Shown: positions 1 to 42,217 of the stretch, piece by piece | Numbering within the stretch: the first letter of the stretch is position 1 | Layout of the letters: each line of letters starts with the position of its first letter | Source of the DNA: a virus | Taxonomy: Duplodnaviria; Heunggongvirae; Uroviricota; Caudoviricetes | IMG/VR virus record: IMGVR_UViG_3300013004_000034 | Reading direction: 5' to 3' (one strand) | Length of the DNA: 42,217 nucleotides | Program-made: the position numbers and the translations under genes | The notes under the pieces: model-generated | What the model was told of the DNA's origin: nothing | The model's input: only the letters and a program-made list of their open reading frames with translations | The model's database searches: none

Positions 1-1312
1 GATTAGCTGTAATAGAGAATGGCTCTGCGGCAATCGGAACAAAGTAATGAACATTTGCTACCAACGTATTTGCAAAAGTAGATACAACTCTCAATGATGT
101 GTTGCTGATAACTTGTGTTACTCTTCTGATTTGATTGTTGGCATTTGATCCGACTCTAATATAACTACCTACGGTATAACCATTTGCTGTATCGGCAAAC
201 TGTGTTGAAACGCCTGTAACGGTATTTGCTCCAGCAGTAACACTTACTGTTCCTGGCTTGAGAGTACCGCTTTGACTTACATCTCTTATAGGTAAAGTAT
301 TCTCAAATAAAGCTGCAGGATTTTCTTTCTGTATTCTTAGTGCAGAAGCATTTGCAGAGAGTATGGTTCCGTGTGTGGCTGTATCGGACTGAACTACAGT
401 CGATCCAGTGGTAAACGCTTGGTTATTTGAGATATACAAGTACTGAATAACATCGTATTTCTGTTCGGCGTAATAACCAACTGCAACTGTGCCGGATGGT
501 ACTGCAGTAAAGTCCAATCTTGAGTATACGTCAAATGCATCTGCAGTAGCTACTCTGATCTGCTTATTTGCGCCGTTGTAGCTAGAAATTTCTCTTACTT
601 GACCGGCACCAAAACCAGACTTTAGATATATTGATGATCTAGCATAATGATTGTTATTTGACGATGATGTTGATGGTAGCTGCAGTGTGGTCTTATTGAT
701 GAACTTGTATAGGAATCCACTCTCGTAGATTGAATAGTTATTACCACCATCTGTTATAATATAAGCATCAATGCTACCCGAAACTGCATTTCCTGATACA
801 TTATTATCGGTTGCAACCGGTATGTAAGTTGTCGTGGTGAACTTAGTATTAGCCTGCGGATCTACAGTATACATGTACTTCCATACATAACCATCAGCGG
901 TATTAAATGTGCTGTAGCTAGTTGTCAGTCTAGGTTCAACGGTTGATTTAGCACCGCGGTTATTACTAATGCACTTGTAGACCTGATACTGATCATTCAT
1001 CACATAGAATTGCTTAGAGTATAGATCTCCATCATACTGATCGTATGCAGTATATGCAGTATTGGTAGTCCAATCATACCTAGGGATCAATGTGTATACG
1101 TCACTATTGGCCAATAGCTTACCAAATAGCATATCGGCGTATACAGTAAGTCCTATTTGCTCAACCGATCCGTTTGCCGCCGGCGGTGATGCTTCATTTG
1201 TCCATGGAGTGGCCTTACCTGCAAATACGTAGTAAGAATTCCTAGTGTCCTTTACATCTTGTATAAAAGAGTTAGCAAGGTCGATGTGATAATTGATAGT
1301 TAATTCTGCCAT
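1..1312 (-). CDS. gp8: Baseplate wedge subunit gp8 (3' end runs off the window)
   Basis: Not in the ORF track. Manual translation from ATG at 1312 gives MAELTINYHIDLANSF...IPRYDW...FYVMNDQYQVYKCISNN...TADGYVWKYMY, typical gp8 motifs. The same frame is open at the window edge, and the gene follows gp6-gp7. Confidence 0.88.
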   Translation of the reverse strand, partial: MAELTINYHIDLANSFIQDVKDTRNSYYVFAGKATPWTNEASPPAANGSVEQIGLTVYADMLFGKLLANSDVYTLIPRYDWTTNTAYTAYDQYDGDLYSKQFYVMNDQYQVYKCISNNRGAKSTVEPRLTTSYSTFNTADGYVWKYMYTVDPQANTKFTTTTYIPVATDNNVSGNAVSGSIDAYIITDGGNNYSIYESGFLYKFINKTTLQLPSTSSSNNNHYARSSIYLKSGFGAGQVREISSYNGANKQIRVATADAFDVYSRLDFTAVPSGTVAVGYYAEQKYDVIQYLYISNNQAFTTGSTVVQSDTATHGTILSANASALRIQKENPAALFENTLPIRDVSQSGTLKPGTVSVTAGANTVTGVSTQFADTANGYTVGSYIRVGSNANNQIRRVTQVISNTSLRVVSTFANTLVANVHYFVPIAAEPFSITAN

Positions 1313-1335
1313 TGCTTTTGCTCTATTTCCTTACT

Positions 1336-1662
1336 TTAGGCCCAAGTGCGCTCAGGAGTTTCTGGATTACAACGCGTAAACTGTGAGAGCTGTTCAGGAG
1401 TTAGCTCTACTACAGCTCTCACATTAAAGTGCCAGCCTGGTATATTTTTGAGTGCCATATATTTATTACCTTCAGAATCAACGATCTCCTCATCAGACAC
1501 TTTAGAGATGGTACCAATGACATCGATGTTGATTAGATGATTGGGAATTAACTCACCGTTAGCAGATTCAATGATACCGGCTAATGCAAGCTGTGTTAGC
1601 ATTTGGGCCCTGTTTTTTGATTTAAAGCAGTAGTCATAATAATACATTAATAAGTTCCTCAA
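1336..1662 (-). CDS. Small hypothetical protein, possibly accessory to the gp7 fibre-like domain
   Basis: 108 aa ORF between gp7 and gp8 with NIDVIGTI...PGWHFNVR, a pattern I associate with small proteins downstream of phage fibre genes. The real start may be Met6. Confidence 0.6.
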   Translation of the reverse strand: MRNLLMYYYDYCFKSKNRAQMLTQLALAGIIESANGELIPNHLINIDVIGTISKVSDEEIVDSEGNKYMALKNIPGWHFNVRAVVELTPEQLSQFTRCNPETPERTWA

Positions 1663-4600
1663 ATTGGAAGTGCAGCAACAGCTGCTAGTAAAGCACTATC
1701 AGTAATTGCATACGGTAGAATTTGTACGGTTTTAATTTGACCAAACAGTGCCATAGAATCCGCTCCAGAGAATGATGTCCAACTTGATCCAATTCTTGCG
1801 GTAATTAAAGTTGGATCCGGTCTCCATGGTATAGTAATTACAGAACCTCCATTTACACACCCTCTAACTGTGGCTGTAGCCGAAGATACTACAAACCCAG
1901 CCCTAACAACTTGACCTCTAAAATCTGTACTAGACAACTCTGTTGAAGTAGCACCACTAACACTATTGCGTGCCGCAAGATTCATCCTACCTGATCCGAC
2001 CAATCCTAGGGCGCCGGCGCTATTAAATTCATCGCGTCTTAAATTAATTAATGGTGCCGCTGTACTTGTAGGATATGTTGTAGGCATTAGTCCGGATACC
2101 AATACTGTACAATCACTATCGATGTTAATACCATAATTTGTCAAAGGAACGGTCAAAAGATCGGCATCTCTTGTACTTGCAGCCAATGTACCAATTGGCG
2201 GTAGTATTGGCGAGGATGGCATGCCGCCAAGTTCAAGTTGGGGCCACGCAAGATCATAAGTGAAATCATAGGTAACACCAACTACGCCTTCAAATCGCAT
2301 TGTGTAGCGGGCATTATTGGTGCTTACTCCCGTGATCGTGCGGGTCGCAAACGCTCGAGACCAGCCGGCTTCCAGGGCTATGGCCGCCATGGTGATGGAA
2401 CCGGTAGAGGTACCCGTGTATTCACGCACCTCTACCTGTAGATTGAATCCTGCCTGTGACCCGGATACAAGACGATGAAAGACGGATGATGTTACCTGTT
2501 GAGCTAGGGAACATGACACTTGGTACGAGCTGGTCAGCCGAGTGGTGACGCCAGTCGATGTACCGAATAGGCGCAAGCGGACAAACTGCAGTCCGTCAGC
2601 AACACCAGTCCCGATAACCTCCATCGCAAGGCCGCTGGGCGTGCCGCTGGACCCGCTAAGGCCCCAATTGGTTGGTCCGGACCCGCCTGATCCCAGAATC
2701 CCCGGGAACGTTCCCTCGCCACGGGGATTGCCGAATGAATTGGTTCTAGCACTTTCAAATAATAGTCCGCCATATGTAGCTATACCGGTATAGTTATATC
2801 TAGGTATATTTACTCCAGCCGTATCATACTGACTGACAATGTTAAGGAACGAAGCATTAGATGCACGTGTAAATGTTGCAGTATTAGCAACAAAGTTAGT
2901 ATCGACAACCGTGTATATTATTGTGTTAGATTGAGATGAGCTGCTGTTTGAAAGTAGAGAAACATCATCAAACAGCAGCTCGGATGATCTATATCTACCA
3001 AATAATTTATGTCCAGCTGGATGTATTAGATCTTTTACAAGACCTTCATACGTATCTAGCATTCTCTTTACAACAACTTCGTATGAGTAGATCTGATAAT
3101 AGTCACTATCCTGGATATTGATGATATCACTTAAGAATCCTCTTGAATTCTTCCAATAACCTAGGCCTCTACCATCTGAACTTACCACTGCTACGCCAGA
3201 AATAGTTACACCGGCATTATCACTAGTGATAATAACTTTTTCTCCGGGTACATATCCAAAGCCTGAGTCATAAACTTCGACTGCCGTAACAACACCTTGT
3301 TCACTACTCACCTTTGCATCAACAACTGCATTGTGTCCTTTTACACCGCCAGTATCATCAGCTATTTCCATTAATGCAACATCGGTTTCAATTATATCAA
3401 CATACGGTGGACTTGAATAACCGGATCCTGGATTGATATTCTTTAGATACGCAATAGTACCAACTTCAAGATCGTAGATATCCAGGACTTCTTCTATCTT
3501 TCGGTCCAAGTTTGCCGGAGATGTTGAAGGGAATATCCAGTCAGTCAGACTTTCTTGTGAAGTAATGTTGGCATTAGATGTAGGATTGCCAATATCCACT
3601 ACAGTAGCTGTAGGCACAAAGTACATGTGATCACCCAATGTATTGGCCACAATTGCTGAACTGTTTGCAGTAAATATTGAACCGTTTCCTATAACGGTTT
3701 CTTTCCCCAAGTAAGTATCAAGATTCAATTCACATAATGATGTATTTCCAATTAGTACAATACCTGGTACAAGATTGGCATTAGTCAAGTCCGATTCGGA
3801 TCCGGTAACTTTTACTATCTTGCTGTCAGTAAAGTACACGTATAGATTTGCAATTCCAAGTGTACTATTTGAAAGCTTTTCATATAAGAGGGCGGTGTTA
3901 GGTGTTGTATAGGTTACTTGTAAAGTACCAGCATTTGCACTTGATCGTACTTGATTACCTACTGTAAACGCACCAGTTGGAGAGTTTATGTATATCCGAA
4001 CTTGTGTCTCTATCTTTGTTGATACATATGAACTGATTTTATCAGTATTGATCCGTAAAATTTCTTTATCAACCAAACCACCGATATCAAAAGTAGCACC
4101 AGAGCCACCACCACCGAACGTATCCACAATAGTTGCCGTAGCGGTTCCATCACTGATGGTATCACCGGTGTTAAAACTCAGACCTGCGCTGAAGTTAATA
4201 AGAGTAAGATAACTAGAATTGGCAAATACCACATTGCCGTTTGCTGATGTTGCAGTACTATATGCATTGCTACCTACAGTAAAGCTACCTGTTGTATCAG
4301 ATATTAATATATTAATTGTTGTAGCTACAGTTACAGTAGCATCTAGAGAATATCCAGAACCACCGTTAATGAGATTGAATTGTACCTTACCGTTTTCATT
4401 TCGTACTGCGGCTACTCTAGCCTTACCTTCAGAGCCAGAACCGGTTATACTAAGGATCTCACCTACACTGAATCCAGAACCTCCATTATCTACCGGGATG
4501 GCCGTCAACGATCCGATGATTATTGGAGCGCTATCAATCTGAATGACACCATCACATATAATTTTCTCTCCATATTCAAACTGACCTTGAACCGAGCTCA

Positions 4601-5150
4601 AGTATAGAATGTTTACGGTCTTACCAGTTATAACTTTTCTGGAATAAGTTTCAACAACTGCTCTTGAAGTTCTATCAGAGTTGGTTATTGTCTTCCCTGA
4701 CAGCAAATAAAGATTTGGGTGCGATGTAATTTCGATATAGTGAGACTTGTACCACTCACCATCAGAAGGTCTTAGTAGATAATCCCCTGGTATAAAGACT
4801 TCAATATCTTCATTGAATAGTATTCTGAAGAGAAGCTCTATAGATCTTTTAGATCCTTTGGTTCTATACAGCTCAAGTATATGCTTAAGCAGTAATCTAT
4901 TATCAGTTGCAATGCCCTTTGGTATAGCGGACATATATGTCTTTTTAAAATATTCAATGAACTCAGCTTCAGTTTTGTCTATATCAGAATACTCTAACAG
5001 AGACCTTGATCTATTCAAGGCCTTACCGGTGGACTCTAACCACTCATAGTATGCTCTGACAAATGCTACAAAATTCTTTCCATCAGCTCTATAAAAAGCA
5101 GGAAATTGTTGAGTTATGAAAGGTGAGATGTTCTTTTCTAATGTAGTCAT
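1659..5150 (-). CDS. gp7: Baseplate wedge initiator gp7 fused to a C-terminal fibre/carbohydrate-binding-like region
   Basis: N-terminus ISPFITQQFPAF...FVRAYYEWLE...LYRTKGSKRSIELLFRILFNE, GSGY repeats and DSDYYQIYSYEV...HPAG match gp7. The C-terminal ~420 aa (TFTRAS, GGLLFESARTN, WPQLELG) is an added module. Confidence 0.85.
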   Translation of the reverse strand: MTTLEKNISPFITQQFPAFYRADGKNFVAFVRAYYEWLESTGKALNRSRSLLEYSDIDKTEAEFIEYFKKTYMSAIPKGIATDNRLLLKHILELYRTKGSKRSIELLFRILFNEDIEVFIPGDYLLRPSDGEWYKSHYIEITSHPNLYLLSGKTITNSDRTSRAVVETYSRKVITGKTVNILYLSSVQGQFEYGEKIICDGVIQIDSAPIIIGSLTAIPVDNGGSGFSVGEILSITGSGSEGKARVAAVRNENGKVQFNLINGGSGYSLDATVTVATTINILISDTTGSFTVGSNAYSTATSANGNVVFANSSYLTLINFSAGLSFNTGDTISDGTATATIVDTFGGGGSGATFDIGGLVDKEILRINTDKISSYVSTKIETQVRIYINSPTGAFTVGNQVRSSANAGTLQVTYTTPNTALLYEKLSNSTLGIANLYVYFTDSKIVKVTGSESDLTNANLVPGIVLIGNTSLCELNLDTYLGKETVIGNGSIFTANSSAIVANTLGDHMYFVPTATVVDIGNPTSNANITSQESLTDWIFPSTSPANLDRKIEEVLDIYDLEVGTIAYLKNINPGSGYSSPPYVDIIETDVALMEIADDTGGVKGHNAVVDAKVSSEQGVVTAVEVYDSGFGYVPGEKVIITSDNAGVTISGVAVVSSDGRGLGYWKNSRGFLSDIINIQDSDYYQIYSYEVVVKRMLDTYEGLVKDLIHPAGHKLFGRYRSSELLFDDVSLLSNSSSSQSNTIIYTVVDTNFVANTATFTRASNASFLNIVSQYDTAGVNIPRYNYTGIATYGGLLFESARTNSFGNPRGEGTFPGILGSGGSGPTNWGLSGSSGTPSGLAMEVIGTGVADGLQFVRLRLFGTSTGVTTRLTSSYQVSCSLAQQVTSSVFHRLVSGSQAGFNLQVEVREYTGTSTGSITMAAIALEAGWSRAFATRTITGVSTNNARYTMRFEGVVGVTYDFTYDLAWPQLELGGMPSSPILPPIGTLAASTRDADLLTVPLTNYGINIDSDCTVLVSGLMPTTYPTSTAAPLINLRRDEFNSAGALGLVGSGRMNLAARNSVSGATSTELSSTDFRGQVVRAGFVVSSATATVRGCVNGGSVITIPWRPDPTLITARIGSSWTSFSGADSMALFGQIKTVQILPYAITDSALLAAVAALPI

Positions 5151-5155
5151 GCCAA

Positions 5156-6979
5156 TTAGGCCTTTCTCACTTTGACCGATATCCCTCTTGCAGTGTCTAT
5201 AGTTATGATATCATTCAGTGCAGCACTGACATCTGACATAACCGGCTTTACAATCACTTCAAGTCCTAAAGAATCACCAAAGCTTGTTATTGTTACTGGA
5301 TCCATAGTGACGATACCGGCCATATAATCTACGGTACCTGCCTTATTGTACGTAGCTGCTGTAGGGCTGGTTACATCGACCAAATATAAATCAGTCGATG
5401 TATTTGTCACGACGGTCTTTTCACCATCAAACTTTACATCAAGTGTATCATTATTTGGATTAAAGTCAACATATTGATAAATTCTGCCAACTGATGTAAA
5501 CTTACTAGTTGTTATTGATCCGGGAACAATTGAGTTTCTAAATTCGAACAGTGGGTATGACTTCTTATTAAGTTCCGGCTGATAGAGCTTTCTGAGAGTA
5601 AGCTCAGTTTGATTTGTAACAATAGATGTATCCGCATCATTAATAGCAGTCTCAAGTCTGGAAAGACTAAGCTCTGAATTAAATTCAGACAATTGATTGG
5701 TATTGAAATTTTGTATGGCTACTTTTACAGCGGATTCAATATCCGAAGCTGACAAATTTGTAATATTAGCTTCATATTTTACGGTTGTATACACATTGAC
5801 ATATAGATAATTCGGATCAATAACCTTAGGTGTTACACCAAGTGCGGTTCGAACTTTCAAATATTGTTCTATGTCTATCTTTTCTACGTCCGATAGTAAG
5901 TTACCGGTAAATGTGGTAGGTACAATATAAACCGTACCATATCTTGGATAATCCGTTACTTGCTCACCACCATATACGTATACACTTTTTACAGTCTGAA
6001 ACTCTTGTGTAATTAAAGTTTTAAAATCATTTATGGTTATTGCTCTATCTTGTGTCTGATATGCTCGAGGCGCTCGATATCTTATTTCTTCAATTGTTTC
6101 GGCTTCTGCTCCACTGTATCCTGTTTCAACTACAGTTATGGTTGGAGTTATACTTGAGCCGTAACCATTAACAGCACCTAGATTGTCTGACAAAGAAAAG
6201 TTAGTGGCTTTATTGCCGTTTGGTCCTGCTGTTACTCTATATGTTATTGCTATAGTGCTACTATCCGTAGGTCTAGAACCAAATGTCCCATCACCAAATA
6301 CAATCTCGTATGTCTGATCTTCAGATGCTTGCACAAAGTAAGACTTGCTTGTAGAATCTAGCCCGATTAAGCTATTAGCCTTACTATACGTAGTCGGTAC
6401 AACTGCGTTCGATTCAGTTACCGATACTTCAATGGAATCTGTATCTATAGATGCATTTGACAATATAAATCTTTGATTCTCTACGGCATAGTTCATGATG
6501 AAAGCATCAGTTGTTTGAGTGCCTTCATATACCGTAACATCATTAGCAGTAAATTTTCCGTCCGATGGATATAGCACTAGTGATTCAATAGTGACAAACT
6601 GAAATGTGCCTACAGAGTTCTTTCCTGAAAACCGAGTACCCTTGGGAATAGTAAATACTGTGAGGCCTGATTGTGGAAACTGTAAGTTCAACCTAGCCCT
6701 AGCAGACTTAGCCGATCTGGGTGTATAATTCAGTGACTTAGCTATAGATATAACAGAGTTCCGAAGCTGTGCGGAATCCAAGAACATCTCAGATGCTACC
6801 ATGTTTAAGTAGAATACATTGAGATGTGTATTGTAAGTCAAGATGTCCAGAAGTACAGACATATTGGAACCGTCAAAGTCATAGTCAGAAAACTGAGCTT
6901 GACCGTTCAGGTATGTCTTTAACTGAGCCTTGAGGGTGTCAAAGTCCAGATTGACTAGACTTATGGAGTTATTGGCCAT
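5156..6979 (-). CDS. gp6: Baseplate wedge subunit gp6
   Basis: LDFDTLKAQLKTYL...FSDYDFDGSNMSVLLDILTYNTH...FLDSAQLRNSVISIAKSLNYTPRS; QDRAITINDF. Confidence 0.95.
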   Translation of the reverse strand: MANNSISLVNLDFDTLKAQLKTYLNGQAQFSDYDFDGSNMSVLLDILTYNTHLNVFYLNMVASEMFLDSAQLRNSVISIAKSLNYTPRSAKSARARLNLQFPQSGLTVFTIPKGTRFSGKNSVGTFQFVTIESLVLYPSDGKFTANDVTVYEGTQTTDAFIMNYAVENQRFILSNASIDTDSIEVSVTESNAVVPTTYSKANSLIGLDSTSKSYFVQASEDQTYEIVFGDGTFGSRPTDSSTIAITYRVTAGPNGNKATNFSLSDNLGAVNGYGSSITPTITVVETGYSGAEAETIEEIRYRAPRAYQTQDRAITINDFKTLITQEFQTVKSVYVYGGEQVTDYPRYGTVYIVPTTFTGNLLSDVEKIDIEQYLKVRTALGVTPKVIDPNYLYVNVYTTVKYEANITNLSASDIESAVKVAIQNFNTNQLSEFNSELSLSRLETAINDADTSIVTNQTELTLRKLYQPELNKKSYPLFEFRNSIVPGSITTSKFTSVGRIYQYVDFNPNNDTLDVKFDGEKTVVTNTSTDLYLVDVTSPTAATYNKAGTVDYMAGIVTMDPVTITSFGDSLGLEVIVKPVMSDVSAALNDIITIDTARGISVKVRKA

Positions 6980-7401
6980 TATCGTACTCTTCTTAAGATG
7001 ACATCAAGGCTTTGGGGTTGCATATTATTTATGATTGAAAACACGATGTTTACTGATATAGTATTGGTATCACTAGTTGGTATAACAGTCACGTTTATCA
7101 AATACACTCTAGGTTCGTTGGATTGAATTGTGGTTCTAATGCTTGTTTCTATATCGTCCGTTAAGAACCCATCATTAGGTTCAAATAATGATCTATTTAC
7201 ACTTGACCCTATATTCGGCTGAAAAGGTCTTTCACCGTAATTTGTAAGGACTAAGTTCTTGATCGACTGTTTTATTGACTGATCGTTCTTAAGCCGAACC
7301 AAATCTTTTGAGATAGGATGTGGTGTTAGATCACTCAAGAAGTCTCCGAATATGTCGGGAATTTTATCAAGCTGTGTATATCTATCTGCTCTGGTGCTCA
7401 T
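6979..7401 (-). CDS. gp25: Baseplate wedge subunit gp25
   Basis: SIKQSIKNLVLTNYGERPFQPNIGS...EPRV, GPW/gp25 family. Confidence 0.95.
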   Translation of the reverse strand: MSTRADRYTQLDKIPDIFGDFLSDLTPHPISKDLVRLKNDQSIKQSIKNLVLTNYGERPFQPNIGSSVNRSLFEPNDGFLTDDIETSIRTTIQSNEPRVYLINVTVIPTSDTNTISVNIVFSIINNMQPQSLDVILRRVR

Positions 7402-7411
7402 TGGTAAGTTC

Positions 7412-7660
7412 CTATCCGCAAGTTACGTTCGGTGAGCCTTGAATTGCTAAATCACCACCGCTGTCAGCATCACCAACTCTACACACCTTCTTTCCATTGA
7501 CAAACACTGTGGCCGATCCTGTAATCATTAAATCTCCGTCTGTTACTGGAGAATCAACTGTTATAACATTTAGTGAGTTTACAAATACGTCGGTTGTCAA
7601 TGCTTGCATATCTGCCATGGTTACCGATACTTTATCTCCATTTCTACTTACAGCAGGCAT
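7412..7660 (-). CDS. PAAR-like spike tip protein (gp5.4 equivalent)
   Basis: 82 aa with GSATVFVNGKKVCRVGD...GSPNV, located between gp5 and gp25. Confidence 0.85.
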   Translation of the reverse strand: MPAVSRNGDKVSVTMADMQALTTDVFVNSLNVITVDSPVTDGDLMITGSATVFVNGKKVCRVGDADSGGDLAIQGSPNVTCG

Positions 7661-8364
7661 TAGTCATTCAACCTTATCTGGGTACCCTTGACAAATACCT
7701 GCCCGGCAGATGTAATTGTTATAGGACCTGCTGTAGTGGTAATTGTTACACTATCAGTAGCATTGATAGTCATGTTCTTACATGCTACTCTGAAGTCACC
7801 TTCCAAGTTGAACTCTATATTCTTTCCTGTAAGTGACCAATCATCACTCAAGATCTCTGCTTTTGTTCCACCGTAGTTGATGACGGTTTCCCCGCCGATT
7901 GATTCATATTTGTTATTTGTTAAACCTAAGATATAGTCACCGTTTACTGATTCAATTCTGTCTTTCTCGGTATGTACTTGTCTTACACCACCTACACCAT
8001 CTATCAAATCACCACCAACACCTGTAGTCTTGTCTAGAGCTACAGCCTCAAGTGATGACTTATCCACATTGAAACAATATGTACCACCGATCTTTATGTC
8101 AGCATGAGAATCAATTGTCTGAGAGAATGTATCCTTGAAGTAATTGTAGACCTTTTCTACTACAGTATGTACCCAGCGGCCGGTCTTCTCTATTTCTACA
8201 TACGTACCAGTTGTATGAGCAACTTTCAGACTTTCATTATCGGGAGCATCATTGATATGAAACTCATGACCACTTCTAGTGACGGTTGCTTGGTTATATG
8301 GATACTCAGTTGCAAACGTTGATTCTGGGTGTCTACGGTTAGTTGGATCTGTTGTTCCTGACAT
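7660..8364 (-). CDS. gp5: gp5 C-terminal (needle/beta-helix) part, encoded as a separate gene
   Basis: YPYNQATVTRSGHEFHINDAPDNESLKVAHTTGTYVEI followed by short beta-repeat segments. Confidence 0.85.
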   Translation of the reverse strand: MSGTTDPTNRRHPESTFATEYPYNQATVTRSGHEFHINDAPDNESLKVAHTTGTYVEIEKTGRWVHTVVEKVYNYFKDTFSQTIDSHADIKIGGTYCFNVDKSSLEAVALDKTTGVGGDLIDGVGGVRQVHTEKDRIESVNGDYILGLTNNKYESIGGETVINYGGTKAEILSDDWSLTGKNIEFNLEGDFRVACKNMTINATDSVTITTTAGPITITSAGQVFVKGTQIRLND

Positions 8365-8365
8365 A

Positions 8366-9901
8366 TTATAAACTCCTGAACGCGTTTTCCATTTGCGCCC
8401 TTCTCACTGCCAATAGAGATTGGGCTTGTGTAAATCTATCTACTGATCTTTGTATTGCTTGAGTATTAGGAAGCACTGAGATTGATAGTCTAGCATTGAA
8501 CAAACCGGTTACAGAAGAATATATTCTAGGAGCTAGAACTGCAGTTGCAGCAAGGATCTGAAGTGGATTTCCACCTCCAATGACTCGGGTTAGAGCAGAT
8601 ATTTGACCTATACCGGTTGCTCTAACTAAAGTATCTTGTAAACTTGATGTATTCAATCGTCCTGTGGTTATTAATCCATACAGACTGGCTTGAGTTGCTC
8701 TACTTACATCATAGCTACTATGTTGAGTTGCTGATGTGTAGTTAGGTTGGCCGTTCCTAAGAGTAAACACCGGATCTCTAGTACCCGATGCATCTGTCCA
8801 TCTTATATATCCAGGATATGGATCACTATCATATGAGTAATAGTTTTGCGTATAGCCTGCAGGTGCATCGACTACCAACGATATAGGCTTGAACAATACA
8901 GTCGGTGCTCTAGAAAGTATCTCTTGCTTAGCATAACCTAGTCTATTTCTGATTGTTTGTACAGAGTCAGCACCGCGAGAAATAGCAGTCTGGATATTTG
9001 CAACTGATCTTGCAAGAGCCTGTGTACCGGTCGCCATTGAATTCAATGCCGCTGGAGCGGCGCAGATTCCACCGGTCAAGATTGCATCAAGAGCTGCCTT
9101 GAAGTTGGCCAATGCAGCTGCAGCTAAACTGATAGCTCTGAGTACCGCATTGATACCAAGAAGTTCCATAAGATCAAGTAGTACTCTTATAAGAGCGTCT
9201 ACTATCATATTGATAAATCCTGCAGCAATAGATCCCAAGTCGATTGTGAGGCTTATTGTTGTTGCAGCAGGAACAAAACACTTGAGGGACGATATCGTAC
9301 CATTTGGATCTACTTGCTTTATTATGGATAAAACATCTGACTCATTAGCACTTGCTGATGCGGTGGTTGCTGCATTTGCAAACTGCATCCCATTCTCAAC
9401 TTCAGTTGTAATAACAGCACCGGTATTTGCAGTTACAATGTCAATATTAAGTGTGCCTGAATCTATTGAATTGATTGTCAGTCTGTCTGCATTAAGACTT
9501 GTGTAAGCATTAAAAACACTGTTTTGTGTAGCACCAGGAATACTACCTGCAGCTGTATTTATTGCAGGTGCACCACCTTCAGTCTGGCCCGAGATTGGAA
9601 TTCCAGCTCTACCGACCGACCCCATAACAATAGGGTATTGTTGATCACGGTCGAGCCAATATCCCATAACACGAGAACCGACTACAAGTCCTACAGGTGC
9701 GGTACCAATTCGACCTCTAGCGGCAGAAGTAACCGGTTGAATTACTTGTGCCCATGGTAGATCTGAATCTGGTATGTTAACAGTATCATCATGGCGCCCA
9801 AGTACTCGGAGCTGCACCCTACCAGATTGGTGAGGGTCCATCACGTTAGTTACAGTGCCGATCCAGATGCTTACATTAGATCCAAAGTTTGTTTCAGTCA
9901 T
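8366..9901 (-). CDS. gp5: gp5 N-terminal OB-fold protein with a long uncharacterised extension
   Basis: WIGTVTNVMDPHQSGRVQLRVLGRH...LPWAQVIQP...GSRVMGYWLD...YPIVMGS is the gp5/VgrG OB-fold. No lysozyme motif recognised. Confidence 0.85.
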   Translation of the reverse strand: MTETNFGSNVSIWIGTVTNVMDPHQSGRVQLRVLGRHDDTVNIPDSDLPWAQVIQPVTSAARGRIGTAPVGLVVGSRVMGYWLDRDQQYPIVMGSVGRAGIPISGQTEGGAPAINTAAGSIPGATQNSVFNAYTSLNADRLTINSIDSGTLNIDIVTANTGAVITTEVENGMQFANAATTASASANESDVLSIIKQVDPNGTISSLKCFVPAATTISLTIDLGSIAAGFINMIVDALIRVLLDLMELLGINAVLRAISLAAAALANFKAALDAILTGGICAAPAALNSMATGTQALARSVANIQTAISRGADSVQTIRNRLGYAKQEILSRAPTVLFKPISLVVDAPAGYTQNYYSYDSDPYPGYIRWTDASGTRDPVFTLRNGQPNYTSATQHSSYDVSRATQASLYGLITTGRLNTSSLQDTLVRATGIGQISALTRVIGGGNPLQILAATAVLAPRIYSSVTGLFNARLSISVLPNTQAIQRSVDRFTQAQSLLAVRRAQMENAFRSL

Positions 9902-11139
9902 CAGAAAGAATCCTCATAACGACCCTTAACGCCTTCTACAACACACGTGTATCTAGGCCTATCCGAAGCCAATCCTATCTTGTGATGCAGTCGTGTAATG
10001 AGTACTTTACCAGAAATAAGTGGATCTTCAGCAGTTTGGCCAGTAAATGAACTTCTGTTGGGTAACTCACAGTTGATTGTGACACCTGCAGTTAGTACTG
10101 TATCACCTATAACTCTAATCTTGATCGAGTTCTGCATCATAAGAGCAATCAATGCTTGAGTATCGGGTGTTGATTCGGGAATAAATGTTTCAGGTCTTTG
10201 TGATATATCAACTGGAATCATCGATTGTTGTGGTAAGTCGGATCGGAAGTACTTATTTCTGAATGCCGTTGAATTCATAGTACCTGAACCACCAACTGCA
10301 GTAAAGGCCGAATCGTTTGTGTCTATATTTTGTGCTTGATAGTCCCACGTAGTAAAATTAAATGTGGAGACTCTTCGTGGACCGCCGTATGTTATTCTGT
10401 CTATAGAGCTGAACTGATTTGGAACTTTGAATGCTATAATGTTGTCATCGCCTCTAGCATAGATTGTAGTATTAATAGCATCCGACATCTGAAAGTCTTT
10501 AATAGGATCTGATGCAAATAGCTTCTCTATGGTTACAAAGTTAAATGTTTGCTCTTCATTCTTTCTGTTCTCAAAGTATACATAAAATGAAGATCTTTGC
10601 TCAGCAGACACAGATCTTTTCTTGATCAAGTTTATTGCTTCATATGGATTCCTATTTGGAATCAGAATCTTTTGGGATGCTTTAGTATTTTCCAATTCTA
10701 AAGGCTTGGAACTTTTTAGATAGTTGGTGTGGATATCCTGGACCATCTCTGAACAAAGTTGATTATAGCTCTTCTGAACAAAGTTGGTCTTTGCATACAT
10801 GGCTTCTTCAGATACACACTTTAGTGTATATGACTTACCCTTTTGGGATCCAACATTTTCCAATTCGGATAGCTCGTGTAGAGCAAATTGATATTGAGCT
10901 CTTTGAGAGCCCATCACATAGATCTCAAATACAACCGTTTCATCACCGACTAGTGTGACTTGTCCAAGCAGATCATTCATGTCGATCACTTGGATGTCAC
11001 ACACCATTCCAGGAGTAAATATGCTTTCGTATATTGAAGCGCCGTTGAACGAAGATGCCAGATCTATAGTTCCTCGATCTGAAGATATAGTCAAGTTGAC
11101 TACTTCAACATCACCCGGTCTGTAATTATTTCTTGTCAT
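9901..11139 (-). CDS. Baseplate hub protein (gp27-like)
   Basis: IYESIFTPGMVCDIQVID...FYVYFEN...FNFVTIEKLF; sits between gp53 and gp5. Confidence 0.7.
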   Translation of the reverse strand: MTRNNYRPGDVEVVNLTISSDRGTIDLASSFNGASIYESIFTPGMVCDIQVIDMNDLLGQVTLVGDETVVFEIYVMGSQRAQYQFALHELSELENVGSQKGKSYTLKCVSEEAMYAKTNFVQKSYNQLCSEMVQDIHTNYLKSSKPLELENTKASQKILIPNRNPYEAINLIKKRSVSAEQRSSFYVYFENRKNEEQTFNFVTIEKLFASDPIKDFQMSDAINTTIYARGDDNIIAFKVPNQFSSIDRITYGGPRRVSTFNFTTWDYQAQNIDTNDSAFTAVGGSGTMNSTAFRNKYFRSDLPQQSMIPVDISQRPETFIPESTPDTQALIALMMQNSIKIRVIGDTVLTAGVTINCELPNRSSFTGQTAEDPLISGKVLITRLHHKIGLASDRPRYTCVVEGVKGRYEDSF

Positions 11140-11140
11140 A

Positions 11141-12022
11141 TTATTTCAATAGATCTTTCAACTGTCTAGCTACCTTAGGCGCAAATTGACTCTTAAGTAC
11201 TGTGATAGACTTATTTTGTTCGTTCACCGAATTTTCATGATCATAGTATGTTACAGGACTCCAATAAGATGACTCTATAGATGGTATATTGGTTGCAACC
11301 GTATTGGCTGTTGTGAACACAGTATTTGTATTGCTTTCTCTACCGTATAGGTAGCTTGAGCCTGAAATAGTTCCTGTAGTCACAATACCACTTAGGCTCT
11401 GCAATATGACTGTAGTGGTATTTGCAAATGCTACTTGACCGGTACCAGTCTGAGTCGGACCGAACGTTATATTGACTACTTCGTCAGTTGCAAATCCAGC
11501 GCCGTTAGCAACAGAGTATTTCGAAATAGCATTTGTCTTTACTTTCCATTCAGTCCTTTGTCTAGTATATTCTCTAGGTGAGGCCGTAATCATACCATTG
11601 ATAGGAACGGGCTCATAGAATTTCTGTAGACTGTAGTTCAGAACATTATAAGCATCGGCGGAAATAGACGGACTTGGATCTGAATACCAGTTGTTGGTGT
11701 AGTGTTTAATTTTGGTCATTGCAACTGCTAGAGAGCCATACTTTTTTACTATGAATTCATTGAAGGTAGTTTGATCCAAATACCAATCATAGTAAGGATC
11801 AACTACTTTATTTGCCATGTATAAAGTCCAAGCCATATACTGATCGCTGTAGTACCTATTAGCAATCATATCCGGGCGTTCACCGGGAGCTACATCGTAT
11901 GGATAGTAGAACAAGGGATTGTTATACACAGAAGTAAGAAATACGGTCCGCTGAGTAATATTCTTAGCAATCGTATTTGCATACTGTATAGTTTGAAACT
12001 TTTCGAAATATCTTTCTACCAT
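11141..12022 (-). CDS. gp53: Baseplate wedge protein gp53
   Basis: RYFEKFQTIQY...GERPDMIANRYYSDQYMAWTLYMANKVVDPYYDW (LysM-like). Confidence 0.92.
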   Translation of the reverse strand: MVERYFEKFQTIQYANTIAKNITQRTVFLTSVYNNPLFYYPYDVAPGERPDMIANRYYSDQYMAWTLYMANKVVDPYYDWYLDQTTFNEFIVKKYGSLAVAMTKIKHYTNNWYSDPSPSISADAYNVLNYSLQKFYEPVPINGMITASPREYTRQRTEWKVKTNAISKYSVANGAGFATDEVVNITFGPTQTGTGQVAFANTTTVILQSLSGIVTTGTISGSSYLYGRESNTNTVFTTANTVATNIPSIESSYWSPVTYYDHENSVNEQNKSITVLKSQFAPKVARQLKDLLK

Positions 12023-12043
12023 TTAATCAGAATCCGTTATAGG

Positions 12044-12967
12044 TTACTGTTGCGGTCTTGAAGTTTCAAAATCTGCTTTAGTCCAGATTTCAATTTCTTG
12101 TACTTTAATAGTAAATTGTACTGCAGTTGGAGCTAGTGATGTTCTATAAAACGAAGGCTGATTTGGCGCAAAATTGACTGTTATGCTATCGACCACACAG
12201 GGTTTAAACTTATATAGATATGTATCAGTTGGTCTAAAGTTTATCTCTAGTATTTCTGGATATGAAAAGAATACACCACCCAAATTTGATATACCAGGCA
12301 AAGAGTGATATCTAAATGTTTGCACAATATTGTTTATGACTTCAGATTCGGCCCGAGATTTTGGTATAAAGATCCAACTAAATTGGTGACTTCTAAAATT
12401 TGGTGACTTAAAGAGAACTGCTTGGAAAGGATTGGTAGTAATACCGGTAAGTACCGATACACCACGAGTAACTTCAGATATAGCACCTTCAATTGTACCA
12501 ACAGGAATTCCTGCCGCGCCTGCAATTACACCTGCTATAGCACCTGGAGCTGCTCCAGCTCCTACTCCAGCCGCAGCAATTAGAGGAGCACGTGCAATAT
12601 TTGCAACAGTACCTGTTCCGGCCGCACCTATTGCTTCAACAATCGATCCCATAACGGATCCTAAATTTTCATTTGCATATTGAATATCAGTTTGTTCAAC
12701 TAAATTTGAAGGTATGGGTAGATTAATCTTCATCACTTCATTATAGAAAGGTCGATCATATATTGACCTTCTGGTATATTCTTTGAACTGCATACTGATA
12801 TATGGTACGTCTGACTTTAAGTCACTAGGAAACTTTAAATTTTGCTGAAAAGCCCCCGCTAAAGTTGCTTGTTCGTCAAAAAGTGCAACGGCATCACCAA
12901 CGGCAGCTAAACTTGCAATTGCAGGAGCTGCTCTTAAAGCATTACCTAGAAAACGTCTAACACTCAT
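12044..12967 (-). CDS. gp48: Baseplate tail-tube cap gp48
   Basis: NPFQAVLFKSPNFRSHQFSWIFIPKSRAESEVINNIVQTFRYH...KFKPCVVDSITVNF. Confidence 0.9.
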   Translation of the reverse strand: MSVRRFLGNALRAAPAIASLAAVGDAVALFDEQATLAGAFQQNLKFPSDLKSDVPYISMQFKEYTRRSIYDRPFYNEVMKINLPIPSNLVEQTDIQYANENLGSVMGSIVEAIGAAGTGTVANIARAPLIAAAGVGAGAAPGAIAGVIAGAAGIPVGTIEGAISEVTRGVSVLTGITTNPFQAVLFKSPNFRSHQFSWIFIPKSRAESEVINNIVQTFRYHSLPGISNLGGVFFSYPEILEINFRPTDTYLYKFKPCVVDSITVNFAPNQPSFYRTSLAPTAVQFTIKVQEIEIWTKADFETSRPQQ

Positions 12968-12977
12968 TTGAACTCTC

Positions 12978-12985
12978 TATAAATA
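12978..12985 (+). promoter_or_regulatory. T4-type late promoter TATAAATA
   Basis: Exact T4 late -10 consensus, 23 bp upstream of the gp4 ATG. Confidence 0.8.
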
Positions 12986-12999
12986 CTATTGCTTGAGTC

Positions 13000-13007
13000 T
13001 ATTTATC
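13000..13007 (-). promoter_or_regulatory. Late promoter variant GATAAATA for the baseplate operon
   Basis: One mismatch to TATAAATA, ~33 bp upstream of the gp48 start. Confidence 0.55.
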
Positions 13008-13008
13008 C

Positions 13009-13470
13009 ATGGAACCTAAGATGCCGAAGTACAATCAGGGCTTCTTTAAACCAAAGAACCCGACCAAATATAAGGGCGATCCTACAAGTATAGTCTATAG
13101 ATCCGGTTGGGAACTCAGACTAATGTCTCATTTCGACATGCATTCAGATGTAATTTGGTGGTCGTCAGAAGAGAAGATCATCCCCTATAGATCCCCTGCT
13201 GACAACAAAATACACAGATACTTCCCTGACTTTCTTATACATATAAAGACCAAAGAAGGTAAGAACGAAACCGTATTGGTTGAAGTCAAGCCCAAGGCTC
13301 AAACTCAGCCACCGAAGCAGAAAGAAAGAAGCAAGAGGTATTTGACTGAGGTAGTAACTTGGGGAGTCAATCAAGCAAAATGGAAAGCGGCCGAAGAGTT
13401 CTGTAAGGATCGTGGATGGCAATTTAAAATTCTCACAGAAGATCACATCTATGGTCCAAAGAATAAATAA
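13009..13470 (+). CDS. gp4: Head completion nuclease gp4
   Basis: YNQGFFKPKNPTKYKGDPTSIVYRSGWE...WSSEE...HRYFPDF...EVKPKAQT...NQAKWKAA. Confidence 0.95.
   Translation: MEPKMPKYNQGFFKPKNPTKYKGDPTSIVYRSGWELRLMSHFDMHSDVIWWSSEEKIIPYRSPADNKIHRYFPDFLIHIKTKEGKNETVLVEVKPKAQTQPPKQKERSKRYLTEVVTWGVNQAKWKAAEEFCKDRGWQFKILTEDHIYGPKNK
13462..13469 (+). promoter_or_regulatory. Late promoter variant AATAAATA upstream of gp2
   Basis: One mismatch to consensus, ~22 bp before the TTG start. Confidence 0.45.
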
Positions 13471-13491
13471 CTAATAAAGAGAGAAAGAACT

Positions 13492-14100
13492 TTGGCTAGC
13501 TATATTTTTCAGAAAATTGCAAAGTTTGGTCGAGCTGACGGTATAGACCAGACAGTTAGGCAAAGAGATGCACGAACTTGGTTTCGTGAAAAAGCAAGTG
13601 CAGTTAGGTCCGTCAACCGCAACCGATTGATGCAAGATCCGGATGCGGATAATCTTGAGACTAAGATTGATCAAGAGTCAATCGGCAACATGTACTCTTT
13701 CTTTTATGACCCAAAGAACAAAAAGACCCTGCCATACTACGATATGTTTCCACTTGTCTTTATAATTGGGCCAAAGCCTGGTGGGTTTTTGGGTATCAAT
13801 CTACATTACTTGCCACCGGTACTTCGAGCAAAGCTCATGGATCAACTTTATGCAATCACCAATAATAAGAAATATGACAATAGTACTAAGTTGATTGTGA
13901 GCTATAAGTTATTGAGTGGTGCTGCTAGGTATCGCTATTTTGAACCTTGTGTGAAGCACTACCTATTTCCACACGTGCAGTCAAAATTTCTTAAGATAGA
14001 ACCTAAATTCTGGGATACCGCATTGATGTTGCCAACAGAGAAGTTTGCCAAGGCAGATACAGATAGGGTATGGAATGACTCAAGGAGCAGAGTAATCTAA
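13492..14100 (+). CDS. gp2: DNA end protector protein gp2 (TTG start)
   Basis: GNMYSFFYDPKNKKTLPYYDMFPLVF...GFLGINLHYLPPVLRAKL...PCVKHYL. Confidence 0.95.
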   Translation: MASYIFQKIAKFGRADGIDQTVRQRDARTWFREKASAVRSVNRNRLMQDPDADNLETKIDQESIGNMYSFFYDPKNKKTLPYYDMFPLVFIIGPKPGGFLGINLHYLPPVLRAKLMDQLYAITNNKKYDNSTKLIVSYKLLSGAARYRYFEPCVKHYLFPHVQSKFLKIEPKFWDTALMLPTEKFAKADTDRVWNDSRSRVI

Positions 14101-14726
14101 TGGCATTCAATATACAAGAATTTGCTAGTAATATAAGTGACCATGGTGTTATTCAAACAAACAAATTTATAGTTACTATTCAAAATCAAAATTTTCCTAA
14201 TAATTTATTTAATGACACACTTGGAGAACAAGCATGGACTTTTAGAAATATATTTGGTATTCTTTTAGATAGAATAGAATCTGTAAAATTACCAGGATTA
14301 CTTATTGATACAGTTGCTTCTGCTAGATATGGTATAGGGCCTAATATTAGTTCAGGAACTAATGTTAGATTTGATCCACTTTCTATTACAATATTATCAG
14401 ATAAAGAAATGAGTATACACAAATTTTTTATTGCTTGGTTCAATTATGTTTTTAATGGAATGAGTGGTAGTAGAGGTAGTTCAACTAGTACCTTTTTGAG
14501 TAATTATAAACAAGAATATGCAACTGATATAACAGTTGAAGTTTATAAGAATATCAGCCAGGCCAGCGCTAGTTATAGATTTTTTGATGCATTCCCTATA
14601 TCAATATCAGAGCCTACTTTAAGTTGGAACTCTAATAATACTTTATATAGATTTGATGTAAATTTTCTTTATACAAATTGGATAGAAGAATTGCAAGATC
14701 GAAATGTAAAGTTAACAAACAGCTAA
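14100..14726 (+). CDS. Tail tube initiator gp54 / gp19-like paralogue
   Basis: NKFIVTI...IESVKLPG...WFNYVF...YKQEYATDITV...AFPISISEPTLSW, a tail-tube fold pattern. Confidence 0.75.
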   Translation: MAFNIQEFASNISDHGVIQTNKFIVTIQNQNFPNNLFNDTLGEQAWTFRNIFGILLDRIESVKLPGLLIDTVASARYGIGPNISSGTNVRFDPLSITILSDKEMSIHKFFIAWFNYVFNGMSGSRGSSTSTFLSNYKQEYATDITVEVYKNISQASASYRFFDAFPISISEPTLSWNSNNTLYRFDVNFLYTNWIEELQDRNVKLTNS

Positions 14727-14747
14727 ATTTAATGGAGTGAATATATT

Positions 14748-15458
14748 ATGCCGCTACCTAAAGTAAAGCATCCTATTTTTGAGTTTACAGTACCATCTAC
14801 AGGAAAGAAAGAATCTTTTAGGCCGTTCCTTGTTAGAGAAGAAAAGATACTTCTTATGGGAAAGGCATCGGAAGATCCTGCTGATTCTTTGAGGGCTGTA
14901 AAGCAAGTTGTTAACAACTGCTATCTTGGTGGTGGGCTTGATATTGATAAGCTTTCCATCTTTGATCTTGAGTATTTGTTCTTGCAGATTAGGGCTGTGT
15001 CCGTAAGTGACATTGTTACAGTCTCCTATAGAGACAATGAAGATCAACAGGTTTATAACTTTGATATCAACCTAAAAGAAATAAAGGTAAAGTTCCCCGA
15101 CAAGATTGATCCAGTTATTAAAATAACTGATACTCTTTGCCTAGTGATGAGATGGCCAAGTGCATCTGTTTTGGATGATAAGACGTACTTTAAGGTAAGT
15201 GAGGATTCTTACTATGAACTAATCCTCCGATGCTTGGACAAGATCTATGATGGAGATGAAATTTATGATCCTTCAGAGTATACACTCAAAGAGTTAGAAG
15301 AATTTTTGGATGACTGTGGCATATCCGTGCTAGAAAAGATCCAAGACTTCATGGCGCAGACTCCAAGACTTTATCATAAGCTCACATATACAAATAAGAA
15401 CGGCAAGGAAAGAGTGATTGAACTCACCAGCCTAACTGATTTTTTTACATTGCGCTGA
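14748..15458 (+). CDS. gp26: Baseplate hub assembly protein gp26
   Basis: MPLPKVKHPIFEFTVPSTGKKESFRPFLVREEKILL...FDLEYLFLQIRAVSV...SLTDFF. Confidence 0.93.
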   Translation: MPLPKVKHPIFEFTVPSTGKKESFRPFLVREEKILLMGKASEDPADSLRAVKQVVNNCYLGGGLDIDKLSIFDLEYLFLQIRAVSVSDIVTVSYRDNEDQQVYNFDINLKEIKVKFPDKIDPVIKITDTLCLVMRWPSASVLDDKTYFKVSEDSYYELILRCLDKIYDGDEIYDPSEYTLKELEEFLDDCGISVLEKIQDFMAQTPRLYHKLTYTNKNGKERVIELTSLTDFFTLR

Positions 15459-15622
15459 GTCATAATACGCTAGAGAACTACTATCTTACTCTCTTTGCAC
15501 TGATTCAGCACCACAAGTACTCTATCAAAGAAGTAGAGGGACTTATACCATTTGAACGCGATATCTTTGTCCAGATGCTTCTGAGATTTTTAGAAGAGTT
15601 AAAGGAACAAAGAGAGCGGTAA
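15440..15622 (+). CDS. gp51: gp51-like hub assembly protein with no ATG/GTG/TTG start; probably reached by -1 frameshift from gp26, or by a CTG start at 15455
   Basis: Not in the ORF track. Frame after TGA 15437-15439 reads FFYIALSHNTLENYYLTLFALIQHHKYSIKEVEGLIPFERDIFVQMLLRFLEELKEQRER*, containing the NYY..FALIQHHKYS..E..IPFERDI motif of short gp51 proteins. Confidence 0.85.
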   Translation, partial: FFYIALSHNTLENYYLTLFALIQHHKYSIKEVEGLIPFERDIFVQMLLRFLEELKEQRER

Positions 15623-15931
15623 ATGGCGGTTGATGATAAGACACCTAAAAAGTCTGATGATGAAAATTGGATCAGATCATATTGGAGACCTGCCATGGGC
15701 TGGCTCTATATGCTTATCTGCTTCATGGACTTTGTATTCTTTCCTTTGCTAGCAATGTTTATTCCGGCAATATTAAAGAATCTAGGTGTAGTTGATGGTG
15801 CATATGCACCATGGGTCAGTTTGACACTTTCAAATGGTGGAATGATACATATGGCTTTTGGCGCCATCCTTGGTGTAACTGCTTGGACTAGAGGCATGGA
15901 AAAAATCCGCGCCGCTGATAGGAGAGACTAA
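15623..15931 (+). CDS. Holin-like membrane protein (GTA 3TM holin-like)
   Basis: WRPAMGWLY motif, hydrophobic segments, C-terminal GAILGVTAWTRGMEK. Confidence 0.7.
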   Translation: MAVDDKTPKKSDDENWIRSYWRPAMGWLYMLICFMDFVFFPLLAMFIPAILKNLGVVDGAYAPWVSLTLSNGGMIHMAFGAILGVTAWTRGMEKIRAADRRD

Positions 15932-18141
15932 TGGCTGCATTACCAAGAGCAACTGAGTATTCAAGAGCAGAAAGTACTAGGGCTGCAGCTAGGCAAAAGC
16001 CAGATCGTAATACTGATGATCTTCTCAATAAGATTATGTCCATTGGGACAGAAACCGATCCTCTAACTAGTTACATTAAACTTCAAACTGAGAAGTCTGA
16101 GTTTAAGCAACAAGAAATTGCAGATAAAATAGACTCATCATTGAACAGCTCTACTGGTTTGGCGATGGAGCAGAATCAACTACTACGCCAGATTATTGAT
16201 GAAATAAAGAAACTAAAACCATCAAGTACAAGCGGTGGTGGTAATGGTCGTAATAGACCCGGTAATAGAGGTAGATATGGTGCTAAGGGTAGAGAAAGAC
16301 TTGAAAGAAGACAAGCAGCTAAACAAACCGCCACAAGGCCACCATCTCAACCTACAATAACAACAGAAGCTAGACCTGCTCAAACGGTAGCAAGACCAGG
16401 AGTTACTTCTGGCGTCGGAAGAGCTGTTGGAACTAGTGCAGTATTAGGTGCTGCTATTGGCCAAGCTACTGGTCAAGACGCATTACAAGCCGGTGCACAA
16501 GCGGCACAGTCAGCAGTTGCTACAGTTGTAATAAGTCAAGCAGCAGAACAAACTATTAAGGAAGTTGCATCTAGATTTATAGGCAGAACCGTATTATCAA
16601 AGATACCTCTTGCAGGTCTTCTTGCTAGTCTGTGGTTTGCTAAAAAAAGAGTTGATAACGGAGATTGGGTTGGAGCTGGACTTGAAGTCTCTTCTGGTGC
16701 TGCCGGCACTTTAGGTGCTGTAACATTTGGTCTAGGTACTGCAACGTCGGTAGCAATAGATACAGCCCAGCTTACAAGAGATGTATATAAAGCTCTTTAT
16801 GGAAAGTTCCCAGAAGAAGAGGAAAATGAGCAAGTTAGAAATGCTAATCTAGCAGCTATAGGGCCTGCAATTACCAGAGCTTTAAATGAGCTTATCAATA
16901 GAGCGCCCAGACCAATACCTCCACAAATTAATGACGAAACTAGAGCTAGATTGCTTGAAATTTATAACCTAGCAACGGAAAGTGAGGAAGCAAATAGTAT
17001 CATAGGTGAAGATACTAGAGCAGGTATTGGCCAATTCTTGCGGTCAAATTTGTCATCTGGTAGTGGTAAACAAGCAGAAAGAGCTAGACAAGCAATTGCC
17101 AGTATTATGGCAAGACTCGAGCCATTGGTAACGTCAAGATCTTCATCAAGTAGAGTCTCAACCTCACAGTCAAATATGGAACCTAGTAGTTTAGCAACAC
17201 CATCCGGAAGTCAAACAACAGTAGCTCCAGCTCCGATGACACCTAGAGGATCAATTACTGGTAGCAGAACTTTTGCAAACTTAAGTGCTTATACGTCAAG
17301 TACACAAAGTAAAGCGGACCCTGCGAGTCAACAAACACCGGCAACAGGTTCTCGTATCACAGGATCCTCAGGTAGAATTATGGCAGGAACTGCGGCTGCT
17401 AGTTCAAGTCCATCAGTAACTACACCAGTGGCACGGCCAGCGGCTACAACTACAGGAGGATCAACTGTAACTGGAAGCTCACAACAAAATGCAGGAGTTA
17501 CAGGTGATTTTGCCACAGAGCTCAATAGAGTCTCTAGCAAGTTCAATATCAATCCTGCTGATTTGCTAGCAGTTATGAGATCTGAGTCAGGTCTGAATCC
17601 TCAGGCGGTCAATCGTGATCCTCGCACTGGCCGTGGCACCGGTGCCACGGGTCTAATTCAGTTTATGCCTGCCACTGCTAGATCTTTAGGCACTACGGTG
17701 GAAGAACTGCGGGGAATGACTGCAGCTCAACAGATGCAGTATGTAGAGAAATACTTTGATAGTGTCAGACTCCCTTCTGGTTCCAGTGCTGGTAGACTTT
17801 ATGCATACGTATTCCTCCCAGGTAGAGCCAATAGAGAAGTTCTGACTTCACAAGGTGAAGCATATTATGATGCCAACAGAGGTCTTGACATGGACAGAGA
17901 CGGTAATATAACCATTACGGACCTGGATGTTAGAATGGCCAGATACGGAGCATCTTTGTCTAGTGCTAGTTCTGGTATGGCAGCTGCTGATCAAGCACAA
18001 TTAATAGGTACGGGACAACGACCAGTTGTTTTACCTGCAGGTGGAAGTGGTGCTGCCGCATCATCAACCGGTAATGCAATAAGAGCTAATCCAACAGGTG
18101 AAGTTCCATTAAATAGAAGACTAGAAAAGCAGGTGGCGTGA
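15931..18141 (+). CDS. Tape-measure/gp29-like virion protein with a C-terminal lytic transglycosylase (SLT)
   Basis: SKIPLAGLL..FAKKRVDNGDWVGAGLE segment; LLAVMRSESGLNPQA...ATGLIQFMPATARSLG SLT motifs; DMDRDGNIT EF-hand-like loop. Confidence 0.8.
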   Translation: MAALPRATEYSRAESTRAAARQKPDRNTDDLLNKIMSIGTETDPLTSYIKLQTEKSEFKQQEIADKIDSSLNSSTGLAMEQNQLLRQIIDEIKKLKPSSTSGGGNGRNRPGNRGRYGAKGRERLERRQAAKQTATRPPSQPTITTEARPAQTVARPGVTSGVGRAVGTSAVLGAAIGQATGQDALQAGAQAAQSAVATVVISQAAEQTIKEVASRFIGRTVLSKIPLAGLLASLWFAKKRVDNGDWVGAGLEVSSGAAGTLGAVTFGLGTATSVAIDTAQLTRDVYKALYGKFPEEEENEQVRNANLAAIGPAITRALNELINRAPRPIPPQINDETRARLLEIYNLATESEEANSIIGEDTRAGIGQFLRSNLSSGSGKQAERARQAIASIMARLEPLVTSRSSSSRVSTSQSNMEPSSLATPSGSQTTVAPAPMTPRGSITGSRTFANLSAYTSSTQSKADPASQQTPATGSRITGSSGRIMAGTAAASSSPSVTTPVARPAATTTGGSTVTGSSQQNAGVTGDFATELNRVSSKFNINPADLLAVMRSESGLNPQAVNRDPRTGRGTGATGLIQFMPATARSLGTTVEELRGMTAAQQMQYVEKYFDSVRLPSGSSAGRLYAYVFLPGRANREVLTSQGEAYYDANRGLDMDRDGNITITDLDVRMARYGASLSSASSGMAAADQAQLIGTGQRPVVLPAGGSGAAASSTGNAIRANPTGEVPLNRRLEKQVA

Positions 18142-20084
18142 TGTCTGGCTACTTAAAAAAGATGCTAAAGAAAAATAAAAAGCCGGCATTGGCTGATCAG
18201 CCTAAACCAGAAAGCAAGCAAAATTCCTCGAGATCTATATTTTCTAAGAAAGGCGATGAGATCTTCAGGAATACTTTTCCTATATTGTCAATTATAGTTG
18301 ATAAGCTTGAGTCAAATGAGAAAGATGACTCGGTTGATAGAACTCGACAGAGTATTGCCAGAGAGAATTCCATCCGCAAATCGGATGCAATAGCTATTAA
18401 TTTAGCAAGTTTAACAATCGAGCAAGGAAAAATAGTAACTCTACTTAAAGAACTACTCGATGTTGTTAAAGACTTAAATTCGGGCAAAGATGCTAAGCCA
18501 ACTGGTAATAGCGGTCTAAATGGGGGATTAGGTGGGCTAGGATCTAAGTTAGCAGCTGGTGCAGCAGCGGCCACCTTAGGGGGAGCTCTTTATAATACAC
18601 AGAATAATGAAGCTAATAGAAGAGATCAACCTGCAGGATCTACTAATCCCCAGCAAGGTAATGCACCAGCAACAAATCAACCCGCAGTCACTAGAGAAAC
18701 TCAAGAAAGAACTGTTGCTAATTTTAGTCTTGCTAGATTTAGAGAAAATGATCCTGAAGGTGCAAGAGAATATGAAGCTAAGCTGCGTGATAGAAGAAAA
18801 GAACTAATTGATGAGTCAATTAGAAGAACTCCTGCATATCAATCTGGTAGTCCAGCCACAAGATCTCTTTATATGCAAGGATTTGAATCAAGTGCAGAAT
18901 CAAGAGCAATGGCTGAGTTACTACCTCAATATGCTGAGAGAATTACAGCAGCTAGAGCAGGAACTATTCAACATGTTCAGACACCTAGCGCTTCACCATT
19001 ATCAACCGCACCAGCAGTTTCACTCCCCTCAGTACCAGCCGAACAAAATACTACACAGACACCGAGAATAAGCTCAGGGACACAACCTAGAATAACCAGA
19101 CCACCGGCAGCTACTGAGCAACCGGTACCAGAAAGCGCAACTCGGATTAGATCAAATGATCGCTTTGTTGGTTATATGCCTACCGTAACATCTACAGATA
19201 GTGCTAGAGCTCAAGTTACAAGATCTAGTCAGGCTAGACCGGTCTCTACACAAGCATCTCCCTCTCCTGATGCGCCCGGGCTTAATCCTTTAGCTACTCT
19301 TGCATCAATGCCTGCACCAGCAGGAGCCGCTTCATCTACAAGATTACTTACACCAACATCAGGAAGAATAACATCACCGTTTGGCATGCGTTCTATGGGT
19401 AATCACGAAGGTATTGATTATGGGGTTCCTGTTGGTACTCCGATCGTTGCAGCACATGGTGGAACAGTTGTTGAAGTGCGCGAGTCCTCTTCATACGGAA
19501 ATATGATCCGTATCCGCGGAGATAATGGCACTGATACGTTATACGCGCATCTATCTTCATTTGGAGTACAGGAAGGTCAACAAGTCACAGCTGGTCAACA
19601 GATAGCGCTATCGGGCAATACCGGTAGATCCACAGGTCCTCATTTACACTTTGAAGCAATACGTAATGGTACCAAGATTGATCCCGCCCCACTGCTTGGT
19701 TTATCTGGATCACAATCTACACAATCTGCACAAAGCCAAACACCAGAACCTGCCCCATCATCATCTGATGCATCACCCATATCATCTACTCCTGCTACTG
19801 CGGCTGCAAGCATTGCTTCACCAGCCGAACAATCTGCCGCATCTACTCCTGCTGCTTCTGCACCTACAACCGGTGCAGCTGTGGTTAATGCATCACAAGC
19901 AAATGCAGTAGCTGAAAGAATACCTGCTCCAGCTACTGCAATATATTCTGAATCTGCACCTGCAGGCCAAGCATCCGCCGGTGCATCAGTACCAGGTACA
20001 TTTAGTAGTCCTACCGAACCTGGAAATGTAGAACCTGTAGATTCAGCGGAACGATATGCCAGACTTTTCAATATGGCAGCTTAA
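18138..20084 (+). CDS. Tape-measure-like virion protein with an M23 peptidase domain
   Basis: ITSPFGMR...HEGIDYG...YAHL...GNTGRSTGPHLHFE (HxxxD and HxH), flanked by A/S/P/T-rich linkers. Confidence 0.85.
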   Translation: MMSGYLKKMLKKNKKPALADQPKPESKQNSSRSIFSKKGDEIFRNTFPILSIIVDKLESNEKDDSVDRTRQSIARENSIRKSDAIAINLASLTIEQGKIVTLLKELLDVVKDLNSGKDAKPTGNSGLNGGLGGLGSKLAAGAAAATLGGALYNTQNNEANRRDQPAGSTNPQQGNAPATNQPAVTRETQERTVANFSLARFRENDPEGAREYEAKLRDRRKELIDESIRRTPAYQSGSPATRSLYMQGFESSAESRAMAELLPQYAERITAARAGTIQHVQTPSASPLSTAPAVSLPSVPAEQNTTQTPRISSGTQPRITRPPAATEQPVPESATRIRSNDRFVGYMPTVTSTDSARAQVTRSSQARPVSTQASPSPDAPGLNPLATLASMPAPAGAASSTRLLTPTSGRITSPFGMRSMGNHEGIDYGVPVGTPIVAAHGGTVVEVRESSSYGNMIRIRGDNGTDTLYAHLSSFGVQEGQQVTAGQQIALSGNTGRSTGPHLHFEAIRNGTKIDPAPLLGLSGSQSTQSAQSQTPEPAPSSSDASPISSTPATAAASIASPAEQSAASTPAASAPTTGAAVVNASQANAVAERIPAPATAIYSESAPAGQASAGASVPGTFSSPTEPGNVEPVDSAERYARLFNMAA

Positions 20085-20086
20085 AC

Positions 20087-20109
20087 TAAAAGAGGAGCCA
20101 AACGGCTCC
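20087..20109 (-). terminator. Rho-independent terminator between converging M23 and gp32 genes
   Basis: Minus strand reads GGAGCC-GTTT-GGCTCC-TCTTTT. Confidence 0.75.
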
Positions 20110-20128
20110 CCAATTAAGTTGTTCTTAA

Positions 20129-21061
20129 TTACTCGGCAAGTTTACGGAAGAACTCAAGGTCCTCATCGTCATCGTGAATCTCACCTCGAGAAGGTGCTGC
20201 ACGCTGAGGCTTAGGATCCTGCCATGGAGCGGTGTCCTCAGTCGGAGTAGGCTTACGAGCAGCCGCGGCCTGTCTAGCAGCAGATGGTGAAGTTCCACCA
20301 TTGCTTTCAAGACCAAGAACCTTGCTCAAGCGAGCCTTGAGTTCATCGTAGCTCTTGAAGTTCTCCGGAGCCAGGAACGGCTGCAGCAGGTGCTCAGACT
20401 TCCAAACTGCCTCAAGCTTCTTGTCATCCTCAAACAAGGGCTCAGGGCTAGCAAACTCAGACTTATCGTAGTTGCGATAGCCCTCAACAGTCCTAATCTT
20501 CAACTTGAAGTTAGCACCATCCCAGAGGTCGAAAGGATTCATCGGCTTCTCATCTGCAAACTGCGGATTCATAGCCTCATTCAGCTTGTCAAAGATCTTC
20601 TTACCAATCTTGAACAGCTTGACCTTACCGTTATTCTCCGGATTGGCCTGGTCCTGCACGATGTAGATGTTGCAGACGTAGTTAAGCTTGCGCTTCTGGG
20701 CACGAGCCTGCTTACGGCCAGGCGATTCGTCGTCGGTCGACTCATTCCAGAGCTTAGAGTTAAGCTCGCCAACAGGGTCCTGCTTGCCAACAGTAGTCAG
20801 AGAGTTCTCAATATACCACAGCCCAGTCGGGCCCTTGAAGCCGTGCTCAAACATCCGAATGAAAGGAAGTTCCTCTTCACCAGGAGCAGGAAGGAAACGG
20901 ATTACAGCGTAACCATTACCGGCCTTATCGACGGCAGGATACCAGAACCTATCGTCTGAATTCTTACCATCACCTTGAGTGTTGAGCTTTGAAAGCTCCT
21001 GCGTGAGCGATTCGAGAGAGCTCTTGCCGCTGCGGTTCTTAAGAGAAGAAAAATCTACCAT
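20129..21061 (-). CDS. gp32: Single-stranded DNA-binding protein gp32
   Basis: DDRFWYPAVDKAGNGYAVIRFLPAP...GFKGPTGLWYIENSLTT...NPFDLWDGANFKLKIR...YRNYDKSEF; acidic tail DDDEDLEFFRKLAE. Confidence 0.97.
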   Translation of the reverse strand: MVDFSSLKNRSGKSSLESLTQELSKLNTQGDGKNSDDRFWYPAVDKAGNGYAVIRFLPAPGEEELPFIRMFEHGFKGPTGLWYIENSLTTVGKQDPVGELNSKLWNESTDDESPGRKQARAQKRKLNYVCNIYIVQDQANPENNGKVKLFKIGKKIFDKLNEAMNPQFADEKPMNPFDLWDGANFKLKIRTVEGYRNYDKSEFASPEPLFEDDKKLEAVWKSEHLLQPFLAPENFKSYDELKARLSKVLGLESNGGTSPSAARQAAAARKPTPTEDTAPWQDPKPQRAAPSRGEIHDDDEDLEFFRKLAE

Positions 21062-21205
21062 GTATATCTCCGTATATTTCGTATGTTAAGGTCGTATGTA
21101 TCGTATGTTTTGTATGTATAAGATCCGGCCACCGTTGCCATGGCATTGCGCAATGCCAATAAGTTATTGGCGGAGGGTACTATCACAGCCGGTCAGTTAC
21201 CCTGA
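21062..21205 (-). promoter_or_regulatory. Putative gp32 translational operator (structured 5' part plus ACATAC-repeat unstructured part)
   Basis: Overlapping palindromes at 21136-21171 and repeated GTATGT on the plus strand at 21062-21120. Analogy to T4 gene 32 autoregulation. Confidence 0.55.
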
Positions 21206-21208
21206 TAC

Positions 21209-21238
21209 TATATATATCACTTTCTATAGAGAAGTCAA
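21209..21238 (-). promoter_or_regulatory. Sigma70-like promoter for gp32
   Basis: TTGACT, then TATATA at 16 or 18 bp spacing. Confidence 0.45.
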
Positions 21239-21241
21239 CTG

Positions 21242-21946
21242 TTAGTTCGGTAAGAAAACCACATCAAGTATGTTTAGCTGCTTGACATTTTTGTATCCTA
21301 TGCTTTTCATCTTATCTATAACTCGTGCATGATACTCTATATTCTCTTCCTCATAGTTGTTACCACACTCAAGAATGATCATGGGCTTGTGCTTCTTGAT
21401 GGTTTCCAAAGCGCCATCAATAGCCTTGATTTCGTTGCCCTCAAGATCCAACTGGATAAGTTTCAAGTCAAAATACTCTAGACTGTCAAGAGCCATAGCT
21501 GGAATAATATCTTGAGTGACACCAGAGGATGACTCATTAACTGCAACTGTCTTGTTCATGCCTCTATTGCCCGGAGCAATTTCTTGCATTACAATATTTT
21601 CTCCTCTATCAGATAGAGCAGCATTGAACTTTACTATACCAGGTAGCTGACAGTTATGAACCAAACAAAAGAAGCTTAGTGGATCGGGCTCGAAGGTAAT
21701 TACATTCTTGAAAAACTCAGTGTAGAGTAGCGGATATACACCACAATTGCCTCCAGCCTGAATTATTGTTCCTGCCCGACCTGAGCCACCAAAATTCTCT
21801 TCTAGAAAGGGTCGGATAGTTTGCAACCAATCTTGTACAATAATGCCAAAGGTGCTGTTATCTGACTTGGGCCAGATCCACTGCTCGACATTACCTATCT
21901 GATATTGCAGTGTCCCACAACTTTGCACTAACGGATTTAAGTTCAT
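21242..21946 (-). CDS. FkbM-family SAM-dependent methyltransferase
   Basis: IIQAGGNCGVYP...VITFEPDP...IQLDLEGNEIKAIDGALETIKKHKPMIILE. Confidence 0.85.
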   Translation of the reverse strand: MNLNPLVQSCGTLQYQIGNVEQWIWPKSDNSTFGIIVQDWLQTIRPFLEENFGGSGRAGTIIQAGGNCGVYPLLYTEFFKNVITFEPDPLSFFCLVHNCQLPGIVKFNAALSDRGENIVMQEIAPGNRGMNKTVAVNESSSGVTQDIIPAMALDSLEYFDLKLIQLDLEGNEIKAIDGALETIKKHKPMIILECGNNYEEENIEYHARVIDKMKSIGYKNVKQLNILDVVFLPN

Positions 21947-21949
21947 TCA

Positions 21950-22528
21950 TCATTCTCCAAAGTATTCTATGAGTACTTTCTTTATCTTTGCTCTATCATA
22001 CTTCAGAAATGGGATATACTTTGAATATCCGATTCTAGTATCCTGCCACATGATATCGTCAGCAAGATTCTTGTCCCAGTACTTAAAGCAACCAGTAACA
22101 TCCACAACAATAGTGAATGTCTCTCTAGTAATATCACCACCCAAGTACAGTTGAAGGCACTTAGGGTGATAGTTGTCCTTGACTATAAAGTTGCTATTGA
22201 ACTCAGAGTTAAAGTGACTCAAGTCGTTCCGCACCGTATTGGCCAGAGCCTGAGTCTTCTTGAGCCAATCCAAATAAGTCTGCTCACATTCCTGAGAGTA
22301 AGCTAAATCTCTTGCCCAGACTTTTGGATTAGCCACAAAGTTAGCAAGCATGAGACCGTGAGGATCTCTATGCTTAGCCAACTTCTCGAAGAACATTCGG
22401 TCTTTTCTAGTCTGGAAAGACTCTGCATTTGCTTTGGTCTTTCCATTATACTTGATGTAATCATACCATTCGGTGGTGAAGTGATTCTTGAGAGCAAGAT
22501 AGTCTACATACACCTCAAATGGTGTCAT
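21950..22528 (-). CDS. gp59: Helicase loader gp59
   Basis: MTPFEVYVDYLALKNHFTTEWYDYIKYNGK...FQTRKDRMFFEKLA. Confidence 0.93.
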   Translation of the reverse strand: MTPFEVYVDYLALKNHFTTEWYDYIKYNGKTKANAESFQTRKDRMFFEKLAKHRDPHGLMLANFVANPKVWARDLAYSQECEQTYLDWLKKTQALANTVRNDLSHFNSEFNSNFIVKDNYHPKCLQLYLGGDITRETFTIVVDVTGCFKYWDKNLADDIMWQDTRIGYSKYIPFLKYDRAKIKKVLIEYFGE

Positions 22529-22752
22529 ATAGGCAGCCTAGCAGTCTTCTTCAAGTAATTAAGACTCTCCGCATCAAGCTGAATCTCACAAAGTAGATTG
22601 GGATCCCGCTTGATAAGAGATGCCGCAAGTTCAACATCCACCATATTCACATCACACCAATGAACTACAGCATCAATGTAGTTCATGTCCTTCTCCTTGA
22701 TAAGCTTATACACATCGGAAGAGAATCGTGCAGGCTTAGAAAGACTTTCCAT
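22525..22752 (-). CDS. gp33: Late transcription co-activator gp33
   Basis: MNYIDAVVHWC...DVELAASLI...IQLDAESLNYLKKTARLPI, upstream of gp59 as in T4. Confidence 0.9.
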   Translation of the reverse strand: MESLSKPARFSSDVYKLIKEKDMNYIDAVVHWCDVNMVDVELAASLIKRDPNLLCEIQLDAESLNYLKKTARLPI

Positions 22753-22850
22753 TACTTGGCCTTATTACGCTGATCGGCGCTATAGAGGCCAGATGCATAG
22801 AGAGACTGGGTATCAACCCCCTTCTCAATCATAGAGTTCTTCATTCGCAT
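22752..22850 (-). CDS. Putative 32 aa peptide
   Basis: MRMKNSMIEKGVDTQSLYASGLYSADQRNKAK*; AAGGA upstream; stop overlaps the gp33 start (TAATG). Confidence 0.4.
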   Translation of the reverse strand: MRMKNSMIEKGVDTQSLYASGLYSADQRNKAK

Positions 22851-22865
22851 ATCTGTATTCCTTCA

Positions 22866-23531
22866 TTATGTCCAAAGTGATTCGTAGTATTTTGCAAAGA
22901 GACGGCGGCCATTCTGCATTCTCTCGCGATGCTTCTTAATACCTTCCGAGTCAGATTCGAAGGTATGATTTGGTCCTGTTACAAGTATAGGGCCCGAAGA
23001 GTCTTCACTCTTTACAAGCGACCAATCGACTTCACCACTATAATATTGCTCTTCCCATCCATCGTTGCTATGTTGCTTGAAGGTCCAGATCATTTCATCA
23101 AGCACCCATTCCCAACGCTTAAACCAATTATCGTCGGTATGGCCGCAATTCTTTTGCTCCTCGGTCAGTGCAGGAGCAGCAGTACTTCGAAGATTTTCGG
23201 GTACATCCTCGTCATCAACCGAAGGTCCGCTGACTACACTTTCCCGGAGCTTTTCAAGCATGGGCACAACAATCAGTGCAAGTGTATTGTCCATTGACCA
23301 CACATCAGTGTAGTCAATCCTAATGCTTATTTTACGTTTCTTTTTGCTATCGACCCAACGACAGAATTTAGTAAGCGCTGAATCTTTCCCTTTGCGATTC
23401 TTAGCCAACCAATCGCCAAGTCGATCAATAGCGTCGTCATCGTCATCATATTTGTCTTTCCAGAAAAGAATCTTTTCGGCAATCTGATATGGGCCAAACC
23501 AATTTACGTAGGGCCCAATGTAGACTTTCAT
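22866..23531 (-). CDS. Conserved-looking phage hypothetical protein
   Basis: MKVYIGPY...IRIDYTDVWSMDNTLALIVVPML...RWEWVLDEMIWTF...NGRRLFAKYYESLW. Start placed at Met8 of the track ORF. Confidence 0.7.
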   Translation of the reverse strand: MKVYIGPYVNWFGPYQIAEKILFWKDKYDDDDDAIDRLGDWLAKNRKGKDSALTKFCRWVDSKKKRKISIRIDYTDVWSMDNTLALIVVPMLEKLRESVVSGPSVDDEDVPENLRSTAAPALTEEQKNCGHTDDNWFKRWEWVLDEMIWTFKQHSNDGWEEQYYSGEVDWSLVKSEDSSGPILVTGPNHTFESDSEGIKKHRERMQNGRRLFAKYYESLWT

Positions 23532-23533
23532 GG

Positions 23534-23698
23534 TTACCGCTCTACACAACGAGTAGAATATTCGATAACACCCATGCTACGGAATACAGTCTCAACGGCA
23601 AGAGATTCAACCCTACAAGACTCTGCAGAGATGCTATTCAAATTCAGACGCGTCTGAGGCTGGCTAGCCAGAGCAAACACGATCATGAGAGTAAACAT
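23534..23698 (-). CDS. Small protein with a signal-peptide-like N-terminus (54 aa)
   Basis: Manual translation MFTLMIVFALASQPQTRLNLNSISAESCRVESLAVETVFRSMGVIEYSTRCVER*; fills the gap and stops 2 bp before the next ATG. Confidence 0.55.
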   Translation of the reverse strand: MFTLMIVFALASQPQTRLNLNSISAESCRVESLAVETVFRSMGVIEYSTRCVER

Positions 23699-23723
23699 TT
23701 AGATTAATCTTTCCTTATTAAAG

Positions 23724-23739
23724 AGACAGCAAACTGTCT
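23724..23739 (-). terminator. Possible terminator after pstS
   Basis: AGACAG-TTTG-CTGTCT followed by CTTTAA on the minus strand. Confidence 0.35.
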
Positions 23740-23751
23740 GTCTATTATAGA

Positions 23752-24807
23752 TTAGAAAATTGGCCAAAGAGCCCCGCCGTCAGGGCCCTTCACTCGCCGG
23801 GCCCAAGCCGCTCGAATGGCATCATGGGTTATAGCAGGCAGCGGGATGTATTCAAGCCGGGATGCTGCATCACTACCGTTCTTGAAAGCCCAGTCAAAGA
23901 AGCGCATAGCATTGCGACTGCCTGCCACCTTGTCGGCCGTTGGATTGGTCGGCAGCAGGATATAGGTGGGGGAGGTGACCGGCCATACATCCGCGCCGGC
24001 TAGATCAATCGTGTCGGCCGCAAAGTTCGGCACGTTCCAGTCTGCCGTTGCCGCCGTAGCATTAAAGGCAGAAGGCGCTGGTGTCATGAAGTTGCCGGCC
24101 TTGTTGCGGATCTGCGTCGTCGGCATGCGGTTCACGACCGCGTAGGCGTTCTCAATGTAACCGATGGTGCCGGGGCTGTTGCGGATGATGTTGGAAACAC
24201 CCTCATTGCCGCGAGCGCCGTTGCCGACCGGCCAGCGAACTGACGTACCCGCCCCTATGCCATTCTTCCACTCGGTGGAGATGCGCGACAGATAGGTCGT
24301 CCAAACCCAGGTCGTGCCCGAGCCATCGGCGCGGTAGCCAACGGAAAGCGGCAGGTTCGGGATGGTCAGGCCGCGGTTCAGCTCGACGATCCGCGGATCG
24401 CGCCAGCGGGTGATCTTGCCGAGGAAGATGTCGGCAATCACTTCCGGCGTCAGCTTCAGCGCATTGTCGGCGACGCCGGGCAGATTAGCGCTGAGCACCA
24501 CGGAGCCCATGACGGTCGGGAACTGCAGCAGGCTGCGCTCGGCCAGCTGCTCGGTCGTCAGCGGCGCGTCGGAAGCGCCGAAATCGACGGTGCGTGCGGT
24601 GATCTGGTTGATGCCGCCGCCGGAACCGATGGACTGGTAGTTCAGCTGGACCGCGCCGGCATCGCGCGCCTGGGCCGACCAGCGTTCATAAAGCGGGCGG
24701 GGGAAGGTCGCGCCAGCGCCGGTCACAGTCGGAACCTGGGCCATAGCCATAGTTGAAAATGGCATGCTGACTGCAGCTAACATCAGCGTTCGCTTAGTAA
24801 TGTTCAT
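23752..24807 (-). CDS. pstS: Phosphate ABC transporter substrate-binding protein PstS
   Basis: VTGAGATFPRPLY...NYQSIGSGGGINQI...VDFGASDAPL...RADGSGTT...GNEGV...IGYIENAYA; N-terminal signal peptide. Confidence 0.97.
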   Translation of the reverse strand: MNITKRTLMLAAVSMPFSTMAMAQVPTVTGAGATFPRPLYERWSAQARDAGAVQLNYQSIGSGGGINQITARTVDFGASDAPLTTEQLAERSLLQFPTVMGSVVLSANLPGVADNALKLTPEVIADIFLGKITRWRDPRIVELNRGLTIPNLPLSVGYRADGSGTTWVWTTYLSRISTEWKNGIGAGTSVRWPVGNGARGNEGVSNIIRNSPGTIGYIENAYAVVNRMPTTQIRNKAGNFMTPAPSAFNATAATADWNVPNFAADTIDLAGADVWPVTSPTYILLPTNPTADKVAGSRNAMRFFDWAFKNGSDAASRLEYIPLPAITHDAIRAAWARRVKGPDGGALWPIF

Positions 24808-25214
24808 AGAGTATTCTTGGCCTTTTCATTGTATGTGTTTTTGATAAGCTCAATCAGTGTCGGATCACGGTATGCAAAGTCATCTGAGATGTCAAGCTGG
24901 ATGATCTTAGGTGCACTATCAAGAATGCCGATATTTTTGATTAGATTTTGTACAATCTCGGTGTGGTTGGTTTCCATGGTGACAATCTCATCAGCCCAAT
25001 GGATATACACGCTCTCAATCGGAATAAGCCCATATTCCCGAGAGATGCCAACGGCACGCGTATTAAAGTTAAATGGGTCCTGAGATAGGACCAGTGCTGC
25101 AGTTGGAGAGCGCAGCAAGCCTGCAGAGCAAACGCAAAGGACACGCTTGTATTGTCCTTGAAAGCGATTACCAGCATTAGCGATACGATTCATAGTGCTC
25201 ATGATGTTCTCCAT
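24804..25214 (-). CDS. Low-molecular-weight phosphatase / ArsC-like fold protein
   Basis: VLCVCSAGLLRSPTAA (CX5R P-loop), WADEIVTME, LDISDDFAYRDPTL. Confidence 0.85.
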   Translation of the reverse strand: MENIMSTMNRIANAGNRFQGQYKRVLCVCSAGLLRSPTAALVLSQDPFNFNTRAVGISREYGLIPIESVYIHWADEIVTMETNHTEIVQNLIKNIGILDSAPKIIQLDISDDFAYRDPTLIELIKNTYNEKAKNTL

Positions 25215-25225
25215 AATATAAGTGG

Positions 25226-25301
25226 TGGTAGAGGGTAGAGGTTATGCTCCCCTGCCTTAACAGTTATGAGCTGCCCGTGCTAACTATTACACCAACCCTC
25301 C
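25226..25301 (-). tRNA. tRNA with CAT anticodon (elongator Met or Ile2), non-canonical D- and T-loops
   Basis: GGAGGGT/ACCCTCT acceptor stem, GGCAG-CTCATAA-CTGTT anticodon arm, encoded CCA; T-loop reads AGCATAA. Confidence 0.75.
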
Positions 25302-25307
25302 GTTGAG

Positions 25308-25580
25308 CTACAGGTCCCTGTTTGCTTCAAACGTAGTTTCTAAATCAACAAGGCACAGAGTCAATGCATGTGCCATTGCAAAGGATATGGCATACTCTGA
25401 ACCAGAGCCAAAAACAAAAAATACACCGACTACTGCTACAGTCATACCATAGATCCAGTGGAGTAGTCGAGTTACCATATCCTCGAAAGTATCGGATACA
25501 GTCAAATAATATCTTACTATCGTTAGAGCAGATTGGTATCCAATGTACCCCAAACCTACACCGAAAAGAAACGATAGCAT
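25308..25580 (-). CDS. Small membrane protein between the tRNAs
   Basis: 90 aa with three hydrophobic segments. Confidence 0.6.
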   Translation of the reverse strand: MLSFLFGVGLGYIGYQSALTIVRYYLTVSDTFEDMVTRLLHWIYGMTVAVVGVFFVFGSGSEYAISFAMAHALTLCLVDLETTFEANRDL

Positions 25581-25599
25581 GAATACCCCTGTAAAATTT

Positions 25600-25676
25600 T
25601 GGAGGCCGTGGAGGGATTCGAACCCCCATCGTAGAGTTTAGAAGACTCCTGACTTATCCAGTTAGACCACACGGCC
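25600..25676 (-). tRNA. trnR: tRNA-Arg(UCU)
   Basis: GGCCGTG/CACGGCC acceptor, GGAGT-CTTCTAA-ACTCT anticodon arm, GGGGG-TTCGAAT-CCCTC T-arm, encoded CCA. Confidence 0.92.
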
Positions 25677-25686
25677 GTATATGTTG

Positions 25687-25715
25687 ATTATATATGGAAC
25701 TTAGATATTTGTCAA
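25687..25715 (-). promoter_or_regulatory. Sigma70-type promoter for the tRNA-phosphatase-pstS unit
   Basis: TTGACA-17-TATAAT, perfect consensus. Confidence 0.85.
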
Positions 25716-25973
25716 CCTAAAAGTGCTGAACGTGACACCTGGATTAGAAGCTGGCCGATAAGCATGGGCATACCTTTCTTTCTCTCCGTGAAGAGAAGAG
25801 ACAGCCATGATGGTGCAAACTTCATGCTTACCCCACGGAGTCATGACACGCTTACGATAGCCATAGGATGGTGCAACTCCTTTGCCTGGCTGTCCGATAA
25901 GCTCCGGGAGCTTAACTTTCTGGCCATCAATGATGGTAATGTTATCATCAATATAACCGCTGCGCTTGCTCAT
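25701..25973 (-). CDS. Hypothetical protein
   Basis: 90 aa ORF starting 2 bp after the upstream stop; its 3' end overlaps the promoter. Confidence 0.55.
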   Translation of the reverse strand: MSKRSGYIDDNITIIDGQKVKLPELIGQPGKGVAPSYGYRKRVMTPWGKHEVCTIMAVSSLHGEKERYAHAYRPASNPGVTFSTFRLTNI

Positions 25974-25975
25974 AT

Positions 25976-27130
25976 CTATTCTGCCCTCAGAAGGATGGTG
26001 TTTTCATTGATACGATGTTGGAGTGTAGCAGTCTTCAGCTCTTCAAGCATTTTACTTACAGCACGCTTAGCACCCTTAAGTGCTGTAGCAACATGTTGTT
26101 CGGTCTTTCTACCAACTCGATAGGTCTTGGACTTAACTTCGTCATAGTTAATCATTGTCGTACCCTTGACATCAAGGGTAGAGTGCTCGGCTGCATTGAA
26201 TACAGTCAGTGTTCGATACTTGGTATTGAAGGCCCACAGCTCAGTTGCCCCAATGATCCTTTCGGGCTTAATAGAAACCAGCTTGTATTCCTTAGACTCT
26301 TGCTGGAACTTTAAACCCTTGAGCTTTTTCTCAACAGGCACAACCTTCTTACGACGAGGTGTCTTTTGCTTCTTAGCAACATCAGAGAAGCGTTCACAAT
26401 TATCAATCAACTTAGCATAAAATGCTGCACGCTGCTTTTGCTGGATCTTGGTAAGGTTCTTGTAGCCTTCCATCAGTTGAGAGTTCGGCTTATTAGCAAT
26501 CAACTCTACAGCTTCATCAGCAATAGGCTTGAAAAAGTCACGGATCTTACGTGCAGTTACTGGTGTGACTTGCTTCTTTGTCAGCCAATCATAAACATCA
26601 ATCGACCAACCATTCTTATCAATGAATTCGTCAAGTTCACCGATAGTATCGGAAGCCTTATCCGCAATGCGATCTTGAATGCTCGGCTTGGGCTTTTCAA
26701 CAGGCTTCTCTGCAGTCTTCTTTACCTCAGAAGCTTCTTCAGCACTAACCCCGGCCTTATCCAGGGTTTCGCGCAAACGCAGTTCAAATGAACTTTCCCA
26801 ACCCAAGCCACCGCGTGTTATAATGCGCGCCGTCCATCCGGCTTGCAGATTAATCCACACATCTGGCACATTCTTAAGTGCACGCAGCTCGTTAGTGCGG
26901 CCCTTAGACTTGAGGTAAGTCTCAATATACTGACGAGCATCAGAACGCGAACACATGTAATTATACCAATTCAGAAGCTTGAGTATATCAAGCTCTGAAC
27001 GGTTCTTGCCATTAACCTCCGGTTCGGCGCCCATGTACTTGATATCAGCCAGTTGCTGAGCAACTTTGCCGGTACGAACCTTCTTAGTCTTAAGGCCCTT
27101 AGCAGCTGTAAGCATGGTACGACGAGCCAC
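25976..27130 (-). CDS. Conserved-looking T4-like hypothetical protein, basic
   Basis: LNWYNY...IIGATELWAFNTKYRTL...LDVKGTTMINYDE. GTG start at 27130 chosen because AAGGA lies upstream. Confidence 0.75.
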   Translation of the reverse strand: MARRTMLTAAKGLKTKKVRTGKVAQQLADIKYMGAEPEVNGKNRSELDILKLLNWYNYMCSRSDARQYIETYLKSKGRTNELRALKNVPDVWINLQAGWTARIITRGGLGWESSFELRLRETLDKAGVSAEEASEVKKTAEKPVEKPKPSIQDRIADKASDTIGELDEFIDKNGWSIDVYDWLTKKQVTPVTARKIRDFFKPIADEAVELIANKPNSQLMEGYKNLTKIQQKQRAAFYAKLIDNCERFSDVAKKQKTPRRKKVVPVEKKLKGLKFQQESKEYKLVSIKPERIIGATELWAFNTKYRTLTVFNAAEHSTLDVKGTTMINYDEVKSKTYRVGRKTEQHVATALKGAKRAVSKMLEELKTATLQHRINENTILLRAE

Positions 27131-27164
27131 AGATTTATTCCTTTGCAATCATTCGTTCTGTGTA

Positions 27165-27192
27165 ATTATATCACACACCGACGATTTGTCAA
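27165..27192 (-). promoter_or_regulatory. Sigma70-type early promoter
   Basis: TTGACA-16-TATAAT. Confidence 0.75.
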
Positions 27193-27196
27193 TACA

Positions 27197-27694
27197 TCAA
27201 ACAGGCTTAAAGTAGCTACCCCACTTAGTATCGTGGTTGGGATGATAGCTAGAATTACCCCAATCGTCGTGAGATCGCATCGTAATAGTAATAGAATTCT
27301 GGTTGGGCTCAATTGCGATCATCGGAATGATCGCCTTATACGTAGTTTGACTAGTCTTATATGTAATATTCAGCTCAGTAACGCCTTCAATTGAGCGCAG
27401 CTTATTGAGACCCGTAATAGAAATGTAAGAGCTCCAATTACTATGTCTGACATTATTACCAGTAAGATAGATGCCATGCTTATTAGCGACTGTCTTAACA
27501 ACACGCTCGACAAGCGTAGGTTGCTGTACAGCTTCAGCCTTAAAAACATCACCATAAGACAGCCATGCAGCCTTTGCAGCATTAAGCTCACGCTCTACCC
27601 ATGCATTGAACTCTGCTAGAGTAAAGTGCTCAGCGGGGAATTCCAGGTCAAAAGTAATAATCTTGTTCATTTTCATAATCTCTTTTAGCCGCAA
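27197..27694 (-). CDS. Hypothetical protein
   Basis: 165 aa ORF in a co-oriented chain; real start probably Met6 or Met8. Confidence 0.65.
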   Translation of the reverse strand: MRLKEIMKMNKIITFDLEFPAEHFTLAEFNAWVERELNAAKAAWLSYGDVFKAEAVQQPTLVERVVKTVANKHGIYLTGNNVRHSNWSSYISITGLNKLRSIEGVTELNITYKTSQTTYKAIIPMIAIEPNQNSITITMRSHDDWGNSSYHPNHDTKWGSYFKPV

Positions 27695-27915
27695 ATCTTC
27701 TTGCGGTCATCAATGGTATTAGCAGCAGCAAGAAGCATAGCAAGTACTACAAAATAGATAAAAATTGTAGCAATAGGGCCTAAACCAAGCAAATTAGCAA
27801 TATACTCAGCCAAAACTAGTGGACTAAGTGCAACTACCATTAGAGCAGAAAAACCTATTGCTATAATTGCAGTGTACATGGAAAATACACCGATACACTT
27901 AAGAAAACACTTCAT
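27685..27915 (-). CDS. Small membrane protein
   Basis: 76 aa, two long hydrophobic stretches. Confidence 0.6.
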   Translation of the reverse strand: MKCFLKCIGVFSMYTAIIAIGFSALMVVALSPLVLAEYIANLLGLGPIATIFIYFVVLAMLLAAANTIDDRKKICG

Positions 27916-28211
27916 TACGCAGCCTTTGTAACAGGTTGATATTCAATCTTAACAATTTCAACTGGTGCTACTTCACAGCATTCAATCATATCAGCGTCAT
28001 ATTGAAACGGCGACTCATCTTGAGATTCAGTGAGGCCGCGGCTATAGGTGGTCATATAGAACGTGTTATCATAGCTAAAAACCAACTCGTGATGTGAAGA
28101 CCACCTAGTCGTATCGAACTGTTCATCCAATACAATCTCAGCAGTCTTGCCGTTAATTTCTAGCTCATCACTCATGAGCAGTTCAATCAGATCTTCCTTA
28201 TTAAAGAGCAT
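27915..28211 (-). CDS. Hypothetical protein
   Basis: 98 aa acidic ORF, TAATG-coupled to both neighbours; TTRWSSHHELVF...YSRGLTESQDESPF. Confidence 0.7.
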   Translation of the reverse strand: MLFNKEDLIELLMSDELEINGKTAEIVLDEQFDTTRWSSHHELVFSYDNTFYMTTYSRGLTESQDESPFQYDADMIECCEVAPVEIVKIEYQPVTKAA

Positions 28212-29176
28212 TACGAATTCTCCGCCATTTCTAGAGCAGTTTCAAGAGCCTTAGTCTTGAGCATCTTGTTCGAACCATACCAAGAGCTCTGGAGTCGAGT
28301 ATCGGCAGTCCTGCCGGCAAGGTGGTCACAGTAGTAGGTGACACAGTTAAAGAGCTGCCAGAAGCTACCCTCGGCAAACTCAGCACCAGGCTGCGAATCC
28401 ACAATGGTCAATGCAGTCTTGGCAGACTTGCTGATCTCCTTCTTGGCATTGACCGGGCCCGAGACCGGAAACACGGTCTTGAAGTAGTCAACCATAGACT
28501 CGGCGGTATACCGCTTAGCGCCGAGGAAAGAGGCCATTTCCTTGTACTTAGAGAGCTTCTCCTGAGCAACCCCCAGCATCAGCTTCACATTGTCACCGTC
28601 AAACTCACGGCGATGGCTGATCTTGACCATCCGCTCGACCTTGGTATTCAAGGAAAGGGTCAGCGTGTTGTTACAGACCACCCGGATCGGAGTGAACCGA
28701 ACATCGGTCGAGCAGCCATACTTATGGAAGTTGGTGAAGTGAAGGTAGGAATCCACCCGGTCACCACCGAATAGCTCGAACGAGTCCTTGACCTTGGCGA
28801 GTGCCCACACGATCTGCCCACCACGGAGAGAGCCAGCGGTATGCATCTCCATGTCGCCCTCGGCGATGAAGTCGTTGAAAAACTCGAAAGCCTCTTCGTT
28901 CTGAACCGGATTCCAGTCGTCGGAGACCACGTCCAGGACCTTGTCATCCTCGGACCGCACCAGAGCCGACCAGCCAACCGAGGTCTTCTTGCCAGCAATG
29001 GTGGCATATGCCGGGACCTTATCCACCGTCCAGTTAAGGCCGGCCTCGTCCAGGACCTGGGCAGGAGTCAGGTCCGCAGAAACCTGCTTACCCAAGCCGT
29101 GCCAGGGAGTCTCGCCGACAAAAACCATTCGGGCGGTACCATCAGCATTCATTTCAAGTTCGTGAGCCATTGTCAT
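28211..29176 (-). CDS. DUF932 / TIGR03299-like phage-plasmid protein
   Basis: GETPWHGLG...AGLNWTV...PVQNEEAFEFF...TAGSLRGGQIVWALA...FTPIRVVCNNTL. Confidence 0.88.
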   Translation of the reverse strand: MTMAHELEMNADGTARMVFVGETPWHGLGKQVSADLTPAQVLDEAGLNWTVDKVPAYATIAGKKTSVGWSALVRSEDDKVLDVVSDDWNPVQNEEAFEFFNDFIAEGDMEMHTAGSLRGGQIVWALAKVKDSFELFGGDRVDSYLHFTNFHKYGCSTDVRFTPIRVVCNNTLTLSLNTKVERMVKISHRREFDGDNVKLMLGVAQEKLSKYKEMASFLGAKRYTAESMVDYFKTVFPVSGPVNAKKEISKSAKTALTIVDSQPGAEFAEGSFWQLFNCVTYYCDHLAGRTADTRLQSSWYGSNKMLKTKALETALEMAENS

Positions 29177-29196
29177 TCCTTCTGTTTGATAAGTGG

Positions 29197-29225
29197 ATCA
29201 TATCATGTTTTGGGGAAGTTGTCAA
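29197..29225 (-). promoter_or_regulatory. Sigma70-type early promoter
   Basis: TTGACA-17-TATGAT. Confidence 0.75.
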
Positions 29226-29234
29226 TAAAAAAGT

Positions 29235-29418
29235 TTAGCTATAGCGCCAGTACTTGCCCCCGCGACGGTAGTGGCGGGCATTCGGATTGTTCTTGCCGAG
29301 ACGTCCCTTTACCGCAAGGCGGCATCGCGGCCGCGATCCATTAGCTCCGAGCTGAGAATTGACCTTGCTGATCGTTGTTAACAACACCGACAAAGCTAGT
29401 AGAATTGCGAGTCGTCAT
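29235..29418 (-). pseudogene. Small early gene apparently split by a one-base frame change
   Basis: ATG at 29418 (GAGGG upstream) gives 25 aa ending at 29341. An overlapping frame without ATG reads ISKVNSQLGANGSRPRCRLAVKGRLGKNNPNARHYRRGGKYWRYS* ending at 29235. Confidence 0.35.
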
Positions 29419-29445
29419 GTGTTCTGTTTCCCTCTTGATGAGACC

Positions 29446-29510
29446 ATTATACCAGGATAGACGTATCGAGTCAACAGAAGTTTTATTACAATTACATAAT
29501 CCGGTATACC
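29446..29510 (-). promoter_or_regulatory. Early promoter cassette copy C
   Basis: GGTATACCGGATTATGTAATTGTAATAAAACTTCTG-TTGACT-17-TATAAT. Confidence 0.85.
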
Positions 29511-29744
29511 TTAAACCTGCTTCCGCAGGTAGATATAAAGGGTCGGCCGGGAATCTGGCATGCAGCTAACATCGATTCGCAACTGCACGTCCTCTTCCAG
29601 AGCTTCAGCATGCAACTGGTCTCGAAACTCATTCACATTACAAAAGTCAACTACAGTCTTGTATCGTCCGGTCTCGGCAAGAGAAGTCCAAACATCATCG
29701 GTATCAATTTCTGCAACATCGTTAGGAATTCCACAAATAGTCAT
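29511..29744 (-). CDS. Hypothetical early protein (77 aa)
   Basis: AAGGAG upstream of MTICGIPNDVAEIDTDDV; the longer track ORF is probably over-extended. Confidence 0.65.
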   Translation of the reverse strand: MTICGIPNDVAEIDTDDVWTSLAETGRYKTVVDFCNVNEFRDQLHAEALEEDVQLRIDVSCMPDSRPTLYIYLRKQV

Positions 29745-29748
29745 GCGT

Positions 29749-29919
29749 TTATTCTCCTTCCGGGTTATAGATGGTGTCGATTGCTGCTTCACGATCTGGT
29801 GTATTTGCAGCATACCAGTCCTGAGCAGCCTTGATGGTCTTGAATGGACCAACCGTCTTGGTAAACCCACCGTCGATGGTCTGAGTCTTCTCATAGACCA
29901 GGCAGTAGGTCATCTTCAT
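29749..29919 (-). CDS. Hypothetical early protein (56 aa)
   Basis: MKMTYCLVYEKTQTIDGG...; RBS-like AAGGAAGGGA; directly downstream of a promoter. Confidence 0.65.
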   Translation of the reverse strand: MKMTYCLVYEKTQTIDGGFTKTVGPFKTIKAAQDWYAANTPDREAAIDTIYNPEGE

Positions 29920-29947
29920 ACCAACTATTCCCTTCCTTATAGACTGG

Positions 29948-30006
29948 ATTATACCAGGATAGCGGACCTGAGTCAACACTAGTTTTATTAAAAATTTGTA
30001 ATCTTA
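29948..30006 (-). promoter_or_regulatory. Early promoter cassette copy B
   Basis: TAAGATTACAAATTTTTAATAAAACTAGTG-TTGACT-CAGGTCCGCTATCCTGG-TATAAT; 55/59 identical to 31023-31081. Confidence 0.9.
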
Positions 30007-30189
30007 ACTCTTTATGAAGCGCTTGACTATTGCCAGTTCGGACTCAGTCAGTGGAGCCTCGAAGATGACACCCTGGTGAGCCACACGCTCGGCCAGTCGA
30101 GAAAACATGTTGGCCTCTGCATCGATGCGAGAGGTAGTAGCCGCCGAATGGATCTTGGCAAGAAGAGTGGGCATATCCATCATGATCAT
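30004..30189 (-). CDS. Hypothetical early protein (61 aa)
   Basis: AAGGA RBS and its own promoter. Confidence 0.65.
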   Translation of the reverse strand: MIMMDMPTLLAKIHSAATTSRIDAEANMFSRLAERVAHQGVIFEAPLTESELAIVKRFIKS

Positions 30190-30211
30190 GGTTCCTTATT
30201 TCTCACTACCT

Positions 30212-30240
30212 ATTATACACACTTCCGAGATCAAAGTCAA
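30212..30240 (-). promoter_or_regulatory. Sigma70-type early promoter
   Basis: TTGACT-17-TATAAT. Confidence 0.85.
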
Positions 30241-30243
30241 CCC

Positions 30244-30387
30244 TTACTTGGGGTCCTCCTCAAACATTTGTTCCCCAGCTTGTTGCATGATTTCTTCCGC
30301 CTGGCCAGGCGCCATGCCTTTGCTGATGTATTGGCTGATCAGCAGTTCAAGATCCGCAGTAAAAGCTTGGTCCAAAGTGAGTTCCAT
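30244..30387 (-). CDS. Small acidic early protein (47 aa)
   Basis: Not in the track. MELTLDQAFTADLELLISQYISKGMAPGQAEEIMQQAGEQMFEEDPK*; GGAG RBS; first gene after promoter 30414-30442. Confidence 0.65.
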   Translation of the reverse strand: MELTLDQAFTADLELLISQYISKGMAPGQAEEIMQQAGEQMFEEDPK

Positions 30388-30413
30388 GGGGTGGTCTCCG
30401 ATTTGATAGGTGC

Positions 30414-30442
30414 ATTATACCATGGATAGCTATTAAAGTCAA
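30414..30442 (-). promoter_or_regulatory. Leftward early promoter at the divergence point
   Basis: TTGACT-TTAATAGCTATCCATGG-TATAAT. Confidence 0.85.
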
Positions 30443-30451
30443 CTGGTGACA

Positions 30452-30720
30452 AATCAATGGGTTAGCACTAACTTATTGATCTACAACAAACTTTCTACCT
30501 TAGGTTCTTACAATTTTTTCTAATTTTTTTGGATTCAACAACATCAATAGGTTAGCCGAAGCCTCACTACCAGCGATCTAAAGCACCTTAGTGGGTTTAC
30601 CCATCGTTGCTGTGGCTTAGATCGCTGGTGGCTGAACTTTCTGGCTAAACCATTGATCTAATTTACTTTTGGTGCTATCCTATATCCAAGTTAAACCATT
30701 GATCTAATTGACTTTTGATG
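30452..30720. repeat. Five ATCAAT-N3-TTA (IHF-consensus-like) motifs, nested inverted repeats and a 29 bp direct repeat
   Basis: Motifs at 30452, 30469(-), 30542, 30646(-), 30692(-). Direct repeat 30646-30674 vs 30692-30720 (27/29). Perfect 13 bp inverted repeat 30569-30581/30617-30629. Confidence 0.8.
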
Positions 30721-30796
30721 AAAATAGCTACATGTAGGCGCCAAATCCAGCGCCTCAGCTGACCTAGCCCTGTTACAATCTGTTACAAAACTCTTG

Positions 30797-30825
30797 GTGA
30801 CTTTAATAGCGGTTTGTGGTATAAA
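30797..30825 (+). promoter_or_regulatory. Rightward early promoter at the divergence point
   Basis: GTGACT-17-TATAAA; shares TGACTTTAATAGC with the leftward promoter. Confidence 0.7.
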
Positions 30826-30849
30826 GCACCTACCAACACGGAGGCTACC

Positions 30850-31041
30850 ATGGCTTACACCCAGATTGCGGATCGGATCATCGACCTGACCACCGACCTA
30901 GGCTATGGGATCGACATCGACTTCACGGGCCGCAAGCCCATCTCGATCAAGCCTCTCCGCGGTCCTTCCAAGAAGTTCTCCAAGATGGAAGATGCTCTCC
31001 AGTACCTTGAGACCCAGAAGTCTAAGATTACAAATTTTTAA
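30850..31041 (+). CDS. Hypothetical early protein (63 aa)
   Basis: GGAGG RBS before MAYTQIADRII; its C-terminus is encoded by promoter cassette A. Confidence 0.7.
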   Translation: MAYTQIADRIIDLTTDLGYGIDIDFTGRKPISIKPLRGPSKKFSKMEDALQYLETQKSKITNF

Positions 31042-31081
31042 TAAAACTTCTGTTGACTTAGGTCTGCTATCCTGGTATAAT
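31023..31081 (+). promoter_or_regulatory. Early promoter cassette copy A
   Basis: TAAGATTACAAATTTTTAATAAAACTTCTG-TTGACT-TAGGTCTGCTATCCTGG-TATAAT. Confidence 0.9.
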
Positions 31082-31110
31082 GCACCTATCAAAACGGAAG
31101 GAATGATCAT

Positions 31111-31971
31111 ATGCCGAGAGGTGTTTATGCTCGCAAGCCCAAGACCGACAAGTTCCGGGGTAAGCTCGACAGGCTCCTGAACGTGCAGCCGGCTCCGGCA
31201 GTCATCGAGACCGACGAAGAGATCGAAGCCAAGCTGGTTGAACGCTTCGAAGTTCTGGCTGACATGACGCAGGGCGCGATCGAAGGCGACATTCGCGCCA
31301 TGATCGTCTCCGGTCCCGGTGGTCTCGGTAAGTCGTATACGGTCGACAAGACCCTCGCGGCTTGGGATCCGGAAGCCACCGACTACACGGTCGTCAAGGG
31401 TTACGTCAAGACCCCGAGCCTCTACAAGCTTCTCTACAACCATCGTGCTCCTGGCCAGGTGCTGGTGCTCGACGACGCTGACTCGATCTTCAACGACGAC
31501 ACGTCGATCAACCTGCTCAAGGCAGCATGCGACTCCAGCGAGCGCCGGATGCTCAGCTATATGTCTGAGTATATCCTGATCGATGACGAGACGGCCGAGC
31601 GGCTGCCCAAGACGTTCCAGTTCGAGGGCACCATCATTTTCATTACGAACATGGACTTCGACGTGATGATCGACCGTGGCCACAGGCTGGCTCCGCATCT
31701 GGAGGCTCTTGTCTCTCGTGCCCACTATATCGACATGGCCATGAAGACTCAGCGTGACTATCTGGTTCAGATTCGCCTGAAGGTCAAGGCTGGCCTTCTC
31801 GAGAACATCGGTCTCGATGCCGCTGCTCAGGCTGACGTGGTCGAGTTCATCGAGAAGAACTACACCAAGCTCCGTGAGCTCAGCCTCCGGATGGCCCTGA
31901 AGATCGGTTCCAGCCGTCGTCGTAACCGTGCTAACTGGCAGCGCCAGGTCAGAGTTACTTGCATGCGCTAA
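31111..31971 (+). CDS. P-loop AAA-type ATPase
   Basis: Walker A GPGGLGKS, Walker B VLVLDDAD, FEGTIIFITN, ALVSR. Confidence 0.85.
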   Translation: MPRGVYARKPKTDKFRGKLDRLLNVQPAPAVIETDEEIEAKLVERFEVLADMTQGAIEGDIRAMIVSGPGGLGKSYTVDKTLAAWDPEATDYTVVKGYVKTPSLYKLLYNHRAPGQVLVLDDADSIFNDDTSINLLKAACDSSERRMLSYMSEYILIDDETAERLPKTFQFEGTIIFITNMDFDVMIDRGHRLAPHLEALVSRAHYIDMAMKTQRDYLVQIRLKVKAGLLENIGLDAAAQADVVEFIEKNYTKLRELSLRMALKIGSSRRRNRANWQRQVRVTCMR

Positions 31972-31987
31972 TATCTCTAAGCTCGAG

Positions 31988-32008
31988 AAGAAGCGTGGCT
32001 TCTTTGTT
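31988..32008 (+). terminator. Probable terminator after the ATPase
   Basis: AAGAAGC-GTG-GCTTCTT-TGTT. Confidence 0.5.
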
Positions 32009-32037
32009 AAGATGATCAAGAAATTTGCGGAGGCTCT

Positions 32038-32433
32038 ATGAAGATACAGTTTCAAGACTTAAATGGCAACATAACGGAGATTGAAGTGAACGAACCCGAA
32101 CTTCCTGCAGTTGAGACTGTTGATCCACTAAAGACTAATATGTATACCGTACAAATGCATTATGGAGCTACCGGTGAAGGTGCTACATATGCAGTGATGT
32201 ATACGCGCGGTTATGGACCAAATACAGATCCTAAGAAAAATGCGCTTGAAGAATTTGCTCGCGTGTTTGGATCATATTATGCTATAGGGGCTGTTGTACA
32301 TAACGGTATGGTATTTGATTTTTATGGTAGCCATTTGCTAGTATCTGAAAGCCTTAAGACCATGCTGATTGATTATGTGCGTAATGCAGGCGGACTAGAG
32401 TATCACGCTTCTATTCACTATAATTTTTCATGA
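32038..32433 (+). CDS. Hypothetical protein
   Basis: 131 aa with GGAGG RBS. Confidence 0.65.
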   Translation: MKIQFQDLNGNITEIEVNEPELPAVETVDPLKTNMYTVQMHYGATGEGATYAVMYTRGYGPNTDPKKNALEEFARVFGSYYAIGAVVHNGMVFDFYGSHLLVSESLKTMLIDYVRNAGGLEYHASIHYNFS

Positions 32434-32440
32434 GGTCGGC

Positions 32441-32725
32441 ATGCAACTGACACGACAGGATCTTGAAGACATTTGGGAGAATAAGCCGTACGGCTATTTT
32501 TCTAAGATGCTGAGTACCCGCAAGGGTAAAAAGAAGTATCGTGTCATTACAGAACTTCGAAAGACTTCCGTAATTGATACGGATGAACAAGAAGTGTGGG
32601 CTAAGGATGCAACTGCTGCGCAAAGTTTGGTTCATCAATCAGCAACCCTTAGACTTCGTAATAAGCATGGGCTTACCCAATGGGATGGCTTTGTAAACTA
32701 CACTTCCAAGGTGGTTTCTGTTTGA
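32441..32725 (+). CDS. Hypothetical protein
   Basis: 94 aa with GAGG RBS. Confidence 0.65.
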   Translation: MQLTRQDLEDIWENKPYGYFSKMLSTRKGKKKYRVITELRKTSVIDTDEQEVWAKDATAAQSLVHQSATLRLRNKHGLTQWDGFVNYTSKVVSV

Positions 32726-32750
32726 CAACATAAACTTACTATGGTATAAT
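32722..32750 (+). promoter_or_regulatory. Sigma70-type early promoter
   Basis: TTGACA-17-TATAAT with extended -10 TGG. Confidence 0.88.
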
Positions 32751-32773
32751 GACCCTAGTAAAGGAGATAGACT

Positions 32774-33088
32774 ATGAAGCTCATTCTGTGCGAGAAGTGT
32801 AGTGATATAGTTGCTTTAAAGACTGGCATTGATCGCAGCTGTGCTTGTGATCAGTCTGGTGGCCGCTATGTTGATGAGCTAAATGCTGAGGTTTGGGGCC
32901 CTTGCTTTAAGCTTGGCTTTGCTAACTCTTCGCTTATAGCAGCACTTCGAGCACAGAAGTTTGAAGGCGACTCTAAAGAGACTATGATCTACGGTTATAA
33001 GAGAGTCACAAAGGGCCGCGACTTTCAAGCATTTATTATTCCCGAAAGTGCTGACACGATGAAGAGGATTGATAAGCCTAATGTATAA
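32774..33088 (+). CDS. Hypothetical Cys-containing protein
   Basis: CEKCSD...CACDQSGG, possible Zn site; AAGGAG RBS. Confidence 0.7.
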   Translation: MKLILCEKCSDIVALKTGIDRSCACDQSGGRYVDELNAEVWGPCFKLGFANSSLIAALRAQKFEGDSKETMIYGYKRVTKGRDFQAFIIPESADTMKRIDKPNV

Positions 33089-33119
33089 GTTCTACAAGCC
33101 ATGATGGGACTCATTAAGC

Positions 33120-33350
33120 ATGACAGAATCAGTTAAGATTAAATCTTGGGAGTCTATTGATACAGCGCCGATAGACGGTAGTGCCGTCTTGTTGTGGCCA
33201 TATCAATACGGTAATGTTTGGCAAGGCCAGGCCAATAAAGAGGTCGTGCTAGGATATTTTGATGATCGGCGCGAAGAGTGGTTCAATCCAGAAGCTAAAG
33301 ATTGGTTCGAGCCGACTCATTGGACACCTCTTCCAACTCCGCCAGAGTAA
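33120..33350 (+). CDS. DUF551-like small protein
   Basis: WESIDTAPIDGSAVLLW...EPTHWTPLPTPP. Confidence 0.75.
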   Translation: MTESVKIKSWESIDTAPIDGSAVLLWPYQYGNVWQGQANKEVVLGYFDDRREEWFNPEAKDWFEPTHWTPLPTPPE

Positions 33351-33378
33351 AAAATGATCGAGGCTAGGTAGTTGATAT

Positions 33379-33783
33379 GTGGCGCCAAAATGGTCTTATT
33401 TGCTATCAGGTTGCAAAGGGAGCTTATTAATGATTATCGAAACCAAGTTTAATGTTGGCGATATTGTTTGGGTTGCTCGTTCTTATCCAGAAAGTCATCT
33501 TGACTCCATAGTTGTAGATGGAAAGACCTACTGGGCTTCTCATAAGGAGACTACGTATACATTTAATCCTGTTGCTAAGCAAAAGATTATTACTGAATTT
33601 GAGATTAAAATGACCGCGAATGGCATTGATGAAGTTTATTGGGGTCGCAATATTAATTCAGATGATCCTGTAGATTATATTATTTTTTCAACTGGGAGTA
33701 ACCTCATAGTGTTTGATACTGAAGAAGAGGCATATGCTTTTGCTGCAGAGAAGGCTGCTAACGGAGAATCTTTCTATGGCTGA
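33379..33783 (+). CDS. Hypothetical protein
   Basis: IETKFNVGDIVW motif; real start probably Met18 of the track ORF. Confidence 0.65.
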   Translation: MAPKWSYLLSGCKGSLLMIIETKFNVGDIVWVARSYPESHLDSIVVDGKTYWASHKETTYTFNPVAKQKIITEFEIKMTANGIDEVYWGRNINSDDPVDYIIFSTGSNLIVFDTEEEAYAFAAEKAANGESFYG

Positions 33784-34138
33784 AGAAATTATCAATGCTC
33801 AGATCGAAGATACCATGCTTGGTAATGAAGACCACGGCATTCTTACTTTCTATCTGTTTTTGAAGTTTGACGGATCCGGTCAGGGGTTTGGTGGCTATGC
33901 CTTGTCTACGTATGACAAGGAAAAGAAGCGCCGAGTTGGTCATGCCTTTGGTACTGACTGTATCTTGCAAATTCTAGATGTCCTCAAGGCTCGCAAGTGG
34001 GAAGAACTTAGGGGCAAGTATGTACGTGTTAAGCGTGATGCTGGTTGGAGTGGAAAGATTCGTGCTATTGGACATATTGTAGAAGATAAGTGGTTTAATA
34101 TCGAAGATCTGGCAAAGGAGCATTTTCCAAATGACTAG
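33776..34138 (+). CDS. Hypothetical phage protein
   Basis: MAEEIINAQIEDTMLGNEDHGILTF...GQGFGGY...WEELRGKYVRV...IGHIVEDKWF. Confidence 0.7.
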   Translation: MAEEIINAQIEDTMLGNEDHGILTFYLFLKFDGSGQGFGGYALSTYDKEKKRRVGHAFGTDCILQILDVLKARKWEELRGKYVRVKRDAGWSGKIRAIGHIVEDKWFNIEDLAKEHFPND

Positions 34139-34517
34139 GATTTATATAGTTCAGGCTCGTAGCTTTGAGTATAATGACGAGACGTATGATTCCTCTGATG
34201 GAGGAAATGTTGTTCATGCTTATTCTTCCATAGCAGCAGCTGAAACTGCTAAGATTAATGAAACTTTGAATAGCCTTCGAAATGGGTGTCTTAGCTATCT
34301 TGCAGAGCAATATGATGTTCTCGAGGATGCGGCTTATGAGATGCTTGAGAAGTATGGCCTGGAGCCAAAGGCCGAATGGCTTGGCTATTATGAAGCCGAG
34401 GATATCTCTGAGGCAATTAAGAGCGGCAAGATTACAAATGATGATCTGCGTATTCTAGCTACGGGTCTTAAGCCCGGCCGCGAACTTTACTTTATTGAAG
34501 AAGTTGAAATTGATTAA
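34131..34517 (+). CDS. Hypothetical protein
   Basis: 128 aa acidic ORF in an overlapping chain. Confidence 0.65.
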   Translation: MTRIYIVQARSFEYNDETYDSSDGGNVVHAYSSIAAAETAKINETLNSLRNGCLSYLAEQYDVLEDAAYEMLEKYGLEPKAEWLGYYEAEDISEAIKSGKITNDDLRILATGLKPGRELYFIEEVEID

Positions 34518-34538
34518 GGAGTAAGTGTCATTAAGCCG

Positions 34539-34997
34539 ATGGTCCATGCGCGGATTAGCGCTAAGCGCTGGGGTGGAACACCTGAATGCTATCTTGCAAT
34601 CCACGATTTTCTTGATTGCACCAAGATGGCATTGCCTGACATTCGTCATCGCATGATGCTGCATAACTCTGTTGGTTGTTTTATTACAGAGCGTGTGTTT
34701 GGTCATACCATTACCAACTCAGAGAATAAGACTGTTCACGTTCGTGATGTGGCCGAAGCTCATATTATTGAGGACCTTGGCTTTATTCCGACTCTAGAGA
34801 AGTGTTTTAGTAGCATGGCTATTGAAGCATGGATGGGTGGTAAGGTCTCTAAGTATAAAGAAGAGTCTAAGCCTCAGCCTGTAGAGGAAGCGCCGCAACT
34901 TCTTACAGAGAAGCAAGAGACTTATAATGAAAGACATGATCGCCTCTCGCGTGAAATTAACAAGGATAACAAGGGACCATGGGCATTTCAGCCATGA
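34539..34997 (+). CDS. DUF6915-like His-rich protein
   Basis: HARISAKRWGG..CYLAIHDFLDCTK..DIRHRMMLHNSVG..VRDVAEAHIIEDLGFIP. Confidence 0.7.
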   Translation: MVHARISAKRWGGTPECYLAIHDFLDCTKMALPDIRHRMMLHNSVGCFITERVFGHTITNSENKTVHVRDVAEAHIIEDLGFIPTLEKCFSSMAIEAWMGGKVSKYKEESKPQPVEEAPQLLTEKQETYNERHDRLSREINKDNKGPWAFQP

Positions 34998-35380
34998 AGT
35001 TCCATCCGGATGGTTCACTTCCATCTAATGGTGAGATATTTGTCTTTGGCTCTAATTTAGCTGGCCGTCATGGTGCTGGTGCTGCTAAAATAGCACAGAG
35101 TATGTTTGGTGCTAAGTACGGGTTTGGCCGAGGAATTATGGCAAGTTCTTGGGCTATTCCAACTAAGTCTAAAGATTTGCGCACTCTGCCCCTTAGTGAG
35201 ATTAAGGGTTATGTTAGTGATTTTGTAAATTACACTCGACATGCTGATATTAAATTCTTTGTAACTCGAGTTGGCTGTGGTCTGGCCGGTTATAAAGACC
35301 ATCAAATCGCACCTATGTTTAAGGGTGCTAAGAATTGTTCATTTGCCGAAGAATGGCAACCATATCTAGAGGAGATTTAA
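34994..35380 (+). CDS. Phage FVFGSN-family protein (A1S_2505-like, possibly macro-like fold)
   Basis: EIFVFGSNLAGRHGAGAAKIA...SWAIPTK...FFVTRVGCGLAG; ATGA overlap with the upstream gene. Confidence 0.75.
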   Translation: MKFHPDGSLPSNGEIFVFGSNLAGRHGAGAAKIAQSMFGAKYGFGRGIMASSWAIPTKSKDLRTLPLSEIKGYVSDFVNYTRHADIKFFVTRVGCGLAGYKDHQIAPMFKGAKNCSFAEEWQPYLEEI

Positions 35381-35381
35381 T

Positions 35382-35870
35382 ATGAGTGAGTTTGAAAAGG
35401 CTACCGGTGAGGTTAATAAGGTCCTTACTGATTATGAAGATATGATGAAGAAGGTGCAAGAAACTTTGCAGGAGAAGATGAAGGATATCTTTGCTGCATT
35501 CTTTAATACGCATCCTGAAGTTAAGACCATTCATTGGACGCAGTATAGTCCACATTTTAATGATGGCGAAGAGTGTATTTTTAGTGTGAATGAACCGTAC
35601 TTTACGACTCTTGAATATGATGAATTGACTGAACGCTCAGATGCATGGGGCGAGGATGAAGGTGTAATTGAAACTGATAAGTGGGATAATGAGAAGCGTG
35701 AATACGTAGATAATAATATTGCACCCGCTCTTATTGCAGATATGAATACGCTAACTAATATTCTACAGTCAGATGCCAATGAGGGTGTTATGCGTGCTAT
35801 GTTTGATACTAGCGTCTGGGTAAAGGCTCATCGCGGTGGCTTTGATGTGGACGACTTTGACCACGACTGA
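35382..35870 (+). CDS. Hypothetical acidic protein
   Basis: IHWTQYSPHFNDGEECIFSVNEP; GGAG RBS. Confidence 0.7.
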   Translation: MSEFEKATGEVNKVLTDYEDMMKKVQETLQEKMKDIFAAFFNTHPEVKTIHWTQYSPHFNDGEECIFSVNEPYFTTLEYDELTERSDAWGEDEGVIETDKWDNEKREYVDNNIAPALIADMNTLTNILQSDANEGVMRAMFDTSVWVKAHRGGFDVDDFDHD

Positions 35871-35874
35871 TATT

Positions 35875-35938
35875 GTATACCGGATTACAAATTTGTAATA
35901 AAAAGGCCGTTGACAGTCGACCTCAAGCCGGTTATAAT
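35875..35938 (+). promoter_or_regulatory. Early promoter cassette copy D with a perfect 16 bp palindrome
   Basis: GTATACCGG-ATTACAAATTTGTAAT-AAAAAGGCCG-TTGACA-17-TATAAT. Confidence 0.88.
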
Positions 35939-35969
35939 GGCAACATACAGAGGATAAGGAAACACTCCT

Positions 35970-37163
35970 ATGGCAGTCAATTATGACTTTCCGTGTATTG
36001 CGTACTGGCATACCGTTGCCAAGCACTTTGAGGACAATGAGAACTTTGTTATTGTTGACAAGGGTGAGTACTTTGTAGTCAACTATGTGCGGATGGGCAA
36101 GGACACTCATCCGCTGGTTGAATACGGTACTGACTATGCTCGGGCTACGGTGCTGCGTGAAGCCCGTGGCTTAATCTTCTGTTCGAAGACCGGCGAGCTG
36201 CTGTCTCGTCCGTTCCACAAGTTCTTTAACTTGGGTGAACGTGAGGATACCATGGAGATTGATCTCTCCAAGCCTCATGTCATCATGGAGAAGCTGGACG
36301 GCTCGATGATTCGCCCTATCCGTCTTGCATCTGGCATTCGCTGGGGCACTAAGATGGGTGTGACCGATGTAGCTATGCAAGCCGAGGAGTTTGTGGCTAA
36401 GAACCCGCAGTACCAGAAGTTTGCTGATGCTGCGCTAGAGGCCGGCTGGACTCCAATCTTTGAGTGGTGCTCTCGTCAGCAGCGGATTGTGATTGACTAC
36501 CCAGAAGATAAGCTGGTGCTTCTGGCTATGCGTGAGAACTTTACCGGTAGGTATATGGATCGCAAGGGTCTTGTGGCTCTCGGTAAGCTGTGGATCACGG
36601 GCACCGTCATCCCGGTTGTTAACGTGCTCGACATGACTGATCCAGTGCCTTCTCAGGAAGAGCTGGTTGAGATGATCCGTGGCATGTCTGACATGGAAGG
36701 TGTGGTAGTTCAGTTTGCAAATGGCCACATGGTGAAGATCAAGGCCGACCAGTACGTGGCACTGCACCGTGCTAAGTCGTTGCTTGAGAATGAGCGTGAT
36801 GTGGTTGGTCTGGTTCTCGATGAGAAGACCGATGACCTTATGCCACTTCTACCAGTCTCGGATCGTGCGCGTCTTCGTAATTTTGACGTCGATGTGTGGA
36901 CTGATATTTTACACTTTCAAACTGTAGTTAATGCCCTGCTGCGTAGCACCGAGGGTCTTGCACGTAAGGAGTTTGCTATGGCAACTGAAACCATGGATCC
37001 TCTACTCCGTGGTTCTGTCTTTAAGCACTGGGATAATCGTTCTTGCTCTGCTGACTATGTCGTAGAGCTAGTGCGTAAGCATCTTGGTTCTAAGGCGGCT
37101 TACGACAAGGTCAAGCCTATTCTTAAGACTGCTTCCTGGAATGAGAATAAGACCAATGAATGA
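35970..37163 (+). CDS. rnlA: RNA ligase, T4 Rnl1 family
   Basis: REARGLIF...LSRPFHKFFNLGE...EKLDGSMI (motif I)...TPIFEW...MEGVVV...MVKIKADQY. Confidence 0.92.
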   Translation: MAVNYDFPCIAYWHTVAKHFEDNENFVIVDKGEYFVVNYVRMGKDTHPLVEYGTDYARATVLREARGLIFCSKTGELLSRPFHKFFNLGEREDTMEIDLSKPHVIMEKLDGSMIRPIRLASGIRWGTKMGVTDVAMQAEEFVAKNPQYQKFADAALEAGWTPIFEWCSRQQRIVIDYPEDKLVLLAMRENFTGRYMDRKGLVALGKLWITGTVIPVVNVLDMTDPVPSQEELVEMIRGMSDMEGVVVQFANGHMVKIKADQYVALHRAKSLLENERDVVGLVLDEKTDDLMPLLPVSDRARLRNFDVDVWTDILHFQTVVNALLRSTEGLARKEFAMATETMDPLLRGSVFKHWDNRSCSADYVVELVRKHLGSKAAYDKVKPILKTASWNENKTNE

Positions 37164-37242
37164 ATGTGACGACTGTGACCGGATGGATTGTCGCATGCGC
37201 GGCTGTATTCGCCCGCTCCATAGTGATGAAAGGAATCATGAT

Positions 37243-37521
37243 ATGAGTATTACGATTAAGCGTCCAATTGAGGTGGTGCCTGCTATTATGCATGTTCATC
37301 TTAAGGTGCGCGATGAGTTTAGCTTTAAGCTTATGGATACCCACGGCCAAGTGATTGCACAACAAGAAGAGGGCTATGTGCCTGATTTCTTTCCCGGTAC
37401 ATATGGTGACTACGTCGAGCTTCAGATTGATGTTCGAACCGGGCAAATCGTTAACTGGGACGAACATTTTTCTGTGTCTCGACTTCAAATGTTTATCAAT
37501 GAGAAGGAAAATGATGACTGA
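37243..37521 (+). CDS. Hypothetical protein
   Basis: MSITIKRP...YVPDFFPGTYGDYVELQIDVRTGQIVNW; AAGGA RBS; start uncertain. Confidence 0.6.
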   Translation: MSITIKRPIEVVPAIMHVHLKVRDEFSFKLMDTHGQVIAQQEEGYVPDFFPGTYGDYVELQIDVRTGQIVNWDEHFSVSRLQMFINEKENDD

Positions 37522-38045
37522 TGAGCAACATTTGGTTTACAGCTGATACACATTTCGGACATAAGACAATTATCCGCTTTAGTAATCGCCCATTCTCTTC
37601 TGTAGAGGACATGGATGAGACGTTGATCCAGCGCTGGAATGAGCGTGTGAAGCAGAATGATGTTGTTTGGCATCTGGGCGACTTTGCTTTCCACAAGACG
37701 GCTACACAGCTTGAAGAGCTGTTTAACCGACTTAATGGTACCAAGTGTCTGATCACGGGCAATCACGATCACACTGATACTCGGCAACTAGCTTGGTCTA
37801 ATACCAAGGCACTGACTACGCTCAATCTCGATAAGGTGCCGGTTGTGCTATGTCACTATGGCATGCGTGTGTGGGATCGCTCTCACCATGGGTCGCTGCA
37901 TCTGTATGGTCATAGCCACAATACTCTGCCTGGTAACAACCAAAGCCTTGATGTGGGTGTTGATTGTTGGGACTATCGTCCTATCAACATCGATGAGATT
38001 CGTGAGCGCATGAAGACATTACCAATTAGACCTAAGGAGTTTTAG
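37521..38045 (+). CDS. Calcineurin-like metallophosphoesterase
   Basis: TADTHFGH...HLGDF...GNHD...LCHY...HLYGHSH...DVGVD. Confidence 0.92.
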   Translation: MSNIWFTADTHFGHKTIIRFSNRPFSSVEDMDETLIQRWNERVKQNDVVWHLGDFAFHKTATQLEELFNRLNGTKCLITGNHDHTDTRQLAWSNTKALTTLNLDKVPVVLCHYGMRVWDRSHHGSLHLYGHSHNTLPGNNQSLDVGVDCWDYRPINIDEIRERMKTLPIRPKEF

Positions 38046-38047
38046 TC

Positions 38048-38578
38048 ATGAGCGAAATGGGTGATATGAAGTTTACTACGGCCGGTGATATGACCCGGCC
38101 TATTTTTATGATGTTGACCGGTGTTCCCGGTTCTGGAAAGTCGACCTGGCTTAAGGATAATGGGTTTATGGATCGTATTGACTGCATGATCCTGTCAACC
38201 GACAACTATATCCAGCAGATTGCAAATGAAATGGGAAAGACCTACTCGGAAGTCTTCCGTGATACAATTAAGGATGCTGAAAATAATCTTTATAAGAGTT
38301 TAAACGTTGCGCTTGATTATGAACTAGATATTATCTGGGATCAAACCAATCTGACTCGTAAGATACGTATGAATAAGCTTAAGCATATCCCATTGAACTA
38401 TCATAGGATGGCTATGGTATTTCCAACGCCCGAGCCTAAGACTCATACTGCTTGGCTTAATTCTGAAGCTCGTGTAGGTAAGACTATTCCGGATGCTATT
38501 ATTTATTCTATGATTGAAAACTTTGAGCATCCTGCTATGAGTGAGGGATTTAACTCAATTCAAAATATAGTGAGGTAA
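38048..38578 (+). CDS. P-loop kinase, polynucleotide-kinase-like
   Basis: MLTGVPGSGKSTW...LSTD...IIWDQTNLTRKIR. Confidence 0.85.
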   Translation: MSEMGDMKFTTAGDMTRPIFMMLTGVPGSGKSTWLKDNGFMDRIDCMILSTDNYIQQIANEMGKTYSEVFRDTIKDAENNLYKSLNVALDYELDIIWDQTNLTRKIRMNKLKHIPLNYHRMAMVFPTPEPKTHTAWLNSEARVGKTIPDAIIYSMIENFEHPAMSEGFNSIQNIVR

Positions 38579-38584
38579 TAGCCT

Positions 38585-38827
38585 ATGCCAACATACTATT
38601 TGTTAGACGAAAATGAAAAGAACGTGGTCTTCAAGATGCGAGAAGGTATACAACCTCTCACTCCTGAGGACCACGAAAAGCTTTATGAAGAAGCATATAT
38701 GCTATTCAATCAATGGCAAAGAAGAATTCGTGGTCAGGTAGTCATGCCACAAGATGGTCTAGACTATTGGATGGCAGTAGCTACTAGGCAGTATATCTTA
38801 CAGCAACTAGGGATCAAGGATGATTAA
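38585..38827 (+). CDS. Hypothetical protein
   Basis: 80 aa with GAGG RBS; last gene before the terminator. Confidence 0.6.
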   Translation: MPTYYLLDENEKNVVFKMREGIQPLTPEDHEKLYEEAYMLFNQWQRRIRGQVVMPQDGLDYWMAVATRQYILQQLGIKDD

Positions 38828-38828
38828 C

Positions 38829-38858
38829 AAAAAGGGAGCCGTTTGGCTCCCTTTTTTT
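38829..38858. terminator. Bidirectional rho-independent terminator
   Basis: AAAAA-GGGAGCC-GTTT-GGCTCCC-TTTTTTT between converging units. Confidence 0.9.
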
Positions 38859-39528
38859 ATGCAAAGATTTCAAGGACTCTATCTACGTATTGATTTCTAT
38901 CCTTGATGAATACCAATGATTGCTCATCATCTACACTCATAATGATAACGATTTGTGGGAACTTTAACTCGGTCCGTTCCTCGGCCATCATACTATAAGC
39001 TGTGGCTTGCAAGAAGTAACCTTCAATATCCTCTTCCTTCTTAACTCTCTTTGAAGTCTTGAAGTCAATTACAGAATTAATTCCTCTAAAGCCAGCCAAT
39101 AGGTCGCACGTACCAGCAGTCTTTAGCCTTGCACTGTAAAGTGGAATCTCAATACCGTAGATTGATCCAACGTTCAAATCTAGAATAGGTCTGATGCGTG
39201 AGAACATATCAAGGTTAACGGGCATAGCTCCCTTCTTCCAGTTTGGCTCATTCATCAAGTAAGCTTCTGCTAGGTTATGAATAGCAGTACCTCGCCGCGA
39301 GGCTTGGGTTGATACCTTAGCTGCCTCTTCTTCACCTACACGTTCTTTCCATGCATGTAAACCGGACTTATCGAGCTTCTCGCCAAGAATGGTAGTGACC
39401 GACTTAAAAGTGCCGACCGGTGTTTCATAGTATCTAATACCATCTATCTCTACTCGAGGTGATGGTTCAATATGGACTAGATTATGTACAAACTTCTTAG
39501 TTCTAGTCACATTAAAGTTCATTGCCAA
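38857..39528 (-). CDS. PD-(D/E)XK exonuclease
   Basis: SVTTILG...RRGTAIHNLAE...IEIPLYS..LKTAGTCDL...IDFKTS...YFLQATAYSMM. Confidence 0.88.
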   Translation of the reverse strand: MAMNFNVTRTKKFVHNLVHIEPSPRVEIDGIRYYETPVGTFKSVTTILGEKLDKSGLHAWKERVGEEEAAKVSTQASRRGTAIHNLAEAYLMNEPNWKKGAMPVNLDMFSRIRPILDLNVGSIYGIEIPLYSARLKTAGTCDLLAGFRGINSVIDFKTSKRVKKEEDIEGYFLQATAYSMMAEERTELKFPQIVIIMSVDDEQSLVFIKDRNQYVDRVLEIFA

Positions 39529-40262
39529 GGTCCTTTTAATATTACAAATTTACCATCATAAGTTTCTGCTATAGCGGTACAAGATTCAGTCCAGTCACCA
39601 CAATTGATATATGTGAATTTGTCTTTTTCTAATATATTAGCCATGTGGATATGACCACATATAACACCGCTATAGCCTTTTTGCTTTATAGCATCACACA
39701 TAGTTGTTTCAAAGGTATTAATAACATTTGTTGCAGACTTGGCCCTCAACTTAACATAATGAGATAGAGACCAATAGCCCATCTTGAGTTTACGTCTTAA
39801 AAAAGAAAGTGCTGAATTTAGAACAACAAGGCTGTCATATGCAAATGATCCTATCTTGGCCAAAAGATTATTTTGAATAAGAAAATTGTCATATTGATCG
39901 CCATGTATCACTAAAAACTTTCTACCATCTACTGTTGTGTAATCCACACTATCAGAGACTTCTATATCTCCAAACTTAAATCCTGTAGGTAAAGAGCGAA
40001 AAATTTCATCATGGTTACCTAGAACATAATGAACGTTTACACCCTTTCTAGACATTCTAAGAATCTTTTGAACTACAGTGTTATGCTCAGGCTTCCAAAC
40101 AAATCCTTTGCCTAACTTCCAGATATCAATGATATCCCCTACCAAATAAAGATTTTCGGGAAAATTTGATTCCAAACTTTTTAGAAATTCAAGTAGCTCA
40201 TTGTGCTTGCAAGAAACAGTACCTAGATGAATGTCTGAAATGAATATAGATTTATATTTCAT
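39519..40262 (-). CDS. LpxH/YbbF-like metallophosphoesterase (UDP-2,3-diacylglucosamine hydrolase family)
   Basis: SIFISDIHLG...LYLVGDIIDIW...GNHDE...IHGDQYD...VICGHIH...NCGDW; start set at MKYKSIF. Confidence 0.85.
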   Translation of the reverse strand: MKYKSIFISDIHLGTVSCKHNELLEFLKSLESNFPENLYLVGDIIDIWKLGKGFVWKPEHNTVVQKILRMSRKGVNVHYVLGNHDEIFRSLPTGFKFGDIEVSDSVDYTTVDGRKFLVIHGDQYDNFLIQNNLLAKIGSFAYDSLVVLNSALSFLRRKLKMGYWSLSHYVKLRAKSATNVINTFETTMCDAIKQKGYSGVICGHIHMANILEKDKFTYINCGDWTESCTAIAETYDGKFVILKGPWQ

Positions 40263-40287
40263 TATGTAAGAACTTTTATAGTAGTAA

Positions 40288-40719
40288 TCATAGCACCAAC
40301 ATTTCCACTTTTGCTTCTCTTGCCATAATAAGACTTCTTTGAAAGCTCTCGGACCATTTCTCATTGGCTTCACCGGAGCAAAACATAATTCGTTTAATAC
40401 CAGATTGAATCATACCTCTGGTGCAGTCAGCACAAGGAAGTAAGTTGCTTACGTAAGCAGTGCATCCTTCAAGAGGAATCCCATTCCTAGCCGCATTGTA
40501 TATAGCATTTCGTTCGGCATGCTCAACCCAGAAGTATTTCTCTGGTCGGTCGTGCCGTTCATCTATATCGTCGTTGATACCACGACAAAAGCCATTATAG
40601 CCTGTAGTCCTGACTTCATGATTTGGTCCGACAATCACGCACCCTACTTTGGTGCTTCTGTCTTTACTTTTCTTTGAGACTAAAGTTGCCATCTCAATGA
40701 AGTACTGATCCCATTCCAT
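40288..40719 (-). CDS. cd: dCMP deaminase
   Basis: SKDRSTKVGCVIV...HAERNAI...LPCADC; start MEWDQYF overlaps the upstream stop. Confidence 0.92.
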   Translation of the reverse strand: MEWDQYFIEMATLVSKKSKDRSTKVGCVIVGPNHEVRTTGYNGFCRGINDDIDERHDRPEKYFWVEHAERNAIYNAARNGIPLEGCTAYVSNLLPCADCTRGMIQSGIKRIMFCSGEANEKWSESFQRSLIMAREAKVEMLVL

Positions 40720-41003
40720 CAGCTGGTCATTCCTTTCCACGGTCCATTCATCATAGGCATCCAATGTGTTGGAGCATCACCTTCAACTTGTGCATATTGT
40801 GTTCGTTCATTTGTGGCTGAATAGTACCAGCGATTTAGACCCGGATATTTAAATCCAAACCTAATCCATTGCTTATCAATATGAGAGACAATCACCTGCT
40901 GCCACTGTAATGTGGTGCCGACGATTGTCTTCTCATATGTTTCTATAGGTTGCCACTCACAGTGGAGTGACGAGTCCTCTATCTTCAAGGTCTTCTCTTG
41001 CAA
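40719..41003 (-). CDS. DUF551-like small protein
   Basis: EWQPIET...APTHWMPM; start uncertain, overlaps the phoH 3' end. Confidence 0.6.
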   Translation of the reverse strand: MQEKTLKIEDSSLHCEWQPIETYEKTIVGTTLQWQQVIVSHIDKQWIRFGFKYPGLNRWYYSATNERTQYAQVEGDAPTHWMPMMNGPWKGMTS

Positions 41004-41730
41004 TAATGTATGATTTCACAATGTCACTTCTAACAATATCGTCTCGAGTAAACTCAATAACATCAAAGGCATGCATCCTATCAATCACTTTGAAGAAGTC
41101 TCTAAAGCCAGATTCTTCCTTGCGAGGATTTAGATCGTTCTGCTTGATGTCACCGGCAAAGATAACCTTGCAGTTCCTACCGATACGAGTAAACACCGAG
41201 TGTAGTTCGCTCGGTGTCATATTTTGAAACTCATCAACAAAAATTACAGAATCGTTGATGGTAATACCTCTAACAAATGAGGTGGTCATGAACTCAACGA
41301 CGCCCTTGTTCTTTAGGTAGTCATATGCATCGCCTCTCCCGAAAAGCTCAGAGAATATAGCATAGTAAGGTGCTTCATAGACTTTTGATTTCTCCTTGTT
41401 AGAACCAGGAAGAAAGCCCATATCTCTAGTCGGTACTACCGACCTTACAATGGCTAACTTTGTTTGTTCTTTGCCATAGAGAATATTCTTCATACCCAAA
41501 TATGCGGATAGGAATGATTTACCGGTACCTGCTGAACCTATCAGCAGTAGGTTTTTGCCACTATCCCATGCATCAAATGTTCGTTCTTGGTTGACTGTCA
41601 GCGGATCAACATCTTTAAGATTAAAATTTAACTTTTCACTTGTTGCTGCAGTAGTCTCGTCGCCACCTTTGCGCGAAACTTGCTTATGGGTTCTACGTTC
41701 TTTTCTGGAGAGTCTCTTAGTTGCTGGCAT
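40957..41730 (-). CDS. phoH: PhoH-family ATPase
   Basis: PLTVNQ...GSAGTGKSFL...RDMGFLPG...FVRGITIND..DEFQN...GDIKQND...DIVRSDIVK. Confidence 0.95.
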   Translation of the reverse strand: MPATKRLSRKERRTHKQVSRKGGDETTAATSEKLNFNLKDVDPLTVNQERTFDAWDSGKNLLLIGSAGTGKSFLSAYLGMKNILYGKEQTKLAIVRSVVPTRDMGFLPGSNKEKSKVYEAPYYAIFSELFGRGDAYDYLKNKGVVEFMTTSFVRGITINDSVIFVDEFQNMTPSELHSVFTRIGRNCKVIFAGDIKQNDLNPRKEESGFRDFFKVIDRMHAFDVIEFTRDDIVRSDIVKSYIIAREDLEDRGLVTPL

Positions 41731-41739
41731 GAAGTTCCT

Positions 41740-41988
41740 TTAGAAAGTATTAACCGTCGATTTCGTTAACCCCTTCGAATGCGCCTTCTTGATTTCTTTC
41801 AAACGATCACGGAACCCATTGTCAGGCTTTTTCAAGCCAAGTCTGATAGAATCGCCAAGTGATGGAGCGCTGACGATCTGTTGTTGAATATGGGGATTGG
41901 ACGCTAAGTATTCCTCCCTTTCTGCTATGGACATAATCTCGGTGAGTTGTTCACCGGTATTTGTATTTAAAAAAGTGTATGTCGGCAC
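41740..41988 (-). CDS. FmdB-like small T4-family protein (GTG start)
   Basis: MPTYTFLNTNTGE...IMSIAEREEYLASNPHI...KPDNGFRDRLKEIKKAH. Confidence 0.75.
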   Translation of the reverse strand: MPTYTFLNTNTGEQLTEIMSIAEREEYLASNPHIQQQIVSAPSLGDSIRLGLKKPDNGFRDRLKEIKKAHSKGLTKSTVNTF

Positions 41989-42197
41989 TAGCGATTCCTT
42001 AGTTCGGAAGGAGAAGATACCCAATTGTAATCCGGTTCATCATCATCCATATCAAGGATGCGATCAACATTCTTGGAGCGGATCAAATTCTTCATCCGCT
42101 TCTCCCTTCGCTTTTCCTTATTGCTCTTATAGTCAGAGCTGTAATCTTCCTCATAGTCATCCCACTTATTGCGGCGGGAAGGCTTACTCTTACTCAT
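41988..42197 (-). CDS. Small highly charged hypothetical protein
   Basis: 69 aa, alternating basic and acidic blocks. Confidence 0.65.
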   Translation of the reverse strand: MSKSKPSRRNKWDDYEEDYSSDYKSNKEKRREKRMKNLIRSKNVDRILDMDDDEPDYNWVSSPSELRNR

Positions 42198-42217
42198 GTC
42201 GGGATAAGTCCTGGAAA

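Follow-up and report, generated by a model that had tools for sequence, protein, structure and literature searches.

The gp26 gene of a T4-like myophage known from lake-water metagenomes very probably yields two proteins of different length: At a conserved stretch of seven U's close to its 3' end, a fraction of the translating ribosomes would slip back by a single base. We consider this programmed −1 ribosomal frameshift highly likely to be real, judging from comparisons of the locus in the window (the whole stretch of 42,217 nucleotides analysed here) with its relatives. This reading builds on the anatomy of the sequence, its conservation, the homology of the products to gp26 and gp51 of T4 and a suggestive likeness of the predicted fold to chaperones, all of which are observed; what we infer are the occurrence and efficiency of the slip, the role of a downstream stem and the binding partners of each part. 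Most ribosomes would read through to the TGA at 15456 and release a gp26 of 236 amino acids. A minority would slip at U UUU UUU (15440-15446), where the tRNA-Phe in the P-site and that in the A-site can re-pair one base back, and would then continue in the −1 frame to 15622, giving a protein of 291 amino acids that consists of gp26 plus a helical, gp51-like tail of 57 residues. The nearby stop codon of frame 0 and a stem that begins 7 nt downstream of the heptamer probably raise the rate of slippage. The short and the long product would be the counterparts of T4 gp26 and gp51, which are baseplate-hub assembly chaperones, and would form a tail assembly chaperone pair of the G/GT type, with the frequency of slipping determining the proportion of the two.

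The gp26 gene (14748-15458, plus strand) has several phage genes around it on the same strand. It is preceded by genes for the head completion protein gp4 (13009-13470), the DNA end protector gp2 (13492-14100) and, as its direct upstream neighbour, a gp54-like baseplate tail-tube initiator (14100-14726), which falls into phrog_45 as T4 gp54 does. Farther upstream, the minus strand carries the baseplate genes gp48, gp53, gp5-like, gp25, gp6 and gp7-like. Two observations on these neighbours may be recorded here: The gp4 protein matches the TnsA-like endonuclease N-terminal domain of Pfam (PF08722, E 3e-24), and the gp5-like hub/tail-lysozyme protein is encoded by two adjacent open reading frames on the minus strand, 7660-8364 and 8366-9901, which lie one base apart. 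The longer product of this pair (511 residues) aligns with positions 13-108 of phrog_430, in its N-terminal part, and the shorter one (234 residues) with positions 325-535. The split may be natural or may mark a further site of recoding. Membership of gp26 itself in its family is clear, with matches to PF12322 (T4_baseplate; E 6e-53) and phrog_150 (E 5e-57); the PF12322 match scores 180 bits against a curated cut-off of 24.5, covers profile positions 2-218 of 219 and is also obtained with each half of the protein alone.

At its 3' end, the gp26 frame reads GAT (15438-15440) TTT TTT ACA TTG CGC TGA (15456-15458), and the heptamer T TTT TTT at 15440-15446 is of the type X XXY YYZ and in register with this frame, as a tandem −1 slip by two tRNA-Phe would demand. 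A TGA at 15437-15439 closes the −1 frame immediately before the slippery site. From 15440, that frame is open to the TAA at 15620-15622 (60 residues, with a translation beginning FFYIALSHNTLENYY), and it overlaps gp26 by 19 nt only, with the heptamer occupying the start of the overlap. The tail matches phrog_634, the gp51 "hub assembly catalyst" family, with an E-value of 1e-21. Its only canonical start codon of any kind (ATG, GTG or TTG) is an ATG at codon 45/46 that would leave 15 residues, and in the window the 22 nt upstream hold no Shine-Dalgarno-like motif. A conceptual slip joins frame 0 (14748-15446) to the −1 frame (15446-15619) in a fusion of 291 residues (14748-15622 with its stop codon) with the junction ...SLTDFFYIALSH.... 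A preliminary description of this DNA, made from the sequence alone, had proposed the frameshift, and its account of the gp26 end, the heptamer, the opening of the −1 frame after the TGA, the gp51-like peptide without start or ribosome-binding site and a fusion of about 290 residues agrees with sequence, reading frames and translations base for base. The match of the tail to phrog_634 is confined to positions 56-112 of 121, while that of T4 gp51 covers positions 2-103, so the −1 frame of the window encodes only the tail of a gp51. It is no self-standing gp51 gene with its own start, as T4 has.

Downstream of the tail follow a 102-residue protein with three predicted transmembrane segments, whose start lies directly after the tail stop (15623-15931; phrog_3427), a 736-residue protein (15931-18141) and a 648-residue M23 peptidase protein (18138-20084), all on the plus strand. 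The small protein matches PF11351 (GTA_holin_3TM) with 24.6 bits, just below the cut-off of 24.8. An open reading frame of 90-148 amino acids occupies the same position in phages Melnitz, Mosig, DLP_6, phiN3 and AF3, within a block of baseplate-hub genes. The 736-residue protein has an SLT domain (PF01464, E 5e-11; phrog_196) and an Ala/Gly-rich hydrophobic region, and it may be a tape measure or a hub protein; these features make it tape-measure-like, and it has no match to phrog_1283, the family of T4 gp29. In the order of chaperone, frameshifted extension and tape measure that had been described beforehand, the three-transmembrane reading frame has to be inserted before the last gene, and the tape measure is a putative one by its features. 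A predicted complex of gp26 with residues 1-380 of the 736-residue protein scored 0.26 against a mark of 0.32, in a prediction run without controls, which counts neither for nor against binding.

Homopolymers are prone to sequencing error and the window is metagenomic, so one might suspect that a missing or extra T has split a naturally fused gene or, failing this, that the tail is the remnant of a dead gp51. Contigs from three separate lake-water runs, one of which may be the source sample, span 15300-15700 with 0 differences and 0 gaps, and since they are identical over this stretch without any indel, the frame offset is not an assembly error. The same offset is moreover found in all of the 91 loci described below, finished genomes of cultured phages included, and the tail is under purifying selection, which speaks against a dead remnant. 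A sequencing artefact is excluded on these grounds, and artefact and decay taken together are effectively refuted as explanations.

Relatives of the locus can be reached at the protein level only, as a blastn search of 14100-15931 against the phage collection returned no match. A tblastn search with the tail found 546-564 phage records, mostly of Kyanoviridae but also of phages of Vibrio, Rhizobium, Sinorhizobium, Pseudomonas, Stenotrophomonas, Pelagibacter and Methylophilales. For comparison, we assembled 91 loci (the window, 10 annotated genomes and 80 loci of IMG/VR), among them those of cultured phages with Synechococcus, Pelagibacter, Methylophilales, Stenotrophomonas, Sinorhizobium, Vibrio, Rhizobium, Pseudomonas and Paraglaciecola as hosts, and chose 33 representatives with a tail identity under 80%. 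Separately from this set, a second contig that belongs to a different phage and occurs in two lake-water runs matches the window at 15433-15468 only (36 bases with 3 differences), with unrelated flanks; since the match is limited to just these bases, the junction stands out as an isolated stretch conserved at the nucleotide level in relatives that occur together.

All 91 loci have a heptamer in phase with the gp26 frame within the last codons of the gene, mostly as TTTTTTT (76 loci), otherwise as TTTTTTC (14) or, in Rhizobium phage AF3, as TTTTTTG (1), and this invariance argues that the heptamer is not there by chance. Behind it, the −1 frame of every locus encodes the motif FF-[YRL]-[IVA]-x-L-x-H, again without a conserved start codon, so that the residues upstream of the His, whose conservation had been proposed as a test, are indeed maintained. 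In 48 of the 91 loci a stop codon closes the −1 frame directly before the heptamer, and the frame-0 stop follows 0-3 codons past it in 32 of the 33 representatives. The variation per codon position over the first 14 codons of the −1 frame (entropies of 0.74, 0.69 and 1.30 bits for the first, second and third position) has the third-position periodicity of coding sequence, and this begins at the heptamer; purifying selection acts on the tail.

Conservation of the T-run at the nucleotide level, proposed as a test as well, is likewise borne out. The first Phe codon is TTT in 33 of 33 representatives compared to 59% TTT in the same genes, and the codon before the two Phe codons, though it varies between GAT, AGT, AAT, ACT and CAT (for D, S, N, T and H), ends in T in 33 of 33 compared to 58-70% NNT codons in the same genes. 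Such fixation of synonymous T's would have probabilities of about 1e-6 and 2e-8 if the 33 sequences were independent, which they are not fully, and their relatedness weakens these figures but not their direction. Part of the T-run is driven by the protein, since Phe-Phe is also a conserved motif at the C-terminus of gp26.

The tail could also be made as a free peptide of about 55 amino acids without fusion to gp26, either by non-canonical or coupled initiation at CTG 15455 or ATT 15449 or by termination and reinitiation. Some features point this way: CTG 15455 overlaps the gp26 stop as CTGA in the window, and in phages DLP_6, phiN3, ValKK3, AF3 and GD1 an ATG lies 3-5 codons past the heptamer, which annotators have used as a start and which makes a free tail peptide possible in these distant lineages. 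However, neither of the two proposed start codons, which the preliminary description had named as the real alternative, is conserved among the 33 representatives. At the CTG position there are 19 CTG, 8 CTC, 3 CTT and 3 ATG codons, and at the ATT position there are 8 ATT and 12 ATA codons besides nine other codons (GCT and GTT among them). Free use of TTC codons together with a conserved ATG in place of the CTG, which would have counted against the frameshift, is therefore not what the representatives present. The first canonical start is found anywhere from codon 3 to codon 54 and would leave only the 15 residues mentioned above in the window, where the stretch of 22 nt upstream also offers no Shine-Dalgarno-like motif. 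In addition, the residues ahead of the CTG and ATT codons are conserved and have coding periodicity. Initiation within the tail would finally leave unexplained both the fixed synonymous T's and the in-frame fusion of the T4 tail to a gp26-like domain (see below), and we regard a free peptide as a very unlikely product of this locus.

Slippage of the RNA polymerase would be another route to the same fusion, as the addition of one U to the run of seven would bring the tail in frame and yield an identical protein from the homopolymers of 7 T present in 76 of the 91 loci. The remaining 15 loci, however, have six T's only, followed by C or G, and still form a proper X XXY YYZ heptamer. Productive transcriptional slippage in bacteria usually needs runs of about 8-9 or more. 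It is also the register of the heptamer with the reading frame that is kept in 91 of 91 loci, and this register matters to ribosomes but not to a polymerase. Because of this register and the loci with six T's only, a slip of the ribosome is favoured over one of the polymerase, which we consider just as improbable as a free tail peptide, if not slightly more so.

Ribosomal frameshifting in the window could be stimulated by an RNA structure. The predicted fold of the RNA at 15440-15540 (minimum free energy −21.6 kcal/mol, z −2.0) contains a 9-bp stem that begins 7 nt past the heptamer, with its 5' arm at 15454-15462 including the frame-0 stop and its 3' arm at 15501-15509. Across 48 distinct relatives, 79% of the cells of the alignment pair at the stem compared to 26-43% in slid controls, three pairs show double changes, and the covariation score is reached by 0 of 500 shuffles. 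Within the clade of the window, 90% of the cells pair but the covariation is only marginal, at 0.146 as compared to 0.120 for shuffles, of which 26 of 500 score as high. Pairs 20-65 and 21-64 vary as GU/GC/AU and UA/UG/CG. Codon choice points in the same direction for the 3' arm, which is single-coding: Gln is CAG in 28 of 30 cases (background 40%) and Leu codons end in G in 21 of 25 (background 30%). The codon bias of the 5' arm is confounded, as this arm is dual-coding. Taken as moderate support, these comparisons make the downstream stem a probable stimulator, not an established one.

A Shine-Dalgarno-like stimulator ahead of the heptamer is absent in the window. Other lineages, which have no long-range stem, show either a local hairpin or, at a distance of 13-14 nt on the 5' side of the heptamer, the motif GAGG/AAGG. 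More broadly, GAGG, AAGG or GGAG, stemming from a conserved Gly codon, lies about 13-14 nt before the heptamer in many lineages outside the clade of the window, which itself lacks the motif. The upstream motif and the downstream stem may thus be alternative stimulators.

Comparison with T4 indicates what the two products could do. T4 gp51 (249 residues) matches PF12322 over residues 1-201 (E 4e-52) and phrog_634 positions 2-103 over residues 147-246, while T4 gp26 (208 residues) matches PF12322 only. The preliminary description had noted that genes 26 and 51 of T4 are separate; they are indeed two genes, but gp51 is a full gp26-like domain plus tail and hence equivalent to an in-frame fusion. 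When conceptual fusions from eleven phages were aligned by MAFFT together with both T4 proteins, T4 gp51 was colinear through the junction, where it lies against ...TSLTDFFYIALSHNTLENYYL..., and T4 gp26 stopped at the junction (...GLKEFFELL), ending in the same FF motif as the short form. An hhalign comparison of the tail alignment with the C-terminus of T4 gp51 gave an E-value of 1e-4. Direct BLASTP of T4 gp51 against gp26 and the tail of the window remained at noise level (E 0.09 and 0.008), and with so little pairwise identity to T4, it is the profiles of Pfam and PHROG, the hhalign comparison and the multiple alignment that carry the homology. T4 gp26 would accordingly correspond to the short form and T4 gp51 to the long form of the same family.

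The two systems differ in how the long form is obtained. In T4, the two forms come from a pair of paralogous genes with divergent transcription, and the slippery run is missing, whereas the phage of the window would have one gene and would need to recode it for the long form. The Phe-Phe codons of T4 gp26 are TTC TTT and the equivalent codons of T4 gp51 are GTG TTT, so that the T-run is missing exactly where no slip is needed. Gene counts in complete genomes of relatives fit this division, with one PF12322 gene each in S-RSM4, Melnitz-3, Mosig and ValKK3 and two in T4; in such one-gene phages, recoding would be the only route to a PF12322 domain with the tail. T4 gp26 and gp51 have been described as hub assembly chaperones, and gp51 as an essential protein that has no known function and is not found in the particle (Leiman et al. 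2010, PMC3004832).

The structure predicted for gp26 may be in keeping with such a role. An AF2 model of the protein (pLDDT 87, pTM 0.82) was compared over residues 1-95 with 48,161 PDB representatives using VIA-align, and the best three matches were 3fgx (Z 8.2), the tail assembly chaperone of HK97 (2ob9, Z 7.3) and YqbN of B. subtilis (3klu, Z 6.8), with 81-86 residues aligned at an rmsd of about 4 A. Scores in this range (Z about 7-8) may arise from an arrangement that many proteins have in common. YqbN belongs to a PBSX-like prophage, in which it is the chaperone of XkdN type. The match ranked fourth had a Z of 4.6, and the chaperone ORF12 of lactococcal phage p2 a Z of 3.1. Foldseek found no match of the gp26 model in the PDB at E ≤ 0.001, a profile search of PDB sequences returned only two chance-level matches (mRNA capping enzymes), and no chaperone family of Pfam was matched by either half of gp26 at E ≤ 10. 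Among AFDB clusters, there were PF12322-like "baseplate protein" folds and one weak match to a "phage tail assembly protein" (E 0.17). The likeness of the N-terminal domain of gp26 to tail assembly chaperones is hence suggestive but not proof. Separately, residues 88-230 of the model show a weak likeness to the peptide-binding C-terminal domains of Hsp40/DnaJ (Z 3.3-3.9 over about 47 residues), too weak to interpret. For the tail, AF2 predicted a small domain of helices (pLDDT 75).

That long-tailed phages have a programmed −1 frameshift in their tail chaperone genes is textbook knowledge. The gpG/gpGT pair of lambda and the conservation of its −1 frameshift among tail chaperones were reportedly described by Levin in 1993 and by Xu, Hendrix and Duda in 2004. 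The locus of the window has the layout of this type, with two overlapping reading frames, the second of which is in the −1 frame and has no start of its own, and an in-register X XXY YYZ heptamer within the overlap that is conserved among relatives. As in lambda, the chaperone gene has a tube-type gene on one side and a large, putatively tape-measure-like gene on the other, and the slip would occur towards its 3' end, giving short and long forms with a common N-terminus, whose predicted fold may be chaperone-like. Unlike here, the lambda heptamer is G GGA AAG, and the two systems have no sequence family in common; gp26 is also larger than other chaperones, with a second domain that these lack, and its family acts at hub assembly in T4. 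We consider the putative assignment to the G/GT type well supported by the homology of the products to their T4 counterparts, gp26 and gp51, while the predicted fold gives it moderate support.

The nearest mechanistic precedent in a myovirus is the E/E+E' pair of phage P2, in which a −1 slip at TTTTTTG adds an extension of about 50 amino acids (PMC3091744). Like the phage of the window, P2 has a contractile tail and a T-run heptamer, and its TTTTTTG variant also occurs within the gp26 family, in Rhizobium phage AF3. E is different in that it has 91 residues and lies outside PF12322, and P2 has no downstream structure (PMC3091744), while the window has a candidate stem.

A 2016 review described the G-T frameshift as a conserved trait of the long-tailed phages "except T4" (Atkins et al., PMC5009743). 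Our full-text literature search found no paper describing a gp26/gp51 frameshift, as presumed in the preliminary description, which knew of no account of it in this phage group. None of the 12 GenBank/RefSeq records of relatives that we inspected has a joined coding sequence; instead, gp51 is called from an internal ATG (44-47 amino acids) or the stretch is left unannotated. In the records of ACG-2014j, S-CAM8 and many other cyanophages, about 185 bp between gp26 and the next gene are without annotation, exactly at the tail. The annotations of hundreds of cyanophage and marine phage genomes need correcting in this respect.

It seems likely that the ancestral state of gp26/gp51 is a single gene on which ribosomes slip to −1 at U UUU UUY, kept in Kyanoviridae-like and many other T4-like lineages, and that the T4 lineage duplicated this gene and fused the tail in frame. 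The T4-like phages would then be no exception to the rule, and gp26 and gp51, which have counted as "essential proteins of unknown function" ever since the 1970s, would be the G and GT of T4. The locus described here and its 90 relatives suggest that the T4 superfamily uses the −1 frameshift device as well, in a protein family that had so far not been counted among the tail assembly chaperones. Gp26 and gp51 of T4 itself would represent this pair in uncoupled form, and nature would here have carried out an experiment by putting two genes in the place of a fixed slip ratio.

Follow-up and report, generated by a model that had tools for sequence, protein, structure and literature searches.

Promoter cassettes in the window

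The window, i.e. the whole stretch of 42,217 nucleotides that was analysed, belongs to a divergent T4-like myovirus. T4-like markers include the baseplate genes 5, 6, 7, 48, and 53, as well as genes for gp32, an NrdC.10-like ATPase, and Rnl1. Four to five copies of a promoter-bearing intergenic module, designated cassettes A to D plus a degenerate fifth member, occur within 6.5 kb of the window. Promoters of equal strength that lack the upstream box of these cassettes, at least six in number (25715-, 27192-, 29225-, 30240-, 30442-, and 32722+), served as the comparison class. The features are as follows:

31023..31110 (+): cassette A; 22-mer 31026-31047 with T instead of G at position 13; -35 TTGACT 31053-31058; TGG and TATAAT 31073-31081; leader with ribosome site leading to ATG 31111 of the NrdC.10-like ATPase
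29920..30006 (-): cassette B, which repeats A in inverted orientation; stop codon of ORF 30189-30004; 22-mer 30003-29982; -35 29976-29971; -10 29953-29948; ATG 29919, opening a 56-aa gene that has no known relatives
29419..29510 (-): cassette C; GTATACCG 29509-29502; 22-mer 29501-29480, left arm decayed (GATTATGTAATTG...); -35 29474-29469; -10 29451-29446; ATG 29418 of an ORF of merely 25 codons
29516..29529 (-): GC hairpin CCTGC-GGAA-GCAGG followed by TTT, directly 5' of cassette C
35875..35969 (+): cassette D; GTATACCG 35875-35882; 22-mer 35883-35904, including a perfect palindrome at 35884-35899; -35 TTGACA 35910-35915; -10 35933-35938; ATG 35970 of an Rnl1-type RNA ligase
30770..30849 (+): degenerate fifth member; upstream box CTGTTACAATCTGTTACAAAAC in the same register as in the four; GTGACT 30797-30802; TGG and TATAAA 30817-30825; ATG 30850
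29197..29225 (-): strong sigma70-type promoter without box
25715-25687 (-): strong sigma70-type promoter without box
27192-27165 (-): strong sigma70-type promoter without box
30240-30212 (-): strong sigma70-type promoter without box
30442-30414 (-): strong sigma70-type promoter without box
32722-32750 (+): strong sigma70-type promoter without box

All four cassettes carry a 22-mer with the consensus GATTACAAATTTGTAATAAAAC (A, 31026+; B, 30003-; C, 29501-; D, 35883+), in which 18 of 22 positions are A or T and which ends 5 bp from a near-consensus -35 in every case. Promoter scores of the four sites are 11-12 of 12, with spacers of 17 bp, and TG precedes the -10 in three of them. With up to three mismatches, the consensus 22-mer was matched three times in the window versus 0.00 times expected (100 shuffles); C is the fourth copy, with four mismatches. 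TTGTAATAAAA, with up to one mismatch, gave seven matches in the window versus 1.4 expected. The box of the fifth member agrees with the consensus at 13 of 22 positions (nhmmer E 0.004), and this member has a homolog in contig L076 (promoter 6942-).

The similarities listed in an earlier note on this DNA were all reproduced. Namely, A and B are identical at 55 of 59 positions; C and D have GTATACCGGATTA-N5-TTGTAATAAAA in common; the G of GATTAY lies 27 nt 5' of TTGAC in A, B, C, and D; D contains the perfect 16-bp palindrome ATTACAAATTTGTAAT (35884-35899); CTATCCTGG is common to A, B, and C 5' of TATAAT; and the 5' part of cassette A encodes the last codons and stop (K I T N F *) of ORF 30850-31041. 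The repeat is thus real, but the unit is longer than the proposed 59 bp or so and measures about 90-100 bp. It begins at the stop codon that closes the preceding ORF (near -70 in the C/D subtype), takes in a conserved 5' leader with the ribosome site, and ends at the following ATG. In 5' to 3' order, it is composed of the upstream stop, TGTATACCG (one subtype), the 22-bp AT-rich box, 5 bp, the near-consensus -35, a 17-bp spacer ending in TGG (extended -10), TATAAT, the conserved leader with its ribosome site, and the ATG. Assuming a start 7 nt past the -10, the box occupies positions of approximately -62 to -41. The leader (..ATCAAAAGGRA..) is conserved and the ATG follows 20-30 nt 3' of the -10.

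It had also been suggested that the ATPase and RNA-repair genes belong to one regulon. The box-bearing promoters do drive those genes, but they also drive unrelated small genes of unassigned function, and equally strong box-less promoters are interspersed among them. No family matches were obtained for the proteins flanking the cassettes.

Recurrence and conservation in relatives

Further copies beyond the window were found by pattern scans in ten other uncultured viral or metagenome contigs. Nine exact 22-mers are present in contigs L075-L078 (close clade), and a variant form of the unit occurs in L080 and L083-L088, of which L080 and L085 have up to 14 copies in 7 kb. The box was found on 17 of the 27 strong promoters in the close clade; in the sister clade, whose proteins differ from those of the close clade by about a third, 38 of 63 strong promoters carry the box variant GRTTAAC-NN-TTTGTAATAATTT. 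Strong promoters near TTGACA-N17-TATAAT are also a feature of the relatives' cassettes. The four sites in the window are probably copies of a clade-specific early-promoter cassette of uncultured freshwater T4-like phages, i.e. an intergenic module resembling the promoter-early stem-loop (PeSL) cassettes.

The 22-mer is conserved nearly as well as the -35 hexamer. Information content per position in the close clade is 1.60 bits for the 22-mer, 1.71 bits for the hexamer, and 0.44 bits for the spacer; the corresponding values in the sister clade are 1.40, 1.91, and 0.42 bits. The 18 nt further upstream of the box hold 0.17 bits per position. A conserved 22-mer next to a drifting spacer implies that the copies had time to diverge and that the box was kept by selection. 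Its core, TTGTAATAA, lies exactly 17 nt 5' of a strong -35 in 46 of 49 occurrences in 136 kb, where none was found at another offset within 100 nt and none in reversed direction. The box totals about 35 bits, and its A/T tracts coincide with the positions of UP subsites (-56 to -51 and -45 to -42).

Gene exchange at the cassettes

PeSL-like gene shuffling, as proposed in the earlier note, agrees well with the comparison of relatives, in which the cassettes are common and the genes between them differ. The window has essentially the cassettes alone in common with L075, L076, and L077. In L078, the positional ortholog of B (at 332) drives a 389-aa gene directly; the window is 2.8 kb longer there, with the junction placed 3' of the -10 but 5' of the ribosome site. 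Cassette windows, which cover 12-23% of the sister-clade DNA, contain 45 of that clade's 116 alignment breakpoints (BLAST endpoints, which are non-independent). Cassette B also shares more with A (55/59, spacer 15/17) than with its own L078 ortholog (49/59, spacer 10/17), despite a 92% identical flank of the latter, which gives a hint, from few sites, of gene conversion. As judged from these comparisons, the module would serve as a homology patch, owing to its repetition in both orientations, where genes are gained, lost, and swapped and where copies homogenise each other.

The box might have no transcription role at all and be kept alike by recombination or gene conversion, as a selfish or neutral linker or as the target of a recombination enzyme. 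The gene-content differences marked by cassettes and the apparent conversion of B by A would fit this explanation, as would the presence of a C-like core paired with a D-like 22-mer on contigs from four lake runs; moreover, it is in the AT-rich region that Arbiol et al. located the crossovers of PeSLs (PMC2839356). Conversion, however, should homogenise the 17-bp spacer too, and this spacer has only 0.4 bits between two conserved blocks. The exact distance and direction to the -35, kept across two clades, point to a working promoter contact, and we consider a pure recombination role improbable.

The palindrome

The 16-bp palindrome is perfect in about 9-10 of 17 close-clade copies and is the consensus in that clade only. 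Each of the 12 deviations from it in the close clade affects one side only, and no compensatory changes in the dyad were detected in either clade (17 close-clade and 38 sister-clade copies). In the main form of the sister clade, the left-arm C has moved by one base and the inner dyad is broken; inner-dyad mismatches (C-T or A-G, pairs 6-13 and 7-12) were counted in 29-31 of 38 copies. With the core strictly unidirectional as well, the operator-like dyad claimed in the earlier note is not upheld: judging from these substitutions, the palindrome as such is not the conserved feature. In the close lineage, it may derive from two alike AT-rich half boxes (ATTAC.. and ..GTAAT) and not from a selected structure.

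The 22-mer could still be an operator for a dedicated dimeric DNA-binding protein, of phage or host origin, that turns a sub-class of early promoters on or off; switching on would involve a class-I-like activator, with a centre near -53.5. Apart from the perfect palindrome in many close-clade copies, this is suggested by the outer half-sites ATTA and TAAT, which are invariant in the close clade and retained as TTA and TAA in 33-37 of 38 sister-clade copies, and by an alternative sister-clade variant (..TTAACAAAAGTTAA..), which is again a dyad with an unchanged centre. The box is as conserved as the -35 hexamer between drifting spacers and, being present on about two thirds of strong promoters, marks a discrete class. 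The shut-off of T4 early promoters is still an open question (PMC2988021). Against an operator stand the one-sided, uncompensated departures, the broken inner dyad of most of the 38 sister-clade copies, the far better conservation of the right half than of the left, and the occurrence of the core in one direction only. A site at -61 to -46, outside the core promoter, is ill suited to a repressor. Finally, no helix-turn-helix or other DNA-binding family, and no cognate protein, was recognised among the 30 neighbouring proteins in the window, which is part of a genome and most of whose proteins have no assigned function. An operator role is therefore unlikely.

The palindrome occupies the place of the PeSL stem-loop, directly 5' of the promoter (PMC4122927), and could accordingly form an RNA hairpin by which transcription arriving from upstream is terminated or attenuated. 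The predicted fold is weak (-3.1 kcal/mol), AU-rich, and followed by AAAAC with no U run; as a terminator, the palindrome was rejected. Its stem pairs show no compensation, and the stem cannot form in the sister clade. GC-rich terminator-like hairpins were found 5' of only two of 17 close-clade copies, including cassette C, whose hairpin (29516..29529, -) is the sole PeSL-type terminator-like stem-loop among the four window cassettes. A hairpin function of the palindrome is thus hardly credible.

TGTA-N8-TACA is the consensus of CRP/NtcA-family sites. The extension of the C/D subtype forms this motif (35874-35889 in D), so that the subtype might answer to a host global regulator. Exact matches occur in D, in L077 at 1113, and in L075 at 3214, with near matches in C and in L077 at 1454. 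These copies, however, represent one homologous subtype and thus a single event, and since the conserved box includes TACA anyway, only TGTA needs a chance origin. The site is centred near -63.5 rather than -41.5, and the extension is absent from the sister clade. Control of this kind is very improbable.

A putative UP-type docking box

With moderate confidence, we interpret the module as a PeSL-like early-promoter cassette with a directional, UP-type docking box for RNA polymerase. Host sigma70 RNA polymerase would fire the cassette promoters right after infection, and the 22-mer, in its fixed position and orientation, would act as an UP-type upstream activating element that offers extra polymerase contacts, most probably via the alpha C-terminal domains. 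The box may quite possibly be read directly by alpha; reading through an accessory protein is less likely.

The E. coli UP consensus is AAAWWTWTTTT-NNN-AAA. By hand count, the box matches 9-10 of its 14 specified positions as compared with about 7 estimated at such AT content, the consensus being that of E. coli and possibly not that of the host. Since this match is modest, the UP reading draws on position and composition. The box is not required for promoter strength, as a third of equally strong promoters do without it. Its approximately 35 bits, including the non-A/T positions C-57 and G-50, go far beyond the need of a generic UP element and favour base-specific reading by some protein. It is conceivable, although unlikely, that the 22-mer is no generic UP element but labels a class of immediate-early promoters for a phage factor that reads it base-specifically. 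Candidates for such a factor are a protein delivered with the virion or expressed first, and host alpha retargeted by an Alt-like ADP-ribosyltransferase. If so, the factor would bring polymerase to these promoters or free it from them later, and could help to explain how early promoters are first favoured and then shut off in T4-type phages.

Comparison with known systems

Promoters with an UP-type docking box would resemble T4 early promoters, which are of the UP/-35/TGn/-10 type with extra consensus regions beyond the host elements (Hinton 2010 review, PMC2988021). An AT-rich element at the UP position, a -35, TGn, and a -10 are common to both, in T4-type phages. The box described here differs in being near-invariant, with fixed G and C positions, and in being present on only part of the strong promoters.

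PeSL cassettes are known from the T4-type phages RB49/phi1, T4/PST, and KVP40/nt-1 (Arbiol et al. 2010, PMC2839356; Comeau et al. 2014, PMC4122927). The earlier comparison with them holds for a T4-like phage in which the unit is recurrent and flanks small genes without known relatives. In both systems, a composite intergenic module of clade-specific sequence is repeated between small early genes, with an AT-rich stretch 5' of a near-perfect sigma70 promoter and a ribosome site and ATG at its 3' end. The modules are also where relatives differ by gained, lost, or swapped genes, as known here from sequence comparison. The stable, usually GC-rich terminator stem-loop that defines PeSLs is, however, absent from most copies; its place is taken by the AT-rich 22-bp box, which keeps one distance and one direction relative to the -35 and is conserved like it.

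Late promoters of the P2 Ogr / P4 Delta type carry a dyad near -55, TGT-N12-ACA, at which an activator touches the alpha subunit of RNA polymerase; they are weak and activator-dependent. Like them, the cassettes have a dyad 5' of the promoter, at a constant distance from it and with its centre in the mid -50s, but they have another sequence as well as consensus -35 and -10 elements, and no activator gene was found in the window.

The cassette is a local version of the known T4-type promoter cassettes and not a new kind of system; the principle is already known and is unchanged by this finding. The PeSL idea is extended to an uncultured freshwater branch of T4-like phages, in a sharper version whose upstream part is a 22-bp box at base-exact distance and direction from the -35 rather than a terminator hairpin. 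With a box this short and synthesisable, the question of whether polymerase reads T4-type early promoters unaided or with a helper becomes accessible. The cassettes are also landmarks for early genes and for the seams of gene exchange in this clade's metagenomic contigs.

Setting of the promoter region

The window belongs to a T4-like myovirus of lake water that has not been cultured. Among its products are gp32, PstS, PhoH, baseplate proteins (gp5, gp6, gp7, gp48, and gp53 types), an Rnl1-type RNA ligase, and an ATPase sharing 38–40% identity with T4-type NrdC.10. None of the cultured phage records resembled the region or the cassette, and none was close in DNA. The stretch was present in 24 lake-water metagenome runs, among which no RNA runs were listed. 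About a dozen near-consensus sigma70 promoters were predicted between 25.7 and 36 kb; these face outward from a 350-bp non-coding hub (30443–30796).

Promoter cassettes of the window

The following four promoters share a 22-mer of the form GATTAYRWAWTTKTAATAAAAM, referred to here as the box, which ends 5 bp before TTGAC in each case.

Promoter cassettes of the window (position of the 22-mer, strand, feature)
31026, + strand: cassette A, promoter sharing the box
30003, - strand: cassette B, promoter sharing the box
29501, - strand: cassette C, promoter sharing the box
35883, + strand: cassette D, promoter sharing the box

The features that an earlier note had described in these promoters were verified in the sequence: the 55/59 identity of A and B, the extension common to C and D, the perfect 16-bp palindrome in D, CTATCCTGG before the -10 in A, B, and C, and the final K I T N F stop that cassette A supplies to the upstream ORF. 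Three matches to the consensus 22-mer (three mismatches or fewer) were found in the window versus none in shuffles of the window; cassette C matches with four mismatches.

The region downstream of C (29232–29418, - strand) contains only a 25-codon ORF, followed by approximately 110 nt of GC-rich DNA with a NotI-containing palindrome. Neither a fold signal (z 0.01) nor an Rfam match was obtained for these 110 nt, and the region probably represents a module that has decayed. At the promoter at 30797 (+ strand), the box (30770–30791) consists of two direct copies of CTGTTACAA rather than an inverted repeat. At this box, a 37-nt 'goes back' joint (30804 to 30768) in one lake run suggests copy-number variation of the repeat.

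Cassettes in related contigs

Copies of the cassette also occur outside the window and make up a family. A pattern built from A–D retrieved the metagenome contig L075 and the viral contigs L076–L078, which form the close clade together with the window. All nine copies in these contigs have exactly GATTACAAATTTGTAATAAAAC as their 22-mer, whereas the promoter spacers vary. A sister clade (L080, L083–L086, and L088) was retrieved with a less stringent pattern that used TTGTAATAA, the -35, and the -10 as anchors; the DNA identity of its ATPase gene is about 69%. In this clade, up to 14 cassettes stand in tandem and carry the variant GRTTAAC-NN-TTTGTAATAATTT. Another box variant is ..AAAAGTTAACAAATC. 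The box accompanies 17 of the 27 close-clade and 38 of the 63 sister-clade promoters classed as strong (11–12 of 12). The only exact bacterial occurrence of the 22-mer among 185,579 species genomes was in a Limisphaerales assembly and was not accompanied by a promoter. This match was judged to be due to chance and, therefore, gives no clue to the host.

Information content, in bits per position, of copies picked on 9 of the 22 box positions and both hexamers, the remaining 13 box positions being free
22-mer: close clade 1.60; sister clade 1.40
-35 hexamer: close clade 1.71; sister clade 1.91
Spacer, first 14 nt: close clade 0.44; sister clade 0.42
18 nt upstream of the box: close clade 0.17; sister clade 0.16

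Conservation also extends to the ribosome site and to the leader that follows the -10. In an unanchored test of 136 kb from eleven sequences, 46 of the 49 occurrences of TTGTAATAA had a strong -35 at a downstream distance of exactly 17 nt; the motif was found neither at any other offset within 100 nt of a strong -35 nor in reversed orientation.

Gene shuffling and relation to PeSL cassettes

Variation of gene content between cassette copies, a check proposed in the earlier note, was evident from the comparisons with L075–L078. L075, L076, and L077 have essentially only cassettes in common with the window, L076 also sharing part of the hub. In L078, which is syntenic with the window (78–96% identity), a 389-aa gene is driven directly by the ortholog of cassette B. 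The window has an additional 2.8 kb, containing eight small genes and two further promoters, between cassette B and this gene; the junction lies downstream of the -10 and upstream of the ribosome site. As for the sister clade, 45 of the 116 gap endpoints of aligned blocks, which are non-independent, fall inside cassettes versus a cassette coverage of 12–23%.

Cassette B of the window is closer to A (55/59) than to its own ortholog (49/59), although the flank of the latter is 92% identical, and a G-to-T change is common to A and B. This pattern suggests conversion between these inverted copies. In contigs from four lake runs, C and D are joined on opposite strands (29458–29463 and 35903–35914), with a short side of 21–32 letters and 85% likeness. 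These joints represent either strains whose C cassette bears the consensus palindrome or inversion of the 6.4-kb C–D segment in part of the population. Since C-like cores with a D-like 22-mer fit the joints as well as inversion does, they were not counted as evidence.

In the promoter-early stem-loop (PeSL) cassettes of T4-type phages, crossovers have been suggested to lie in the AT-rich part (Arbiol et al., Comeau et al.; PMC2839356, PMC4122927). The shuffling and conversion pattern observed here agrees with these descriptions, AT-rich crossovers included. The likeness to PeSL cassettes drawn in the earlier note extends to every testable feature except the stable terminator stem-loop, which most copies lack. 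Accordingly, we place the module as a PeSL variant and not as a classical member. The principle is already known; what is new in detail is the box itself, how little it varies, and its strict geometry.

Significance of the palindrome

The proposal of an operator-like dyad was not borne out in the form that the earlier note gave it. All 12 departures from the dyad in the close clade are one-sided, and none is compensated in the partner position. The left-arm C of the sister clade is displaced one base inward, so that pairs 6-13 and 7-12 are mismatched in 29–31 of 38 copies. The part constant across both clades is the right half (TTTGTAATAA). Judging from these patterns, the palindrome itself is probably not the point of the box. 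Some symmetry persists: the close clade has an invariant outer ATTA and TAAT, TTA and TAA are retained in 33–37 of the 38 sister-clade copies, and the second sister-clade variant is also a dyad with the same centre. Given this residual symmetry, a dimeric reader with loose inner contacts may recognise the box.

Folded as RNA, the palindrome reaches -3.1 kcal/mol and is followed by AAAAC; it is, therefore, not a terminator. An RNA hairpin or terminator reading was rejected in view of the weak fold, AAAAC, and the lack of compensated pairs. GC-rich terminator-like hairpins were located 5' of only two close-clade copies, including cassette C (29529–29516).

Possible mode of recognition

A transcription start about 7 nt after TATAAT would place the box at -62 to -41, with A/T tracts at -56 to -51 and -45 to -42. 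Position and layout, as predicted from the sequence, are those of UP elements, and the rigid distance and single direction would suit a polymerase-touching element. T4 early promoters have been described as UP/-35/TGn/-10 promoters that have additional consensus regions, and there is no explanation either for why Alt-modified polymerase prefers them or for how they are shut off (PMC2988021). Several observations were weighed against a plain UP element. The match of the box to the E. coli UP consensus is barely above AT-content expectation; the conserved box positions include fixed G and C positions; and one in three promoters of equal strength does without the box. On balance, we favour the box as a UP-type docking element for polymerase. 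Direct reading by alpha is plausible, if slightly short of an even chance. Reading by a dedicated factor appears less likely. The 30 neighbouring window proteins, most of which are of unknown function, included none that was recognisable as a member of a DNA-binding family.

The consensus sequences of Fis and IHF sites were compared with the box by eye and did not fit. In the C/D subtype, extension and box together form TGTA-N8-TACA (window 35874–35889; L077 1104–1119; L075 approximately 3205–3220), centred near -63.5. This is the form of NtcA/CRP-family sites; its occurrence in one homologous subtype may be due to chance.

Other features of the region

The hub part kept in L076 (window 30567–30850 versus L076 6397–7157, 79–86%) has no conserved flanking genes. 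It contains a direct repeat pair (30646–30674 and 30692–30720) and could serve as an origin or encode a regulatory RNA. A box-less consensus promoter (25715–25687, - strand), conserved in L078 (at 1827), lies immediately 5' of tRNA-Arg(TCT) (region 25600–25715), which is followed by tRNA-Met (25301–25226). The GC-rich pstS (58% GC; window 23752–24807) is only weakly alike to its L078 counterpart (2551–3597), whereas its neighbours are 80–96% identical; this region has the appearance of a replacement hot spot.
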